64,000 bases of DNA from Candidatus Latescibacterota bacterium (GCA_965116885.1 OZ220741.1:4928001-4992000), one strand, 5' to 3'. Shown: positions 1 to 64,000, counted from the first letter of the stretch. The notes: generated from the letters alone by a model not told the origin. Numbers and translations are program-made.

Positions 1-2
1 TC

Positions 3-275
3 ACCGTCAAATCCCCCGGTCCCCTGTATGTCCGCATCCCGACCTGGGTCAATCCGTCCGATATCGCCGTCGCCGACCGCTTCACCTGCTCCAATGGCTA
101 TCTCATAATCTCCCAACCCCCGGTCAACGCCCCCATCGAAACACGCTTTCCCCTCACCGAGCGCGAAATCGTTCTAAAACACCGCACGCGAGACATCAGA
201 GTGCGCCTGAAAGGAGACTCGGTGCTCGCAATGGAAAATCACGGCGCCGATCTGACCTATTTCGATCCCATATAA
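3..275 (+). CDS. 5'-truncated CDS (C-terminal ~90 aa), hypothetical; weak resemblance to GH127-like C-terminal beta domain
   Basis: Open frame from window edge: TVKSPGPLYVRIPTWVNP...DLTYFDPI* (TAA 273-275); not in ORF track because it lacks a start. Confidence 0.6.
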   Translation, partial: TVKSPGPLYVRIPTWVNPSDIAVADRFTCSNGYLIISQPPVNAPIETRFPLTEREIVLKHRTRDIRVRLKGDSVLAMENHGADLTYFDPI

Positions 276-292
276 CGGTCGCGATCGGTAGA

Positions 293-640
293 TCAACTGC
301 CCTTGAATGCGTTAAGAGCCTCTTTCTGAGAGTCATAGACAGCGACCAACTGATCAAAACGCCCGAGCGCCATAACCTTGCGAATTGGATCAGATAGGGC
401 GCAAACTCCAAATTGCTTGCCCGATGCCTTAAATTCCCTGGCAAAGATCAGAAAAATCCGAATCCCCGCACTGCTGATAAAGGATATCTGTTCACAGTCC
501 AGGATCAATGCATGCTCTTCAGGATCAATACCAGATTCCAGGACACTCTGAAATTCAGAAGCAGTGATACTGTCAATAGGACCACTGGGCCTTGCTATCA
601 AGAATCCATCTTTTCGCTCCCACTTAACATCTATATTCAT
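293..640 (-). CDS. STAS domain anti-sigma factor antagonist
   Basis: 115 aa; G.ID...A, LILDCEQISFISSAGIR motif with the conserved phosphorylatable Ser. Confidence 0.9.
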   Translation of the reverse strand: MNIDVKWERKDGFLIARPSGPIDSITASEFQSVLESGIDPEEHALILDCEQISFISSAGIRIFLIFAREFKASGKQFGVCALSDPIRKVMALGRFDQLVAVYDSQKEALNAFKGS

Positions 641-711
641 CTAAGTATATCCCCTTGCAGATAAATGTATTATGATAAAAATGTCGGTTAAAATTATCTG
701 AAAAATGCCCT

Positions 712-1959
712 TCATCCTGGACTCTGTAGTGAGCCTCGGCGCAGTGTCAACCGCAGATAATCTTCGGTCGCCTCAAACTCCGGATCAACGCCGTTTTGCG
801 CCCGCATCAGCGGAATGATCTTATTTCTCACGCCCATACCGCGCGCATCGGAATAACTATAATCTCGCAATGTCTCGGAGATAAGCAAATTGCGGGGAAT
901 GCGCTGACCGGCGACCATTTTTTCAATTGTCATGCCATTTTGCAACGCACCGGGGCTTGTAATCTCAATGCGATCTGCGTAACGGGCCACCTCGATTTGC
1001 TCATATCGCGTCCAGTCCCGATGCGTGAGCGCGTTGACAATGCCTTCGCGAAGCGCGTCCAGCGGATAGTGCCAACGCCGTTCCCGACGCATGGATTCAT
1101 CTACTTGCCCCGCCTCCTCGGATACGAATGGGCGCATTGCATCGGCAAGACGTTCAATAAGACCCTTTTCCACAAGTTCACGCCCCCCCGACAGCACCCG
1201 CCAGAGATCGACAAGCGGTCCTTCAATCACCTGATCGTCAAGAGCCTCATAAGTCTTATCCTCCCCATCGAAACACATCCAGCGAATACCGGCATGGCGC
1301 AACAGGCGGCGCGGTCGATAACCGAACAAAATCAACCCGGCAATGGTACAAGCAGGCGGGCCATCCTCCCGCTCGACCATAAAACCCAACGCGCAAAGCC
1401 GCTCGTTCCACGCCTCGTCGGTCTCCGGTACATCTCGATCTCCGACAATCGCTGTGAGATAATCCGTCAGCCTTTCCCTGCTCAAATCGCTAAGGCCGCT
1501 ACCGGAAACCGGCAATAATTCTGTGTGAATCAAACCGCCAACAGCGAAAAGCCGTGCTTGTTGCTCGCGCGAAGCCAGTTGAGACGTACTGCCAACCCGT
1601 ATGTAAATATCTTCCCTGCCGCGATAACGCACGACATAGGGTTTTGTAGCACCTTGCGTAACCGTAATAACCGCGACGCGGCGTATATCGTCTATCGGCA
1701 CTTCCTCGTAAAACGGAAGTATCATCGGATGCACCACGCGACCAAACACGGAATCCATCACCCAACGCTCGAGATGGTTTCTCTGTATGCCAGTGATGGA
1801 ACCGTCGTCTTCCACACCCAGAAGGATGCGCCCCCCCTGAAAGTTGGCGAGTGCCACCACCTCCCTCGCGAGTTGTTCCGGGCGCAAATCATCCCGCTTA
1901 AACTCTACACCAGAGTTCTCACCCCCGGCTATCAGTTCGAGAAGTTCCGAACGTTTCAT
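712..1959 (-). CDS. Schlafen/AlbA_2 domain + GHKL-like HATPase_c_4 protein (often mis-annotated as 'RecG-like')
   Basis: GENSGVEFK, EVVALANFQGG.ILLGVEDDG (AlbA_2); LREGIVNALTHRDW...IEITSPG...RN...GMGV (HATPase_c_4). Confidence 0.85.
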   Translation of the reverse strand: MKRSELLELIAGGENSGVEFKRDDLRPEQLAREVVALANFQGGRILLGVEDDGSITGIQRNHLERWVMDSVFGRVVHPMILPFYEEVPIDDIRRVAVITVTQGATKPYVVRYRGREDIYIRVGSTSQLASREQQARLFAVGGLIHTELLPVSGSGLSDLSRERLTDYLTAIVGDRDVPETDEAWNERLCALGFMVEREDGPPACTIAGLILFGYRPRRLLRHAGIRWMCFDGEDKTYEALDDQVIEGPLVDLWRVLSGGRELVEKGLIERLADAMRPFVSEEAGQVDESMRRERRWHYPLDALREGIVNALTHRDWTRYEQIEVARYADRIEITSPGALQNGMTIEKMVAGQRIPRNLLISETLRDYSYSDARGMGVRNKIIPLMRAQNGVDPEFEATEDYLRLTLRRGSLQSPG

Positions 1960-1994
1960 CGCTCTGATCCTCAGTCTTTCGTTACCTCAAACTG

Positions 1995-2041
1995 GACTAT
2001 CTCTGACACAACTCGGCTATCATCGCCACGTTTTCCCCGAG
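1995..2041. repeat. 47-bp imperfect direct repeat, copy 1 (duplicate of the 3' end of CDS 11049-11894)
   Basis: 41/47 identical to 11047-11093 by manual alignment; encodes LGENVAMIAELCQR* versus LGENAAMIAELCQG* on the minus strand. Confidence 0.9.
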
Positions 2042-2158
2042 ATTGCGATTATTGTCGCGGTCCTGCCGGTTGCCGAGATAGGCATAGCCCAGCGCATCCT
2101 TGAAAAACGCAATCACGCGCTTCTGCGTGAGGATTTCCCGTTGTCCGACCTTACTCGT
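2042..2158 (-). pseudogene. hsdR: 5' remnant of type I restriction endonuclease subunit R
   Basis: Reads (ACG)SKVGQREILTQKRVIAFFKDALGYAYLGNRQDRDNNRN, resembling HsdR N-termini; start position overlaps the stop of 2151-3563; truncated at the repeat. Confidence 0.7.
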
Positions 2159-3563
2159 CCTTCGTCTCCACTACTTTCCAATGGCCTCCCCTGGCGGGCC
2201 CGATCCGTTCAAGGACACCCATTTTTTTCAGCTTACTGATCTGCCACTCGATTCCCTTTGCTGTGATTTCGAGTTGGTTCGCCAATTCCGCTGTGGTGAT
2301 TGAGGGGTTGGCGGCGATCAGGCTCAAAATTTTCTCCCTAGTTTTCTCCCTAGTTTTCTCCCTAGTTTTCTCCCTAGTTTTCTCCCTAGTTTTCTCCCTA
2401 GTTTTCTCTTGTTCTTGGCTAGTTTTTGGGGTAGTGGCACTATCGGCTGCTTGGTACGCAGCAGAGAAGGGGAACCTCAACCACAGACCGTCGCCGCCCG
2501 GTTCCAACTCCCACTTTGGCGTGGGATTGCCAGCCTCCTTACAGATGTCCACGATCCGCCGAATGCCTCGTCCCCAGGCTTCGATCATTCCAGCTCGGAA
2601 GAATGCGTAGGCAATCCGCGGGTTATACGGTTTTGACGAAAGTTCCCCGGTAAGCTGGCCAGCGGCCCATTCAGGCGGCAACTGCACCGCATTCCAGATC
2701 GAGATCCGGTCATCGTACACGCGAATCTGAATCGTGGTAGGACTGGCGTAGTCGCGGTGAATGATGGCGTTGATTACCGCTTCTCGCATAGCTTCGCGCG
2801 GTACAGGAAAGGTCTCCACGCGGTAAACACCGTCGTAGGAAATCAATGCCCTCGTATATTTCGTGTACAGCAAGTCCATTGTCCGATTGACCTGAGTAAA
2901 CAGATCGCCTTCGACAATATCCTGATACAGCAGTTCCGAACCGCGAAAATAACCGATCTTTACATAGGCTTCCATCACGAACCTGTCCGGTGCTGGATGA
3001 AAGAGCAGGACCGCGGCGCGCTTCAGGAAATCCGCCTCTCGCAACTGAAGCCTTTCGATGACGCCCTCATCGGATTCGTCCAAGATGTCCCGTGGCAAGC
3101 GTTCGCTGTCAGCACCCCGCTGCCGAAACTCATCAAAGATACGACTGTCCAGATCCTCGATACTGACGCCCGGCAGGGGCACATCATCCCATGTTCGACC
3201 ATATTTCTGTAACAGGAAGCGGCTAAGTGCCGCGCCTCTGAGCACCTGCTTGGTACTGCCACTTCGATAGTGAAATTCGCCCTTATAGCTAATTGGATTC
3301 GGGTAGGGATCAACAGCTATTTCCAGATATTCCCCGCCATCTTCTGACTTCAGGTTCACGTCAACCACGATGCCGAGCAATGACTGAGCCTTATTGGGGA
3401 TCTCTTCAAGCAGTCGGAGAATGTTCTCCATTCCGACCACCTCACCCCGGTCATTCTTACCGATTTCCAGTACGCCGCCCTGAGCGTTGGCGAAGCCGCA
3501 GACCCATTTCAGGTATTCGTCTCGCCACGACTCTTTCCATTCAATGTGCTGGGTTTCGTTCAT
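2151..3563 (-). CDS. AlbA_2 + HATPase_c_4 + C-terminal winged-HTH protein with (TREK)6 linker
   Basis: ETQHIEWKE...GFANAQGG; REAVINAIIHRDY; PYNPRIA...IEAWGRG; C-terminal HTH ending LERIGPARGGHW. Confidence 0.85.
   Translation of the reverse strand: MNETQHIEWKESWRDEYLKWVCGFANAQGGVLEIGKNDRGEVVGMENILRLLEEIPNKAQSLLGIVVDVNLKSEDGGEYLEIAVDPYPNPISYKGEFHYRSGSTKQVLRGAALSRFLLQKYGRTWDDVPLPGVSIEDLDSRIFDEFRQRGADSERLPRDILDESDEGVIERLQLREADFLKRAAVLLFHPAPDRFVMEAYVKIGYFRGSELLYQDIVEGDLFTQVNRTMDLLYTKYTRALISYDGVYRVETFPVPREAMREAVINAIIHRDYASPTTIQIRVYDDRISIWNAVQLPPEWAAGQLTGELSSKPYNPRIAYAFFRAGMIEAWGRGIRRIVDICKEAGNPTPKWELEPGGDGLWLRFPFSAAYQAADSATTPKTSQEQEKTREKTREKTREKTREKTREKTREKILSLIAANPSITTAELANQLEITAKGIEWQISKLKKMGVLERIGPARGGHWKVVETKDE
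2330..2408. repeat. 12-bp tandem repeat (TTTTCTCCCTAG)x6 plus partial unit, in-frame VNTR
   Basis: Perfect units seen directly; encode TREK x6 on the minus strand. Confidence 0.95.
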
Positions 3564-5077
3564 GTCACCGTACTCCCTGGCTCCAGACCTGCAATAGCAG
3601 CCCGCCCCTTGTCCGTTAACCGGTACTTCTGCAATGGGCTACGCGGTTTGTCAGGGACAGTCATTTCCAGTAACTTATCATCTAATAGTCGTCTAAGCCG
3701 CTGCCCGAAGCTTTTTGTGCGACTCGAATATCCCGCAGCCATCTGCAACTCTCTACTCGTTGCCTCTCCTTGAACACACGCTTGCAGCATGACAATGTCC
3801 CTAACTGAAATTTCAGCTTGTCTCCTGTCTATCAGTGGTTCTATCGGTAACTCTAGCTGTCTAGCAGGTTCTGCTCGCCAAATCTTTGTTACAAACCCTT
3901 GAGTGACAGCGAACTCCGGTTCTGGCAAACCCGCATCTATGCATCGACTGATCATGTCCAGTGTTCCCGTACCCATCCGTTCAATATATTCGGCAAGGTA
4001 CATAGATTCCGCCAGCAGAGGGTTGCCGGGTACCGACGTGTGCGCGACCCGCAACTTCTCTAATGTCAGTGGCGGCGGTAGCCTGCCGGGATTCCAGACC
4101 TCCAACCGATCCGCGAAGAGCATGACCTGCACGCTACCGTTATCTGTATAGTCACGGTGCGCCACCGCGTTGACAATGGCTTCTGTCACAACTTCTTCCG
4201 GAATTTCATAGGTACGGGGAGCGCGGGCACTCTCGACCCGTGTGCCTATTGACCGATTGATCTTGCTCAACACGAAATCTACCGCCTGGTCAACAAGATC
4301 GAATACCGTGCCCTTATAGACTTGATAGGACGGAATTGGTTTGGCGACCTCTGTCCCGTGGAAGTGAGCACATCTAACTTCGGAAGAAATGAGATGCCGC
4401 TGAGGTGCCTTCCCGAACAGCAACACCGCTGCATTCGTCAACCGCCCGTCGTTCAACAGTTTCAGATGCTCCAATAACTCCTCAAGAGACGTGTCTTCTG
4501 TCAACGGAAACTGCCTAGCCCTGCGTGCGGTACGGATGAATCGAATAATTCGCTCGAAATCGAGATCGTCCAGCACCGTCTTTTCGCATGGTGCCGCATC
4601 GAATGGCCCCCGGCGGATCAATTCTTTGGTTTCAAGATACTCTACCAACGCCGCATAGAGTTCGGTTACCAGTTCTGCCTGAGTATTGAATCGTTTCCGA
4701 ATTAGCCCCGCCTGCGCCTTACCGATCAACGCCTCCATCCTTGGATGCCGGACGTGGGTTCCTGTCCCTTTCACAAAGATCAGACGATGCAGTCCCAGAG
4801 TAGTCGCGCGGTCAAACTCCCGTTCCGTAGGCGACACTCCTTCTTCGTCCTCATTTCCGTAGTCACTACCAAATAATCCCACATAGAGATCGCACCGTTC
4901 AACTTCATCCAGATAGAGCGCATCGGGCCGCCGATCCGAAGCCGGAATATCCTCGAACAGAAACACCTCGAAGAACCGCCGCATCAGCGGATCTCCGCAC
5001 AGATAATCGCGCAACACCGTTCGTTCTTGTGCGAACTCCGTTTGTACGCTGCTGATAAAAATGCGAAGTGGAGTCAT
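3560..5077 (-). CDS. DUF4062 (NDT/TIR-like) + HATPase_c_4 + wHTH protein
   Basis: RIFISSVQTEFAQER...CDLYVGLFG..YG...SPTEREF (DUF4062); EAIVNAVAHRDY; GNPLLA...IERMGTG; C-terminal PDKPRSPLQKYRLT. Confidence 0.85.
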   Translation of the reverse strand: MTPLRIFISSVQTEFAQERTVLRDYLCGDPLMRRFFEVFLFEDIPASDRRPDALYLDEVERCDLYVGLFGSDYGNEDEEGVSPTEREFDRATTLGLHRLIFVKGTGTHVRHPRMEALIGKAQAGLIRKRFNTQAELVTELYAALVEYLETKELIRRGPFDAAPCEKTVLDDLDFERIIRFIRTARRARQFPLTEDTSLEELLEHLKLLNDGRLTNAAVLLFGKAPQRHLISSEVRCAHFHGTEVAKPIPSYQVYKGTVFDLVDQAVDFVLSKINRSIGTRVESARAPRTYEIPEEVVTEAIVNAVAHRDYTDNGSVQVMLFADRLEVWNPGRLPPPLTLEKLRVAHTSVPGNPLLAESMYLAEYIERMGTGTLDMISRCIDAGLPEPEFAVTQGFVTKIWRAEPARQLELPIEPLIDRRQAEISVRDIVMLQACVQGEATSRELQMAAGYSSRTKSFGQRLRRLLDDKLLEMTVPDKPRSPLQKYRLTDKGRAAIAGLEPGSTVT

Positions 5078-5197
5078 GTTAAAACCTATTTATTGTTCTA
5101 TCTCAAACTTATGGATCGCTCGGCTTTTGATATCAGCCCTCCAATTACCAGGCGGAGCATCTTTGTCCCAAGCGATTACCGCGTGACATTGGCTGAC

Positions 5198-5434
5198 TCA
5201 CGGCTTACTCTGTGAGGTTGTCATCTCCCGCTTCCAATACCCTACTTGTACCCCTACTTGTACCCCTACTTGTACCCCTACTTGTACCCCTACTTGTACC
5301 CCTACTTGTACCCCTACTTGTACCCCTACTTGTACCCCTACTTGTACCCCTACTTGTACCCCTGTAGCATTAATGGTGTTACGCGATAGGGAAACCTCCA
5401 TTGCAACTTCTTGAACTGAAACATTGCCAAGCAC
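5198..5434 (-). pseudogene. Short ORF made mostly of (GVQV)10; probable linker remnant of another AlbA/GHKL-wHTH gene
   Basis: 78-aa ORF; 4-aa periodic linker of the same type as in 2151-3563; no other domain recognisable. Confidence 0.35.
5241..5360. repeat. 12-bp perfect tandem repeat (CCTACTTGTACC)x10
   Basis: Ten identical units counted directly; no spacers. Confidence 0.95.
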
Positions 5435-5570
5435 ACCTTCATCTGTCCAGATGAGTTGCTATACTTACGTGGTGCTACGCATGCACAGTTGTATATCGCT
5501 TCAAGTTATACAGCAAAATATGGGCAAGGGATTTCAAGTCGTCAAGCATCGCTGAGAGTCGAACGCAGAT

Positions 5571-6368
5571 TTACGTTGACAGGTAAGACAGGTCTGATCC
5601 ACTATCTGTAAAGCGGAAGACTCGCATCGCATTAGCCCGTAGAATACGCCTCAGTTCGACCACAGAAATGTCTCTTACAACTGCTAGACGTTCAGTGGTC
5701 ATGATGACATCGGCTGGTTCACTCTTGCGACCACCCATAGAGGTGAGTGGTGCATCAGTTTCTGTGAGCAACCGATCTTCTGGGAAGCTCCTCACTAATC
5801 TGACTCCTCTATTGTGTTCAAGCATTTGATGGTTAATAGAAAAGTAACAACCTATACTCGCTGCTTTGTGACCAACAGCTATAGAGCTAGAGAACCAATG
5901 CAAGATCGGCAAAACCCGGTCAGAAGTTGTGCATTCCTCTATGCATTCCACCACCTTACTTGCAGCCCTGCGGCTATGAATGCTGACAATACGCCTACCA
6001 AGCCTCTGTGCAGCGTCTAAGGCTCGCGTGAAGATTTCGACTTGTACCTGCCAGTGCTTATAATACTGCGGACTACCATCAAGTCCGATCTCCCCAATAA
6101 AGGGGCTCTCCTTAATATATTCTTCCAATAATGCTATCTCACGGTGACGTTCGCCGACGAGTTCAGGATGGAGACCAAGTGCCGAAAATACATATCGACT
6201 TCCCTCGGTCCATCGCCTATTCTGAGGCCAAGCTTTCGGCGTTGTTGTGACCGCAAGCGTGGCGATCTGCTCTCTTTCGCATGCTGCGATTACTTCGGTA
6301 GGATTAGGATAAAGATCAACGTGACAGTGAAAATCAATCCCCCGTATTGGCTCGCTATACTTCACCAT
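5571..6368 (-). CDS. qatD: Qat anti-phage system TatD-family nuclease QatD
   Basis: DFHCHVDLY, GLHPEL, GEIGLDG, SIHSRRA, ILHWFS, LTETDAP; fourth gene of the qat operon. Confidence 0.92.
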   Translation of the reverse strand: MVKYSEPIRGIDFHCHVDLYPNPTEVIAACEREQIATLAVTTTPKAWPQNRRWTEGSRYVFSALGLHPELVGERHREIALLEEYIKESPFIGEIGLDGSPQYYKHWQVQVEIFTRALDAAQRLGRRIVSIHSRRAASKVVECIEECTTSDRVLPILHWFSSSIAVGHKAASIGCYFSINHQMLEHNRGVRLVRSFPEDRLLTETDAPLTSMGGRKSEPADVIMTTERLAVVRDISVVELRRILRANAMRVFRFTDSGSDLSYLST

Positions 6369-7723
6369 GGCCTGATCTCGACATTATCCAAAACTGCTCC
6401 GACTTCCGAGATTCCTCGCACGAAGACAGCCTCGTATTTAGAAATTTCTTGATCGGAATAATCCGACAGCGAACCCGATTTCCAGATCAGAAACCGGGCT
6501 AGTTCTGGACGCTGTGCTAACCGTTGCGACATCAACTGAAATGACCGGACATCCAGGCCTTCGGATCTCTTTGAGTTCAAGGTGCGATCTCCCAGATTCG
6601 CTAATGTATAAGATGTCGGATCATTTCCGAAGGCGTGCCTGATCGCACTGCGTCGTATTAGACATGGTACACAATGGCCGCAATGTTGGTGAGGCAGCCC
6701 CTTCCACCGTGCCTTTGTGATTGATGAGCACGATATTGTTTCTGCCATATGATGTTCGAGGAAGGGCTTGTTCGCACAGGTGGCCAACATCTCTCCCTTC
6801 GTCTGGAAGCGGTATGGATTCTGCCATATGATCCCTAAACCCAAGTAACGCGACAAGTCCTCCCACTTTGCCATGTAAAAGGGATGCGTAGTGCGTGTGC
6901 TCCAGGCACCTATTCGCAATGGGTCAAGCGGTACATTCAGGGAGATAAGACCGTTCTCCGGTACGTACACGGTCATATCCCTATCGAAACCACTTGCGGC
7001 TAGTGCTGCCAGCGCGAAGAATAGAAATGAGCGACCTCTGGTTGTTTTATCAGGTTCGGAATCCCGGACGAGATCATTAGGAAACCCCACACGAGCACGC
7101 ACATGGCGGGTTGCCAAATTCCCATACACTCTTCCCAGTTGCTCAGCGCATATTTCCTGCGAACTGGTGCTTGAATCCCAGTAATGACTGACAAAGAGCG
7201 GCTCCGCGCCGCCAGCCAGTAAGTCTATTGCTCCAACAAAGCTATCGAGTCCACCCGAGAACAAACACAGACTGTCGAACGTCGAGGGAAATAGTTTTGT
7301 CCCAGTCTTGATGATCTGTCGATAATCTTGATGACGTGCTCGGAAAAAGACTCGCCAGCGATCACCAGTAAGGAAATTCAGCATCCTTACAATTAGGCCA
7401 CTTGCAGTTTTCCAGAGGTCTGGATTACACACAGGTACATACAGGTCTATTTCGCGTGTCCAGCTATCCTGTGCCTCAGTCACTCGTGATAGCCGTGTAT
7501 CAGCAGCAGTCACTATTGCAGCCAATAGAGCCAAGTCGAGCGCGGTATCCGTTGGACGTAGGGAGCAATCACCTAATTGATCAACTATTTGCCCGAGCCC
7601 GTAACCAAGATGTCCGTTACTATCGATAAAATGAATCTGCGTTACTTCAGAGCCGGGTTCTTGAACTCTAATTCGTGATGTGTCTGCAGGGCCCAGCCGG
7701 GCTATGATGCTGTGTCGTCTCAT
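6362..7723 (-). CDS. qatC: Qat anti-phage system QueC-like protein QatC
   Basis: PP-loop LFSGGLDS, RGRSFLF, PENGLISLN, STRTTHP, HCGHCVPCLIRR Zn motif. Confidence 0.93.
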   Translation of the reverse strand: MRRHSIIARLGPADTSRIRVQEPGSEVTQIHFIDSNGHLGYGLGQIVDQLGDCSLRPTDTALDLALLAAIVTAADTRLSRVTEAQDSWTREIDLYVPVCNPDLWKTASGLIVRMLNFLTGDRWRVFFRARHQDYRQIIKTGTKLFPSTFDSLCLFSGGLDSFVGAIDLLAGGAEPLFVSHYWDSSTSSQEICAEQLGRVYGNLATRHVRARVGFPNDLVRDSEPDKTTRGRSFLFFALAALAASGFDRDMTVYVPENGLISLNVPLDPLRIGAWSTRTTHPFYMAKWEDLSRYLGLGIIWQNPYRFQTKGEMLATCANKPFLEHHMAETISCSSITKARWKGLPHQHCGHCVPCLIRRSAIRHAFGNDPTSYTLANLGDRTLNSKRSEGLDVRSFQLMSQRLAQRPELARFLIWKSGSLSDYSDQEISKYEAVFVRGISEVGAVLDNVEIRPW

Positions 7724-8565
7724 TCCTTGATGTCACCCCATGCTTCAAGAAGATCCCAGGCATTCCGATATGTCTCATCCACGATGTTCGAGATGTCTTG
7801 ATCCGACAAATTGGACAGGTTGATGAGATCGGACGAAAAGCCATCACGCACTGCAAGTCGGATATAATCCTGGAATTGAGCTTCAAATGCCTCGATAGCC
7901 GATAGGTCTTCAGCTATTCTGAATCCGTTTAATCCAATAGCCTGAAATAGCTGAGTTTCGATCGCGTGAGCGACAAATGATAGGAAGACCTCCTCAATCT
8001 GTTCAGGTGATAGATCATTCAAATTTTCAATTCCGAACTGGTCTATATCGGCAATTGTCTCCAGCCAAGCATCGCGTGCGATACCTTCATCTATTGACCC
8101 ACCATCCCAACAAATGACATCGGTGAGCCCGAGAAACACGTCCACAGCGGGACGTCCAACCAAATTTTCCAAATTATGCTGCTGCAAGGTCGCGTCAATG
8201 CCGTCCCGCTGAAAACCCTGGAATACCCCAAGCATTCCTCTGGCTGTTGCACGCGAGGAACCCATCCGCCGCGTTGCCCCACCACTTCCACCTGTGCCCA
8301 AATGCACATAGTCACGCACGGCGCGCCGCAGAGCTCCGTGATTATACCCTCCTGATTTAGCAAACGCCGAGAAATTCCTTCGCGCGCCTCGAAATCGAGC
8401 AGGTAGCGGGGCTGGCTCAATTGCTGGTCGCGGTGATTCATCCTGCTGATTGCCTTGATCCTCTGTACCGCCCGACAAGGGTGTGGTGGCACCCGGCTCA
8501 TCAACCCAAGTGGGCACAAGCACTGAGTTCGAATTAGGACCACCTGAAACCCCTGAAGTTCCCAT
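7720..8565 (-). CDS. qatB: Qat anti-phage system protein QatB
   Basis: N-terminal MGTS..SGGP...LVPTW; located between KAP NTPase and QueC-like gene. Confidence 0.88.
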   Translation of the reverse strand: MGTSGVSGGPNSNSVLVPTWVDEPGATTPLSGGTEDQGNQQDESPRPAIEPAPLPARFRGARRNFSAFAKSGGYNHGALRRAVRDYVHLGTGGSGGATRRMGSSRATARGMLGVFQGFQRDGIDATLQQHNLENLVGRPAVDVFLGLTDVICWDGGSIDEGIARDAWLETIADIDQFGIENLNDLSPEQIEEVFLSFVAHAIETQLFQAIGLNGFRIAEDLSAIEAFEAQFQDYIRLAVRDGFSSDLINLSNLSDQDISNIVDETYRNAWDLLEAWGDIKE

Positions 8566-8581
8566 GACCTTGTTTCCTTGC

Positions 8582-10489
8582 TCAGACTACTGAGGCTAGC
8601 TCAGCGGCTCTTTTGAGAGCACCATTCTCATCTTGAGTTGCCCATTGCGACATTAGGGTGCGTAGCTGTTCCATCGCCGCTGGTTCAGTCAATATTTCGT
8701 TCCAGCCCTTCACAACCCAGATACCAAGCAACTTGGGCTCAATTCCGCCAAGGATACTTAATACTTCCGACTGGAAGCGCGGATGGTGCTTCGCTACGAT
8801 CCTCATTCCATGGAAGCCTGCTGGCTGGGTTGTGAAATCTCCCTGACGCAGGACTCGCTCCCTGAGCAACGCGAATACCTGATCGGTATCGCTCTCCTGA
8901 AGTGCCTTTACCTCGGGCTCAACGCTCCGTACGGCTATTGCCGATCCGCAAAGCGTCGTGATCAATCCTTCCAGACCAGTATGTTCCGGAATATCAGCAA
9001 TCATGCGTTTGTCACGAGCGACAAATACGTATGGTCGCAGATCACGTCCTGCTAACACTGGCTCAATCCTCAGCCAGTGTTCCAGCCACTCTCGTTCCAA
9101 CCACGGCGCAATTGTTTCTTTTAGCGAAGCATCGCTTGTTGACTTTTTTCCTTTCTTCTTCGCAGAGACTTCGGGACTGTCTTTTCTTCTTACTGTCTCT
9201 TCAAGCAATCTCAACTCTGCTGCTAATCCTTTCTCTGCGACCATCACCCATCCTGCCATGTCCTTGTAAAAGTCCGGTTGGAATCGTTCTGCTAACATCA
9301 GCTTGGCCAACACAGCCTGATTGATCGAGTCTCCGAACCCTTGGGCATCTGCAATTGCGTGCCTGATCAGCAGAGAATTCAAGAACCTCTTGATTTGCCG
9401 TGGGTTGCCCTTACTACCCTCTGCAAGAATTGGGCCAATCTGCTGAGCCAAGACATAAGTATCACGAAGCTCGACTTTACGTTCTGGCTCTACCGCTTCG
9501 ACATCTGACTGTCCGATCCCCGATCCCAGCCAGGGTTTGTTGATCCCAGCCTTCGCTGTGCCGAGCAACTCTTGGAATCCCTGGTGCTCTGCACCTACCA
9601 AAGATTCAATTAATAAGAGTGTTACATAGGTTCTGGTCTCCTGTATCCCCAAGGCCGGGATACGGAATGGTACCTGAATCAACTTTTCGAGATAATTCCG
9701 TGCATAAGGCATCGGTCCGGAGACTACGGGTAGTTCTGGAAAATGTTGTCGTACCGCATATTCGATCATTGCCTCATCTGCACCGATTACAAACGCTGTC
9801 CGTGGTACAAATAGAAACAACCGGATTGCTTCCAGAGTATCAATTGCCGTCGCGGGGAGACAGCGATCAAGATCGTCAATCAAGACGACGAGTTGATCAA
9901 TCTTGGCCTTATCTAGCAATTTATTGAAATCTTTTCGAAATTGATGGATTTGCTCCGTAATATGAGCGTCCTCGGCCGGCTTCAGGAATGACATGGCCTC
10001 TTTAAGCTTAGTCTGTATTTCCTCTGGCGATATGGCTCCAGGATTGCCTATCAACGACTTCAGGCTACCTACAACTGCCTCAATCTGATCGGGAGAGGGC
10101 AACCCAGTAGTAAGATTTAGCACGACACTGCTGGCCCGCCTTGCGATCTTTAGCCAATCTACACGTTTTATCAAGCGTGCACCGAGTTCCTTGACCTCTT
10201 CCGACTTCTGGCGTGACAACTCAGTGATTATCGACTCAATCAGCACAGTCTTCGCGTCGTCAAAGCCTTGAAATTCCCATCCATTAAACCAGAGACAGGC
10301 GACCTTTTCGTCTTCGCAAAGTCCCGACTCGATCATCTTGAGTATACTAGACTTGCCTGCCCCCCAATCGCCATGAATTCCTACTGACAATGCCTGCTGA
10401 CGGTTATTTTTTAATAGTTCGATAACGGTGTGTGAGATCGCCTCGTAATTGAGAAAATCTATGGCTGTTTCATGGTCTGGTATCAGCAT
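8582..10489 (-). CDS. qatA: Qat anti-phage system KAP-family P-loop ATPase QatA
   Basis: Walker A GDWGAGKS, Walker B LVVLIDDLDRC, YLEKLIQVPF, NPRQIKRFLN. Confidence 0.92.
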   Translation of the reverse strand: MLIPDHETAIDFLNYEAISHTVIELLKNNRQQALSVGIHGDWGAGKSSILKMIESGLCEDEKVACLWFNGWEFQGFDDAKTVLIESIITELSRQKSEEVKELGARLIKRVDWLKIARRASSVVLNLTTGLPSPDQIEAVVGSLKSLIGNPGAISPEEIQTKLKEAMSFLKPAEDAHITEQIHQFRKDFNKLLDKAKIDQLVVLIDDLDRCLPATAIDTLEAIRLFLFVPRTAFVIGADEAMIEYAVRQHFPELPVVSGPMPYARNYLEKLIQVPFRIPALGIQETRTYVTLLLIESLVGAEHQGFQELLGTAKAGINKPWLGSGIGQSDVEAVEPERKVELRDTYVLAQQIGPILAEGSKGNPRQIKRFLNSLLIRHAIADAQGFGDSINQAVLAKLMLAERFQPDFYKDMAGWVMVAEKGLAAELRLLEETVRRKDSPEVSAKKKGKKSTSDASLKETIAPWLEREWLEHWLRIEPVLAGRDLRPYVFVARDKRMIADIPEHTGLEGLITTLCGSAIAVRSVEPEVKALQESDTDQVFALLRERVLRQGDFTTQPAGFHGMRIVAKHHPRFQSEVLSILGGIEPKLLGIWVVKGWNEILTEPAAMEQLRTLMSQWATQDENGALKRAAELASVV

Positions 10490-10593
10490 TTTTTAGAATA
10501 TTACTCCTCATCATTGTAAAGTGTAGTTTAGGATCGAATATATCAGAGTGCTAGACTCCAAGTCTTTAATCTTGGTTCAAGCGCTCTTGAGCC

Positions 10594-10668
10594 TTAGCGT
10601 AGTGTCAACCTCAAGTCGTCCTCCGCAGCTACATTGTCTTTGTGTGAATATGAAATGAATACCTTCAT
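10594..10668 (-). pseudogene. Truncated TIR-domain gene remnant (24 codons)
   Basis: MKVFISYSHKDNVAAEDDLRLTLR*; FISYSHKD is the canonical TIR beta-A motif; GAGG RBS upstream. Confidence 0.65.
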
Positions 10669-10979
10669 TGGACTGGTCCTCGATTTCGTTTAGTGCTTCT
10701 TGTCGATTGGAGAAAATCTTTCGCAGCCCTATACGAATATTTATAGAGCGTTTTAATACACAAAAAAAGCCATGTAGTTTTTCTTTTTAGACCATTGAAT
10801 ATACCTAATCTTCACGTATCTGGCAAAACTGAAGCCATAAAGAGAGAGCCTCTTATATCTTAAAAGGCGCGTTCTTCAAGGTTGTTGATGATCAGGAGGG
10901 TAAAACACTGAGATTAGTGGGGATATAGGGAAGCAGTTCAGTGACTTGTGAGATGGAAGGTAGTCCTGTCTCTGGGAAG

Positions 10980-11010
10980 GAAATATCCGAGATTTTATCT
11001 CGGATATTTC
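10980..11010. terminator. Perfect 14-bp stem hairpin downstream of CDS 11049-11894; terminator or protein-binding palindrome
   Basis: GAAATATCCGAGAT-TTT-ATCTCGGATATTTC. Confidence 0.5.
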
Positions 11011-11046
11011 AGAGTGACGGAAATCCGACTTGATGTGTTTCGGTTA

Positions 11047-11093
11047 GACTACCCCTGACACAACTCAGCTATCATCGCCGCATTTTCACCGAG
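11047..11093. repeat. 47-bp imperfect direct repeat, copy 2 (3' end of CDS 11049-11894)
   Basis: 41/47 identical to 1995-2041. Confidence 0.9.
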
Positions 11094-11894
11094 TTGGTCG
11101 TTAAATTTTTGATACATCCCCACCAGAAGAACATCATTGGGTTTGACATTTTTTAGGGTAAAGGCAAATTCCTCGCGGATCTGATTTTTGGAATTAATAG
11201 CGCGCCCAGCAGCGAGAACTTTGAAAGTAATGCACGGTTTGTCAGTACTGCGAATAATACCACACATGCGATCTCGGTGTTCGCGGAGATAGATCTCACT
11301 CAAGGGTTGATGACCAAATTTTTGTTCAAACTCTTCGCGTGCGCCCTGCAAATAATACAACGCGGTCATGTAATAGTCGATATCCCAATCTTCTTCTTCA
11401 GCAATCTCAATAATGCGGGGATTGTGTACCGACAAACCAACCATAACACCCGTGTCGCGGATACGCTTGAGAATATCTCGAAGATAGTCCAGGCGATTTT
11501 CCTGAAAGCACCGCCCGGCAACACCACTTCCATGGGGCGCCATGCCAATGGGATTGTGCTTAGCGGCTTCGCCAATCAGTGAGGGATCGTCATACCAGTG
11601 TCCACCTCTGCTGAGACAAAAGTAATGAATCGTACCTCCCTCATCGCGGTATCGCTGAAGATCGGCAGCCGAGCGTTCGGTAAGCGTATTTTGCCAGGCA
11701 TTCACACCCACCTCTTCTGCGCGGCGCAAAGTCGCCATAACCTGATCGGATGTATTGGCTTCTTGCTGATGTTGCGAAAGCAACTGATTAAAATGTGCAT
11801 ATCCATAGATCGGATTATCGCCCATAATGAGGCGACTGATCTGATATTGTCCAAATTGAACCGTTGGAAGATTTATCGTATTTGATACTGACAT
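11049..11894 (-). CDS. Aldo/keto-reductase-like (TIM-barrel) hypothetical oxidoreductase
   Basis: LPTVQFGQYQISRLIMGDNP, GLSVH, FKVLAAGR, VLLVGM features of AKR-like proteins. Confidence 0.6.
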   Translation of the reverse strand: MSVSNTINLPTVQFGQYQISRLIMGDNPIYGYAHFNQLLSQHQQEANTSDQVMATLRRAEEVGVNAWQNTLTERSAADLQRYRDEGGTIHYFCLSRGGHWYDDPSLIGEAAKHNPIGMAPHGSGVAGRCFQENRLDYLRDILKRIRDTGVMVGLSVHNPRIIEIAEEEDWDIDYYMTALYYLQGAREEFEQKFGHQPLSEIYLREHRDRMCGIIRSTDKPCITFKVLAAGRAINSKNQIREEFAFTLKNVKPNDVLLVGMYQKFNDQLGENAAMIAELCQG

Positions 11895-11954
11895 GTTATT
11901 GCTCCCTCGTTTTACTTACAGCAGGATCCCCATCTTCTTCAAATGCCCCTCAAC

Positions 11955-12344
11955 TCAGTAATAAGCCTCTACGAAAAAACTGCCTGAGCATGGTGCGGAA
12001 TCTGTTTTTGTAAAACTTCCTGTTCGTGTTTCGCCTTTGTCTATCGAAAAAGAAGCGGTTGTCCATCTACCCTCTGCGCTTGCAATCCGAACAGTGTAAC
12101 TACTCTCGCAAGCGTTTTGCATGGTGTATGAAAATACACCTCTCGTATCCGAGCATTCCTCTATACGAACAGTAACCGAAATACAGTCGCTCTTTTGAAA
12201 AAATGCACGGCTACCGCCACCAGACTCAGGGGCTGTGGGATAGTCCTCCCACCCTACACATCGCCCTGTTTCTGGGTCTCTCTCACAGCAACCAACAAGC
12301 ACAAACATCGCAAGTATCGGCAAGGTCAACTTTAAGAACGACAC
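11955..12344 (-). CDS. Cys-rich putative lipoprotein, hypothetical
   Basis: Hydrophobic N-terminus with lipobox LVGC; RBS AGGAG upstream of GTG. Confidence 0.65.
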   Translation of the reverse strand: MSFLKLTLPILAMFVLVGCCERDPETGRCVGWEDYPTAPESGGGSRAFFQKSDCISVTVRIEECSDTRGVFSYTMQNACESSYTVRIASAEGRWTTASFSIDKGETRTGSFTKTDSAPCSGSFFVEAYY

Positions 12345-12437
12345 GGCCAGGTCTCCTATTTTCTGGCTCTTTCAAGCAGCGATGAATAGAGTTGGGATTT
12401 TTTTACAGCCATTTTTCAGTCCTCTTACATCAAGCAC

Positions 12438-13505
12438 TCAATCAAACACCAGCACCGTGCGCGCCACTTTCCCCTGCACCATATCTTCAAACGCCTCATT
12501 GATCTCATCCAGCGGGCGAAAGCGCGATATCAACTCATCCAATTTAATCTTCCCCTGCCGATAGAGATCCAGAATCCACAAAAAATCAACGCGGGCGCGG
12601 GCAGCGCCGTGCCACGACCCCATAATGGCGCGGTCGCGCAAAAGATCTGTGCCATCGACAGATATATCCTCTCCAGTCGGCTGCACCCCCACCACAATCG
12701 CGGCTCCTGTCATCCGAACCGACGCAAACGCCTGCTTCACCAACGCGGGAAACCCGACGACCTCAAACGCATAATCCGCCCCACCATCCGTAATCTCCAT
12801 AATCCTTTGAACGGGATCTTCCCTATCCGCATTCACAAAATGCGTCGCCCCAAACTGCTCCGCCAACTCCAGCTTATACGGCACATTATCCACCGCGATA
12901 ATCTTCCCCGCCGAAGCGAGAACACCCCCTTGAATAACATTGAGACCAACGCCCCCACAGCCGAACACAGCCATTGTCGCGCCCGCTTCCACCTTCGCGC
13001 GATTCACCACAGCACCGATACCCGTAATCACCCCGCAACTAATCAGACACGCTACCCGAAGATCTGTATCATCCGGCACCTTCACACACGCATCCGCCAA
13101 AACAACCGACTGCTCGGTATAAGTGGGCCGTCCGTGGTGATAAATCGTCCCATTTTTGGAAATCCGACTCGGCAAACCCCCTTGATGTGTCTCACAAAGC
13201 GCCGGACTGCCCTCGCTGCAATTCCGACAATAGCCACACATCGCGTCGAGAGAAAGAACAATCTTGTCCCCAACCTGAACACTGGTCACGCCGGGACCAA
13301 CTTCCCTGACAACACCCGCGCCCTCGTGTCCCATAACCCAGGGAAGTGCGCGAGGCCTGACATGCCCATCCACATAGTGATAATCGCTGTGACAAACCCC
13401 TGCCCCGACAATATCGAGAAGCACTTCTCCCTCATGAGGAGACTCGATATCCACATCTTCGACAGAAACACGAGTATGGGGTTTATGGAGAATAGCTGCT
13501 TTCAT
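12438..13505 (-). CDS. Zn-dependent alcohol dehydrogenase (MDR family)
   Basis: GVCHSD, GHEGAG, CGYCRNC...C structural Zn, GCGGVG Rossmann motif. Confidence 0.93.
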   Translation of the reverse strand: MKAAILHKPHTRVSVEDVDIESPHEGEVLLDIVGAGVCHSDYHYVDGHVRPRALPWVMGHEGAGVVREVGPGVTSVQVGDKIVLSLDAMCGYCRNCSEGSPALCETHQGGLPSRISKNGTIYHHGRPTYTEQSVVLADACVKVPDDTDLRVACLISCGVITGIGAVVNRAKVEAGATMAVFGCGGVGLNVIQGGVLASAGKIIAVDNVPYKLELAEQFGATHFVNADREDPVQRIMEITDGGADYAFEVVGFPALVKQAFASVRMTGAAIVVGVQPTGEDISVDGTDLLRDRAIMGSWHGAARARVDFLWILDLYRQGKIKLDELISRFRPLDEINEAFEDMVQGKVARTVLVFD

Positions 13506-14827
13506 TTTTTGCTCCTATGGCTAAAATGCAAAAGATCCCGCTCTAAAAGTGCCGCCCATGCGAGCAACTCTTCATCGCGGTGAAACGGGGCGACAAACTG
13601 AATCCCCAGCGGCATCCCCGAATCGGACGCGCGCCCTGCGGGCAAAGCGATCACTGGCATACCCGTGTGGGTCCACGGCAAATTCATACAGGGATCGCCC
13701 GTACTCGCCAACCCTTTCAAAGCCGGACCCGTCGCCGCCGGACAGGCAAGGAGATCTATCCCCTCCTTCTTCATCAAAGACTCCACCTCTTCGCGCAGTT
13801 CCATACGCCCCATTCGACCCGCATCGATCTCGGATTGCGAAAGCGCACGTCCCTCCTCGACCAGCGCGCGCGTACCCGCATCATAAGTCGAGGCGTACTT
13901 ATCAAACCACGGCGCGTGGACCTCCGCCATCTCTCCCTTCATCATATTGCGATGCCTGTCATTGATATCGTCAATATCGTCGAGCATCCGCACTTCCCTG
14001 ACATTGTACCCCACCGTTCTAAGAGCCTGTATCTGCGCGTCAAAATCCACCCGCGCTCGTGGTTCTGTCTGATCCAAATAGGGACCTGCTGGTATTCCCA
14101 ACGTCGGCTTTTCCGACCGCGTAACCGAAGCGCGCCATCCGCTACACAAAACAGCGGCTGCCATCTCCATACCCGCAACATCCTGCGTAAACATCCCGAT
14201 CGTATCGACCGAAGAAGAGCAATGAACAAACCCGGAAATATCGATACGCGCATAACTCGGCTTAAAGCCAACAATCCCGCAAAACGCAGCCGGACGGATA
14301 ACCGAACCAATAGTCTGCGAGCCGAGCGAGAGAGGACAATATCCTGCCGCCACCGCAGCAGCCGAACCGCTACTCGACCCACCGGGTGTAAAACTCAGGT
14401 TTCGCGGATTGCGCGTAGGTCCCGGCTTAAAACACGCAAACTCAGTCGTAACCGATTTGCCGAGCACCATAGCACCCGCCTCCCGCAGCGCCCTTAAGCA
14501 CCCACCTTCGGGACCCGTGAGAACCTCTGGCGGCACACCAGAACCCGCCCGCGTCTCAAACCCCTCAACATGAAAAATATCTTTAACCCCAACCAAAATA
14601 CCAAACAACGGCGGAATCTCACCACCACTCGCAAGCTCAGCAACATCATCCAACACACGTTGCAGGCGATTCGCCTCTGGCAACATCGCCCGGATATCCC
14701 CATCCCATTCATCTATGCGTTTGCAACACTCCGCAACGTACGCCTCCAAATCCCGCTGTCCAGAACGCAACTCAGCAGCAGTTTGAGCCAGTGGATGCGC
14801 CGCTGTTTTTTCACTCTTCATTTGCAT
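13502..14827 (-). CDS. Amidase signature family protein
   Basis: GVKD, PGGSSSGSAAAV, GSQTIGSVIRPA; start trimmed to ATG just after the upstream gene's stop. Confidence 0.9.
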   Translation of the reverse strand: MQMKSEKTAAHPLAQTAAELRSGQRDLEAYVAECCKRIDEWDGDIRAMLPEANRLQRVLDDVAELASGGEIPPLFGILVGVKDIFHVEGFETRAGSGVPPEVLTGPEGGCLRALREAGAMVLGKSVTTEFACFKPGPTRNPRNLSFTPGGSSSGSAAAVAAGYCPLSLGSQTIGSVIRPAAFCGIVGFKPSYARIDISGFVHCSSSVDTIGMFTQDVAGMEMAAAVLCSGWRASVTRSEKPTLGIPAGPYLDQTEPRARVDFDAQIQALRTVGYNVREVRMLDDIDDINDRHRNMMKGEMAEVHAPWFDKYASTYDAGTRALVEEGRALSQSEIDAGRMGRMELREEVESLMKKEGIDLLACPAATGPALKGLASTGDPCMNLPWTHTGMPVIALPAGRASDSGMPLGIQFVAPFHRDEELLAWAALLERDLLHFSHRSKK

Positions 14828-14840
14828 AATCCCCAAAAAC

Positions 14841-16772
14841 TTACCAACCGTTAATTTTATGGCCCTGACCGGGAAACCAGATAAAATCCACAATAGCACC
14901 GCAGGCAATCGCCGCCAAAAAACCGACCACGAACCCCATAAAAAGCGGCGTATTGCGTCGGTAACTCTCAAGACCGCCAAAGCGCAAAATCAATGTCTTG
15001 CACACCCACACAATAAAAATCGACGAAATACCACTGCGCAAAACATCGGATGCCGAAATCGCAAAACCGATGGGATGCAGTGCAATCCCCGGAAAACGGT
15101 AGCGAAGCGCGTACAGCCCCAGCGTAAAAATCGCGCCAAACCCCAGCCAACCCAGACGCATCCAGTCCGTCTCTAACGCATTGCTTCGAATGCGGTTGGC
15201 AGTCAAAAGCCACACCCCAATCCCCCCATCACCCGAGCCATTAAAACTCACACTGCCAAAATTATAACTCCCCACCGTGTAATTGCCCTGATAAATGATA
15301 AACACAAAAACCGCCAGCGCGCCAGCGATAAACGCCATGCCCACAGCAGGCGGCACAAGCCTCCGACGACTGAGACTCATTGCCCCGCCAAGACGCGGAA
15401 TATGCGCCAGCGTTGTCACGCCAATCGTCTTCGCATCGGCGAAAAACGTGTACGCCAGACCGAGCGCCATCGCATTCATCGGCCCAATACCCGTTATCCC
15501 CAAAACATGCCAGGTAAAAGCCTGTGCGGTAATCGGCGTTCGCAAATAAATCAGCCCCGTCTCCACAATAATGCGCGCCAGCCCGAGGTAAAGCACCAGC
15601 GTGGCACTCCAAAAAGCCAGTGCTGCCCATCCCGAAAGCCCGAGTGCCCAGAAAAACAACACACTGAACAGAACACATCCCAGAAAAACAAATACCGCCG
15701 TGCGATACGAAAAAAGCTCACCCGAATCATCCACATCGCCCCCACGCGAAGTAAACGCCTTCCGAAAAACCGCAGACAAATGATCTCGCGCAACCCACAG
15801 CCCCCATAACACAAATGCCAGCAACCCGCCAAAACTCTGCCATCCCACGGCCGGATGGTAAGAACACCACGGATCGGGCGACCCCATCTCAAATCCCAAA
15901 CGATTCATCAACCCCACTTGCAACACCATCACCAGATGGAAAAACCAGATGCTAAACAGCACATTGGACTCCGTAAAATAGCCAAACGCAATCGTCAGGG
16001 GATTCGTCTTAAACCGCAGATAGGGAAATCCCTCGCCGATAAAAATTTGCCGATCAATATTCGCCTGAAGCGGCGGAATCAACTCGGTAAACCAGGAAAC
16101 GATATCCCATGAAAAAACCAAAAAAGCCACAAAAAAACCGATCTTGAAACGCGGATTGCGCAACAATTCCATCAGCGTGCCCCGTTGCCCGTGTTCGCCA
16201 GTGAGTTCCAGAAGACCAGCAGCCAGAGGAAAAGGCAAACGCTCGTAATCCATCCACTGCCGCCGAAAGATCACCATAAGACACAAATTGGCAGCATAAA
16301 ATGCCAAAAAGAAACACCCCCACCAGAAAAGTGGAACGATCCAGCTTCCCCAGGGAAAAGCCGCTCCTGCCGGCAACCCCTCGTAAAAAGCAACCGCGGC
16401 GTGGTGATCGGAAACCACAGACCAATCGGACAAACGCGTAAGCAGTGTATCGACCCAGCCATTTTCGGTAGAGGCAAAATAGATTGGCGCTGTAATCACA
16501 CCCAGAAAATATCCCGCAAGCCACTCGCCCTGCGTCAGTGCAGAAACCATCCCCATCGAAGCGATGAGAATAAGTTCAGAAGGCGTAAGCCCCTTACTTT
16601 TGCGAGAAAAATAGAGATTTACCAACAACAATACGAGAAAAGGAAGGAGAATTGCAACGGAGAGATGCGCGTAATCTGCACGCGCAGATCGGAGGATATA
16701 CGTGGTATAAGAAGGCCATAAACTGACGAGGACAGATATGAACAATCCGATGAGAAAGGCGCGTACCGTCAT
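14841..16772 (-). CDS. Polytopic membrane protein, DUF6785/DUF6784 (OPT-like putative transporter)
   Basis: 643 aa with many TM segments; RRQWMDYERLPFPL and LHPIGF motifs. Confidence 0.75.
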   Translation of the reverse strand: MTVRAFLIGLFISVLVSLWPSYTTYILRSARADYAHLSVAILLPFLVLLLVNLYFSRKSKGLTPSELILIASMGMVSALTQGEWLAGYFLGVITAPIYFASTENGWVDTLLTRLSDWSVVSDHHAAVAFYEGLPAGAAFPWGSWIVPLFWWGCFFLAFYAANLCLMVIFRRQWMDYERLPFPLAAGLLELTGEHGQRGTLMELLRNPRFKIGFFVAFLVFSWDIVSWFTELIPPLQANIDRQIFIGEGFPYLRFKTNPLTIAFGYFTESNVLFSIWFFHLVMVLQVGLMNRLGFEMGSPDPWCSYHPAVGWQSFGGLLAFVLWGLWVARDHLSAVFRKAFTSRGGDVDDSGELFSYRTAVFVFLGCVLFSVLFFWALGLSGWAALAFWSATLVLYLGLARIIVETGLIYLRTPITAQAFTWHVLGITGIGPMNAMALGLAYTFFADAKTIGVTTLAHIPRLGGAMSLSRRRLVPPAVGMAFIAGALAVFVFIIYQGNYTVGSYNFGSVSFNGSGDGGIGVWLLTANRIRSNALETDWMRLGWLGFGAIFTLGLYALRYRFPGIALHPIGFAISASDVLRSGISSIFIVWVCKTLILRFGGLESYRRNTPLFMGFVVGFLAAIACGAIVDFIWFPGQGHKINGW

Positions 16773-16781
16773 AAAACTTCC

Positions 16782-19700
16782 TCACTCACTGATAAAAAAT
16801 ATAACCGTCTTCTCAGCGGTTTGCTCGCCATTCAAATCGGTAATCGTTACTGCAATTTCATAACGCCCTGGTTTTGACTCGCCCGGGTCAATCTCCAGAT
16901 AATTGTATTCATCAGACCCTGTACCCGTCCGCTCATAAGAAATCGTAACAACTGCTTTTTCTTCAATACCGAGCAACCGCCCCAGTGCCCGCAAAACCTG
17001 CACACCACTGAGTTTGCCTTCTTGGGGCGTAATGCGGTAATCCACGCGATATTTCGTCTGTCCAAAATCGTCGATTTTCAAATCGTAAACTTCGTAATAA
17101 ATAACAACCGGCTGCCCGGTCTTATAGGTGCGCGACGGCAGTGAAATAACCTCGACGCCACCTTTGTCCGTAGCCGAAGCATCTACTTGCACCCTTCCCG
17201 CAAGCTCTATATCGCTGATCTTGAGTCCAGCGACCGCATAATCCTCCACCACGAGTTCCTGCGTATATCCACTCCTGCGTCCAGATGCCGGATGATTGAT
17301 CTGAAGCCCCAAATAATATCGCCCGGGCAAAACCTGAAGCGCGAGTTCATCTATCGCCAGTGTACCGGCCTCAACACCGCCCTCCTCCACGCGCACCGGC
17401 ATCGGATCCAGCCTGCGATAAACCGGAGTCCAACTGCTGTCAAAAAGCGCGATACCGCGCTCAAAAACGACCTCTTCTCCCCCATCATCAATCGCATCTA
17501 AAACCGGCACCCCATAATACACCTCCAGCCGAGATTTATCATCTGCGCCCCTGAAATCTGCCGAAGCAGAGTGAAAATCCAGCACGCCCTTGCCAACGGG
17601 CACATAGCGATCGGGTTGCGCGCTCACCGCCCGTGAAATAACGACCTCGGGCCGCGTATCTTCCCAAAACCGCTGGTTAAATCGCGCAATTTTCCGCCCC
17701 TGAGAAACATCGGGAAAGTCGAAATCGCCCTTCGGCGTCAACGCCGTAAAAACGACTTCAATACCCCCACCCACATCCGGATAAATCCAGTACTCCCATG
17801 GCTCACTTCCATTGACCGGATAAAGCGGTATCCCCCGCATCGGACGCTCGCTCATGCCCGGACGATCCCGCCCGAAAAGCTCCTTGCCGCGAACATAAGT
17901 ATTCACATCATCACTCTGCCTGGCAAAAAACACGCGATTGGGATTCATCTCAAAATCGATAGACTCGAAATCGCTGACCGCAACCACCTCTCCCAACTCA
18001 GACTCGATTTCGACATCGCGCGTCGATGTGCGCAACCGGCCTATCCGCGCGATAATTTCCTGCTTGGCCTCTGGCGACAGCGCCGCTATCAACCGCTCCT
18101 TTACCCGCACGACCTTCGCATCTGTCTCAAACCGAATATCCGATCTTTTACTCACATGCGCGGGTTCGCCATAGCGGATATACACATCGCCGCGCCTGTC
18201 CCATTTTCGTCCATCTTTTGAAAAATTCTGCAACGCATAAACAACACGCCGATAGTGCTCGACCAACCGCTCGTTACCAGGTGTTGCTGGCGTGGGATCG
18301 CGTTTTTGCCAGAAGACCCGAACAAACTGCGCCCGCTCCTCGGGTGCCAGACGCTCGTACGCCGCCAATTCCTCTGGACCTGCCACGAGTGAAATATCTT
18401 CCACACGTTCTCTCGCCTCATCGCTAAGCGTGCGCAACGCCTCTGCAATCAGCGCGTGCGCTTTGCCCGTTTCCCCAATATTGAGATACGCCTCCAGAAG
18501 CGGATGCATGCATAAACTGCGAAAATCGGGCCTCGCCTCCATCAATTCTCGCCAAATAACCGTAGCCGAATCAATACGCCCTTGCTTGAACAACACGCGC
18601 CCAAAGTCAAATTGCGCCCGCGCATATAACGGATCTACTTCAATCTGCCGCCTGTATGCAGCCGCACTCTCGGCAAGTTCACCCCGGCGCTCTAACACGC
18701 GCCCCATCATATAATAGAGAAAAGGATGGGTGGGATCTCGTTCAACAGCCGCCTTCAGATATTCCAAACCCTCGCCCTTCCCGGAGAGAAAACGCGCCAG
18801 TTCTGCATTTGTCCAACACGCCGCCTCTTGAAATTTTTCAACAGCGCCATTCCAGTCGCCACGCCCCATCCTCACAATACCCAATGCATTGCGCGCCTCG
18901 GGCAAATCGGGGGCAATATCGAGCGCCTTTCGCACCCAACGCTCGCCTTCGACCAGCGCACCACTCTCAAGCGCGATCAATGCTTTCGCAGTCAACGCAT
19001 AGGGATCAAGCGGATCTTCACCCAGCACAAAATCGACCACATCGCACGCCTTTCGTACTGCAAGCGTATCCACCTCGGGCAAACGCTCGCCAAACGTCTT
19101 GTCAACGCGTTTCATAAGCGTTTTTTCAAGACCTATTGCCCGCAACATCGCCATTCCAACCTCGCGATTGCCCAATCCCGCGACCGGTGAAATATACGTC
19201 TGCGCGAAAATTGGTACCCGCTCGAGATAATGCCCGTACATAAAAGCTGCGCGTTCCCCCGCATCGACTTTCGCGTATTCCTGTACGGTCTCTGGCATTG
19301 AAAAGCGTTCCAGAATCTTTCCCATAAGAACCTGCTGCTGTGCCGTGAGCGATAATTCAACAGGAGAACCCAGAATGCGAAATTCTCGCTGCGTACGCGC
19401 AACCTGATCGCCTATACGCGCTTCAACGCTCAGCGTATATGTCCCAGGCGACAACCTGCGCAGCGGAATACCCTCGACAAATTTTGCATCTCCGCGATAT
19501 GTGGGAAATTCCCGCCGATGGTCAAAAACAACATGACCGAAGCGGTCGCTGATCTGAAAACGCACACTGTGGGCGAGCCGCCCGATCTCGTAAAGCTCGA
19601 CATAAAAGCGCAAGGGCGCGCCATCCCCGACCTCGCGTTCAGGCAACGGTAAAAGAACATGGCCCGCCTTGAGAAAGGACTCGGCTTCAAAATTCTGAGA

Positions 19701-20204
19701 AGGCGGATCTATTTCACTTACAAAAAACAGATCGCTAAACGCGAGTTGGCCCGTCTTATACTCGGGCACCTCAATAGAAAACACTGCCCGTCCCCGGCGG
19801 TCATTGCCCACGGCATTGACGTCCAGAACCGCGTGATAATATCCCGCTGGAACTTGAAATCGCGCGATATCATAGACAAAGTGTTCTGGATCGTCGATCC
19901 GGTCAGTGGAAGAAAAAACGCGCTCACCCTCTATCCTCTTGACCGAATTGCCATCCTCATCGAACAACTCGAGACGCGGGATATAACGCGCAACAAAAAG
20001 ACTATCACCCCGTTTTTCGAACGCGAGTTGCGCCGCGGGAAAACGGATAACAACCTCTTCATAAGGACCATCGTCTCCCCGAAAACTACATGCATCAACG
20101 CCGAGCGAGAGACTGCCTTCCGAAGACACCAACCCCTCTTCAGCAGTCGCCTGCAATGGGAAAAACGCGAAAAAAAGAAAAAGAATTAAAAAGCGCATAG
20201 TCAA
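16782..20204 (-). CDS. Secreted GWxTD-domain protein with TPR repeats
   Basis: Signal peptide; TPR helices; FWQKRDPTPATPGNE...EHYRRV..A...DRRGDVYIRYGEP...WEYWIY. Confidence 0.8.
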   Translation of the reverse strand: MTMRFLILFLFFAFFPLQATAEEGLVSSEGSLSLGVDACSFRGDDGPYEEVVIRFPAAQLAFEKRGDSLFVARYIPRLELFDEDGNSVKRIEGERVFSSTDRIDDPEHFVYDIARFQVPAGYYHAVLDVNAVGNDRRGRAVFSIEVPEYKTGQLAFSDLFFVSEIDPPSQNFEAESFLKAGHVLLPLPEREVGDGAPLRFYVELYEIGRLAHSVRFQISDRFGHVVFDHRREFPTYRGDAKFVEGIPLRRLSPGTYTLSVEARIGDQVARTQREFRILGSPVELSLTAQQQVLMGKILERFSMPETVQEYAKVDAGERAAFMYGHYLERVPIFAQTYISPVAGLGNREVGMAMLRAIGLEKTLMKRVDKTFGERLPEVDTLAVRKACDVVDFVLGEDPLDPYALTAKALIALESGALVEGERWVRKALDIAPDLPEARNALGIVRMGRGDWNGAVEKFQEAACWTNAELARFLSGKGEGLEYLKAAVERDPTHPFLYYMMGRVLERRGELAESAAAYRRQIEVDPLYARAQFDFGRVLFKQGRIDSATVIWRELMEARPDFRSLCMHPLLEAYLNIGETGKAHALIAEALRTLSDEARERVEDISLVAGPEELAAYERLAPEERAQFVRVFWQKRDPTPATPGNERLVEHYRRVVYALQNFSKDGRKWDRRGDVYIRYGEPAHVSKRSDIRFETDAKVVRVKERLIAALSPEAKQEIIARIGRLRTSTRDVEIESELGEVVAVSDFESIDFEMNPNRVFFARQSDDVNTYVRGKELFGRDRPGMSERPMRGIPLYPVNGSEPWEYWIYPDVGGGIEVVFTALTPKGDFDFPDVSQGRKIARFNQRFWEDTRPEVVISRAVSAQPDRYVPVGKGVLDFHSASADFRGADDKSRLEVYYGVPVLDAIDDGGEEVVFERGIALFDSSWTPVYRRLDPMPVRVEEGGVEAGTLAIDELALQVLPGRYYLGLQINHPASGRRSGYTQELVVEDYAVAGLKISDIELAGRVQVDASATDKGGVEVISLPSRTYKTGQPVVIYYEVYDLKIDDFGQTKYRVDYRITPQEGKLSGVQVLRALGRLLGIEEKAVVTISYERTGTGSDEYNYLEIDPGESKPGRYEIAVTITDLNGEQTAEKTVIFFISE

Positions 20205-21466
20205 AATCCATTCGCAATCTCAGATAATCGCTCGCGGTGGGCTACCACCTTGGCGAATGCCTGCGCGGTCTGATCCACCCACTCGGCAGCGGGTGCAACC
20301 GGTGTAGCGAGCCAGAAACTCCTGTCCTGCAACCGCTCGCTCACCGGCAGACTGCACATAGGCCGTCTCGCCTCTGGGGACAAATCCGCCCACGGCCCGC
20401 CCAAATCATCGAACGAAAAATCGTTAAAAAGCGGCTCAAGGTGCATCGCACTATACCCCCACGCCGTCGTCTCTGCGACATACACCCCTTCCGCAACCAG
20501 TGCTTTTATAATAATAGGAAGCGGAGCACCAAGCAAATCGGGATCAACCGTTCCGGCATAGAGCAGCATGCCACCTCGCTTCGCCTTCGGATACGTCTTT
20601 TGCGGAGCCACACCGGGAATCCCATCGAGCAGACTATCCATTCGCCCAAACCATGCCATCCGCTTCTCATTCAGCCCCGGCAAGCGCTCCAACTGTGCGC
20701 GGGCCATCGCAATACCCAGAGGATTTGCGCGGTATTTGACGCCCAACCCCATATTGCGAAGCGCCTTAAAACGATCCGTCTGCCACAGCGCATCGCAACG
20801 CCCGCATTGCCCCAGAGCCAGCATACGATCGTAGAGATCATCATCATTCGTAGTCGCAATACCCGCTTCTATCCCGGACACCGGCTTTTTCTCCTGAAGG
20901 CTAAAACACCCGATATGTCCAATAGAGCCGACCATCTTATCGCCCCACATCGCCCCGGGTGCATGAGACGCATCCTCAATCAGCTTTATATCGGTCCCCT
21001 CTACAATATCTAAAAACGCATCCATATCTGCCGGATTGCCATAAATATGTGTCACCACAATCGCGCAGGTGCGGTGTGTAATCCGCTTCTTCACATCTTC
21101 GGGATCGGCGCAAAATGTTTCCGGATCTACCTCGCAGAACACGGGCGTCGCATTGCAATGCAAAATCGGCGTAATCGTCGCGTGCCACGTCGCAGTGGGC
21201 ACAATCACCTCTTTCCCTGCACATGCACCCGCGGCAAAAATCGCCGAGTGTAGCGCGGCTGTGCCATTGCACATACAAAGCGCGTGTTTGGTTCCCACAA
21301 AAGCCCGATACTCTTCTTCGAACTTGTCGAGTTCTGTATAAGCACCATCCTTATTATCCAAAACATAATTGACGTACTGCTTCTCCAGATCGCTCACATC
21401 CTGCCACGAATCACTCATCGGAGTGGTAACAGCTCTGGGACCACCGTCAATTGCCAGATTAGACAT
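20201..21466 (-). CDS. DegT/DnrJ/EryC1/StrS PLP-dependent aminotransferase
   Basis: LAIDGG, NGTAALH, IEDASHA, FSLQEKKPVSGIEAG (PLP lysine). Confidence 0.92.
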   Translation of the reverse strand: MSNLAIDGGPRAVTTPMSDSWQDVSDLEKQYVNYVLDNKDGAYTELDKFEEEYRAFVGTKHALCMCNGTAALHSAIFAAGACAGKEVIVPTATWHATITPILHCNATPVFCEVDPETFCADPEDVKKRITHRTCAIVVTHIYGNPADMDAFLDIVEGTDIKLIEDASHAPGAMWGDKMVGSIGHIGCFSLQEKKPVSGIEAGIATTNDDDLYDRMLALGQCGRCDALWQTDRFKALRNMGLGVKYRANPLGIAMARAQLERLPGLNEKRMAWFGRMDSLLDGIPGVAPQKTYPKAKRGGMLLYAGTVDPDLLGAPLPIIIKALVAEGVYVAETTAWGYSAMHLEPLFNDFSFDDLGGPWADLSPEARRPMCSLPVSERLQDRSFWLATPVAPAAEWVDQTAQAFAKVVAHRERLSEIANGF

Positions 21467-21572
21467 CTTTCCGCTCCTCTCAATAGACCGCTGAGTTTAT
21501 GCGATGTATCACAATATAGCGCAATTCAGCCCTGGAAAGCAATCCATCTCGACATTCAACAAACTAAAAACC

Positions 21573-21610
21573 AAAAAACCGATCGCTATAACTTCAGAGA
21601 TCGGTTTTTT
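21573..21610. terminator. Rho-independent (bidirectional-type) terminator
   Basis: AAAAAACCGATC...GATCGGTTTTTT, downstream of the Rieske gene. Confidence 0.7.
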
Positions 21611-21646
21611 ATTCTAATTTATCGACAGCCCCTGGTCTCTCGCTCC

Positions 21647-22096
21647 TTAAAACAGAATCGACAACGTCTGTGTTCCACTGTCATAGGTACTCTCAAATCG
21701 CGGCAACGGTGCGGTAGCTGGTCCGCGTAAAACCGCCCCTGTTGTCCTGTCAAATCTCGCACCGTGGCATGAACACCAGATTTGTGGATCGCGGTCCCCC
21801 GGCAAATCCACCTCGCACGCCTCATGCGTACACACAGAACTCAAAACCACAAAATTTTCTTCGGCAGCGCGAAAAATGATCACGGGCGCGCCGCCATTTT
21901 GACCGCTAAAAACTTGTTTCACAGACCCTCCCACCTGTGCCAACGCAGGCGCGCTGCCCACATCAAACTGCACACTCTCACCCGATGACTTCAACACATC
22001 ATTCTCACAACCCGAAATCCATCCGGCGCACATGCACCCCCCCACAAGCGCGAGGGCCTGCGTTAAAAACGCCCTTCTTTCCGTCTTATCATCCAC
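21647..22096 (-). CDS. Tat-exported Rieske [2Fe-2S] (lipo)protein
   Basis: ERRAFL twin-arginine motif, ISGC lipobox-like, CTHEAC and CSCHGARF ligands. Confidence 0.88.
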   Translation of the reverse strand: MDDKTERRAFLTQALALVGGCMCAGWISGCENDVLKSSGESVQFDVGSAPALAQVGGSVKQVFSGQNGGAPVIIFRAAEENFVVLSSVCTHEACEVDLPGDRDPQIWCSCHGARFDRTTGAVLRGPATAPLPRFESTYDSGTQTLSILF

Positions 22097-22118
22097 TGAT
22101 ATGCCTCCTCAATAAATC

Positions 22119-22712
22119 TTACGCCACAAGTGCCTTGTAAAACGGCCTCAACAATTTGCGAAGTTGGGCACGCGCCCGAAACAAACGCGATTTTACAGTG
22201 CCTACTGAACACCCCTCAACACTGGCAATCTCCTGATATGACAGCCCGTTCAACTCGCGCAGAACCAGCACAGACCGAAAATTGGGCGGCATATCCGCCA
22301 ACACCTGCGTCAAAACATCGCGCAACTCACTCTGCTCAACCCTGTAATCCGTTCGCTTTGGACCTGCAAACAGCGCTTCACCATCTGCTTGTCTGAACCA
22401 CCATTCATCATCCATCTTAACATCGTATTTGCGCTGTTGCGACTTAATCCAATCCAGACAACAATTGATGCTGATGCGATACAACCAGGTGGAAAACAGC
22501 GATTGCCCTCTAAACTGGTGAAGCGACTGAAACGCCTTGATGAACGCAAGTTGTGCCAGATCATCGGCATCTTCCCTATTGCCCACCATACCAAATGCCG
22601 TATGAAAAATCCGCATATGGTGCCGCCGAACCAATTCAGAAAACGCCTTTGCATGCCCCTTCTGAGCATACCCAACGAGCAATTTATCGTCGCATGTTGA
22701 CCAATTGAGCAC
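22119..22712 (-). CDS. ECF (sigma-70 group 4) RNA polymerase sigma factor
   Basis: DADDLAQ, FSTWLYRI, GLSYQEIA...GTVKSRLFRAR. Confidence 0.92.
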   Translation of the reverse strand: MLNWSTCDDKLLVGYAQKGHAKAFSELVRRHHMRIFHTAFGMVGNREDADDLAQLAFIKAFQSLHQFRGQSLFSTWLYRISINCCLDWIKSQQRKYDVKMDDEWWFRQADGEALFAGPKRTDYRVEQSELRDVLTQVLADMPPNFRSVLVLRELNGLSYQEIASVEGCSVGTVKSRLFRARAQLRKLLRPFYKALVA

Positions 22713-22726
22713 AGAAAATCTCCCGC

Positions 22727-23800
22727 TTAAAATTCGACAACCAAATCCAAAGATACACTTTGTCGCCTGTCGTAGTTATAAAATTCATCATTTGAAAAAT
22801 TGCGCGAAATGCCGTATCCAAATTCCGTTGTCACACGCTGCGTTAGGGGCAACTCTAAAAAAGCGTCAAAAAACGAATACTCATCCCGGCGCAACGCGCC
22901 CCCTATCAAAATCGCGCCACTGACATCCCGCGCCATATCATCTTTATAAGACTGCCTTTCGTATCCACCTTCCAGAATGATCCGAACTTGCAAGGGCAAT
23001 TGCTGGGTCAGCCGCGCAGTTATTTGATCGCCGCTATAATCGTAGCGATCCTTTAATATATCATCGTCGCCGTAAATTAGCGCATTAAATCGCGTGGGAG
23101 TATCATTCGCAACTCGCAAGTTGATGCGCCGCTGGTAGCGCACCCGCAAGCCCGTATTATCTGTCAGAGATTGCGCCACCTGCAAACCTAAAACCACCTG
23201 CCCTTCGGCACCCTCGCGCAACTTGTAGCCCAGCCCCAGATCGCCCCTCAATGTCGTGCGCGAGGGCAAAAACTGGTTAATCTGAAAAAATGCGTAGTGA
23301 TCGACATAGCGCGACACATTCAAATTTTGATACGACCGCCAGTTGAGTTGATATCCCACCCGCTTCATCGTATTCTCGGCACTATACCATTTGCCCTGCA
23401 GGTATCCCGACAGCCCGGTATAATCATACACATCGTAAATGGAGCGATTTGTGCGCGCAGCCAGCGAAAAACCCGCAAATATCCTATCGCGCGCACCACT
23501 ATTCAGATCGCGCGCAAAATCCACACCCAATCGATTGGTCGCAAATGTCCGGTCGCCATTGTAACGAAATAAAAAGCCATCACCTGCAAAAAAGAACCGC
23601 AGATATGAATCATCCATATCCACGGGACGCATCACAGAAGCGGAAAACTGTGTCACAAAAGAACTCACCCCATCATAAATCCCATCCACATTGGTATCGT
23701 AAATCGTTCCCACAGTCACATCTGTAAGCACATCTGCATCTGCGGTTTTCAGCCCCAAAAGCAATACGCAAGCAAAGGTTGATAGTCGTTTCATAATCAT
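22727..23800 (-). CDS. Putative outer-membrane beta-barrel protein
   Basis: Signal peptide, YDTNV N-terminal motif, amphipathic aromatic strands, C-terminal Phe. Confidence 0.7.
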   Translation of the reverse strand: MIMKRLSTFACVLLLGLKTADADVLTDVTVGTIYDTNVDGIYDGVSSFVTQFSASVMRPVDMDDSYLRFFFAGDGFLFRYNGDRTFATNRLGVDFARDLNSGARDRIFAGFSLAARTNRSIYDVYDYTGLSGYLQGKWYSAENTMKRVGYQLNWRSYQNLNVSRYVDHYAFFQINQFLPSRTTLRGDLGLGYKLREGAEGQVVLGLQVAQSLTDNTGLRVRYQRRINLRVANDTPTRFNALIYGDDDILKDRYDYSGDQITARLTQQLPLQVRIILEGGYERQSYKDDMARDVSGAILIGGALRRDEYSFFDAFLELPLTQRVTTEFGYGISRNFSNDEFYNYDRRQSVSLDLVVEF

Positions 23801-23866
23801 TCCCTTTTATAGCGATGGATTTATCATAAGGGGAAGGGCAGATACCCTTCCCCATAGACCGATGCA

Positions 23867-24577
23867 TTATCCCGATGTCGTCGATTCAGAGGGCGTTTTA
23901 GGGCCTCTGCGACCCCGCTTACCACCATGTCCGCGCATTCCCTCCCGCGAACGCTCCGGACGCTCAATACCCCACTCTTCTAACTTCGCATCCACCGCAA
24001 CGCGAATATCTTCTCTCGACGTATCCGACGCTTTCAAGCCTTCAATCAACGTCTTGAGCTCTGTCTCTTGCTCATCGGTCAACACTGCTGCCAAACCTCG
24101 CTCGGGACGTTCAACACCCCATTCTTCCAATTTCGCATCCACCGCCGCGCGTATATCTTCCCGAGAGGTATCCGACGACTCCAAACCTTCTATCAGCGTC
24201 GTCAATTCAGTTTCCTGTTCATCGGTAAGCAATTCTGCCAGACCGGGCGAAATGGCCGAGCGTTCGGGAAATTCAACCCCCCATTCTTCCAGCTTGGCCT
24301 TCACTGCTGCGCGAATATCTTCCCTCGATGTATCCGATTCCTTCAAGCCATCAACCAGAGTTTTCAATTCAGCGCGTTGCTCTTCGGTCAACTGAGAAGA
24401 TGTGCCGCGTCCTCCCAAAACACCCTTGTGTCCGCGATGATATGATATTCGCACATTATCATCAATACCATCGGCATTTTCATCCACAAATACAGGTCCC
24501 GCCGCCCGCGCGTCCTGACCGCCCCACAGGGCACATGTCAGCGCCAACGCAATACTATAGGTCATCCACTTTTTCAT
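23867..24577 (-). CDS. Secreted helical repeat protein (3 x ~45-50 aa LTxEQ repeats; Spy/CpxP-like character)
   Basis: Signal peptide ending ARA; FVDENADGIDD; three copies of LTxEQ..EL..L..GL..SDTSREDIR.AV.AKLEEWG.E.PER; RBS GAGGAG. Confidence 0.75.
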   Translation of the reverse strand: MKKWMTYSIALALTCALWGGQDARAAGPVFVDENADGIDDNVRISYHRGHKGVLGGRGTSSQLTEEQRAELKTLVDGLKESDTSREDIRAAVKAKLEEWGVEFPERSAISPGLAELLTDEQETELTTLIEGLESSDTSREDIRAAVDAKLEEWGVERPERGLAAVLTDEQETELKTLIEGLKASDTSREDIRVAVDAKLEEWGIERPERSREGMRGHGGKRGRRGPKTPSESTTSG

Positions 24578-24701
24578 GGCCTTGCTCCTCACTGTTGAAT
24601 TTTTGTGAACCGTTCTCAAGCACCGATCTCATTTTGTCCGGCCGGAACCAAAATCCGATCAGCACCATCAACCTGCCGCACTTTGCGGCTACCGTATTTT
24701 A

Positions 24702-24726
24702 AACAATCAACAGGTATCTTCGTTCC
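24702..24726 (-). promoter_or_regulatory. Putative ECF-sigma promoter GGAAC-N17-GTT
   Basis: Minus-strand GGAACgaagatacctgttgattGTT about 125 bp upstream of the operon containing the ECF sigma. Confidence 0.45.
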
Positions 24727-25041
24727 CATGAAAATTGTAATAAATTGTTAAAATTGTTATAGTTTGTACACATAAAAAAGACCGATATTACTCGCTCTAC
24801 TACGCCTTGAAATGTGGTTATATCTATGCAGCAATACCCCCACATCCATGCAGAAACGATCCCCGGTCTTGTATCCTTAGATCAGAAAATGGCCTCACGC
24901 GTTCCATACAAACACAAAAAAAACCGCCCTATTATTGGTCGGCTTAGCCAATTGATCCCTTTTCCTCTTGCAATAGCGGAAGGATAGCATTAGGTTAAGC
25001 GGCGATATTTCGAGAACAACGCTGAAATAGGAAAGGAGCAG

Positions 25042-25863
25042 ATGATGATTCGGTTGGGAACAATGACGAGCGTGTGTCCAGATTGGTCTATCGAGCAGAT
25101 TATCGACGGGATGCAGCGCCATGGATTTGAAGGATTGGAGCCTCGCGCGGGGTGGGGACACGCCTCGGGTTTTGAATTGGACATGCCTGCGGCTGCTCGA
25201 GATGCAGCCCGGGCGAAAATGGAAGATGCCGGATTAAAAATATCCTGCGTAGCTACCGGGGCAAAATTTGCCGCAGAAGACCCAGCAGATCTGGACAAAT
25301 CCATCGCCGAGGCCAACGCCGCAATAGATCTCGCGGCTGATCTGGGGGCCGGATTGATCCGCACATTTGGCGGCGCACGCGGTAAAGGCGAAATATTCTG
25401 GATGGTAAACCGCACCGCTGAGGCATACAAGCGCGTAATGGATCACGCGGCAGAACGCGGGGTTATCGTCATGATGGAAACGCACGACGAGTGGTGTGTC
25501 TCGACCCAGGTGCGCGCAGTGGTTGAAAAAGTAAATCATCCCAACCTGGGCGTATTGTGGGACCTGATGCACCCACAGCGCCACATGGAACGCCCCGAAG
25601 AAACCATGCAGACGATTGGTGCGATGACCAAACACCTGCACGCACACGACGGGCGTTATGACACCGAAAATGGAAAAATTACAACAGTCGCTCTGGGCGA
25701 AGGCGACCTGGACTATGTCACGCCCCTAAAATTGTTACACGATGCCGGATTTGACGGCTTCTTTTCCGTGGAAGTAATCCACAAGCCAGGAAGCGATCAC
25801 GATGCAGATGCAACCTTGAAAGCTTATGGCGATGGGTTCAGAAAAATTGTCGAAAATTTTTAA
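25042..25863 (+). CDS. Sugar phosphate isomerase/epimerase (xylose isomerase-like TIM barrel)
   Basis: METHD, LWDLMH, HLHAHD, FSVE metal ligands. Confidence 0.88.
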   Translation: MMIRLGTMTSVCPDWSIEQIIDGMQRHGFEGLEPRAGWGHASGFELDMPAAARDAARAKMEDAGLKISCVATGAKFAAEDPADLDKSIAEANAAIDLAADLGAGLIRTFGGARGKGEIFWMVNRTAEAYKRVMDHAAERGVIVMMETHDEWCVSTQVRAVVEKVNHPNLGVLWDLMHPQRHMERPEETMQTIGAMTKHLHAHDGRYDTENGKITTVALGEGDLDYVTPLKLLHDAGFDGFFSVEVIHKPGSDHDADATLKAYGDGFRKIVENF

Positions 25864-25875
25864 TTGGAGAATAAC

Positions 25876-27291
25876 ATGGCAAAGCAGAATGTAATTTTAT
25901 TTGGAATCGACAGTTTGTGGTCCGATCACATGAGCTGTTATGGCTATAATCGGCTCACGACGCCACATATCGACAAATTTGCCACACAGGGCGTCTTGTT
26001 CGAAAACACATTTAGCGCGCATATCCCCACCACACCGGCTTATGCGTCAATGCTCACGGGCATGGATTGTTTTTCCACCGATGTCGTGGCACTGCGCCAC
26101 CGCGGCGGATTGACAGAAGATGTCGCGACCTTGCCCGAAATTTTGAGCGGAGAAGGCTATGAGACCGTATGTGTGGGCTTTACGGGAAATCCGAGTTCTC
26201 GCGGATTTGATGAATATGTGAACTTCAGAGCGTGGGGAAGTTGGGATGAACGTCCGCTGCACAAAGCCGAATTGCTCAACGAAGTGACATTACCCGAACT
26301 GGAACGCCTAGCCGCGGGCGACAAACCGTTTTTCCTGTTTTTGCGACACATGGACCCGCACGCGCCCTATTTGCCACCGCCACCGTACGATTCGATGTTC
26401 TACAGCAAAGACCCGTGCGACCCGTCCAAAACCAGCATGGAACCGGTAAAAGCATTCAAGCCATTTAGAGATTTTCATTTGAGCTGGATGCCACCGGGCA
26501 TTACCGACACAGATTTTGTGGTGGCGCAATACGACGGTGAAATTGCCTATATGGATGCGTGTATCCAGCGCCTGCTCACCCGTGTTGATGAACTGGGCCT
26601 GAGAGATAATACCCTAATCGTAATCAACGGCGACCACGGCGAGACCCTCGACGAGCACGATTGCTATTTTGATCACCACGGGATGTATGAATGCACCTTG
26701 AAAGTACCCCTCGCAATGCGCCTGCCCGGGAGCTTGCCCGAAGGCGTGCGCGTAAAGGGTTACAATCAGCACAAAGATCTCACACCGACGATCCTGGAAC
26801 TCCTGAACGTAGAAACAGACATCGCGTTTGACGGACGCAGCTTGATCCCGATGGTTGAGGGAAAACGCCACACGCACGAATCGGAATTTTATATTACCGA
26901 GTGTACCTGGATGCGAAAACACGGCTGGCGCACACCCGAGTGGAAATTGATCGTAGCACTGGAACCCGACTTTCATTTTAAGCCCGAAGTAGAGCTTTAC
27001 AATCTGATCCAGGACCCGGGCGAGACCACGAATCTGGCGGACCAGGAACCCGAAATGGTCGCCCTATTGCGCGGGCGGATGGAAGCCTATATTGCCAAAC
27101 GCGAAAAAGAAGTGGGCCATACCAATCCCATGTACACAAACCTGAACTGGCACGGCCGCAAGAATTACGACGGACCCTTCAAATCCTCCGAAGATGCGTA
27201 TAACCACATGCACATCGGTTCCGCCAGCCAGGCCGCGCGGTTGCAGGCGGGGAATAAAAAGGTAGAAGGAACGGTCGAAGAAAAGAAATAA
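25876..27291 (+). CDS. Sulfatase-like hydrolase (alkaline phosphatase superfamily) with non-canonical active-site motif
   Basis: GIDSL..DH, TPHID, TTPAYASMLTG, DPHAPY, GDHGE. Confidence 0.85.
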   Translation: MAKQNVILFGIDSLWSDHMSCYGYNRLTTPHIDKFATQGVLFENTFSAHIPTTPAYASMLTGMDCFSTDVVALRHRGGLTEDVATLPEILSGEGYETVCVGFTGNPSSRGFDEYVNFRAWGSWDERPLHKAELLNEVTLPELERLAAGDKPFFLFLRHMDPHAPYLPPPPYDSMFYSKDPCDPSKTSMEPVKAFKPFRDFHLSWMPPGITDTDFVVAQYDGEIAYMDACIQRLLTRVDELGLRDNTLIVINGDHGETLDEHDCYFDHHGMYECTLKVPLAMRLPGSLPEGVRVKGYNQHKDLTPTILELLNVETDIAFDGRSLIPMVEGKRHTHESEFYITECTWMRKHGWRTPEWKLIVALEPDFHFKPEVELYNLIQDPGETTNLADQEPEMVALLRGRMEAYIAKREKEVGHTNPMYTNLNWHGRKNYDGPFKSSEDAYNHMHIGSASQAARLQAGNKKVEGTVEEKK

Positions 27292-27301
27292 GAGAAAGCA
27301 T

Positions 27302-28693
27302 ATGAGAATAATCACATTGGCATTGCAAAGTCTTTTGACGCTGTTGATGCTAGCCAGTTGTTCCACCCCTGGGAACATGCGGTCGCACTGGCCTGAATAC
27401 CCCGTAAATCCATTCGTCATCCAATTGGATATTCCCGGCCCTACGGATTCTGCTGGCGGCCTCATTGTCGCCGATCTGAATGGAGATGGACGCATGGATT
27501 ACCTGGTCACCGTTCCCAATTATCTCACGACTCATGCCCACGATGGCCGCAAACTCTGGGTAATCGAAACCGACCTCCGGGTAGGCGGCTCCTCAGAGCG
27601 CGTCGGCCTACCCGGCCATCACGGTCCAGGTGTTCAGGTTACAGACGTCGATGGCGATGAACAGGTCGAAGTGCTGTTCCTTACCCAGGATGGCACGCTC
27701 CACGTAATTGATGGCACTACAGGGCGCGAGCAGTGGACCGCAAAGCCGCCCATCCCCAAAGGCGCCCAACGCTGGGAGCACCTGGTCGTAGCCAATTTCC
27801 GCGGCGCGGGAGATCGAGATTTACTCCTCCAAGCCACCAATGCCAAAGGTTACCGCATGGGGCGCTTTCTAGCGGCCTATGCGCTGGCCGATCTCCGGCG
27901 CGGACATTTTGCCCCCCTGTGGGAACGCGACGATTTCGTTGCCTGCGCCCACAACGGCGCACGGCTGGCGGATCTGAATAGAGATGGGCAAGACGAAGTG
28001 ATCGGCGCTACGGTCGTCTCTGCCGATGGCAAAATTTTACTGCGGATTCCCCTAAAAGGTCACATCGACTCGATCTTCATCTACGACGTGCGGCCCGATA
28101 TACCGGGTTTGGAAATCATCGCCTTAGAAGAAGGGGGCGGCAATCGCATTTTCCTCTACAACCACGAACAACTCTTATGGGAAACGCACTTTCGCCACCG
28201 GGAACCCCAGAATGCGGCGGTCGGCGAGTTCGACCTGGAGCGACCGGGCCTGGAGATATGGTGCCGGAGCCGCTATAACGAGCATCAGAAGCCTTTTGTT
28301 TTTGACGCGCAGGGAGAGAAAATCGCGGATTACCAGATGGACGATGTAGCACCCGAGGGCTGGACCACAAGAGGGGTCGAGGTCATCCACAAGATCGATT
28401 GGACAGGGGACCGCAAACAGCTTGCCGCAGCCAAAGAGCGCCATATCTCCGGGGATATTGGCATCTTCGATCCGCTTAGCGGGCGCTTTCTCCACCGGTT
28501 TGAGGAAAAGGCCGACCGGCTCTATGTGGGCGATGTGGCTGGAGATTGGCGCGAAGAACTGATCGTCTTGCACGGCAACCAACTCCACATCTACTTCAAC
28601 GAGTCTGAGAATCGGGGTTCTGACCGTCAGCGCCTGTGGTCGCAAGACCACTACCGCCGCAGTAAAATGACCTGGAACTATTACAGCCCGTGA
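27302..28693 (+). CDS. Lipoprotein with FG-GAP-like Ca-binding repeats; rhamnogalacturonan lyase (PL11)-like beta-propeller
   Basis: Lipobox LASC; DLNGDGRMD, DVDGDEQVE, DLNRDGQDE, DVAGDWREE. Confidence 0.6.
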   Translation: MRIITLALQSLLTLLMLASCSTPGNMRSHWPEYPVNPFVIQLDIPGPTDSAGGLIVADLNGDGRMDYLVTVPNYLTTHAHDGRKLWVIETDLRVGGSSERVGLPGHHGPGVQVTDVDGDEQVEVLFLTQDGTLHVIDGTTGREQWTAKPPIPKGAQRWEHLVVANFRGAGDRDLLLQATNAKGYRMGRFLAAYALADLRRGHFAPLWERDDFVACAHNGARLADLNRDGQDEVIGATVVSADGKILLRIPLKGHIDSIFIYDVRPDIPGLEIIALEEGGGNRIFLYNHEQLLWETHFRHREPQNAAVGEFDLERPGLEIWCRSRYNEHQKPFVFDAQGEKIADYQMDDVAPEGWTTRGVEVIHKIDWTGDRKQLAAAKERHISGDIGIFDPLSGRFLHRFEEKADRLYVGDVAGDWREELIVLHGNQLHIYFNESENRGSDRQRLWSQDHYRRSKMTWNYYSP

Positions 28694-28771
28694 CTACTCC
28701 CAACGCTATAGCTGGTTTTACGGGCTTTTTGATAAGGTCAGGTAACAATGTCGATATTGGAGGTATATAAC

Positions 28772-29905
28772 ATGGCACTTGATACCATAACATCCGAAGC
28801 CATTGAAGTAATCAATCCAACTGGCAGGCGCGTATTGCAACTGACGACAGATGCGCGGCGGTCGGTGCATGGGTATTACGATCTACCCCCGTGGTCTCCC
28901 GTGGATGGGCGCATTGCATTTAGCCGCATGGATGCACCGGATTCAAAGACAGGCGATATTTGTGTCATGGACGCCGATGGGGGCAACTTGCACAAAGTGG
29001 CCGAATCCCGTGCGATGTCCGCCAATGGCGGTGCGCTGGCGCAATGGGCGTCGGATGGCTCTCGGATTTACTTCAAGGATCGGGACCGCGAAACCCGTTT
29101 GATCGGATGGGTCGATCCGGACACCGGTATGTCAGGCACGCACCCTGGAGACCTGCGGATGATTTCACCCGCTGGACACCTGCATGCCTATCACACCATG
29201 CATGGGGATTACGCCGAGGACGCCGTCCCGAAAATGAAAGATGTACACGGTGTCTTCGCGCAGGATTTAGAAACGGGTGAATCCAAACAACTCGCAACCC
29301 TCTCCGATTGTCTGGCACTCCATCCCCGCCGGGACGAAATTGCCGACTGGCATTTGTTTGTCAAACACACCAAATGGTCGCCCGATGGCACTCGGATGAT
29401 GTTTGTATTCACCAACGAAATCCATTTTGATCGAAAATACGGCGAACTCCCCAGAGTAAAAGATGTGTACGTCATCAATGCCGACGGCTCCAATCTCAAG
29501 CGCGTGGGCGAATTTGGCAACCACCCCCTGTGGCATCCCAATGGTCGAGAAATACTGACCAACAGCCCGTTTGAAGGCTCGTCGGGTAATAAACTGGTAC
29601 TGACCGATGTGGAAACCGGTGAAGAGCGTTTGGCCGCAACCTGTGCAAAGGGATCGGGGCATCCCTCCTTTTCACCAGATGGCAAATACATTGTCATAGA
29701 TGTCGTGAACCACACGACAAAAGAAGCCAAATTCCTGCTGGTAGATGTCGAAACCGATACTGCTGAAACGCTGTTGGAACTCCCGGTCTTCGACCACTCT
29801 CATGCCGGAACCCATCTGCACCCGGTATGGCGGCAAGACAGCTCGCAGATCCTATTCGCCAGCGACGCATCCGAAATTTGCCAATTGTGTGTGATTGACG
29901 TGTGA
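28772..29905 (+). CDS. TolB/oligogalacturonate-lyase-like beta-propeller protein
   Basis: PWSPVDG, WSPDG, HPLWHPNG, HPSFSPDG, HLHPVW repeats. Confidence 0.7.
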   Translation: MALDTITSEAIEVINPTGRRVLQLTTDARRSVHGYYDLPPWSPVDGRIAFSRMDAPDSKTGDICVMDADGGNLHKVAESRAMSANGGALAQWASDGSRIYFKDRDRETRLIGWVDPDTGMSGTHPGDLRMISPAGHLHAYHTMHGDYAEDAVPKMKDVHGVFAQDLETGESKQLATLSDCLALHPRRDEIADWHLFVKHTKWSPDGTRMMFVFTNEIHFDRKYGELPRVKDVYVINADGSNLKRVGEFGNHPLWHPNGREILTNSPFEGSSGNKLVLTDVETGEERLAATCAKGSGHPSFSPDGKYIVIDVVNHTTKEAKFLLVDVETDTAETLLELPVFDHSHAGTHLHPVWRQDSSQILFASDASEICQLCVIDV

Positions 29906-29916
29906 AGGGGACTCTC

Positions 29917-30747
29917 ATGCCCGTAAAATCCGTTTACATGATGACCGATTTGGAAGGTTCAGCCGGAGTAGATGATTGGGACCCGAGACACCGGGAAGAT
30001 GCGACAACGGCAAAGGGCGTGTACGACCGCGCCGAGATGCAGCGATTGTTGACAGGTGAAGTCAACGCCGCGGCCGAAGGATTATTTGCAGCAGGCGTAG
30101 AAGAGATAATCATCAATGATGCACATGGAGCGGGGCGCACGATTTTATCAGAAAAATTGATCTCCGGCGTGCAACTCGTACAGGGTGTCAACCGCCCCTG
30201 CTGGTTACCCGGATTATCCCCCAGATTTGACGCATTGATCCAGTTGGGCATGCATGCGATGACCAACACGCCTAACGGATGTCTCGCACATTCGATGAGC
30301 CGCAATATGATCTATCGCGTCAATGGTGCCGAAGTCGGCGAGATGGAAATGGCGGCTTATTTGTGTGGCGATCTGGGAATTCCCTGGGTCTTCACATCGG
30401 GCGATCTGCACGCATGTACCGAATCCCAACGCTGGGTCAACGACATTGTCACAGCACCAGTAAAAGAAGGCCTGGGTGAATTATGTGCGCTCCACCTGGC
30501 GCCAGTAGATGCCCGCGCCCTCATCAAGACGCGCGTTCAAGAAGCCATGGAGCGCGTCGAAAATATTGAACCACTCATTGCAGAAAGCCCTGTGGTGATG
30601 GAGGTAACGCGCCCTGAACCCAGCCAGTCAGTGCGAGAAGGATGCGAGCGCGTAGATGACTTTACAGTTAGGTGTGAAGGCGAATCCTTCTGGCAGGTAT
30701 TTCATCACTATGTTTATGGCAAACCCGATTTTCCAGTTCCCGCGTAA
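29917..30747 (+). CDS. M55 family metallopeptidase (DppA-like D-aminopeptidase)
   Basis: TDLEG, NDAHG, GMHA...LAHS, GE, SGD motifs. Confidence 0.9.
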   Translation: MPVKSVYMMTDLEGSAGVDDWDPRHREDATTAKGVYDRAEMQRLLTGEVNAAAEGLFAAGVEEIIINDAHGAGRTILSEKLISGVQLVQGVNRPCWLPGLSPRFDALIQLGMHAMTNTPNGCLAHSMSRNMIYRVNGAEVGEMEMAAYLCGDLGIPWVFTSGDLHACTESQRWVNDIVTAPVKEGLGELCALHLAPVDARALIKTRVQEAMERVENIEPLIAESPVVMEVTRPEPSQSVREGCERVDDFTVRCEGESFWQVFHHYVYGKPDFPVPA

Positions 30748-30771
30748 TTTCTTCGCATTATAGGAGGTATC

Positions 30772-31479
30772 ATGAAAGTCAAAATAGAGAATCAATTTCG
30801 AGCGCCTTATGGCGTGCCAAACGGATTGCAACTCACAGACGATGGTTTGTGGATTGTAGATCAGATGACTGACCGGGTAGCGTTGATGAGTATGAAAGAT
30901 GAGGACAAAGACGATTATTACGGCAATCGCCGCCTGTTGAAGGACATCCCATCGGAATCCTCAAACACCAGTGGCATGGCTGCGGGCGATGGATCATTGT
31001 GGTTGGCGGCAAATGGGCCGGGGCAACGCTGGCGGCTACCGCGCGAGACCGATGCGCCCCAGGGTGAAATTTTGCGCGTAGATCCCTGTAATGGAGAAAC
31101 ACAGGGCCGCTGGGCACTGCCCACGGGTGGCGGCACCCACGGTGTGGAATACGACGCAATTGAACCGGGCACATTGTGGTTGACGACCTTGAAAGAACAG
31201 ACCATTACGCAGATGCGCATTGCAGATTGGTCCGTCATCCGAACATTAAAACTGCCTTTGTCTCGCGCACACGGCGTCGTGCGAATGGAAGAAGATTCAA
31301 TCTGGGTCGTTCATACAGGTGATCGGGTCATTGTAAATCTGGATCTGGCGACAAATGCAGAACTCGATCGCATAGAAGTGCCCGAACCCCATCCCGAACC
31401 ACATGGCTTATCCATCTGTGAGGGCGGGTTTTTGTATTGCGATGCCACATCGGGGTGGGTTGCCAAAATTTCCTGGTAA
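30772..31479 (+). CDS. Hypothetical beta-propeller protein (Vgb/glutaminyl cyclase-like)
   Basis: Repeated PNGL/HGV/PHGL + LW blades. Confidence 0.6.
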   Translation: MKVKIENQFRAPYGVPNGLQLTDDGLWIVDQMTDRVALMSMKDEDKDDYYGNRRLLKDIPSESSNTSGMAAGDGSLWLAANGPGQRWRLPRETDAPQGEILRVDPCNGETQGRWALPTGGGTHGVEYDAIEPGTLWLTTLKEQTITQMRIADWSVIRTLKLPLSRAHGVVRMEEDSIWVVHTGDRVIVNLDLATNAELDRIEVPEPHPEPHGLSICEGGFLYCDATSGWVAKISW

Positions 31480-31505
31480 TGGGACGCTTCTGTTATCTTC
31501 CAATT

Positions 31506-31533
31506 AGCCCCGGTCCTCCGGGGCTTTTCTTTC
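31506..31533 (+). terminator. Rho-independent terminator
   Basis: AGCCCCGG-TCCT-CCGGGGCT followed by T-tract. Confidence 0.75.
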
Positions 31534-31551
31534 TGACGACTGAGGTACGTG

Positions 31552-33138
31552 ATGAGTGATCGAGCAGTAATCGGCGTCGATGTGGGCACAGGCAGCGTGC
31601 GGGCAGGCGTATTTGACCTATACGGCACCATGCTGGGCACAGCATCGTCACCCATCCTGGAATTTAATCCCAAACCCAATTTCTACGAACAATCCTCGGA
31701 GAACATCTGGGCAGAAACCGGAAAAGTCGTTCGCCAGGCCATTGTCCAATCTGGTCTCTCGCCCGATGCGATAATCGGCATGAGTTTTGACGCAACCTGT
31801 TCTCTCGTCGTCCTGGACACTGCTGGACACCCCCTGACCGTATCTGAAACGGGCGAAACCGAACGCAACATCATCGTATGGCGCGATCACCGCGCAATTG
31901 ATCAGGTAAATCGCATCAATGCGGGTGGATACGATGTGTTGCAATACGTCGGAGGCACGATGTCGCCCGAGCAAGAGCCGCCAAAACTGTTGTGGATCAA
32001 AGAAAACCTGCCCGAAACATGGCAAAAGGCGGGTAAATTTTTTGACCTGGCGGATTTTATGGTCTATAAAGCAACGGGAGCCGACCGCCGCAGTTTGTGT
32101 ACCAACGTATGCAAATGGACCTATCTGGGCCATGAATCGCGCTGGGATCGCACCTTCTTTGACGCCATTGGTCTGGGCGATTTATTCGACAGCGGAAAAG
32201 TGACAGAAGATGTCGCACCCATGGGCGAAAACGCGGGTACTCTGAGTGCAGAAGCCGCCGATCTGATGGGATTGACAACGCAAACCGCCGTAGGTGTAGG
32301 CATCATCGATGCACACGCAGGGGGCATTGGCGTTGGGGTCAGCGAACCGATTTTGGCATTGATCGGTGGCACCTCGTCGTGCCACATGGCCGTGTCAAAA
32401 GATGCGCGATTTATCCCCGGCGTGTGGGGACCTTACTTCGGTGCAATGCTACCGGGCTTGTGGCTCAGCGAAGGCGGACAGAGTGCAACGGGCGCATTGT
32501 TGGACCACACCATCGAGCGATTTGGCATGGTCAAAGAAGAAGATCACTACTGGCATGTACTCACGGGAAAAGAAATCAATGCTGTGTACGCCGAACTCAA
32601 CGCGTACATTGCCGCAAAAGGCGTGCGCTCAGATTGGACAGAGCGGCTGCATATTTTGCCCGACCACCACGGAAACCGATCCCCCAAAGCCGACCCCAAC
32701 GCACGGGGCATGATGGATGGCTTGACCCTGGATATGTCGTACAACACACTGGCGCAAATTTATCACGCAACCATCCAGTCAGTAGCTTATGGCACGCGCA
32801 ATATCATTGACGAAATGGAAAAACAGGGCTACGCAATTGAGCAGATCAATGCGTGTGGGGGCGGCACAAAAAACGAACTGTGGATACGCGAACACGCCGA
32901 CGCCACACAGCGCCCCATACACCTGCCCAAAGAACCCGAAGCCGTACTATTGGGATCCGCAATCCTCGGTGCCGTCGCCGCGGGTGCGTATGCCTCAATC
33001 CAAGAAGCGATGGGCGCGATGTGCCACGCGGGCGAAGTCATCGAACCCAATCGGGACACCGCAGATTATCACGCCTATAAATACGAACAACAAATGACCA
33101 TGTACGACCAGCACGTAAACCGACGCAACATCGACTGA
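31552..33138 (+). CDS. FGGY-family pentulose (ribulo)kinase
   Basis: GVDVGTGSVR, FDATCS, WRDHRA, IDAHAG, EGGQSATG, GNRSP. Confidence 0.92.
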   Translation: MSDRAVIGVDVGTGSVRAGVFDLYGTMLGTASSPILEFNPKPNFYEQSSENIWAETGKVVRQAIVQSGLSPDAIIGMSFDATCSLVVLDTAGHPLTVSETGETERNIIVWRDHRAIDQVNRINAGGYDVLQYVGGTMSPEQEPPKLLWIKENLPETWQKAGKFFDLADFMVYKATGADRRSLCTNVCKWTYLGHESRWDRTFFDAIGLGDLFDSGKVTEDVAPMGENAGTLSAEAADLMGLTTQTAVGVGIIDAHAGGIGVGVSEPILALIGGTSSCHMAVSKDARFIPGVWGPYFGAMLPGLWLSEGGQSATGALLDHTIERFGMVKEEDHYWHVLTGKEINAVYAELNAYIAAKGVRSDWTERLHILPDHHGNRSPKADPNARGMMDGLTLDMSYNTLAQIYHATIQSVAYGTRNIIDEMEKQGYAIEQINACGGGTKNELWIREHADATQRPIHLPKEPEAVLLGSAILGAVAAGAYASIQEAMGAMCHAGEVIEPNRDTADYHAYKYEQQMTMYDQHVNRRNID

Positions 33139-33214
33139 TCGGAAATTCGGTTGTGTTTCGCGCAATATCGCATTAGCATGGACTTGTTAATTATCATACT
33201 GAAGGAGACAAAAC

Positions 33215-34048
33215 GTGAAAATCGGATACGGCACTTATGCAATGCAAACGGAAAACATCTTCGACGCGCTCCCGCGCCTGCGCGACATAGGCTACGAAGC
33301 CCTCGAAATCAACACGGGTGACGACTGGCCCACCGCCCCGCACAAACTCGACACCACTACCCGCGAAACACTCGCCAAAACCATCCGGGACCTCGGCTTT
33401 GAATCCCCCGTCACCATGGCCTTGATGCCCATCTGCACACAGGGCGATGGCCGCCCGGCCATCCTCGAAAAATTTGATGACGCCTGTATCCTCGCCAGTG
33501 ACCTCGCCTTTGGCGATGCTCCCGGCATCATCGTCAGCACACTCGGCGGACTGCACGGCACCTGGGACGAAGTCAAACACACCTATTGCGATCAACTCCT
33601 CGAATTGGGCGATCGCGCCGCCAAACACAACGTCATCCTCGCAACCGAACCCCATGCGGGCCACCCGCTCGACACACCCCAAAAAGTCGATTGGCTCATG
33701 CGGCAAACCAATCACGACAACGTCAAAGTCAATTTCGACATGAGCCACTTTTACGTTGACGATATCGACCTCCAGCCGAGCGTTGACCTGTGCGCCCCCT
33801 ACACCGTCTCCACCCACATCAAAGACGGCCATCGCGTCAACGGACAGGTGCGCTACCTCTTGCCCGGCGAAGGCGACTTCGACCTCGTCGCCTTTTTTAA
33901 AGCCGTCGCAGCCGCAGGCATCACCGTCCCAATCACCGTCGAAGTCACCGCGCAAATCTGGAGACAACCCGACTACGACCCCTGGCCCGTCGCCGAACAA
34001 TGCTTCAGTGCACTCGACAATGCGCGAAGAGAAGCAGGTGTTACATAG
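33215..34048 (+). CDS. Sugar phosphate isomerase/epimerase
   Basis: TEPH, NFDMSH, THIKD, PGEG, TVEV. Confidence 0.88.
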   Translation: MKIGYGTYAMQTENIFDALPRLRDIGYEALEINTGDDWPTAPHKLDTTTRETLAKTIRDLGFESPVTMALMPICTQGDGRPAILEKFDDACILASDLAFGDAPGIIVSTLGGLHGTWDEVKHTYCDQLLELGDRAAKHNVILATEPHAGHPLDTPQKVDWLMRQTNHDNVKVNFDMSHFYVDDIDLQPSVDLCAPYTVSTHIKDGHRVNGQVRYLLPGEGDFDLVAFFKAVAAAGITVPITVEVTAQIWRQPDYDPWPVAEQCFSALDNARREAGVT

Positions 34049-34066
34049 ATAAATCAGAAATCAATC

Positions 34067-35488
34067 ATGGCCTACAACATCCTCCTCATCCTGACCGATC
34101 AACAGCGCTGGGACTCCCTCGGTTGTTGCGGTATAGGCGGCGTACACACCCCCAACCTCGACCGCCTCGCCAGTGAAGGCGCGCGCTACGACCAGTGCTA
34201 TGTCAACAACCCGATATGCACGCCCAGTCGCGCCAGCCTCTGGACGGGCAAACACCTGCCCGGTCACGGCGTTTACCGCCTGCACGATGTCTTGCCCCAG
34301 GATGAAATCCTCTTTCCCCATCACCTGCGCGAAGCCGGATACGACACCGCGCTCTTTGGCAAACTCCACGTTGCCGGTCACATGTGGGAAATGCAATACC
34401 GACACCGCTTCGACGGCTTCAACACCTATGAATGGGCACCCGATCCCAATGGGTATCGGGGATGCGACACCGCGTACTTCCGCTGGCTTGCGGTACACCA
34501 CCCCGACATTCTCCAGCGCTGGAAACGCGACGGCAACAGCATCGGCCACGTACGCGCCGAAGCCCACTTCACCACCTGGGCCGCCGACCGCACCATCGAC
34601 TATCTCCACCGCATGCAGGGCACACATCAGCCCTTCTTCTGTTGCATGAGCGTCTTTGATCCGCACAGTCCCTATACAAATTATCCCAAAGAATACGCCG
34701 ACTACCTCGACATCGATGCCCTGCCCGAACCCCTTGCCGTAGATGAATCCTTTGACCATCGCCCAATCGCACACTGGCAAGAGCACAACGGGCGATCTTT
34801 CCCCTCAACGGACACCCTGCGCGAAAGCCGCATCGGCTACCACGCGGCCATCACCCTCATCGACGAACAAATCGGGCGCGTCTTGCAAACACTCGACGAT
34901 ACAAATTTTGCGGACAACACCATCGTCATCTTTGCCAGCGACCACGGCGACATGCTCGGCGACCACGGCCTCACCGTCAAAGGCGCGTACATGTACGACG
35001 CCTGCACCCGGGTGCCCATGATCATCCGCGTGCCGGGCACATCCGGCGGTCAAATCATCGACGCGCCCTGCCAACTTCACGACATCGCCGCAACCGCACT
35101 CGCCATCGCCGGATGCGAACAACCCGACCTCATGCCCGATGCATGCGACCTCCTGGACACCAGCGCCTTGCAGCAACGCGGCTATGCCGTCTGCATGCAC
35201 CGCAACTCGAGCACCACGCGCGGAGGCTATCACAACCCGGAATTGCACATCACCATGTGGCGAGAAAACCGCTACAAACTCAGCATCTACCACGCGCCAC
35301 AACCCGGACCCGACGATTGCCCCGGTGAACTCTTTGACCTGGAAACAGACCCCGACGAAATGAACAACCTCTGGTTCGACGCCGATATGTTCGACACGCG
35401 CGACCAGCTCATCCACAAACTCACGACTTTTCTCGTACAACAAGACGCACAGGGACGCGCGAGAGGTAGCGAAGCCCTGCCACTGTGA
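34067..35488 (+). CDS. Sulfatase (Cys-type, formylglycine-dependent)
   Basis: TDQQR, CTPSRAS (CxPxR), GKLH, DPHSP, SDHGD. Confidence 0.92.
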   Translation: MAYNILLILTDQQRWDSLGCCGIGGVHTPNLDRLASEGARYDQCYVNNPICTPSRASLWTGKHLPGHGVYRLHDVLPQDEILFPHHLREAGYDTALFGKLHVAGHMWEMQYRHRFDGFNTYEWAPDPNGYRGCDTAYFRWLAVHHPDILQRWKRDGNSIGHVRAEAHFTTWAADRTIDYLHRMQGTHQPFFCCMSVFDPHSPYTNYPKEYADYLDIDALPEPLAVDESFDHRPIAHWQEHNGRSFPSTDTLRESRIGYHAAITLIDEQIGRVLQTLDDTNFADNTIVIFASDHGDMLGDHGLTVKGAYMYDACTRVPMIIRVPGTSGGQIIDAPCQLHDIAATALAIAGCEQPDLMPDACDLLDTSALQQRGYAVCMHRNSSTTRGGYHNPELHITMWRENRYKLSIYHAPQPGPDDCPGELFDLETDPDEMNNLWFDADMFDTRDQLIHKLTTFLVQQDAQGRARGSEALPL

Positions 35489-35505
35489 TTTTGGAAAGAA
35501 AGCTC

Positions 35506-36669
35506 ATGACAAAAAACATCATCATGCCCAAATACGGGCTTCAGCAAGACAACGGCACCGTCGTTGAATGGCGCGTCAAAGAAGGCGACCGCGTCAACAA
35601 GGGCGACATCCTCCTCGACCTGGAAACAGACAAAGCCCTCTTTGAATACGAATCGCCCGAAAGCGGTTACATCCGCAAACTCGTCGCCCAAAACGGCGAA
35701 GAGGTACCGGTGCTCTCTGTCATTGCCATCATCACCGACGAAGCCGACGAAGCCATTGAAGACCTGACACCTGCCAGCACGGACTCCCCCACAGAGGAAC
35801 CGCGCCAGATAGCGGACACCGCAGAGCGAGAACCCGCGCTGGAAGCCCCCACCCAGCGCATCAAAAGATCTCCTGCAGCCCGTCGCCGCGCCCGCGAACT
35901 CAATATTGACCTCGCCAACATCCCAGGCACGGGTCCAGGTGGTCGCATCGTACTCGCCGATGTCGAACTCGCGGCATCCGCTGCCCCATCCTCCGCCACA
36001 TTATCGCGCATGCGTCAGGCCATTGGCAGAACCATGGCCTATAGCAAAAGCACCATCCCGCACTTCTACGTCGCCACTGAAATAGACATGACCGACGCGG
36101 AAATCTGGCGCAAAAACCTCGCGGAAACCGACGCCATCAAGCTCTCGGTCACCGACCTCTTTGTCAAAGCCGCCGCCGATGCCCTCACCCAATACCCGGC
36201 GCTCAACGCCAGCCTTGACGGAGATACCGCCGTTATCGTACACGACACAGTCGATATCGGCCTTGCCGTTGGCACCGACGACGGCCTCGTCGTCCCGGTC
36301 ATCCCAAACGCCGACCGGGCATTCCTGACCGACCTCGCCGACGAACGCGGCCAGCGCGTCGAAGAAGCCAGGCAGGGCAAAATGCGCGGCGATGCCAGTG
36401 CCACCTTCACCATCTCGAATCTGGGGATGTACGGCATCACATCCTTTACCGCCATTGTCAATCCCCCCGAAGCCGCCATCTTAGCCATCGGTGCAGCCAT
36501 CGCCCGCGTTGTCCCCATCGGCGATACCATGACCATCGCCGTTCGCCAAATCGCAGAAGTCACGCTCTCCGCCGACCATCGCCTCGTCGATGGCGTGGTC
36601 GCCGCTCAATTTTTACAGGCACTAAAACAAAATCTACAAGACACGAACAAATTGGAAAGCTGGTTATAA
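35506..36669 (+). CDS. Dihydrolipoamide acyltransferase E2 (acetoin/2-oxoacid dehydrogenase-like)
   Basis: Lipoyl ETDKA, E3-binding SPAARR...GTGPGGRI, catalytic DHRLVDG. Confidence 0.92.
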   Translation: MTKNIIMPKYGLQQDNGTVVEWRVKEGDRVNKGDILLDLETDKALFEYESPESGYIRKLVAQNGEEVPVLSVIAIITDEADEAIEDLTPASTDSPTEEPRQIADTAEREPALEAPTQRIKRSPAARRRARELNIDLANIPGTGPGGRIVLADVELAASAAPSSATLSRMRQAIGRTMAYSKSTIPHFYVATEIDMTDAEIWRKNLAETDAIKLSVTDLFVKAAADALTQYPALNASLDGDTAVIVHDTVDIGLAVGTDDGLVVPVIPNADRAFLTDLADERGQRVEEARQGKMRGDASATFTISNLGMYGITSFTAIVNPPEAAILAIGAAIARVVPIGDTMTIAVRQIAEVTLSADHRLVDGVVAAQFLQALKQNLQDTNKLESWL

Positions 36670-36681
36670 AAAGGAGCCTTT

Positions 36682-37644
36682 ATGTCCCTACCCTCTGAAA
36701 TCCTGATCAAAATGTACCGCGCCATGCTCCGCATCCGCCGTTTTGAAGAACAAATATGGGAAGTCTATACCGGCGGCCTCATGCACGGACTGGCGCACCT
36801 CTACATCGGCGAAGAAGCCGTTGCCGTGGGCGTTTGCGCTGCGCTGCGCGACGACGACTTCATCACCAGCACCCACCGCGGGCACGGGCACTGCGTTGCC
36901 AAAGGCGGGAACCTCGAAGCCATGATGGCCGAAGTGATGGGCCGTGTCACCGGGCACTGTCGCGGCAAAGGCGGCTCCATGCACATCGCCGACATGTCCG
37001 TTGGTATCCTCGGCGCAAATGGCATTGTCGGTGGCGGATTTGGCATTGCCACAGGCGCGGCACTCTCAGCCCAAAAACGCGGCACCGATCAGGTAGCCGT
37101 CTGCTTCTTTGGCGACGGCGCCTCCAATCAGGGCATCTTCTTCGAAGTCATGAACTTCGCCGCAATATGGAAACTCCCTGTGATCTACGTCTGCGAAAAC
37201 AACCACTACGGCGAATACACCCCCACTGGAAACGTCACCGCGGGCAAAAGCATCGCGGATCGCTCTCTCCCCTTCGGCATCCCCAGTACAACCGTAGATG
37301 GCAGCGACGCCATTGCCGTGTACGAAGCCACTGCCCAGGCTGTCGAACGCGCCAGAAAGGGCGACGGCGCCACACTCATCGAATGCGACACGTACCGCTA
37401 TCGCGGGCACCACGTTGGCGACCCTGGAGAAGGCTATCGATCAAAAGAAGAAATCGAATCCTGGATGGCCAAAGACCCCATCCAGCAACTCCGCACAAAA
37501 ATACTGGATGACAACATCGCCTCTGGAGCCGAACTCGATGCGGAAGAGCGCGAAGTCGAAAAAGAAATGGAAAACGCGCTCGAAGCTGCCAAAGCCGCGC
37601 CTTATCCCGATGTCGAGGAGGTCAATCAACATGTCTATGCGTGA
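36682..37644 (+). CDS. TPP-dependent dehydrogenase E1 alpha subunit (AcoA/PdhA-like)
   Basis: STHRGHGH, GKGGSMH, GDGA...ENN TPP motif, RYRGH. Confidence 0.92.
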   Translation: MSLPSEILIKMYRAMLRIRRFEEQIWEVYTGGLMHGLAHLYIGEEAVAVGVCAALRDDDFITSTHRGHGHCVAKGGNLEAMMAEVMGRVTGHCRGKGGSMHIADMSVGILGANGIVGGGFGIATGAALSAQKRGTDQVAVCFFGDGASNQGIFFEVMNFAAIWKLPVIYVCENNHYGEYTPTGNVTAGKSIADRSLPFGIPSTTVDGSDAIAVYEATAQAVERARKGDGATLIECDTYRYRGHHVGDPGEGYRSKEEIESWMAKDPIQQLRTKILDDNIASGAELDAEEREVEKEMENALEAAKAAPYPDVEEVNQHVYA

Positions 37645-38623
37645 AATGACTTATGGCGAAGCCGTCAAAGAAGCCATCGCCGAAGAAATGCGCCGCGACC
37701 CCACGGTCTTTCTCATGGGCGAAGACGTCGGCAAAGCGGGCACCGTATTCAAAGTACTCCTCGGTTTGCACGACGAATTTGGCGACGATCGCGTCATCGA
37801 CACGCCCATTGCAGAAGCGGGTCTCGTCGGCCTCGGCGTCGGTGCTGCGCTTACCGGCTCACGCCCCATTGTCGATATTATGTTTGGCGACTTCATCGCC
37901 CTGGCAATGGACCAGATTGTAAACCAGGCCGCCAAACTGCGCTACATGTCCGGCGGTCAGGCCATCGTACCCATCACCATCCGCTCCACAATGGGCGCAG
38001 GACGCTCCTCCGCCGCACAGCATTCGCAGAGCTTACACGCCTGGCTCGCGCACATCCCCGGCCTCAAAGTCGCCATACCCTCCACACCCGCCGACGCCAA
38101 GGGCCTCTTCAAAACCGCCGTTAGAGATGACAACCCCGTCGTCATTTACGAAGACAAAATGATGTACGCCCTCAAAGGCATGGTCCCCACCGAAGAAGAC
38201 TACACCATACCCTTTGGACGGGCGCACATCAAACGCGAAGGCGACGATGTATCCCTCATCGCCACATCGAGCATGGTCCACGTCGCCCTCGAAGCGGCCG
38301 ACACACTTGCAGAACAAGGTATAAGTGCCGAAGTCGTTGACCCGCGCACCCTCGTACCACTCGACGGCGAAACCCTCATCGAATCCGTGGTCAAAACCAC
38401 CCGTGCCGTCATCATCGACGAAGGCTATAAAAGTTTTGGTATCACAGGAGAAATCGCCTCCATCGTCTATAACGGCGCCTTTGACTACATCGACGCCCCC
38501 ATCGCTCGCCTCGGCGCAATGGACGTACCCGTTCCATTCAGCAAACCTCTCGAAGACGCCACAATCCCCACCCCCGAAGATGTGATTAAAGCCGTACAGG
38601 ACATGAAAATCATCCGCAGATGA
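37637..38623 (+). CDS. TPP-dependent dehydrogenase E1 beta subunit (AcoB/PdhB-like)
   Basis: GEDV, DTPIAE, DQIVNQAAK, AAQHSQ, DPRTLVP; start overlaps the alpha-subunit stop. Confidence 0.92.
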   Translation: MREMTYGEAVKEAIAEEMRRDPTVFLMGEDVGKAGTVFKVLLGLHDEFGDDRVIDTPIAEAGLVGLGVGAALTGSRPIVDIMFGDFIALAMDQIVNQAAKLRYMSGGQAIVPITIRSTMGAGRSSAAQHSQSLHAWLAHIPGLKVAIPSTPADAKGLFKTAVRDDNPVVIYEDKMMYALKGMVPTEEDYTIPFGRAHIKREGDDVSLIATSSMVHVALEAADTLAEQGISAEVVDPRTLVPLDGETLIESVVKTTRAVIIDEGYKSFGITGEIASIVYNGAFDYIDAPIARLGAMDVPVPFSKPLEDATIPTPEDVIKAVQDMKIIRR

Positions 38624-38644
38624 ACGCAGATGGACGCAGATAAG
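38615..38644. repeat. Short tandem repeat (CGCAGATrrr)x3 overlapping the E1-beta stop codon
   Basis: CGCAGATGAA CGCAGATGGA CGCAGATAAG. Confidence 0.75.
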
Positions 38645-38710
38645 ATCACAGCAGGCAATGTAGCGGTGTATGTACAACTGGCCGTTTCACCGAGTATAAA
38701 CACAAAAAAA

Positions 38711-38738
38711 TAAGCCCGGCGATCTGCCGGGCTTTTGT
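38711..38738. terminator. Rho-independent terminator
   Basis: AAGCCCGGC-GATCT-GCCGGGCTTTT with A-tract upstream. Confidence 0.75.
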
Positions 38739-39021
38739 ATCTATCCATGCTATCCACGCGCCAATTCAATCGTATAATTGCCGAACTCCCATGCACCTAT
38801 TTTATACAGATAGGCGCATGGGAATGTTATTTAGAAGGGTTAGAATAGATTAAAAAGGGGTTGCGGTTGTGTCACCGTGCCAGTATCTTTTTAGAGTACT
38901 GAGCGAGATTACCAGGAAAAGTACTTGGAAAAGGAGTACATTTCCGGTGAAGCCGGACAGACACCCACATATCTATCCAGCAGGCAAAGTCTTGCAAAAA
39001 AACCACAAGAGGAGTGTTCCC

Positions 39022-39387
39022 ATGTCCGTTTTAGAACAATCAACCTCACAAGAAAAAGAAAAAAAATGGTCAAAAAAATGGTCTATTGGTCAATCATGGT
39101 TTGGATGGACTAAATACTTTCGCAAGGCAATAACAATAAAGATAAAATATAGATACTGGCGTTCTGATTTTTTGTTTGTTGGATTCCTTGAAGACTATCC
39201 AGATTATTGGACGCAAGGCGAAACCCTTCAAGAATTGAAAGAACATCTGGTTGATATTTACTTGGAAGTTAATAATCCTGAGTCTCTCGGAGCTAATAGT
39301 GTTCATGATAAACTCCCAAATGATGACGTTCCCTCATCACACAAGACTGATGCACTGGCACTGACACTCAGAGTGCAGGTTGCATGA
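39022..39387 (+). CDS. hicB: HicB-like antitoxin (TTHA1013-like fold)
   Basis: YW....FVGFLEDYPDYWTQGETLQELKEHLVDIY; RBS GAGGAG; ATGA overlap with hicA. Confidence 0.7.
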   Translation: MSVLEQSTSQEKEKKWSKKWSIGQSWFGWTKYFRKAITIKIKYRYWRSDFLFVGFLEDYPDYWTQGETLQELKEHLVDIYLEVNNPESLGANSVHDKLPNDDVPSSHKTDALALTLRVQVA

Positions 39388-39563
39388 AAAGAGTTGACTT
39401 AATACGAAAGTTAAATGATGAGGGTTGTGTGTTTGTCCGCCATGGGGGAAGGCATGACATTTACAAAAATCCCAACACGGGCACATCTCAGCCTGTTCCT
39501 CGCCATAGAGAAATTGACAAAGGAACCGCAATGCGTATCATTAAGGCACTTACGGCTGGCTGA
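39384..39563 (+). CDS. hicA: HicA mRNA interferase toxin (59 aa, absent from ORF track)
   Basis: MKRVDLIRKLNDEGCVFVRHGGRHDIYKNPNTGTSQPVPRHREIDKGTAMRIIKALTAG*. Confidence 0.9.
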   Translation: MKRVDLIRKLNDEGCVFVRHGGRHDIYKNPNTGTSQPVPRHREIDKGTAMRIIKALTAG

Positions 39564-39611
39564 GTCATGCAAGGAAGTAAAAATGTCAATTTTTGTTGTA
39601 CAATAAAAAAG

Positions 39612-39696
39612 TGCCGAAGACGGGACTCGAACCCGTACGGGCGATTAGCCCAAGGGATTTTAAGTCCCTCGTGTCTACCAGTTCCACCACTTCGGC
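39612..39696 (-). tRNA. tRNA-Leu (anticodon TAA), CCA not encoded
   Basis: GCCGAAG acceptor stem, anticodon arm AGGGA-CTTAAAA-TCCCT, long variable arm, GTTCGAGTCC. Confidence 0.95.
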
Positions 39697-39760
39697 ACAG
39701 CATCAAAAAAATAGGTAAAGGTGTCCTGCTTGTCAAACGCACAATTCTCGCTTTACGGGC

Positions 39761-40666
39761 TTACCCATCCACTCGTTCGGCCAGCGCACAGGTTGCTGGC
39801 GTGCCATCTACCTCTGCAAACACTTTTCCAAATTCTTTCGGAGAAACCTGCCGCGTATTCTCTCCGCGATACTGAAATTGCAGTGCCCTGCGGCGGTGCG
39901 GACTGCGGTTTGGAGGCGTCTGGTGGGGCAACATCGCTGAAAAAACCATCGCCCCTCCCGCCTTCATTTCCAGTGGCACTGCATCGCTATAATCCAACCG
40001 ACCTTCCACAATCTGACAGTCAATCGTATGTACGTGTTTGAATGCCTCGCCCTTGTGTCTGCCGGGCAACACATGCATGCACCCATTCTCTATCGTTGCA
40101 TCGTCCAGCGTAATCCACGCCGTAGCGACCGCCTCTAAGGGCAACCAGTCAAAATAGGCATTATCCTGATGCCAGGGCTTTTCCGATCCGATAAACGGCG
40201 GCTTGGAAAGAGCCATTTCATTTTTTAAAACCACCTTCTGCTCCAGAACGCGTTCCACAAATCCCTTGATACGCGGATGTTCGACCAGAGCTCGAAACGT
40301 GGGATGCGCCTGATGATACCCATGCAGCTTGCGAAATTTAAGCTCGGCTTCGGCATTTGCCAATGAAAGAGGGTCTGCAATACCTGACTCAAAGTGGATA
40401 CCGAACTCGCCATCCAATGCCTGCACCTGAACGCCAGCATAATTCCCCCTTGTCCCGGGTTTTGATTCCCGAACCCGTGCCCGGCCCGCGCGTGCCTCGT
40501 CCATCAACCACCCCGTGATCTCGCTCAAAGCTGTCCGAGCGGCCTTGACCTCTTCGGCAGTCAGCACATTTTCAAATGCCAGATACCCCTCTCGGTGAAA
40601 TTGCGCCACCAGGCCATCGTCCAGGACCTCTGGACAATCCGGTAAACGCGCTATCGACACAGACAT
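39761..40666 (-). CDS. Phytanoyl-CoA dioxygenase family (Fe/2OG) protein
   Basis: KPP...WHQDNAY, ATIENGCM, H..PPN.S..RRR. Confidence 0.9.
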   Translation of the reverse strand: MSVSIARLPDCPEVLDDGLVAQFHREGYLAFENVLTAEEVKAARTALSEITGWLMDEARAGRARVRESKPGTRGNYAGVQVQALDGEFGIHFESGIADPLSLANAEAELKFRKLHGYHQAHPTFRALVEHPRIKGFVERVLEQKVVLKNEMALSKPPFIGSEKPWHQDNAYFDWLPLEAVATAWITLDDATIENGCMHVLPGRHKGEAFKHVHTIDCQIVEGRLDYSDAVPLEMKAGGAMVFSAMLPHQTPPNRSPHRRRALQFQYRGENTRQVSPKEFGKVFAEVDGTPATCALAERVDG

Positions 40667-40755
40667 CTTGCCCTCCTGCATTACAAAATATCAAACACTG
40701 TCTCCAAAGAAATCTAAAGCATTTCAACACACTTGACAAGAACATCGAAACAAAT

Positions 40756-40789
40756 AACCGGTCAATCTCATCATCGAAATTGACCGGTT
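40756..40789. terminator. Hairpin/terminator downstream of tRNA-Cys
   Basis: AACCGGTCAAT...ATTGACCGGTT. Confidence 0.65.
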
Positions 40790-40795
40790 GATTTT

Positions 40796-40869
40796 TGGAG
40801 GTGCCGGGCGGATTCGAACCGCCGATAAAGGCTTTGCAGGCCTCTGCCTTACCGCTTGGCCACGGCACC
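40796..40869 (-). tRNA. tRNA-Cys (anticodon GCA), CCA encoded
   Basis: GGTGCCG...GGCCTGCAAAGCC...GGTTCGAATCC...CGGCACCTCCA. Confidence 0.95.
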
Positions 40870-40938
40870 CCATATGCTGTATTTGATCCGCGAAGCGTTA
40901 AAAATACCGTACTTTATATCGAATGTCAAGGGGTGGGA

Positions 40939-41592
40939 TTAACGCGCAGCCCAGTTAATACCGCGTCGCTGGATCTCTTTTGCCTCTGGCACATCAAAAT
41001 CCACGGCTTTGTGCCCCAGGGAAGAGTAAAACACGCGCCCCTCTCCCCACATGCGCTTCCAAACCACCGGCATCACACAACCATTGACCCAGGGGGCCAC
41101 ATCGGTCTCAAATGTCGTCGTCACCAGCACCTCATTCCCCGGATCGGTATGCATATAATACTGCTCGGAATGCATCGCAAAATCGCTCAGACCCGCCACA
41201 ATAGGATCATCCGCTTTTTCCGGCACAATATTGACCACATAATCGATCACCCCACCCGGGTGCGACACCCACTGCCCGCCCGTCATCCACTGATAGCCCG
41301 TATTATTGCGAAACGCATCGCACATCCCACCGTGCCACCCGGCCAGCCCAACGCCACTCTTAACCGCCCCTTGAAGCCCTTGTTCCTGTTCTCTTTCTAT
41401 ACTGCCCATCGTCCAACAAGGCACAACCACGCTCAGTTCCGACATATAATCCGCATCCGTATAAACATCCATTGAATCGCGAACATCCACATCAAACCCA
41501 TCCGCCTCCAGCAACGGCGCGAAAATATCCACACATTCCTTCGGCTCGTGCCCTTGCCAACCACCCCATACCATCAACGCTTTCTTGCTCAT
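40939..41592 (-). CDS. ThuA-like domain (class I GATase-like) protein
   Basis: [36 protein letters not shown]. Confidence 0.88.
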
Positions 41593-41617
41593 CTTCATCT
41601 CCTTATTTGAAAATCTA

Positions 41618-42673
41618 TCAACTGCCCAGCGCAAAAACCAGACCTCTTTCTTCTGCTGTTTTCTTCAGATCATTCAATGTAACGACATTCAGTGGTATGC
41701 CATGTGTGCGATACGCATTGCGCCGCAGGGCTTCAGGCTCACCAGGGGCAAATAACCGATCCACCCCAGGTGCCATTTTGCAAGCGTGAATCTGCTGAAT
41801 CGCCCTGTCAACGCGCGCCTTGAAACGCGCCACATCTTCAAAAGCACCCACCCGAATAGCCGCCACAAAATGGCCATCTTCGCCCGCCTGTGGTCCATCT
41901 TCCATATTGCCCAATTCGGTGCCATAGCTCGCGCCGGACAACATAGAAGACAAAATCCCCATCACCATTGCCAACGCCACGCCCTTAAATTGCCCAATCG
42001 GCATCAACAAACCATCTATCGCCTTTACGGGATCGGTCGTCGGCACCCCATCCGCATCCATAGCCCACCCTTCTGGCAAGGTCAGTCCTTTTTGTTCATA
42101 CACGCGGATTTTCCCATGTGCAGAGCCAGAAAATGCCGCGTCAAAAACAATGGGAAATTCCCCACCAGCGGGAATCGCCACACTCAAGGGATTAATACCC
42201 AGAATACGCTCAGCACCTCCCCACGGAGCCATTGTGGGCAAAGCATTCGTAGTCGCAATCCCGATCATATCGCAATCCAGAGCCATACGCGCAAAATACC
42301 CCACAGCACCGCAGTGATTACTGCCCCGAATACCCGCAGCCGCTATACCAATATCCCGAGCGCGAGCAATCACCTGCTGCATCGCAAACGCCGTCCCAAT
42401 CTGCCCCATAGAATTGCCCCCATCCACCACCAGACACGCCCCATTATCCTTCACCACCTCGGGTTTGCCATTTGGATCCACGCCATCAACAGTCAACTTA
42501 CTCACGTATTCGGGAACGCGCAATACCCCATGCGAATACACGCCGCTGAGATCCGCATCCACCAGCGAATCCGCCAACAGATGTGCATCCCCTGCACGCA
42601 TCCCACACGTCTCAAAAATTGCCTGCACCAGATCCAACAGTGCCCCAGAAGCCACACGCCTTTCATTCTCCAT
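41618..42673 (-). CDS. Ldh_2 family oxidoreductase (type-2 malate/L-lactate/ureidoglycolate dehydrogenase-like)
   Basis: ADL.GVYSHG, SNHCG, GINP, PGEPE; start trimmed to the ATG after the thioesterase stop. Confidence 0.9.
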
Positions 42674-42677
42674 TGCA

Positions 42678-43103
42678 CTATCCCTCAAAAATCTCTCTAA
42701 ATTTTTGGGGTACGGGTCTAATTCTTCGATTGCCATAATCGAGAAACACAATGCCCGTCTTCGCACGCGCCACCTCTCGCCCATCGGATTTTGCACGCAA
42801 AAGATAAAACAAATCACATCCCGTGCGCGAAAAATTGCACACCGCCACATCGCCCGCAAGTGTCTCGCCGTAAAAAGCCTCGCTTCGAAAAACAATCACA
42901 GCATCAATCATCAAAATACCCACCCCATCCACATCCAACTCCGTAAAACCATGTGCTGCAAACAAACGCGCCCGCACCTCATGGCACAGAGACAACACCG
43001 CATCGTTACCCAGATGCCCGCCGTAATTGATATCTGAAACTCTCAACGAGATTTCAGTTGTAAAGATAAACTCATCTGGCAATGCCAGTTTCACCCTGCC
43101 CAT
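42678..43103 (-). CDS. Hot-dog fold acyl-CoA thioesterase
   Basis: RVSDINYGGHLGND. Confidence 0.9.
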   Translation of the reverse strand: MGRVKLALPDEFIFTTEISLRVSDINYGGHLGNDAVLSLCHEVRARLFAAHGFTELDVDGVGILMIDAVIVFRSEAFYGETLAGDVAVCNFSRTGCDLFYLLRAKSDGREVARAKTGIVFLDYGNRRIRPVPQKFREIFEG

Positions 43104-43124
43104 CTGTCCTCCAAATCTACGCAC

Positions 43125-43862
43125 TCAATGCTTACAAGCCACATGCCGATCTTCGTATATCCCCTTTAGAAACTTTTCGGGATTGAGTTCTTCGGGCAAA
43201 TAATGCCATGCCGTGCTATAGCGCGTGCGATTGCTGTGGTTATCATAGGAACCGTGCAAAAGATTGGCGGAAAACAGAACAACTGTACCAGCGGGAATGA
43301 CCAGATCCACAGCCTGCGATTCATTGACCTTTGTCCAACTACCGTGCCTGCCTGTATTTCTGCGGTGCTCGACAATCTCGCCCATCCGGTGGCTACCGGG
43401 CACCACCCGCAAACACCCATTCTCCAAATCTGAATCTTCCAGATAAATACCGCAACTGATAATGCGATCCGTATCAGTTCCAAAATAATAATTATCCTGA
43501 TGCCACCCCGTTGACGTGCCGCCATTGGGCAACTTCGGAAAAAACTTGGTGCCAAACAAATCGATATTTTCACCAATCAATACCGCTACGCGGTCTAAAA
43601 TCGCCGGTTCACGCGCCAGTTCCAACACGCGGGAATCGACCACACAAACACCCTGAATTTTATGCAACAAACCCGCCCGGGGTTCACCGCGATCGTCCAA
43701 CTCGAGCGTCCAGTGCGGCACCTCCTCGGTCAGCTTGCGCCCCTCTGCGACCAGTTCATCAAACACCCGCTTGTAATAGGCCAATCGCTCGCCCTGGATC
43801 AGGGCTTTAAAAACGAGATACCCATCTTCTCGAAACTGCTGCACCTGTTCGTCAGTCAACAT
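43125..43862 (-). CDS. Phytanoyl-CoA dioxygenase family protein
   Basis: WHQDNYY, ENGCLRVVPGSH, LLHGS..N.S..TR. Confidence 0.9.
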   Translation of the reverse strand: MLTDEQVQQFREDGYLVFKALIQGERLAYYKRVFDELVAEGRKLTEEVPHWTLELDDRGEPRAGLLHKIQGVCVVDSRVLELAREPAILDRVAVLIGENIDLFGTKFFPKLPNGGTSTGWHQDNYYFGTDTDRIISCGIYLEDSDLENGCLRVVPGSHRMGEIVEHRRNTGRHGSWTKVNESQAVDLVIPAGTVVLFSANLLHGSYDNHSNRTRYSTAWHYLPEELNPEKFLKGIYEDRHVACKH

Positions 43863-43940
43863 AAAAACCTCCCTTGATCAGGATTTTCAGGATACCACAG
43901 GATACCGCCCCTCCCCTGCCTGTTCTCCGCGTCATCTGTG

Positions 43941-44891
43941 TCATCTGTTTAATCCGCGTTTAATTTCCCGATTCAACTTCGCAGCCTTCACCAACTCGCG
44001 CTCCAGCAATTGGTAATAGGCCGCAGAATCCATTGCCGATTTTCTTTTCACCAGAGCCTGCACCTCATCAATCGCCTTGCCATAAGCTGCAACAAGCGCG
44101 GGCGAAGCGCCTTTGGGAACACGAAAATTGAGCAAAAAACAGCGATCTGCCAACATCCCATCGCCCGCGTCGATATCGGACAGACGCGTACCCAACCCAT
44201 CGCCATTATCGTCCAAAATCGCGTTCTCCGTCGCAATCAGCCCCTCACTCAAAAACCAGGCATCTGTCAGTGAAGACGCCTGGGTGCAAATCTCCAGAAC
44301 CGAAATGCGATCATCGCGATTTTGATCTGCACTACCATCCTCCAGTGCCTGAACAAAAAAACGCATAAATTGCGTGGCATTGCGCTGATCTGTACTGCGC
44401 GTACTCGCGCATATAATACGCCCATCTCGACTCAGTGCATTGACAAAAGGCGCACTCATCGACGCACCATTGACAACAATAATGCGCCGCGCGGATAATG
44501 TCTTCAAAAATCCATCCAGATCTTCCGCTGTCAAATCCGCACCGGGAATATTCAGCTTGGCAACCTGGCGTCGATAGCTCCCGTGCCCAATTAAAAAAAT
44601 GAACACATCGTCATCCGGCGTTACCCGCTCCGACAAACCGCGGAATGTATTGCGAAGGACCGCTATTGACGACCTGCCATCGGCATTCTCGCCCGTCTCA
44701 TTTACCAAGTGTACATTTGCCGCGGGATGATCGCATCGCTCAATCAGCACCCGGCGCAAACGCTGTCCCCAATCGTCAAACCGCTCGGAATACGCGTCCT
44801 CTCCACCACTACCGCTGATGATCACATCAAAAACAGCGGCATTCGCCTGCGCCAACATCAACATCCAAATTGGGAATGCCCATAATTTCAC
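43941..44891 (-). CDS. Secreted caspase/peptidase C13-like fold protein of the MoxR-vWA cluster
   Basis: Signal peptide; DDVFIFLIGHGS; DQNRDDRISV and DDNGDG Ca-loop motifs; GTGA overlap with the upstream gene. Confidence 0.55.
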   Translation of the reverse strand: MKLWAFPIWMLMLAQANAAVFDVIISGSGGEDAYSERFDDWGQRLRRVLIERCDHPAANVHLVNETGENADGRSSIAVLRNTFRGLSERVTPDDDVFIFLIGHGSYRRQVAKLNIPGADLTAEDLDGFLKTLSARRIIVVNGASMSAPFVNALSRDGRIICASTRSTDQRNATQFMRFFVQALEDGSADQNRDDRISVLEICTQASSLTDAWFLSEGLIATENAILDDNGDGLGTRLSDIDAGDGMLADRCFLLNFRVPKGASPALVAAYGKAIDEVQALVKRKSAMDSAAYYQLLERELVKAAKLNREIKRGLNR

Positions 44892-47245
44892 GGCTCTCCT
44901 CGCTTCCGTCTCAAATACCATTCAACGCCGAGCAACAACACAAGCACGATATAAAAAGGCGGGAAATGCCACAACGGAAAACGATCCAATCGCGCGTGGG
45001 CCTGGTCGGTATATGGAATCTGCTCGGCCAATTCGTCCAGCGCGTTCAACTCGATAAATTTGCCCCTCGTGTGTGCAGACAGGCGTTTCAAAAAATCGGG
45101 ATTATAACGCGCAGACAAAAACTCGAGATTATCCGGACGCGCCAGCATAGCTGCGTCCAACTGCCCAACATCCGCGCCATCGGCATCGCGTGCAGTAAGT
45201 CTTACGCGGTGCAATCCCGCTTCTGTAGCTTCAAAAATTGCAGAATACGCACCCACCTCGGCAATAGATTCAGAAACCGGCAATCTAACTGTCCCACCAT
45301 TCGGTAACTCGACCAACACATCGACGGACAGCCCTTCGCGGGATTCAAAAAGAGAATCGCGCACCACAAACTTCAAATCGCGCAGATCTCCTACGACAAC
45401 ATCCTCGCCGCTATCGATCATCGTCACAGGCTCTGGCACCCGCATCGCCAGCAAACGCGCCAACTGCCGCCAAAAGCGTTCGTGGGCGGCATTGTCAACA
45501 TTCTGCATCATCTGCCACTGCCACGTCTCGCCCGTACCCAACGCAGCACTCAAACCCTCTCCATATCGCTGCCATGCAAACAGCGGCTGTGCATCCACAG
45601 CTTCAGACTCAGCATCCACCGTCGCCATCACCGTTGCACCAGCGCGCACAGACGCAAACGCATTGACCCCGTAAAGCGCGGATAAATTCGCCCACTGCTC
45701 GGCATTGACTTCGGCATCTTCGCTCAAAGACCAGACCCCTGACAATAAGCCTTCAATCGTCGGCTTAGCGCGAAAAGCCACATCGTCGTAATCGCCCGCA
45801 GGTCCCAACACAACAGGTAACATCGGTTCAATAGTCGAATGTGCCCATCCGCCCTCAGAGTATGCACGCGGACCGCCCAGCATCAAAAAACTGCCCCCGC
45901 GTTTGGACACAAATTCCCGCGTCAAATTTAGTTGTGCAAGAGAAAAGAAATCGCGCTCAATATCCCCCCAGATCACTACATGGTAGCGAAAAAGCTCTGC
46001 AACATCTGAGGGATACCCACTTGCCAACTCCGATTTTGACACACCAATGCGGATAAAAACCGCTTCGTCATAACGCGGCGCATTCAACGCCTGATCGTCA
46101 AAGCCCTCAAAAAGGGGATTCGCCATCGTCGCATCGCGCCCCCGGAATACAAACTTGCGCTCGGCACCAGAGATGCGAACCAGACTCGACAAAACGAGTT
46201 GCGGCGCCCCATCTAAGGCACGTCTCAAAAACTTGCCCTCCCAATTGGGCCGCCCACTAAAATACAAAATGCGAAAAACGCGCTCGCGATTATCCACCAG
46301 AATATCCCGCGCATTATTCGCAACAATGCGATCTTTGACCGCAACACCCGTAGTATCTGCCAAACGCGTTCTCACGCGATGTGATAGCCAGCCATCTCTT
46401 TGTGGGTCAAAATAGAGCCGGACATAATTCTCTTCTTCCGGTCCCACAATAGAGAGCGGTGACGACGCCACCACCCGCGTGCCGTCCAGCACCTCAACCA
46501 TTACATCTTCACCACCCAAACCCTCGGCCACCACCCGCGCTGTAACCGCCACCTCATCGGACCGCACGCGCGACACCGACACATCGGCCAATGCCAGATC
46601 GCGCCAGAGATCATCGCGACCTACCCCCACCGTAAAAACGGGTACATCGCCGGGCAAATCCGTTATCGGAACGGGCGCGGCACTTTGCTGCACCCCATCG
46701 CTAAACACCACCACAGCCGACACCGCAGCACCCGACATTTGCTTGAGTACCCCGCGAACTGCACCGACAATATCTGATCGCCCCTGATCAAACACCAGGT
46801 CTTCAACCTCATTTACGCGCGCTGTTGTGCTGCCAAACCGAAACCGCGCCACCTGGTGAGACTGCGTCAACACGCGCTCAAAATCCGACAATTGATACGC
46901 CTGCACAAATCGTTCTGCCCGCGTCTCTCCACCATTTTCGGGCACCGTCATACTGCGAGAATCATCGAACAAAACAGGCACAAAATGCGTACCAGGCTCC
47001 AACCTCTGCGCCACCAACGCAGGCCCCAATAACAAAAACAGCACCAGCGCCAATGACAGCGCGCGCAACCCAATCAACACCTTTGAAAGCGCAGGGCGCC
47101 GCCTGTGCCAAAAAACCACACTCACACAAAAAACAACGCCGAGCAAGACCAGCGCCACAGGCCATGCGACATCCAGTGCAAACCGCACATCGCGATACGC
47201 AGCGGCGCGCTCCCCTGCCAATAAGTGTAATAACCAGTCAGTCAC
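44888..47245 (-). CDS. Membrane-anchored vWA + glutamine-amidotransferase-like domain protein
   Basis: FDDSRSM MIDAS, FSDG, GGSFLMLGG, N- and C-terminal TM helices ending EWYLRRKRG. Confidence 0.8.
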   Translation of the reverse strand: MTDWLLHLLAGERAAAYRDVRFALDVAWPVALVLLGVVFCVSVVFWHRRRPALSKVLIGLRALSLALVLFLLLGPALVAQRLEPGTHFVPVLFDDSRSMTVPENGGETRAERFVQAYQLSDFERVLTQSHQVARFRFGSTTARVNEVEDLVFDQGRSDIVGAVRGVLKQMSGAAVSAVVVFSDGVQQSAAPVPITDLPGDVPVFTVGVGRDDLWRDLALADVSVSRVRSDEVAVTARVVAEGLGGEDVMVEVLDGTRVVASSPLSIVGPEEENYVRLYFDPQRDGWLSHRVRTRLADTTGVAVKDRIVANNARDILVDNRERVFRILYFSGRPNWEGKFLRRALDGAPQLVLSSLVRISGAERKFVFRGRDATMANPLFEGFDDQALNAPRYDEAVFIRIGVSKSELASGYPSDVAELFRYHVVIWGDIERDFFSLAQLNLTREFVSKRGGSFLMLGGPRAYSEGGWAHSTIEPMLPVVLGPAGDYDDVAFRAKPTIEGLLSGVWSLSEDAEVNAEQWANLSALYGVNAFASVRAGATVMATVDAESEAVDAQPLFAWQRYGEGLSAALGTGETWQWQMMQNVDNAAHERFWRQLARLLAMRVPEPVTMIDSGEDVVVGDLRDLKFVVRDSLFESREGLSVDVLVELPNGGTVRLPVSESIAEVGAYSAIFEATEAGLHRVRLTARDADGADVGQLDAAMLARPDNLEFLSARYNPDFLKRLSAHTRGKFIELNALDELAEQIPYTDQAHARLDRFPLWHFPPFYIVLVLLLGVEWYLRRKRGEP

Positions 47246-50200
47246 TTCTCACGTTCCGTCAATGCCTTAAAATACTCGGCAACACGGGTGCGGTATTGCT
47301 CGGGAATTTCATCTGCCTTGCCAGCGGAAAGACCATAGTCTCCTTTACGCTCGCGAATCAGATCCGACAATTCTTCAGCAGACAGCGTCAAAGGCTTGAT
47401 CGCGCGATCAAAAATCAAATCGTATTGCGGCACCGCCCCCGCGCGATAATAATCGCGCCCAATACCCGCCAGATCTTCGCGGACACCCGTCAAACGCTGT
47501 CGCACACCCAGATCAGCCGGCAAAAGTGACTCGGCCTCGCGCAATCGATCCATCCAATCGCGAAAACCGCCTTCGGCAAAACGCCGCAACGCATCGGGAT
47601 CTTGCGGTCCCCATCCAAATCGCCCGTCACCATCCCCTCTTTCTCCCCCCATCACACGCTCCAGACGCTCCTGCGCCCGCTCCAGCGCTTCCAGATCATC
47701 GCGCACCAGAAGCTGCGCGACACCATCGAGTTTTTCAGCCGCCTGATCCAATTTGTCCGCCACAGCGCGCTCGTGTGTCTCCGATGCCTGCCACGCTCCC
47801 AATCTCACCAATCGCTCGCCCGCTTGCATATCTTCAAAAATGCCCTCTCGGCTCGTCTCGCGCAGCCAGTCATTGAGTTTTTGCGCCATCAAACCCTGGC
47901 TTTCAACAGCTTTTTCTGCCAACGCACTCGCCTCCTCCATCATATCGCGGAACTCATCGGCCGTGCGTTGCTTTCCCTCGAGCATCTCTCTCAACCCACG
48001 CTCCGAATCAGACAGCGTCCTGCGCTGCGTCTGCTGCTCCTGTGCCTGTGCGACCAAACCCCGCTGTTGGGCGCGCAAACTGTCCATCTTTTCTTGCAAC
48101 ATCTTCATGCGCTCAGCAGCTGCCCCGCGCGATAAATTGCCCAATTGCTCCTGCACATCGCGCAAAGCGTCTAAAGCGCGATTGCCCGCAGCCCGCGCCC
48201 GTTGCAACTGATCGTTCTCCAGATTTTGCGCGCTGCGACTCATTTGCCGCCGCGCACCTTCCAATTGTTCCCGCGCCTGCCGCGCCTGTTGTGGATCCAT
48301 ATCCCCGGAAGCAATCTCACCATTGACCGCATCGAGCGCATCCATTGTCTGACGCTGCGCCTCGCGCAACTGCTCCAGGCGACGTTTGGCCTCCTCTCGC
48401 GCTTCGCCATCCAGCTTTTCCACCTCTGAAATCAACTGCGCAACATCTTCGTTAATCGCCGCCTGCCGTCTCGTCAATTCCTCTATTTTATTTTGTGCTT
48501 CTGCCGTCTCCGCGAGTTGCTGTTGCAATGTAGATGCCTCTTCCCGAAAATCTCGTCGCTGCGCCAACTCCAGACCATCTAACTCGCGTTGTTGTGCCTG
48601 TCCCCCACCGCCACCGCGTTGACGCTGCCTGCCTTGCACCACTTCAGACTCTCTCGGTCTCCTCTGCAACAGGTATCGATACGCGCGCTGTGCATGCCCC
48701 CATGCCCTTGCCAATGCCGCATCCGGATCGTCAAAAGACGCCTCGCTCAGTGCCCCGATAACACCCGCAAACTCAGCTTCCAAATCCGCTGCCGGATTCC
48801 TCACAGAACCCCGGACATTCTCCTGCGCTTCAATAATAGCGTGCTTCTGCTCATCGTATTCTTCCCAATCCATTCCCGACGCGCCTTTGCGCAAATTCCA
48901 GATCGCGATAATCACCTGCTTCTGGCCCTCAGCACCACCCCGATGTCCCCTGCCCTGCCCCTGCTGACCACCCTCGTTACTCACAGCTTGACGATAGAGC
49001 CGTTCAAAAGGCCGAATCTCCAAAAAATAGGGATCGCCCAGAGTCTCAATCTCAGACCGCCCCGGCTTGCCATCTTCTGCCCAAACCGTCCAGGTGATAA
49101 AATCGCCTGCCGCGAGACCCAAATCTTCTAATGCCATCGGATACTCACCCTCTGCACTCTCTATCTGCGCGGTCTCCGTCTTAAGAGAAATCCGCACGGG
49201 ATCGCGCCCTGCCACCTCGTATTGCAAACCGTAATCCATAAGCCTGTAATCGTCTTTTATCGAAAACCCAAAAGCAACTTCCTCTATTGCCGTAGCCTCG
49301 TCATCTCCGCGTGGAAAACGAACCTGTATGCGCGGCGGCTGATCCACTTTGGCCGTAATTTTATACGCGCGCGCATACTCATTTTCCTCGCCATCGGCAT
49401 CCCGTAACGCCACCTCATAAGTACCGTTCTCTACAATAGACAGCGTACCTTCCCACACGGAATCGTCCGATTTTTCCAACGCCATTTCTTCTCCATCATC
49501 CAATACCAGTGCTGCCGTCTCCAACGCTTTATTCACCGTCACCGACACCGACACCTCCGTGCCTTCGGGCGCCGTAATATCGCCCCCATAAGGCACATCC
49601 CGGTCCTCCATCTCCAAATAATCGGGATAGCGATATAGAAGTCCAATTGACACGACTTCGGGTGGCGTCCACACCGAAAACCGATACACTTCTGAACGAT
49701 AAGACCCAACCTGCACCTGGTATTCTGTATCGGCGTACAAATCGCGCAACTGGTGGGCAAACACATCGCCAGTCTCTCCAGGCTCTAAAGGCGCAGTTTG
49801 CCAGTCCCCGCCCGATGCTCGCCACTGAATCGCCTTACTCGCTCCTGAGAGATCTGTCGTCACCCACACCATCTGATGCGCCCCGCGCCGCACCCGTGCA
49901 TCGCCCGGTTCAACCGTATAGGGCAATGGCAAAGTCGGCACAGAAAACAACCGCCCTGCAATATCGCCCAGATCAACCTGCCACAGTGCCAGGAGCAACA
50001 CAACAGCCCCCAATCCCCACACCCCAACAACCGCGCGGCGCACGCGCTTCAAAACGCGTAAATCGATCACAGGTGGTGCCTGTATCGCCGACAATTCGCG
50101 CACCTGCTGAAACACCTGCTCGGTCATCCACTCGGAAACCGGCGTTGACCCGTGCAGCGACACAGTGCTCACAATCAGATCCTCAAGATCGGGATGATGT

Positions 50201-50478
50201 GCATCGAGAAACAGCGCGATCTGCTCTCGCGTCACCACGGTCCGCTGCGGCACATACAACCACTTATAACCCGCGCCAAAGACCAGAATAAAAAATGCCA
50301 GAACCGGCACAACCACGGGTACGCGATCGACAAAAGCCACCACAGCGCACACCCCGATCAGCAAACTTAAAAACACCGCGCCAAATATCAACCGACCCTG
50401 CAAACGCCGCCGCCGTTCAAACTGCGCGGCCACTTCGCGGATCGCGTGTTCCAATTTAAGTGGTAGCAATGGTATCAT
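47242..50478 (-). CDS. DUF4175-like membrane-anchored Ig/coiled-coil protein
   Basis: N-terminal TMs, YPDY, DDY.L, long Q/E-rich coiled coil, C-terminal PEQYR..VAEYFKAL. Confidence 0.75.
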   Translation of the reverse strand: MIPLLPLKLEHAIREVAAQFERRRRLQGRLIFGAVFLSLLIGVCAVVAFVDRVPVVVPVLAFFILVFGAGYKWLYVPQRTVVTREQIALFLDAHHPDLEDLIVSTVSLHGSTPVSEWMTEQVFQQVRELSAIQAPPVIDLRVLKRVRRAVVGVWGLGAVVLLLALWQVDLGDIAGRLFSVPTLPLPYTVEPGDARVRRGAHQMVWVTTDLSGASKAIQWRASGGDWQTAPLEPGETGDVFAHQLRDLYADTEYQVQVGSYRSEVYRFSVWTPPEVVSIGLLYRYPDYLEMEDRDVPYGGDITAPEGTEVSVSVTVNKALETAALVLDDGEEMALEKSDDSVWEGTLSIVENGTYEVALRDADGEENEYARAYKITAKVDQPPRIQVRFPRGDDEATAIEEVAFGFSIKDDYRLMDYGLQYEVAGRDPVRISLKTETAQIESAEGEYPMALEDLGLAAGDFITWTVWAEDGKPGRSEIETLGDPYFLEIRPFERLYRQAVSNEGGQQGQGRGHRGGAEGQKQVIIAIWNLRKGASGMDWEEYDEQKHAIIEAQENVRGSVRNPAADLEAEFAGVIGALSEASFDDPDAALARAWGHAQRAYRYLLQRRPRESEVVQGRQRQRGGGGGQAQQRELDGLELAQRRDFREEASTLQQQLAETAEAQNKIEELTRRQAAINEDVAQLISEVEKLDGEAREEAKRRLEQLREAQRQTMDALDAVNGEIASGDMDPQQARQAREQLEGARRQMSRSAQNLENDQLQRARAAGNRALDALRDVQEQLGNLSRGAAAERMKMLQEKMDSLRAQQRGLVAQAQEQQTQRRTLSDSERGLREMLEGKQRTADEFRDMMEEASALAEKAVESQGLMAQKLNDWLRETSREGIFEDMQAGERLVRLGAWQASETHERAVADKLDQAAEKLDGVAQLLVRDDLEALERAQERLERVMGGERGDGDGRFGWGPQDPDALRRFAEGGFRDWMDRLREAESLLPADLGVRQRLTGVREDLAGIGRDYYRAGAVPQYDLIFDRAIKPLTLSAEELSDLIRERKGDYGLSAGKADEIPEQYRTRVAEYFKALTEREK

Positions 50479-52394
50479 GTCCGTACCTCCCGCGCACTCA
50501 AATACGCGGCGTAAAAATGTTCGAGCAAAAGCAAAATGAGCAAAAATCCGAGCACCCAGCGACCGTATTCATACACAATCGAAAGATCAGCCGATTGTTC
50601 GCCATCTCTCTGAAATAACACGGGCGTATCGCACAGCCGAATCTCAAATTCCGCGGGCGTTATCCGCGCCAAATCGCTCTCTCGTTCTGCGACATTAACC
50701 GATGCGATTTGCGTCCCCCACTGATATACGCCGGGCGCGTGAAATATGCGCGCATCGCCAACTACAGAATCCGACCCCTCTGGTCCCATAACTCGCTCCA
50801 CCGCATCAGACGTATTTATGGCATCGCCCACCTGATAATCTGTCTCGATCTCCCGATCACCAGATAAATAGCGCAACGTCTCGTGCAACAAAGGTACAAA
50901 CCGCGGCGTCCGCGCCAAATTTGACCGATCAAACCCCATTCCACCGCCCCAGACCACAATGCGACCTTCTCCTATCCTGCCTTCGACAATAGCGGGCATC
51001 AAATCGTCGTATTTTGCCAACACCGCGGCTGAACTGTCGGTGCTAATAACGTGGTAATTCTCATAGCGCACAGACGAAAAATCGTTAAACCGCGCCCCCT
51101 TGAAAGGACGAAAAATGGGATGCTCCAAATCGACCCACGCCAGCGCGGCATAACCCGCATCCGCCACCCCTGAAACCCGGATATTCGCACGCGCAAGCAA
51201 AGCATTTACAGATTGAATATCGGCATCTCTGTGAAGCGGCAAAAACAGCGCACCGCCTTCTTCGACATAATCTGCAAACTCACTTACAGAAGTCACATCC
51301 TCAGCTATCACCACCGACCCCATAAGTTCTCCAGACCAGATCAAACGCCAGTCCGCGCCTTCGGGCACAGCAGCTTTGAGCATAAACTGCGTGACCTCCG
51401 AAGTGTTCAACACCGCGATGGGATGTTGCGGTTTGGCAAGCCATGCAAAAAAACGGCGATCATCTCGCTGTAATCCATCTGCTCCTGCGAGCGCGACATA
51501 TCCGTTTATTCCCTCCTCCAGAGGCACAGAGAAAGCCACCTGTGTGGCATTGCCCGGCAACACCGTCACATCGCGCGATTCTACCACTTCTCCATCAACC
51601 ACCAGTTGCGCGGCAAGTCCCCCTTGCCCAAACCAGTTTCGCACCCGAGCGCGAACCCGCAAAACATCGTCCTTTACAGCCCGCACAGCGAGCGCGTCAA
51701 CCGACGCATTAGACACCTGGGAGATCCCCACATCCACCGCTTGAAACTCAATCGCGCCCGGCAACCGCCATCCCATATCGGACACCGGCATGCCACTCGC
51801 CTGAAAATCGCTGATCACATGCACCACGCGCTTCACCTGCGCAGTATCAGCCGCAAAAACATGCTCAACCGCCTGAAGAGCCAAAACATAATCCGTATGC
51901 CCCCACGTCACATCGGCGATCTCAATAGCGTGTCGAACATCTGCCACATCACCCGAAAGCGGCACATCCACCACGGCCTGCTGTGCAAATCGCACAAACC
52001 CGACCCGATCCCCCGGCTCCACAGTCTCCAGCACGGATTTCGCCCCCATCTTCGCGCGCTCCCACACCCCATCATATCCCATACTCAGCGAAACATCCAT
52101 CGCAATCACATAATCAGTCGTTCCCGAAGACACCGCCTCTGCATTCAACATCATCTCTTGAAAAGGTCGCGCAAACGCAAGTGCCAGAGCGACCAGCACC
52201 GCCATTCGCAACAACATCAACACAATGTGTTGAACGCGCCTGCGCTCAATCACCTCGCGTTTGACATCGGGCACAAACATCAAACTGCTAAACCGCACAG
52301 TCTCGCGCTCGGGACGGCGAATGCGATGCACAAAATAGGGAATGCCAATCAACGCAACCCCAAATGCAAATAGCGGGACGAGCAACCCCATCAC
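50475..52394 (-). CDS. BatA N-terminal + vWA domain protein
   Basis: IP..VH....FSSLMF....LLRM..L..LALAFARP; DVSLSM MIDAS; ISDFQ. Confidence 0.85.
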   Translation of the reverse strand: MMGLLVPLFAFGVALIGIPYFVHRIRRPERETVRFSSLMFVPDVKREVIERRRVQHIVLMLLRMAVLVALALAFARPFQEMMLNAEAVSSGTTDYVIAMDVSLSMGYDGVWERAKMGAKSVLETVEPGDRVGFVRFAQQAVVDVPLSGDVADVRHAIEIADVTWGHTDYVLALQAVEHVFAADTAQVKRVVHVISDFQASGMPVSDMGWRLPGAIEFQAVDVGISQVSNASVDALAVRAVKDDVLRVRARVRNWFGQGGLAAQLVVDGEVVESRDVTVLPGNATQVAFSVPLEEGINGYVALAGADGLQRDDRRFFAWLAKPQHPIAVLNTSEVTQFMLKAAVPEGADWRLIWSGELMGSVVIAEDVTSVSEFADYVEEGGALFLPLHRDADIQSVNALLARANIRVSGVADAGYAALAWVDLEHPIFRPFKGARFNDFSSVRYENYHVISTDSSAAVLAKYDDLMPAIVEGRIGEGRIVVWGGGMGFDRSNLARTPRFVPLLHETLRYLSGDREIETDYQVGDAINTSDAVERVMGPEGSDSVVGDARIFHAPGVYQWGTQIASVNVAERESDLARITPAEFEIRLCDTPVLFQRDGEQSADLSIVYEYGRWVLGFLLILLLLEHFYAAYLSAREVRT

Positions 52395-53320
52395 ACACCT
52401 CCCGACCGCCTGCTCGGCGTGATCAGCCCATCGTTGCGCCGATGTAAAAATCGATGCAACGCCATATCCAGAGGTTCAGAACACGCGAACTCTTCAATAT
52501 CGATCTCCGCCGATAGACACGCTTCTCTTATCGCGTCAAAATGTCGCCTGCGATTTTCCAAATAGGCTTCGCGCACCTCCTCTGGCACGGCAAATTGCTC
52601 GCGACTATCCTCGGCATCTATCAGCGTCACCGACCGATCAAAGGGAAACGTCTGCTCAGCCGGATCGCTCACCTGCAACACCAGCACATCGTGACGCTGC
52701 GCCCTCAGGGAACGCAAATGCAAAATCATCTCATCTGCCGGATGCAACAAATCGCCGATCAACACCACCATGCCCCGCGCAGGCAACACATCACCCATCA
52801 CCCGCAACGTCCCCGCCGTATCCGTCTCTTCACCCGCGGGCCTCAAATTGTCGATCTCCATCAAAATGCGATGGCGTTGTCCGTCTCGACGACGCGCAGG
52901 CACATGCGCAATCAACTCCCGATGATAAGCGGCGAAACCCACGGCATCTCCCTGACCGGAAGCCAGCATCACCAGACACGCCGCCAGCATCTGTGCATAC
53001 CGGAACTTGCTCACCTCTCCCGAACCATAATCCATAGACGCGCTGCAATCCAGCAAAATAGTAGAACGCAAATTGCGCTCATCCTGAAACTGCTTCACGT
53101 GCAGCCGATCACTCCGCCCATACAGCCGCCAATCCACAAAGCGCAAATCATCGCCCCACGCATAGGGACGATATTGGGCAAACTCTACCGACGCCCCATG
53201 GTGAATACTGCGATGCGCCCCACCCTGCAGCCCGGAAATAACCGTACGCGCCAAAAGCTCCAAATCCGCAATACGCGCCAACTCAGCAGGATCGAGATAT
53301 GTATAAATAGAATTTTGCAT
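52391..53320 (-). CDS. DUF58 family protein
   Basis: G.HRS...GASVEFAQYRPY..GDDLRFVDW, DCSASM. Confidence 0.92.
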   Translation of the reverse strand: MQNSIYTYLDPAELARIADLELLARTVISGLQGGAHRSIHHGASVEFAQYRPYAWGDDLRFVDWRLYGRSDRLHVKQFQDERNLRSTILLDCSASMDYGSGEVSKFRYAQMLAACLVMLASGQGDAVGFAAYHRELIAHVPARRRDGQRHRILMEIDNLRPAGEETDTAGTLRVMGDVLPARGMVVLIGDLLHPADEMILHLRSLRAQRHDVLVLQVSDPAEQTFPFDRSVTLIDAEDSREQFAVPEEVREAYLENRRRHFDAIREACLSAEIDIEEFACSEPLDMALHRFLHRRNDGLITPSRRSGGV

Positions 53321-53404
53321 GTGACTAAAAACTAAAAGCTCCTCCGCCCAGGACATCCCTGATAGAATCAATCAGGTCATTTGCAGGCGTGACGAGTAGC
53401 AATC

Positions 53405-53436
53405 GTCATTGCGGCATGCTTAAAGCCGCAATCCAG
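53405..53436. repeat. REP-like palindrome (left)
   Basis: GTC-ATTGCGGC-ATGCTTAAA-GCCGCAAT-CCAG. Confidence 0.55.
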
Positions 53437-53488
53437 TTGTTTTTTCTCATTACTGACTTTGGACCTATCGCGCATCCTGTTTACCTGT

Positions 53489-53917
53489 TCATTCTTTACG
53501 TAATGGATTGCTCTCTGGAGAAATCAAATTCACAGTCGGAAAATCTGTTTTGTAGCGCGCTGCATCTCGGGTTAGCAGGGGTAATTTTTCAACTGAGGCG
53601 TGTGCGCCTATAAAAAAATCGGGTAATGGTGAACGTCGTATTCCACCGCGCTTACGATATGCCAAAAACGCCTTGCCAGCGGAAAAAAGAGCTTCCTTCG
53701 GAATTTGGCGCATCTGAAATTTGCCCTCTTTTAACGCCTGCTCTAATTCTTCAATATTTTCATAACCGATTGACACTTCGGCGTAAATGATCGGATTGAT
53801 GAAAAACTCGTGAGTATCGCGGTACTGCCCAAGCATTTGTAAAGACCAGTCTGCCCAAACGGGATCGTTTTCAAAGACATCTAAAATGACATTGGAATCC
53901 ACGAGCATACCCGTCAT
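53489..53917 (-). CDS. vapC: VapC PIN-domain toxin
   Basis: LVDSNVILD, YAE, PLPDFFIGAHA, LTRD. Confidence 0.92.
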   Translation of the reverse strand: MTGMLVDSNVILDVFENDPVWADWSLQMLGQYRDTHEFFINPIIYAEVSIGYENIEELEQALKEGKFQMRQIPKEALFSAGKAFLAYRKRGGIRRSPLPDFFIGAHASVEKLPLLTRDAARYKTDFPTVNLISPESNPLRKE

Positions 53918-54129
53918 TTTTCACCCCGGGTCAATGCCATAATCTCATCCGTAGTCATTTTGATTGTAGCAGACCCCAACAGACGCTTATAAGGATTTTC
54001 TTTTGACTTTTTTACCAGATAAACACGACCATTTTCTTCCACAAAATCAACTTCTGATTTTGGTCCAATTCCCAATGCTTCACGCACCTTTTTGGGAATG
54101 GTCACCTGTCCTTTGCTCGTCACACGCAT
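53914..54129 (-). CDS. vapB: AbrB/MazE-type antitoxin (VapB)
   Basis: MRVTSKGQVTIPKKVREALG; RBS AGGAGG; 4-bp overlap with vapC. Confidence 0.9.
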   Translation of the reverse strand: MRVTSKGQVTIPKKVREALGIGPKSEVDFVEENGRVYLVKKSKENPYKRLLGSATIKMTTDEIMALTRGEK

Positions 54130-54280
54130 CGCACATCCTCCTGAAAAGTGATATGTATGCATCAGTTATATTTGTAAAATATGCAAAAATAGGCTTTAAT
54201 ATCACAGAAGTTTCGGGACTATTGTATATTGTTCTACAACAAAAAATATGTCTTTAGAGCCAAATAAAGGAGTAAGCCGT

Positions 54281-55561
54281 ATGATTGAAGTGCTCTCCAA
54301 ACCTGCTGATCAAATCCGTATCAGCGATATTAAATCGTTGATTGATTCGCAAGTTCCTGAAAGTGAACAAATCGAATTCAAAGAAACTCTGCCAGCGAGA
54401 AGAAACTCCACCGATCCATGGATCGAAGGCAACAATACACTTGGCAATCAGGCAAAAGACAAGATACTCGAAGAAGTCGTCGCCTTCGCAAATGCGTATG
54501 GTGGCGTTTGCTTGCTGGGTATAAAAGAGTCCAGTACAAAACCGTCAGTTGCTGCCGAAATTTCACCAATTCCGCGATGTGCAGAGTTAGCAGAAAGCCT
54601 GAAGTTGGTATTCCGAGACTGTGTGGACCCCCAACTTCCTCAGATCGAAATTATCCCAATAAAAACCAATGGTGAAAGCGGTGTGATTATCTGTCGTGTT
54701 GGGCAGTCCCGGCTGGCACCTCACCGCGTTACAAGAACACTTGTCTGCCCTATCCGACGATCTGATCGATGCGAGAAAATGTCAATGCGAGAAATCCAAG
54801 ACCTGACACTGAACATATCACGCGGACTCGAACGCTTGGAAAGACGACTTTCGGAACGCTCGGAACGTTTTCACCAAGAATTTGACCGCCTTAACGAACC
54901 AGAAAAATCATTTGGTATCCGAGCCACGGCCATACCCGTTGGAGACGAAATCCGATTTGACCACGTATTCTATCAGGGACGAATTATCGAGGATCTCTCT
55001 GAACCGTGGCGGTCAGCTTTGCAAAGTAAAGACGGCACTCAAATATACAACGAGGCTCAGGATACCGAACCTACCCATTGGCGACCAATACTACGCGGTG
55101 CCCGGGCGGAATTCTATAATCAGGAAATTTACACTCGTAAACCGACTGAACTAATCTACCGAGAAATTCACTGCGACGGGCTGATTGAATTGGGACATTT
55201 ATCGACTTATAATCATGGAAGGGCAATTTCTCTCCTGCCAGCTTATCCGCTCGTTCTATTTGCGAACCTGATCACTCAAGCCCATCGTGTGAGAATTCAA
55301 GCCAGTGCTCCTATGGCAGAATATGCCATTGAAGTGGAAATACATGTTAAAGGGGTCCCTGCAATAGTACCATGGAATAAATATCGTATATCGTCAGGGA
55401 AATTAGATCCTGGCACAATAACATTCCCGCGCTACTCGTTCGGTGATTCCGACGAGGGCAATGATCTCCTTAATCTGTTTTACCGCGATTTCTTGAATTC
55501 TCTTGGTCAAGACATCGGTCCTGAAGAAAACGAATTGGAGATACCGGATTGGACCAGTTGA
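54281..55561 (+). CDS. Schlafen/AlbA_2 domain protein with uncharacterised C-terminal domain
   Basis: ESEQIEFKE, EVVAFANAYGG.CLLGI.E, APH; RBS AAGGAG. Confidence 0.82.
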   Translation: MIEVLSKPADQIRISDIKSLIDSQVPESEQIEFKETLPARRNSTDPWIEGNNTLGNQAKDKILEEVVAFANAYGGVCLLGIKESSTKPSVAAEISPIPRCAELAESLKLVFRDCVDPQLPQIEIIPIKTNGESGVIICRVGQSRLAPHRVTRTLVCPIRRSDRCEKMSMREIQDLTLNISRGLERLERRLSERSERFHQEFDRLNEPEKSFGIRATAIPVGDEIRFDHVFYQGRIIEDLSEPWRSALQSKDGTQIYNEAQDTEPTHWRPILRGARAEFYNQEIYTRKPTELIYREIHCDGLIELGHLSTYNHGRAISLLPAYPLVLFANLITQAHRVRIQASAPMAEYAIEVEIHVKGVPAIVPWNKYRISSGKLDPGTITFPRYSFGDSDEGNDLLNLFYRDFLNSLGQDIGPEENELEIPDWTS

Positions 55562-55618
55562 GAATTGAACAAAGTCGAGCATAAGTGTTCTTTCAAATAA
55601 ATTTATTGTCTTACTCCA

Positions 55619-55644
55619 CTGGACTCCTGCTTCCGCAGGAGTGC
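55619..55644. repeat. REP-like palindrome (right, inverted relative to 53405-53436)
   Basis: CTGG-ACTCCTGC-TTCC-GCAGGAGT-GC. Confidence 0.55.
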
Positions 55645-55738
55645 TGCGCAATGGGTATCAAAATAGTCGCAAATCACTGTTATACAGTAAATTTATTATA
55701 AGTGGAGCATGCCATCTGCAGACGATCACAGAGGCCAG

Positions 55739-56419
55739 TTACATATTATCTTTTGCATGTGTAGCCTTCATTGCAGCAACCTTTCGCGGGTTCGCCTTGG
55801 TAAAGATCCAGCCTTTGACGTAACGCATAAGTATTTGGGTTGATGCACGAAATGCAGAAATTGCTTCAAGGTAGATTTCATCGGGAAAATCTATGTCACC
55901 TGAGCCAATTTTGAGAACATATCCAGATCGTTTTTCATGATCTGCGTAATCAAATGTATTGAAGAAATGCTTATCAGACAGGTGGACATATCCCGACGTG
56001 TTTTTGTAAACTAACTCAATCCAAGGACATTCCTTTGCCAATTGAGTGACGAGATAGTGATCAGTCATGCGTTGACCATTTCGATCTTTCATATTGCGGA
56101 TGTGTTTACCCTCAAGGACCGAAACAGCAAACTCGTGTGGTTTATCAACAATGAATCCAGCGAAAACTCGGAGTGCCGTATCCAATTGTAGCCGAACCAG
56201 TGGTCCAGCACAAATGAAATTCCTATCATGGATTAATGTACGAAAACCAGCGGATAAGGCGACCGAGCGATTGATGGCAGCGCATACCAAAAAGTCGAAT
56301 CCATACAGTGCACCGTCATGTCCCTGCATCATATCGGCTACCCGGTCGAGCATTGTCTTTTCATCAGCTTCAAGATTGGTCAGTGCTACTTTAACTATGT
56401 CTGATGGATGTTGTGACAT
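55739..56419 (-). CDS. Hypothetical all-helical protein, HEPN/DUF5677-like
   Basis: LVR.QLD..LR and Y...SGYVH motifs typical of divergent HEPN proteins. Confidence 0.5.
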   Translation of the reverse strand: MSQHPSDIVKVALTNLEADEKTMLDRVADMMQGHDGALYGFDFLVCAAINRSVALSAGFRTLIHDRNFICAGPLVRLQLDTALRVFAGFIVDKPHEFAVSVLEGKHIRNMKDRNGQRMTDHYLVTQLAKECPWIELVYKNTSGYVHLSDKHFFNTFDYADHEKRSGYVLKIGSGDIDFPDEIYLEAISAFRASTQILMRYVKGWIFTKANPRKVAAMKATHAKDNM

Positions 56420-56431
56420 GGCAATTTTGGG

Positions 56432-59400
56432 TTAGGCCATCAAATGTTCCAGAAGAACATGGGAAACAGAGCGAACTGTTCCGGTAGAAAGATCTAAAGC
56501 AATTTCTGCAAGATGTTTGCCTTCGGATTGACGCTTTATCTCAGAGCGTATCCAAGTTCTCAGTCGTTCTGGTTGATCATCGTTTTGTAATAAAAAACAA
56601 GGAAAGTTCACTTTTTCAAAACTTGTAGGTTGCGCCTCAAGACGACTGAAAGCAAGCTCACGGACTTGCTTATCGCGCACGAATCGAGTAGCTACAGCAC
56701 GCGAGCATGAAGGCGGAAACTCCCAGATATCACCACGGAACTTTGCCATTATTGTACTCACCTTGGCCACGAATTCATCAGGGGGAGAACTCGCCGCTAG
56801 CAAGTAAAACCCAGCCGGAAACAGGAGTCTTGGCATTTCAACCTGTTCACTTAGTTGTTTCCAAGCTTCCGAGTCTGGCCAGCCTGCACTGAGAGAGATA
56901 ACCAGTGCATCAGAAATATTCCCTTGCATTACGAGGGATTCGAGCTTGGTGAGCGTTTCGGTATCATTGGCGAATTGTTCAGCGAGTATTTCTGCCGCAA
57001 CAATGCTTGCTGCCACACCTGTCCAATGACCTACACGAAAATCATGCACAAGAGAAAGATTGCGAACAAGGGAGATGAGACATAATTCGCGTAAACGCTG
57101 CGAGCCTCGCCACTCCCGGGCGCAAAGCTGCAGCAATGGGGGGGTTGGCCTTTCTTTATGCCCTCCCTTAAGTCTATTAATAATTTTATTCAACAAATTG
57201 GGGTCACTCGTACGTGTGGCCATTTCCGTTAGGAACTCGTACGGCACCCCACTCAATTGGGCCCAAAACCTCTCGTCAAACACCTTCAATATGCGATTCC
57301 AGCGGCGGATTAAATGTGCGGCTAAGCGGAGATTAGGTTTTAGTATTCCACCAAAGTCTCTGGCCTTCTCTCCATCTTCCAACCAGAAAGTTTTCACGAT
57401 GTCGAGTCGGTCAAGTTCGAGTAGGGCGGAAAATGCCGCTTGGCGACGTTCGCTGAAATCTGGCCCACGAGCACGCAAGCCTTCTTTGAGTTGAACAAGA
57501 AGACCAGAAGATATTTCACTACGTCGTTTCACAGATGTAATATAGCCGATTGCCGCCGAGGTCTTCACATTCACGTCCATATCTTCATCGTACTTAGACA
57601 ACAGTCTATGTGCGAAGTCATCTTCGGGACCTAAGCGGGAGAGTCGATCTACAACGATCTGTCGGAGATGAGTGGGAAATGAACTACATAGCTCAAGAAT
57701 CTTGTAACGAATCTCTTCATTTGAATTATAAACCTTCGCAACGGCTCGCAAGTCACCTCCGCGATTGTGCAAATGATATGACGCTATCTCATGCCCTTTT
57801 GGATGGTTAGGAAAATATTCAATTAAGTTACCTATCCCCCCAAATAATGTATCGGATAGGACCTCATCAGTACACTTACTTACTACTACTTCTACGACTT
57901 CCTCGTCAAGCGCATTTGCCCCAAGCTTGGCCATTCCGACTAAAACACGTTGATCTATGAATTCTGATTCCTCGCGCAACATCTCTAATAAACGCCTTCG
58001 ACAAAGTTTTTTATCGGGAAGAATATCGGGTAGAAGATCTGGAGCGCGCTTAGCCACGTCACTATTGGCGAATCGCATTAAGGCAGTCGCTGCTTCCTCG
58101 TCCTGCATGTCCCATCCTTGTAATAACCACCGGGCCTGGTACTCCGTGATGACACCAGTCTTGTCGTTGGCTTTAAGCAAATATCCTTTTGCACGCTCTG
58201 AGCACGAGATTAGACAGAGTTCAAAATCCCCAAATAATCGATCAAAATTTTTCCGCGCGATCCAGTCATCGACAGCTAAACCTAAATTTTGATGACCAGA
58301 AAATGCCTTTACAAGATGTCCCCAGTTAAAATGCAAGCCAAGTAAATGGTTAGGGTAATCTTCTGTTTGGAACAGATGTGCGATGATCTCCGCCACCTCG
58401 TCGTCTTGCGGAAATCCTTCCAACAGTATAATTCCGGCTTCTTCCCAATCGAAAACTCTTTCATTAAAATAGTGCTTGGTAACAACACTCCTTATCGCTT
58501 CGCGTTTCACTTCAAGGTCGTCGGGCCAACCGGCTATAAGTGCCCGGACTCGGTCTTCTTTCCAATACCATGAACCAGAACTGTGCTTCTGCGAGAGATT
58601 TATCAATATTTTGCGATCCTCCGTATCATGTTCATTGCGTTTTACGCGATGAATTAGCGCGACACTTTGTAATGCATTATCAGTAGATAACCGACTGTCA
58701 TTTAAGATTTTAGTAAGCCGGTGGTCAGTCCCCCAACCAAGACAAAGCGCATGAAGGGCACAAGCCAGCAGACGTGATTCTGCAGGCATGAAAAGCAGTT
58801 CAAACAGGCGTTCTCCAATAGATGGATCTTCACCAAAAACTTTAGCAAGGGATTCTGCTGCGGCTTTCCGATTTTCATCTTCTTCGTCAAGCAGTCCGCG
58901 CCAAAGTATGGCTTGAGTCTCGTCATTTTTAGGCCATGTTGCAACAGCCTCATAGAACCCGCGCAGATAGGAATATCGCAAGGGATACCAGCGTTGAATG
59001 CGGGACTCTACAAGTGAGCGCATCGCATCGGATTTAAGTCCATCCAACGCGAGTTCAAGAAGCCGCTCACGAGTTCGTTTGTGAACACCAGCTTCGATAA
59101 TCTCAAACGTATCTTCCGCCAATCTTCTGGCGATACTTGCTGAACAATGGAGATCACCAAAGGCTACTTCTGCCAAAAAACTCTGCCGGGATAATTCCAT
59201 TTCTGGCGGTAGTTCTATATTTTCTACGATATCGACGAAATCATCCACCTCTCCATCGCGAGTGTTCAGATGGCATAGGCATAAAAAAACATCGTGCCAC
59301 TGAGGATTTTCAAAGTAATTCTTTACAAACTCCTTTTGCTGTTCAAACGGCAGATTCGATAGGTGTTTCGCTGCGAGAAATTCTTGAAATGATCGATGAA

Positions 59401-61408
59401 GAAATCCAATATCTACAGGTGATTTCTCGACAAGAATCCCAACTGTTTCAGCACCAATAGTGAGGAGTTCCTCTGCGATTTCCAGCGCTTCTGCATCATT
59501 TTTGTATAAGTGTGTCGAACAGAAATCCTGAAGCGCTTTCTGGGCAACAGTTTTATCGAGGGCATCGCTTCCCGGTGAATCATGAGTTTCCCAAGCCAGC
59601 CGAGCCAATGCCCGCTTACGATTTTCCTCACTCAAACGTCCAGTGGTAGTCTCACGGGCGTGAGCCGCCTTTTCACGACGTTTGGGCTGTTCTTCTAACA
59701 AGAGACGTGTCAATTCCTCGTATGCTTTGAATCTGCTGCGAGGGAGATGTATTCTCTGAATAGCGAGAGCAATAAGGCCGTTTAACAGTAGGGGCACTTC
59801 TGCTAAACGGGATAAACGGACATCGCGGTGAAGGTCTCGTATGTGTTCGGCGGCTTCGGCTTTTGCTCTTGTTTCTCTCATGGCAATAGAATCATCATCT
59901 TCATCCTGAGAAGCAAAGGCGTTTGACCGATGCAGGAACCATCGTTCTGCCAAGACATGTTGTTGCTCATTGGTCAAACCGGCGAGCCGAGCTTTACGCC
60001 ATTTACTACTTAGTCCACCAATGCGCTCATAACCCAGTGGACGACTGCTGGCGATTGCCGGCACATTCCGATCTCCTACGAAATGTTCAAGCAGAGTAAG
60101 TGCTGTCCGAGCGGCACTCTCATTACTCCATTCATCAAGTCCATCTACAAAAAGCAGCAGACGCGAATCCTCTAATGCCTGCTGAACCAATGTAATCAAA
60201 TCTTTTCCAGCAGAGACTTTACGAAGCCAAGTCGTGAGGACATCTGAGAGCGAACTCTCTGTTTCTGACTCACCGACAAGTCGCGTCCACATGGCAAATG
60301 GAACCCATACAGGCAGGTATTGCCCCCAACGACGCGCGAATATCTCATAACGAGGCTCAGGACTCAGAAGATCAAGTAATATACAACGAAGGAGAGTACT
60401 CTTGCCGATACCAGGATCTCCTATTATAACTGATTGATCAGAGTCCGAAAGCCAATCAATTGCAGAGCGGCGCACTACCGAGGGGCGGGATATAACTCGT
60501 GTTCTTCGGGGGGAAGATGAGTCGTCGGTTGTTACATCAGTATGCGGTCGTTGATTGTCCTGGCCTTCCAATGAATAATTAATCGTTTCGGTACGAGAAA
60601 CTTGCTGTTCCTCCAAAATTTCGGGGATATGGGAAACCTGCTGTTCTTCCAAAATTTCAGGAGGAACAAACCGATCAATTAAAGAAAGAGGTTGAAAGTC
60701 GGAGTTGATGGAACCAGCAAGAGCAGGGAGACCGGGATCAGTGATCTCAAAATGTTGTGTATAGCAATGCCGGAGTAGCTCGCGTAGTCGTATAACCTCC
60801 TCAAGTTTTAAGCGACGGCTCGACAGTTTGTCAGCAGCTTCTTCACCACAGAATATCCGCACCCACTCACGCCCAAAAAAGTCATCTACTAAATCCGGAT
60901 GATCTTTCACTCGTTTAGAGATTTGCGTAATTCCAAGCGGCAGGAATTGGATATTTCGTTCGCGGAGGCGATCACCTTGCGCTTCGATTGCCTCTACAAG
61001 ATTAGTCGCTTCGGTTTCCACTGAGACTGCAAGTACAAACTCATCGGTTTTTGATGCCCAAGAGCCGTCCAAAAAATCAGAGACTGCTTTCTTTATTAGT
61101 GAGGGTCGAAACTGTTGATACCGTTTACACTGCCAAACTGAATATTTGGACGATTCCCCCTTACGGACATATATGTCTATACCTTCTTGGTCTTGTCCTG
61201 GAAGCCCATACACCTGACATCTTTCTACATCATCGCCACGCTCCGCGAGACGAACACACAGACTCTCAAAAGATTCCCAAGATAATTCATTTAACGGGAG
61301 GATCTGTGCTCGCTCGCTTACAGGAGGCGAAATGTGTGATTCAGGAGGAACCCATACCCTCGTGTATTTCTTTAACTTTGCCGTCATAGTGAACCTTGTA
61401 TCACTCAA
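56432..61408 (-). CDS. STAND/NACHT NTPase with N-terminal Mrr-like PD-(D/E)xK nuclease and C-terminal helical repeats (NLR/Avs-like)
   Basis: FESLC...YG..GQDQEGIDI...QCKR nuclease; Walker A GDPGIGKST; Walker B LLFVDGLDE; VPLLL; FLHRSFQEFLAA. Confidence 0.85.
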   Translation of the reverse strand: MSDTRFTMTAKLKKYTRVWVPPESHISPPVSERAQILPLNELSWESFESLCVRLAERGDDVERCQVYGLPGQDQEGIDIYVRKGESSKYSVWQCKRYQQFRPSLIKKAVSDFLDGSWASKTDEFVLAVSVETEATNLVEAIEAQGDRLRERNIQFLPLGITQISKRVKDHPDLVDDFFGREWVRIFCGEEAADKLSSRRLKLEEVIRLRELLRHCYTQHFEITDPGLPALAGSINSDFQPLSLIDRFVPPEILEEQQVSHIPEILEEQQVSRTETINYSLEGQDNQRPHTDVTTDDSSSPRRTRVISRPSVVRRSAIDWLSDSDQSVIIGDPGIGKSTLLRCILLDLLSPEPRYEIFARRWGQYLPVWVPFAMWTRLVGESETESSLSDVLTTWLRKVSAGKDLITLVQQALEDSRLLLFVDGLDEWSNESAARTALTLLEHFVGDRNVPAIASSRPLGYERIGGLSSKWRKARLAGLTNEQQHVLAERWFLHRSNAFASQDEDDDSIAMRETRAKAEAAEHIRDLHRDVRLSRLAEVPLLLNGLIALAIQRIHLPRSRFKAYEELTRLLLEEQPKRREKAAHARETTTGRLSEENRKRALARLAWETHDSPGSDALDKTVAQKALQDFCSTHLYKNDAEALEIAEELLTIGAETVGILVEKSPVDIGFLHRSFQEFLAAKHLSNLPFEQQKEFVKNYFENPQWHDVFLCLCHLNTRDGEVDDFVDIVENIELPPEMELSRQSFLAEVAFGDLHCSASIARRLAEDTFEIIEAGVHKRTRERLLELALDGLKSDAMRSLVESRIQRWYPLRYSYLRGFYEAVATWPKNDETQAILWRGLLDEEDENRKAAAESLAKVFGEDPSIGERLFELLFMPAESRLLACALHALCLGWGTDHRLTKILNDSRLSTDNALQSVALIHRVKRNEHDTEDRKILINLSQKHSSGSWYWKEDRVRALIAGWPDDLEVKREAIRSVVTKHYFNERVFDWEEAGIILLEGFPQDDEVAEIIAHLFQTEDYPNHLLGLHFNWGHLVKAFSGHQNLGLAVDDWIARKNFDRLFGDFELCLISCSERAKGYLLKANDKTGVITEYQARWLLQGWDMQDEEAATALMRFANSDVAKRAPDLLPDILPDKKLCRRRLLEMLREESEFIDQRVLVGMAKLGANALDEEVVEVVVSKCTDEVLSDTLFGGIGNLIEYFPNHPKGHEIASYHLHNRGGDLRAVAKVYNSNEEIRYKILELCSSFPTHLRQIVVDRLSRLGPEDDFAHRLLSKYDEDMDVNVKTSAAIGYITSVKRRSEISSGLLVQLKEGLRARGPDFSERRQAAFSALLELDRLDIVKTFWLEDGEKARDFGGILKPNLRLAAHLIRRWNRILKVFDERFWAQLSGVPYEFLTEMATRTSDPNLLNKIINRLKGGHKERPTPPLLQLCAREWRGSQRLRELCLISLVRNLSLVHDFRVGHWTGVAASIVAAEILAEQFANDTETLTKLESLVMQGNISDALVISLSAGWPDSEAWKQLSEQVEMPRLLFPAGFYLLAASSPPDEFVAKVSTIMAKFRGDIWEFPPSCSRAVATRFVRDKQVRELAFSRLEAQPTSFEKVNFPCFLLQNDDQPERLRTWIRSEIKRQSEGKHLAEIALDLSTGTVRSVSHVLLEHLMA

Positions 61409-61441
61409 ATTTGGACAATGTGGTCATGTCTAACTATTCTT

Positions 61442-62194
61442 TTAATGCGTCGTCATAGGAGATAAGGTTGTTCCAGAGTCATCAGTTGCGAATAGGTCGA
61501 GAGATCGGCGAATCGTGGCAATCAATTCTTTCTTGAAACCCTCGTCATTATCTCTGTCCCAGAAAACGGTTGTGCAGTGATTGGTATCGAAATGGGTGCT
61601 TTTCTCATTGAACTTCTTTTGTTCACAGACATAGATGACAGGCTTGCCCAGCCCTTCAGCATAACCAGCTTCCCAATACGCGCCAAGATTATCATGGGAG
61701 AGTTCAGCAATCACAAATGCTGCATCTCTAATCTGGACGCGCATGATGTTGTCGATAACTCCGGCTTGAGAAACATCGCGCATATCTACAAGGTCGTAGC
61801 CGGTATTTTCTTTTACCGTCGGTTTCACAACACTTTGAACGAAATTGTCCAAATCAGTATCGCCGAACTGCATGGCAATAAATCCGTAGTTTCCCCCGAA
61901 CTGACCTCGTTTTTCCGCTTCATACTGCTCCCATCCCCTCAAACTAAGGGTGACAAAAGAAAAAATCATTCCTCTTCTCCCCGACACTCGTTGAGGTTCT
62001 GACATACGGAGAAAGTCCTGTTCGTATAACTCTTTAACGATTTGTATGAAAAATTCTCTACTTGGGGAATCAGCGATCTTGGGATCACACGGAAGATTTC
62101 TGATAGGTTCCCCCGATTCCGATACCCTGTCCCCAACATATCGAATTAGATTCATTGCCTGCACTGCAGGGCTACTGAAGTTGTTAGTGGTCAA
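61442..62194 (-). CDS. Winged-helix + nucleoside 2-deoxyribosyltransferase-like (NDT/DRHyd) protein
   Basis: LSLRGW wHTH end; FIAMQF, VIAELSHDNLGAYWEAGYAEGLGKPVI, HFD. Confidence 0.8.
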   Translation of the reverse strand: MTTNNFSSPAVQAMNLIRYVGDRVSESGEPIRNLPCDPKIADSPSREFFIQIVKELYEQDFLRMSEPQRVSGRRGMIFSFVTLSLRGWEQYEAEKRGQFGGNYGFIAMQFGDTDLDNFVQSVVKPTVKENTGYDLVDMRDVSQAGVIDNIMRVQIRDAAFVIAELSHDNLGAYWEAGYAEGLGKPVIYVCEQKKFNEKSTHFDTNHCTTVFWDRDNDEGFKKELIATIRRSLDLFATDDSGTTLSPMTTH

Positions 62195-62203
62195 TATAGT
62201 CTC

Positions 62204-63232
62204 CTACACCAGATCCGCTTCTGGCGGCTGAATCGTCTCCAGCAATCGATTGATAACATCCTCGGCATTTACGCGATCGGCTTCGGCTCTAAAATTGGTC
62301 AAAATGCGATGGCGCAACACATTGGGCGCAACTGCTTGAACATCGCCAAAAGAAACGTGATATCGCCCCTTGAGCAGTGCCCGTGCCTTCGCCCCCAGCA
62401 ACAACCCCTGCACGCCGCGTGTGCCCGCGCCCCAACTCACCCATGAAGTCACAAAATCCGGCGCCGTATCGCCCGGACGGCTCGCCTGCACCAGTTGCAC
62501 CGCATAACGCGCCACAGGCTCGGCAACCGGAACCATCCGCACCAACCTGGCAAAATCGAGCATATCAGCCCCCGAAAACACTGCCTCGACCTCTTCAGCT
62601 TCAATCGACGTCGTGCGCGTCGCCACATCCAGCTCTTCATCTTCCGCCAAATAATCGATCCAGATATTCATCATAAAGCGATCCAGCTGCGCCTCGGGCA
62701 GTGGATAGGTCCCCTCCAACTCAATGGGATTCTGCGTCGCCAAAACGTAAAACGGTTGCTCCAGCGCGTGCAACCGCCCTCCTATCGTCACCTGCTTCTC
62801 CTCCATCGCCTCCAGCAGTGCAGCCTGCGTCTTGGGCGGCGTGCGATTAATCTCATCAGCCAACAAAATATGCGTAAAAATAGGACCCGGAATAAACCGC
62901 AACTCGCGGTGCCCCCCCACGCGGTCCTCGTCAATAATCTCTGTACCCGTTATATCCGAAGGCATCAGATCCGGCGTAAACTGCACGCGCTTAAAATCCA
63001 AATCCAAAATTTTCGCAATCGTACGCACCAGCAACGTCTTCGCCAAACCCGGTGCCCCCGTCAACAAACAATGACCGCCGCTAAACAACACAATCAGCAA
63101 CGACTCAATAACCTCATCCTGCCCGACGATCACCTTGCGAACCTGCTCCATCATCCGCGCGCGACCATCGCGCAACTTGTCTATCGCCTCGGCTTCAAAT
63201 GGCGTTTCCTGTACTTGAATGGTTTCTCCCAA
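62204..63232 (-). CDS. moxR: MoxR family AAA+ ATPase
   Basis: GAPGLAKT, RVQFTPDLMPSD, LADEINR, ATQNPIE, PLPEAQLDRF. Confidence 0.95.
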   Translation of the reverse strand: MGETIQVQETPFEAEAIDKLRDGRARMMEQVRKVIVGQDEVIESLLIVLFSGGHCLLTGAPGLAKTLLVRTIAKILDLDFKRVQFTPDLMPSDITGTEIIDEDRVGGHRELRFIPGPIFTHILLADEINRTPPKTQAALLEAMEEKQVTIGGRLHALEQPFYVLATQNPIELEGTYPLPEAQLDRFMMNIWIDYLAEDEELDVATRTTSIEAEEVEAVFSGADMLDFARLVRMVPVAEPVARYAVQLVQASRPGDTAPDFVTSWVSWGAGTRGVQGLLLGAKARALLKGRYHVSFGDVQAVAPNVLRHRILTNFRAEADRVNAEDVINRLLETIQPPEADLV

Positions 63233-63250
63233 AAATCACCTCAAATGTTT

Positions 63251-63328
63251 CGAATCAACGAATCAACGAATCGAAGCTCACACTGAATTTGGGTGGCGGG
63301 GTGGGATTCGTCTATTCGTCTATTCGTC
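63251..63328. repeat. Inverted pair of octamer tandem arrays
   Basis: (CGAATCAA)x~3 at 63251-63274 and (ATTCGTCT)x~3 at 63306-63328. Confidence 0.7.
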
Positions 63329-63329
63329 C

Positions 63330-64000
63330 TCAATGCGTCATCGCATACACCACGATATTAATACCCATCGGATACGCTTTGGGCGCGGAAAAATTGCGAA
63401 AATACTCGTAATTCTCGCCCTCGCGCTCCCAGCCATCACCCAAATCTGTATTGTGCATCACCACCACCATCAACCGCCCGTCCTGATCAAAAATGCCTTT
63501 GCAGTGCGCCTCAGAACCGTATTCGTCATAACGCCCTGCCCAGCCCTCATAAGTAATCCCCGTCGATTGCCACTCCCAGAAACTCCCCAGACCCGGCACC
63601 TGCGGCACCTCCTTAATATCAAACACAATGTGAAACAACTCGTGATCCAGCGGAATATCCACCAGGGGGAATTCATCGGGCGGCAACACCTGAGAAATCT
63701 CGTACACCCAATTTCGCCAGGCATCATCCCCCCAGAAATCATCCACCAGCAAAAAACCACCGCGCAACAAATACTCGCGCAACCCCTCCTGCTCGGACAC
63801 ACTCAAAGCCATCCGCCCCACTTCGAGCATATAAACAAAAGGATACTTAAACACCTCGGGATCGTCCAGACGCACAATCACATGCTTAAATTGTCCGTCT
63901 TCTGTGCGATTGACATTGAGCGTTGTAATTTGAGACAACCGCAGCGAAAAATTCTCATCCGACTCGGGATAATCCACCGACCAACTGCCCCTTCGCCGCC
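63330..64000 (-). CDS. DUF4159 family protein (5' end beyond the window)
   Basis: WSVDYP, LREYLLRGGFLLVDDFW, NTDLGDGWE, GINIVVYAMTH; frame open to the window edge. Confidence 0.88.
   Translation of the reverse strand, partial: RRRGSWSVDYPESDENFSLRLSQITTLNVNRTEDGQFKHVIVRLDDPEVFKYPFVYMLEVGRMALSVSEQEGLREYLLRGGFLLVDDFWGDDAWRNWVYEISQVLPPDEFPLVDIPLDHELFHIVFDIKEVPQVPGLGSFWEWQSTGITYEGWAGRYDEYGSEAHCKGIFDQDGRLMVVVMHNTDLGDGWEREGENYEYFRNFSAPKAYPMGINIVVYAMTH

Follow-up and report, generated by a model that had tools for sequence, protein, structure and literature searches.

Antiviral STAND receptors, among them the Avs proteins, generally share an effector-NTPase-sensor layout; the STAND survey of Lee et al. 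(2026), where sensors are described as mostly helical repeats, lists Mrr with the effector domains that served as its seeds. The bNACHT25 type (Kibby et al., preprint) combines a Mrr-like effector, a central NACHT module and a long C-terminal region in a single, sporadically distributed gene. Effectors also occur in the NDT/TIR superfamily, whose flavodoxin-like fold is found in ThsB-type TIR, the PADLOC 'Effector TIR', SARM1 TIR, DNPH1 and nucleoside 2-deoxyribosyltransferases (NDT). In retrons, effectors of the NDT kind hydrolyse NAD+. Some defence genes, including the HEC candidates, lie embedded in other defence systems, and such genes were shown to defend alone (Payne et al. 2024, preprint).

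The window analyzed here is a 64,000-nucleotide stretch from a Candidatus Latescibacterota bacterium, in which a first-pass annotation, made from the sequence alone, had proposed a three-gene anti-phage operon inside an insertion. ORF calls confirm three co-oriented minus-strand genes, designated A, B and C, with intergenic gaps of 33 bp (A/B) and 12 bp (B/C), and their description as genes of defence type in one tight cassette is supported (Table 1). The insertion is likewise confirmed, both by GC content, which falls to 0.42-0.49 across about 53500-62000 from 0.54-0.58 on either side, and by the direct adjacency of MoxR and DUF58 in congeners: the low-GC segment splits a MoxR/DUF58/BatA operon, BatA lying beyond the DUF58 gene in a Pfam scan of the flanks. 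The MoxR stop codon lies 9 bp ahead of the start of A, leaving no promoter space between the two genes, and an AGGAG sequence 8 nt ahead of the TTG start of A overlaps that stop codon. Promoter-like sites (13 seen, 13.6 expected) and terminator-like sites (6 seen, 9.5 expected) between 53300 and 63400 offered nothing usable. Direct repeats were not evident at the ends of the A-B-C block on inspection of the junction sequences, and the read-derived contigs for the locus are short, no single one covering the whole cassette. The explanation we consider reasonably probable is that the locus is a small, recently assembled cassette of three autonomous defence genes, placed at an integration hotspot inside the MoxR-DUF58-BatA operon.

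Table 1. Features of the A-B-C locus and its flanks, in window coordinates.
Feature	Coordinates	Strand	Details
Gene A	61442..62194	-	250 aa, TTG start
Gene B	56432..61408	-	1658 aa, TTG start; single-protein NLR-like receptor
B, Mrr-like PD-(D/E)xK nuclease domain, aa 39-147	60968..61294	-	Mrr_cat (PF04471) 23.4 bits, cutoff 21
B, NACHT NTPase module, aa 325-492	59933..60436	-	PF05729 39.4 bits, cutoff 26.7
B, C-terminal region, aa 493-1658 (~1160 aa), presumed helical-repeat sensor	56435..59932	-	Homologue comparison
Gene C	55739..56419	-	226 aa, ATG start; all-helical
A-B-C block, insertion/deletion unit in the genus	55574..62202	.	Junction comparison with congeners
Schlafen AlbA_2 gene, convergent with C	54248..55561	+	PF04326 49.8 bits
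VapB-like (MazE/AbrB family) antitoxin	53914-54162	-	Pfam
VapC (PIN) toxin, paired with the VapB-like gene (pair 53489..54162)	53489-53917	-	Pfam
Host MoxR-type AAA_3 ATPase	62204..63232	-	Pfam
Host DUF58 gene, usual downstream neighbour of MoxR	52391..53371	-	PF01882 171 bits

Comparison within the genus defines how the cassette moves. A MoxR orthologue is present in all 21 genomes, and in 11 of the 20 other than the window's own it directly adjoins the DUF58 gene, so that the site is empty; the other nine carry VapB(C) alone or as a remnant (3), VapB with unidentified cargo (1), Schlafen beside MoxR (1), A remnants (2), the full A-B-C cassette (1) or unidentified content (1). One congener (G089) lacks exactly 55574-62202, its counterparts of window positions 62203 and 55573 lying just 70 nt of unrelated sequence apart, and two others (G080 and G090) retain A remnants with B and C missing. 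A-B-C is therefore gained or lost as one block within the genus. The Schlafen gene occurs without A-B-C in G089 and G080 and is an older layer of the hotspot island, while the VapB-like/VapC pair, the sole cargo of the site in G076, is its innermost layer. The MoxR-DUF58-BatA site is thus a hotspot with layered cargo, and the locus provides a clean example of such layering where a housekeeping operon harbours a defence hotspot.

Gene B is, by its predicted domains, a receptor of the single-protein bacterial NLR type, a known class comprising a Mrr-like nuclease, a NACHT module and a long C-terminal region. The nuclease-NACHT assignment proposed earlier holds, as both Pfam profiles score above their cutoffs, and Mrr_cat_2 also matches the nuclease domain (19.6 bits). 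Across 31 sequences, D78 and Q93-C94-K95 are nearly invariant, the latter being the QCK motif singled out before; a Q variant of the D...(D/E/Q)xK nuclease motif is mentioned in Payne et al. (2024, preprint). The Walker A motif is intact, with G330, G333, G335 and K336 invariant and S337 nearly so, and D422, G423, D425 and E426 of the Walker B region are invariant in the same sequences. The C-terminal region, conserved over its full length in this set, has no Pfam match, HEAT_2 (PF13646) appearing only in the precomputed matches of several homologues. Full-length family members measure about 1630-1660 aa, with identity down to 29%.

In domain content and distribution, as opposed to direct sequence comparison, B resembles the bNACHT25 type of the Kibby et al. 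preprint, but members of its family are about 1640 aa long and have a C-terminal region of their own. It also has the effector and NTPase parts of the layout of the receptors surveyed by Lee et al. (2026), with the C-terminal region as the presumed sensor; however, the Avs/AVAST models of PADLOC-DB v2 (2023 library) did not match B, and its best PADLOC matches were weak ones to models of unrelated ATPases (mad8, PtuA and PDC-S73; E 0.0018-0.037). B adds one Mrr-NACHT receptor family to a well-described class. As the core of the cassette, B would use its C-terminal region to recognize a phage-derived or phage-perturbed protein, as expected from its family; its NACHT NTPase would then oligomerize and activate the N-terminal Mrr-like nuclease, which would cut DNA and halt the infection, a response that probably kills the cell. 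For B, as for A and C, we infer both the activities and the role in phage defence; the comparisons themselves show domain content, the insertion, its gain or loss as a block and the separate distributions of the families.

The distribution of B points to a receptor that probably needs no conserved partner genes. B relatives at 29-50% identity were examined in all 80 of their metagenomic loci; A was absent from the 56 loci with the 800 bp or more of upstream sequence needed to assess it, C was absent from the 45 loci with at least 700 bp downstream, and no neighbour recurred except between near-duplicate contigs. Four genomes of the phylum carrying B at 74%, 71%, 61-63% and 29% identity, of which G128 and G146 hold the 71-74% relatives, have no A or C in the fetched 18-20 kb, and the homologues on plasmids of Enterobacter hormaechei and Deinococcus aetherius likewise have neither partner. 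Within the phylum, B occurs in 6 of 168 genomes and A in 37; G146 and G102 carry both, far apart.

Gene A encodes a variable, winged-helix-like N-terminal domain (about residues 1-95) followed by a domain of the NDT/TIR superfamily (about residues 100-232). The earlier NDT-like label stands as regards the superfamily fold and the invariant Glu, but the match to Nuc_deoxyrib_tr (PF05014) itself is just below the cutoff (26.9 against 28.8 bits); the same profile is precomputed on many close homologues, and PADLOC 'Effector TIR' matches A at 9e-8. An AF2 model (pLDDT 84.6) predicts the flavodoxin-like fold of the effectors and enzymes listed above, Foldseek retrieving SARM1 TIR (1.4e-4), DNPH1 (3.1e-4) and NDT (4.2e-4) within a range of 1e-4 to 1e-3. 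E175, which lies within YWEAGYAEG and belongs to the WEAG motif noted before, is invariant in 36 sequences, so that A has the invariant Glu of NDT/TIR effectors in a G-x-Y-W-E-A-G-Y-A motif. Unlike the effectors of Thoeris and retrons, A lacks a partner of their kind nearby, and it possesses its own variable N-terminal domain. NCBIfam returned no match for A, and neither A nor C matched a HEC or PDC model in PADLOC-DB v2. A would be a separate, stand-alone gene, in which the hypervariable N-terminal domain is the likely specificity part and the NDT/TIR-type N-glycosidase domain (Glu175) the likely effector, hydrolysing NAD+ or a nucleotide.

The A family is large (4353 matches) and retains about 65% identity across phyla. 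Its neighbours were surveyed by scanning 43 of 74 neighbouring ORFs, from 22 of 28 loci with A homologues (L155-L182): relatives at 53-68% identity follow MmeI-type genes in seven loci and precede an ABC ATPase in eight, and all three of the ABC ATPases tested match PADLOC HEC-01 models, with E down to 5e-177. A-like genes are also found on 27 viral contigs, without B or C.

Gene C encodes a small protein predicted to be all-helical (AF2 pLDDT 91.7), for which Pfam, PADLOC, NCBIfam and PHROG gave no match, a PDB sequence search with the C profile gave none at E up to 10, and Foldseek of the model against the PDB gave nothing at E <=0.001. Its family comprises 1664 representative clusters at 50% identity, with conserved D42, R51, R76, D80, R84, Y138, S142, H146, S148 and H151; this Arg/Asp and Ser/His cluster suggests an enzyme. 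In the nearest Protein Atlas clusters, 10-39% of members are annotated with DUF5677 or DUF6988, and of 37 family members 8 match each of these domains weakly (E no better than 0.01 and 0.049, respectively), with no match in the window's own protein at E up to 1; C therefore appears to be distantly related to DUF5677/DUF6988 within a large uncharacterised family. Longer family members offered no informative fusions, GNAT, HTH and SnoaL-like domains being present in 3 of 13 and possibly reflecting gene-call artefacts.

The classification of C as HEPN-like, suggested by the first-pass annotation, is not borne out. The YVH motif on which attention had been drawn is present, its His being H146 in 263 of 267 sequences, but the defining Rx4-6H motif fails: it is absent from the window protein, where K139 and N140 precede H146, and Arg lies 4-6 residues upstream of H146 in just 97 of the 263 His-bearing relatives. 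VIA-align comparison with HEPN structures gave Z scores of 8.8 (2hsb), 8.1 (1wol), 7.8 (4nqf and 5yep) and 7.6 (7ae2), interspersed with GPCR and rhodopsin bundles reaching 9.5. HEPN structures thus score no higher than helical bundles unrelated to them, and the structural comparison does not discriminate between the two.

In genomic loci with C relatives, B is absent from 60 of 61 and an A-like match from 59 of 61, one locus (L008) having a distant A-like match (25% identity) 2.7 kb away. Among the 53 upstream neighbours scanned, of which 28 had no Pfam match, are genes of MmeI/Eco57I type (4 loci), ResIII (2), HsdR (1), KAP NTPase (1) and Schlafen (2), together with MT-A70, HNH, PLD, RtcB and others. 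In 11 of the 53 loci, crude ORF calls place the C relative no more than 25 bp behind a large same-strand gene or overlapping it, a tight coupling, and 10 of these 11 upstream ORFs are of defence type: NACHT, Eco57I/MmeI (four), ResIII (two), HsdR, KAP and MT-A70. C would be a third independent gene, from a family whose members habitually follow large defence genes of restriction or NTPase type at their 3' end. Relatives of A and C lie tightly inside or behind R-M and ATPase systems, as do the embedded genes and HEC candidates described in the Payne et al. preprint. The wider value of the locus resides in these two families, large, conserved, found almost only beside defence genes and outside PADLOC-DB v2: if A or C were protective alone, it would define a new single-gene defence family, and if dependent on the neighbouring large enzyme, a general accessory principle.

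The first-pass annotation had combined the three genes into one system, a proposal to be abandoned if their homologues never co-occurred elsewhere. The trio matches none of the named systems modelled in PADLOC, in agreement with its statement that the combination was unfamiliar. Nevertheless, A, B and C occur together in a single one of the 61 C loci, which is the same insertion in a congener; with A and C missing from all assessable B loci and the families having different usual neighbours, the one-system proposal is not supported. Viral loci agree: among 45 fetched, some of them duplicates (27 A-like, 12 C-like and 6 B-like, the last including two full-length copies of one another), none contained a second member of the trio. 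As their relatives are almost never together, the three genes look like neighbours, not parts of one machine. An integrated system in which the NACHT receptor gates two extra effectors is accordingly very unlikely, although layout suggests one transcription unit, the spacing is tight, the block moves as a whole and one other contig (764727 nt) probably holds all three genes; the trio is missing from all 80 B loci and from every viral contig, and each of the three families is found much more widely without the others than with them. Still more improbable is a role outside phage defence, e.g., signalling through NACHT to some other end. Lee et al. (2026) describe STAND clades with and without a defence role as interspersed, but B carries a nuclease as its effector domain, occurs sporadically (6 of 168 genomes) and shares its hotspot with VapBC and Schlafen genes, and most neighbours of A and C relatives belong to R-M or other defence systems.

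Partial associations deserve more weight than the full trio, each being unlikely without being negligible. A and B may form a genuine two-gene module in a young B subclade (at least 80% identity), to which C is an add-on and in which A modulates, primes or backs up the receptor, e.g., as a second effector or guard. Matches to A and to B have longest contigs of identical length: 8517 nt (A 68%, B 88%), 32790 nt (80%, 80%), 44625 nt (73%, 83%; a Poribacteria MAG), 764727 nt (68%, 83%, with C at 84%) and 10277987 nt (67%, 81%). From these equal lengths, A-like genes would lie on the same contigs as close B-like genes (80-88% identity) in four or more assemblies, one of them from another phylum, and may be adjacent there. 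The gap is only 33 bp, and two further runs yield short contigs that cross from A into B with about 90% identity. In G080, where B is lost, A has decayed, with two TGA and one TAG stops; this would fit an A that is useless without B, but simple decay explains it equally. Against such a module, B relatives at 71-74% (G128, G146) and below are without A, and A relatives at 53-68% have other partners. In the congener with the full cassette, moreover, the variable N-terminal domain of A is 56-72% identical while B is 92% identical, which suggests that A has been exchanged independently of B, and a shallow shared arrangement may simply reflect transfer as one block. The tight coupling of C relatives could mean that C works with the preceding gene, so that the family would consist of plug-in accessories of whichever large upstream defence enzyme is present (type IIG/I/III R-M, KAP, here NACHT), serving as a regulator or back-up effector that inhibition of the large enzyme would set free. 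Such an arrangement, to which the 12-bp gap would conform, seems improbable: 42 of the 53 loci show no coupling of this kind, many neighbours are ordinary genes, embedded genes were shown to defend alone in the Payne et al. preprint, and a DUF5677 gene tested alone in E. faecalis is outside the five ORFs reported as protective (PMC12632615). A broader conjecture, which we regard as speculative and rather doubtful, extends the helper role to C-type and perhaps A-type genes, coupling 3' or 5' to large defence enzymes (type IIG/I/III R-M, KAP, ABC ATPase, NACHT) as a back-up effector or guard; A-B-C, moving as one block and apparently across phyla, would then be a three-part NLR system in formation. 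One further observation that speaks against full autonomy comes from locus L032, where a C relative has an HsdR gene on one side and on the other a NACHT gene different from B. The autonomous cassette remains our preferred reading.

Three co-oriented genes, encoding an NDT/TIR-type protein (A), an Mrr-like nuclease joined to a NACHT module (B) and a small all-helical protein (C), lie in a low-GC insertion between a MoxR gene and a DUF58 gene. The first-pass annotation had described three co-oriented genes within an insertion, with gaps of 33 bp and 12 bp (here A/B and B/C), and both the ORF listing and the drop in GC content (0.42-0.49 at about 53500-62000 vs 0.54-0.58 outside) confirm it. The TTG start of A lies 9 bp past the MoxR stop codon, which is overlapped by an AGGAG motif; no intergenic stretch upstream thus belongs to the cassette itself, which in its native setting appears to depend on read-through from MoxR. 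Scanning for consensus promoters and terminators gave no signal exceeding shuffled controls.

Features of the insertion and its flanks (window coordinates)
Feature	Position	Strand	Description
MoxR-type AAA_3 ATPase gene	62204-63232		Flank of the insertion, A side
Gene A	61442-62194	minus	ORF, 250 aa, TTG start
Gene B	56432-61408	minus	ORF, 1658 aa
Gene C	55739-56419	minus	ORF, 226 aa
Schlafen AlbA_2 gene	54248-55561	plus	Convergent with C, inside the low-GC stretch
PIN/VapC + MazE-type pair	53489-54162	minus	Inside the low-GC stretch
DUF58 gene	52391-53371		Other flank; BatA and DUF4159 genes farther out

The designation of B as a nuclease-NACHT protein is supported: Pfam places Mrr_cat at aa 39-114 (23.4 bits, cutoff 21) and NACHT at aa 325-492 (39.4 bits, cutoff 26.7), and the catalytic-type residues are conserved. 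Across 31 aligned members of the family, with identity down to 27%, G330, G333, G335 and K336 of Walker A and D422, G423, D425 and E426 of the Walker B region are invariant, D78 and Q93-C94-K95 of the nuclease are nearly so, and the C-terminal 1160 aa are conserved over their entire extent. Pfam matched nothing in this C-terminal region of B itself, HEAT_2 being present in some homologues, and no PADLOC system model matched B. The family has 123 matches, mostly of ~1630-1660 aa, and B is one more member of an already known receptor class. Lee et al. 2026 describe at least 90 defence-associated STAND families, their sensors mostly helical-repeat and binding conserved phage proteins. Judging from the family, the sensor of B would bind a phage-derived cue, the NACHT module would then oligomerise, and the Mrr-like nuclease would cleave DNA, aborting the infection. 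One B homologue (61-63% identity; L151, genome G055, 10623-12948) is split by an IS21-type element with IstA (rve) and IstB genes.

The NDT-like call for A is likewise supported, even though its score against the Pfam nucleoside 2-deoxyribosyltransferase model (26.9 bits) falls just below the cutoff of 28.8. Its E175, within YWEAGYAEG, is invariant in 36 sequences, and the PADLOC 'Effector TIR' model matches at 9e-8. In the AF2 model (pLDDT 84.6), a helix/strand domain at the N terminus is followed by a C-terminal flavodoxin-like domain, for which Foldseek returned equal matches to SARM1 TIR (1.4e-4), DNPH1 (3.1e-4) and 2'-deoxyribosyltransferases (4.2e-4). Compared with the copy in a congener, the catalytic domain is 92-96% identical and residues 26-100 (window 61895-62119) only 56-72%, which makes the N-terminal domain the variable part. 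This domain would set specificity, while the NDT/TIR-type domain would hydrolyse NAD+ or a nucleotide. In some members of the family, a further Cys-rich, zinc-ribbon-like extension is present at the N terminus.

Searches of Pfam, PADLOC, NCBIfam and PHROGs gave no match to C, and its confident, all-helical AF2 model (pLDDT 91.7) had no Foldseek match at E 0.001 or below. The first-pass annotation took C to be HEPN-like, and VIA-align did align it with several HEPN structures at Z 7.6-8.8, amid unrelated helical bundles reaching Z 9.5. The HEPN Rx4-6H motif is absent, H146 being preceded by K139 and N140, and an Arg at HEPN-type distance occurs in only 97 of 263 relatives, so that this assignment is not supported. 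The conserved residues (D42, R51, R76, D80, R84, Y138, S142, H146, S148 and H151) suggest that C may be an enzyme. In Protein Atlas, C adjoins clusters with DUF5677 or DUF6988 on 10-39% of members, and each of these domains is weakly matched by 8 of 37 family members. According to the accessible part of PMC12632615, a DUF5677 gene tried in Enterococcus faecalis is not among five ORFs reported protective; this may speak weakly against the C family acting alone, that protein being only a distant relative.

The MoxR|DUF58 junction of the Bat-type operon (window 52391-63232) is an integration hotspot in the genus with layered cargo: VapBC, then Schlafen, then A-B-C (window and L183, L185-L204). 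Of the 20 further genomes in the genus, 11 have an empty site; elsewhere it holds VapB(C), either on its own or reduced to a remnant, in three (G076, G083, G087), VapB plus cargo without identification in one (G088), Schlafen adjoining MoxR in one (G089), A remnants followed by Schlafen and VapBC in two (G080, G090), content without identification in one (G084) and the full cassette in one (G073). In G089, window position 62203 is joined to 55573, with exactly A, B and C missing. G080 keeps A, interrupted by stop codons, to ~61481 and resumes at 55565, and G090 jumps from 62089 to 55443, within the Schlafen gene, which marks a deletion. From these junctions it follows that A-B-C came or went as a single block. 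Contigs from three further runs contain the joint of the empty site (53322|62203), and in two runs the A/B boundary is spanned by short contigs at ~90% identity. The Schlafen AlbA_2 protein (437 aa, the C-terminal 250 aa without a recognised domain) shares only 80% identity with its counterpart in the congener; its gene, like A, is one of those changing fastest within the island.

The proposal that the trio forms one anti-phage system is not borne out by conservation. Scanning one genome per species gave 61 loci with C relatives, and A and B both lie near C in one alone (L001), where a congener carries this very insertion at the identical site (identities: MoxR 95%, A 84%, B 92%, C 95%, Schlafen 80%, VapBC 95%, DUF58 98%); another (L008) has a distant A-like match (25% identity) 2.7 kb away. 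At the 80 metagenomic B loci examined (29-50% identity), A was found in 0/56 having at least 800 bp upstream and C in 0/45 having at least 700 bp downstream, and no neighbour was recurrent apart from those on near-duplicate contigs. B occurs in 6/168 genomes of the phylum and 1/20 other genomes of the genus; neither A nor C lies in the 18-20 kb around B of G128 (74%), G146 (71%), G055 (61-63%) or G102 (29%), and the homologues on plasmids of Enterobacter hormaechei and Deinococcus aetherius also occur singly. In G146 and G102, A and B are both present, hundreds of kilobases apart. Viral contigs yielded 27 A-like, 6 B-like and 12 C-like loci, none with two of the trio together. A itself has 4353 matches, many of them from other phyla with 60-70% identity, and is present in 37/168 phylum genomes; copies at 53-68% identity lie behind MmeI-type genes in 7 loci and ahead of an ABC ATPase in 8, and all three ATPases tested matched PADLOC HEC-01 models (E down to 5e-177). 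Within 1.5 kb flanks, the HEC-01-type ATPase directly follows the A-family gene in L157-L161 and L166-L168, and in L160 and L161 an MmeI-type enzyme also precedes the A-family gene.

For C relatives, 53 upstream neighbours were scanned and 25 had a Pfam match, among them Eco57I/MmeI-type (L004, L017, L021, L059), ResIII (L005, L010), HsdR (L032), KAP NTPase (L028), Schlafen (L041, L043), MT-A70, HNH, PLD and RtcB. By rough ORF calls, a same-strand upstream ORF overlaps the C relative or ends within 25 bp of it in 11/53 loci, and 10 of these 11 encode defence-type enzymes. Such tight placement of A and C relatives beside large defence enzymes recalls the 'embedded' genes described by Payne et al.

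In favour of a link, A-like proteins and close B-like proteins (B at 80-88% identity) share equal longest-contig sizes (8517, 32790, 44625 [Poribacteria MAG] and 764727 nt), so that A and B may be adjacent on these contigs; the 764727-nt size also matches a C-like protein at 84%, and a 10.28 Mb genome gives a further A/B coincidence of this kind. The association holds only where B is at least 80% identical, vanishing at 71-74% and below, and each of the three families has common contexts of its own. Together these are expected of a recently assembled cassette spreading as a block, and we read the pattern that way rather than as an old co-evolved system. The distribution fits published accounts of bacterial NACHT proteins. 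The domain content, conserved catalytic-type residues, insertion, block mobility and separate distributions are established here. On this reading B is a putative receptor-nuclease that works alone, whereas A and C are probably independent small defence-island genes, both from large families that each merit phage challenge.

A Cytophagales MAG (L032, 2474-8920) has a C-family gene between type I HsdR and a different NACHT gene with an NA-iREase2 domain. In one Dehalococcoidia MAG, genes for N6/N4 methylase, PIN, ResIII and a C-family protein form an operon present twice (L005, L010), in which the C-family gene overlaps the ResIII gene end by 4 nt. At L012 (6043-11685), the C-family gene lies between RtcB and RtcA in an operon for RNA repair, preceded by a Ro60/TROVE-vWA gene, a single case that hints at an RNA-related role.
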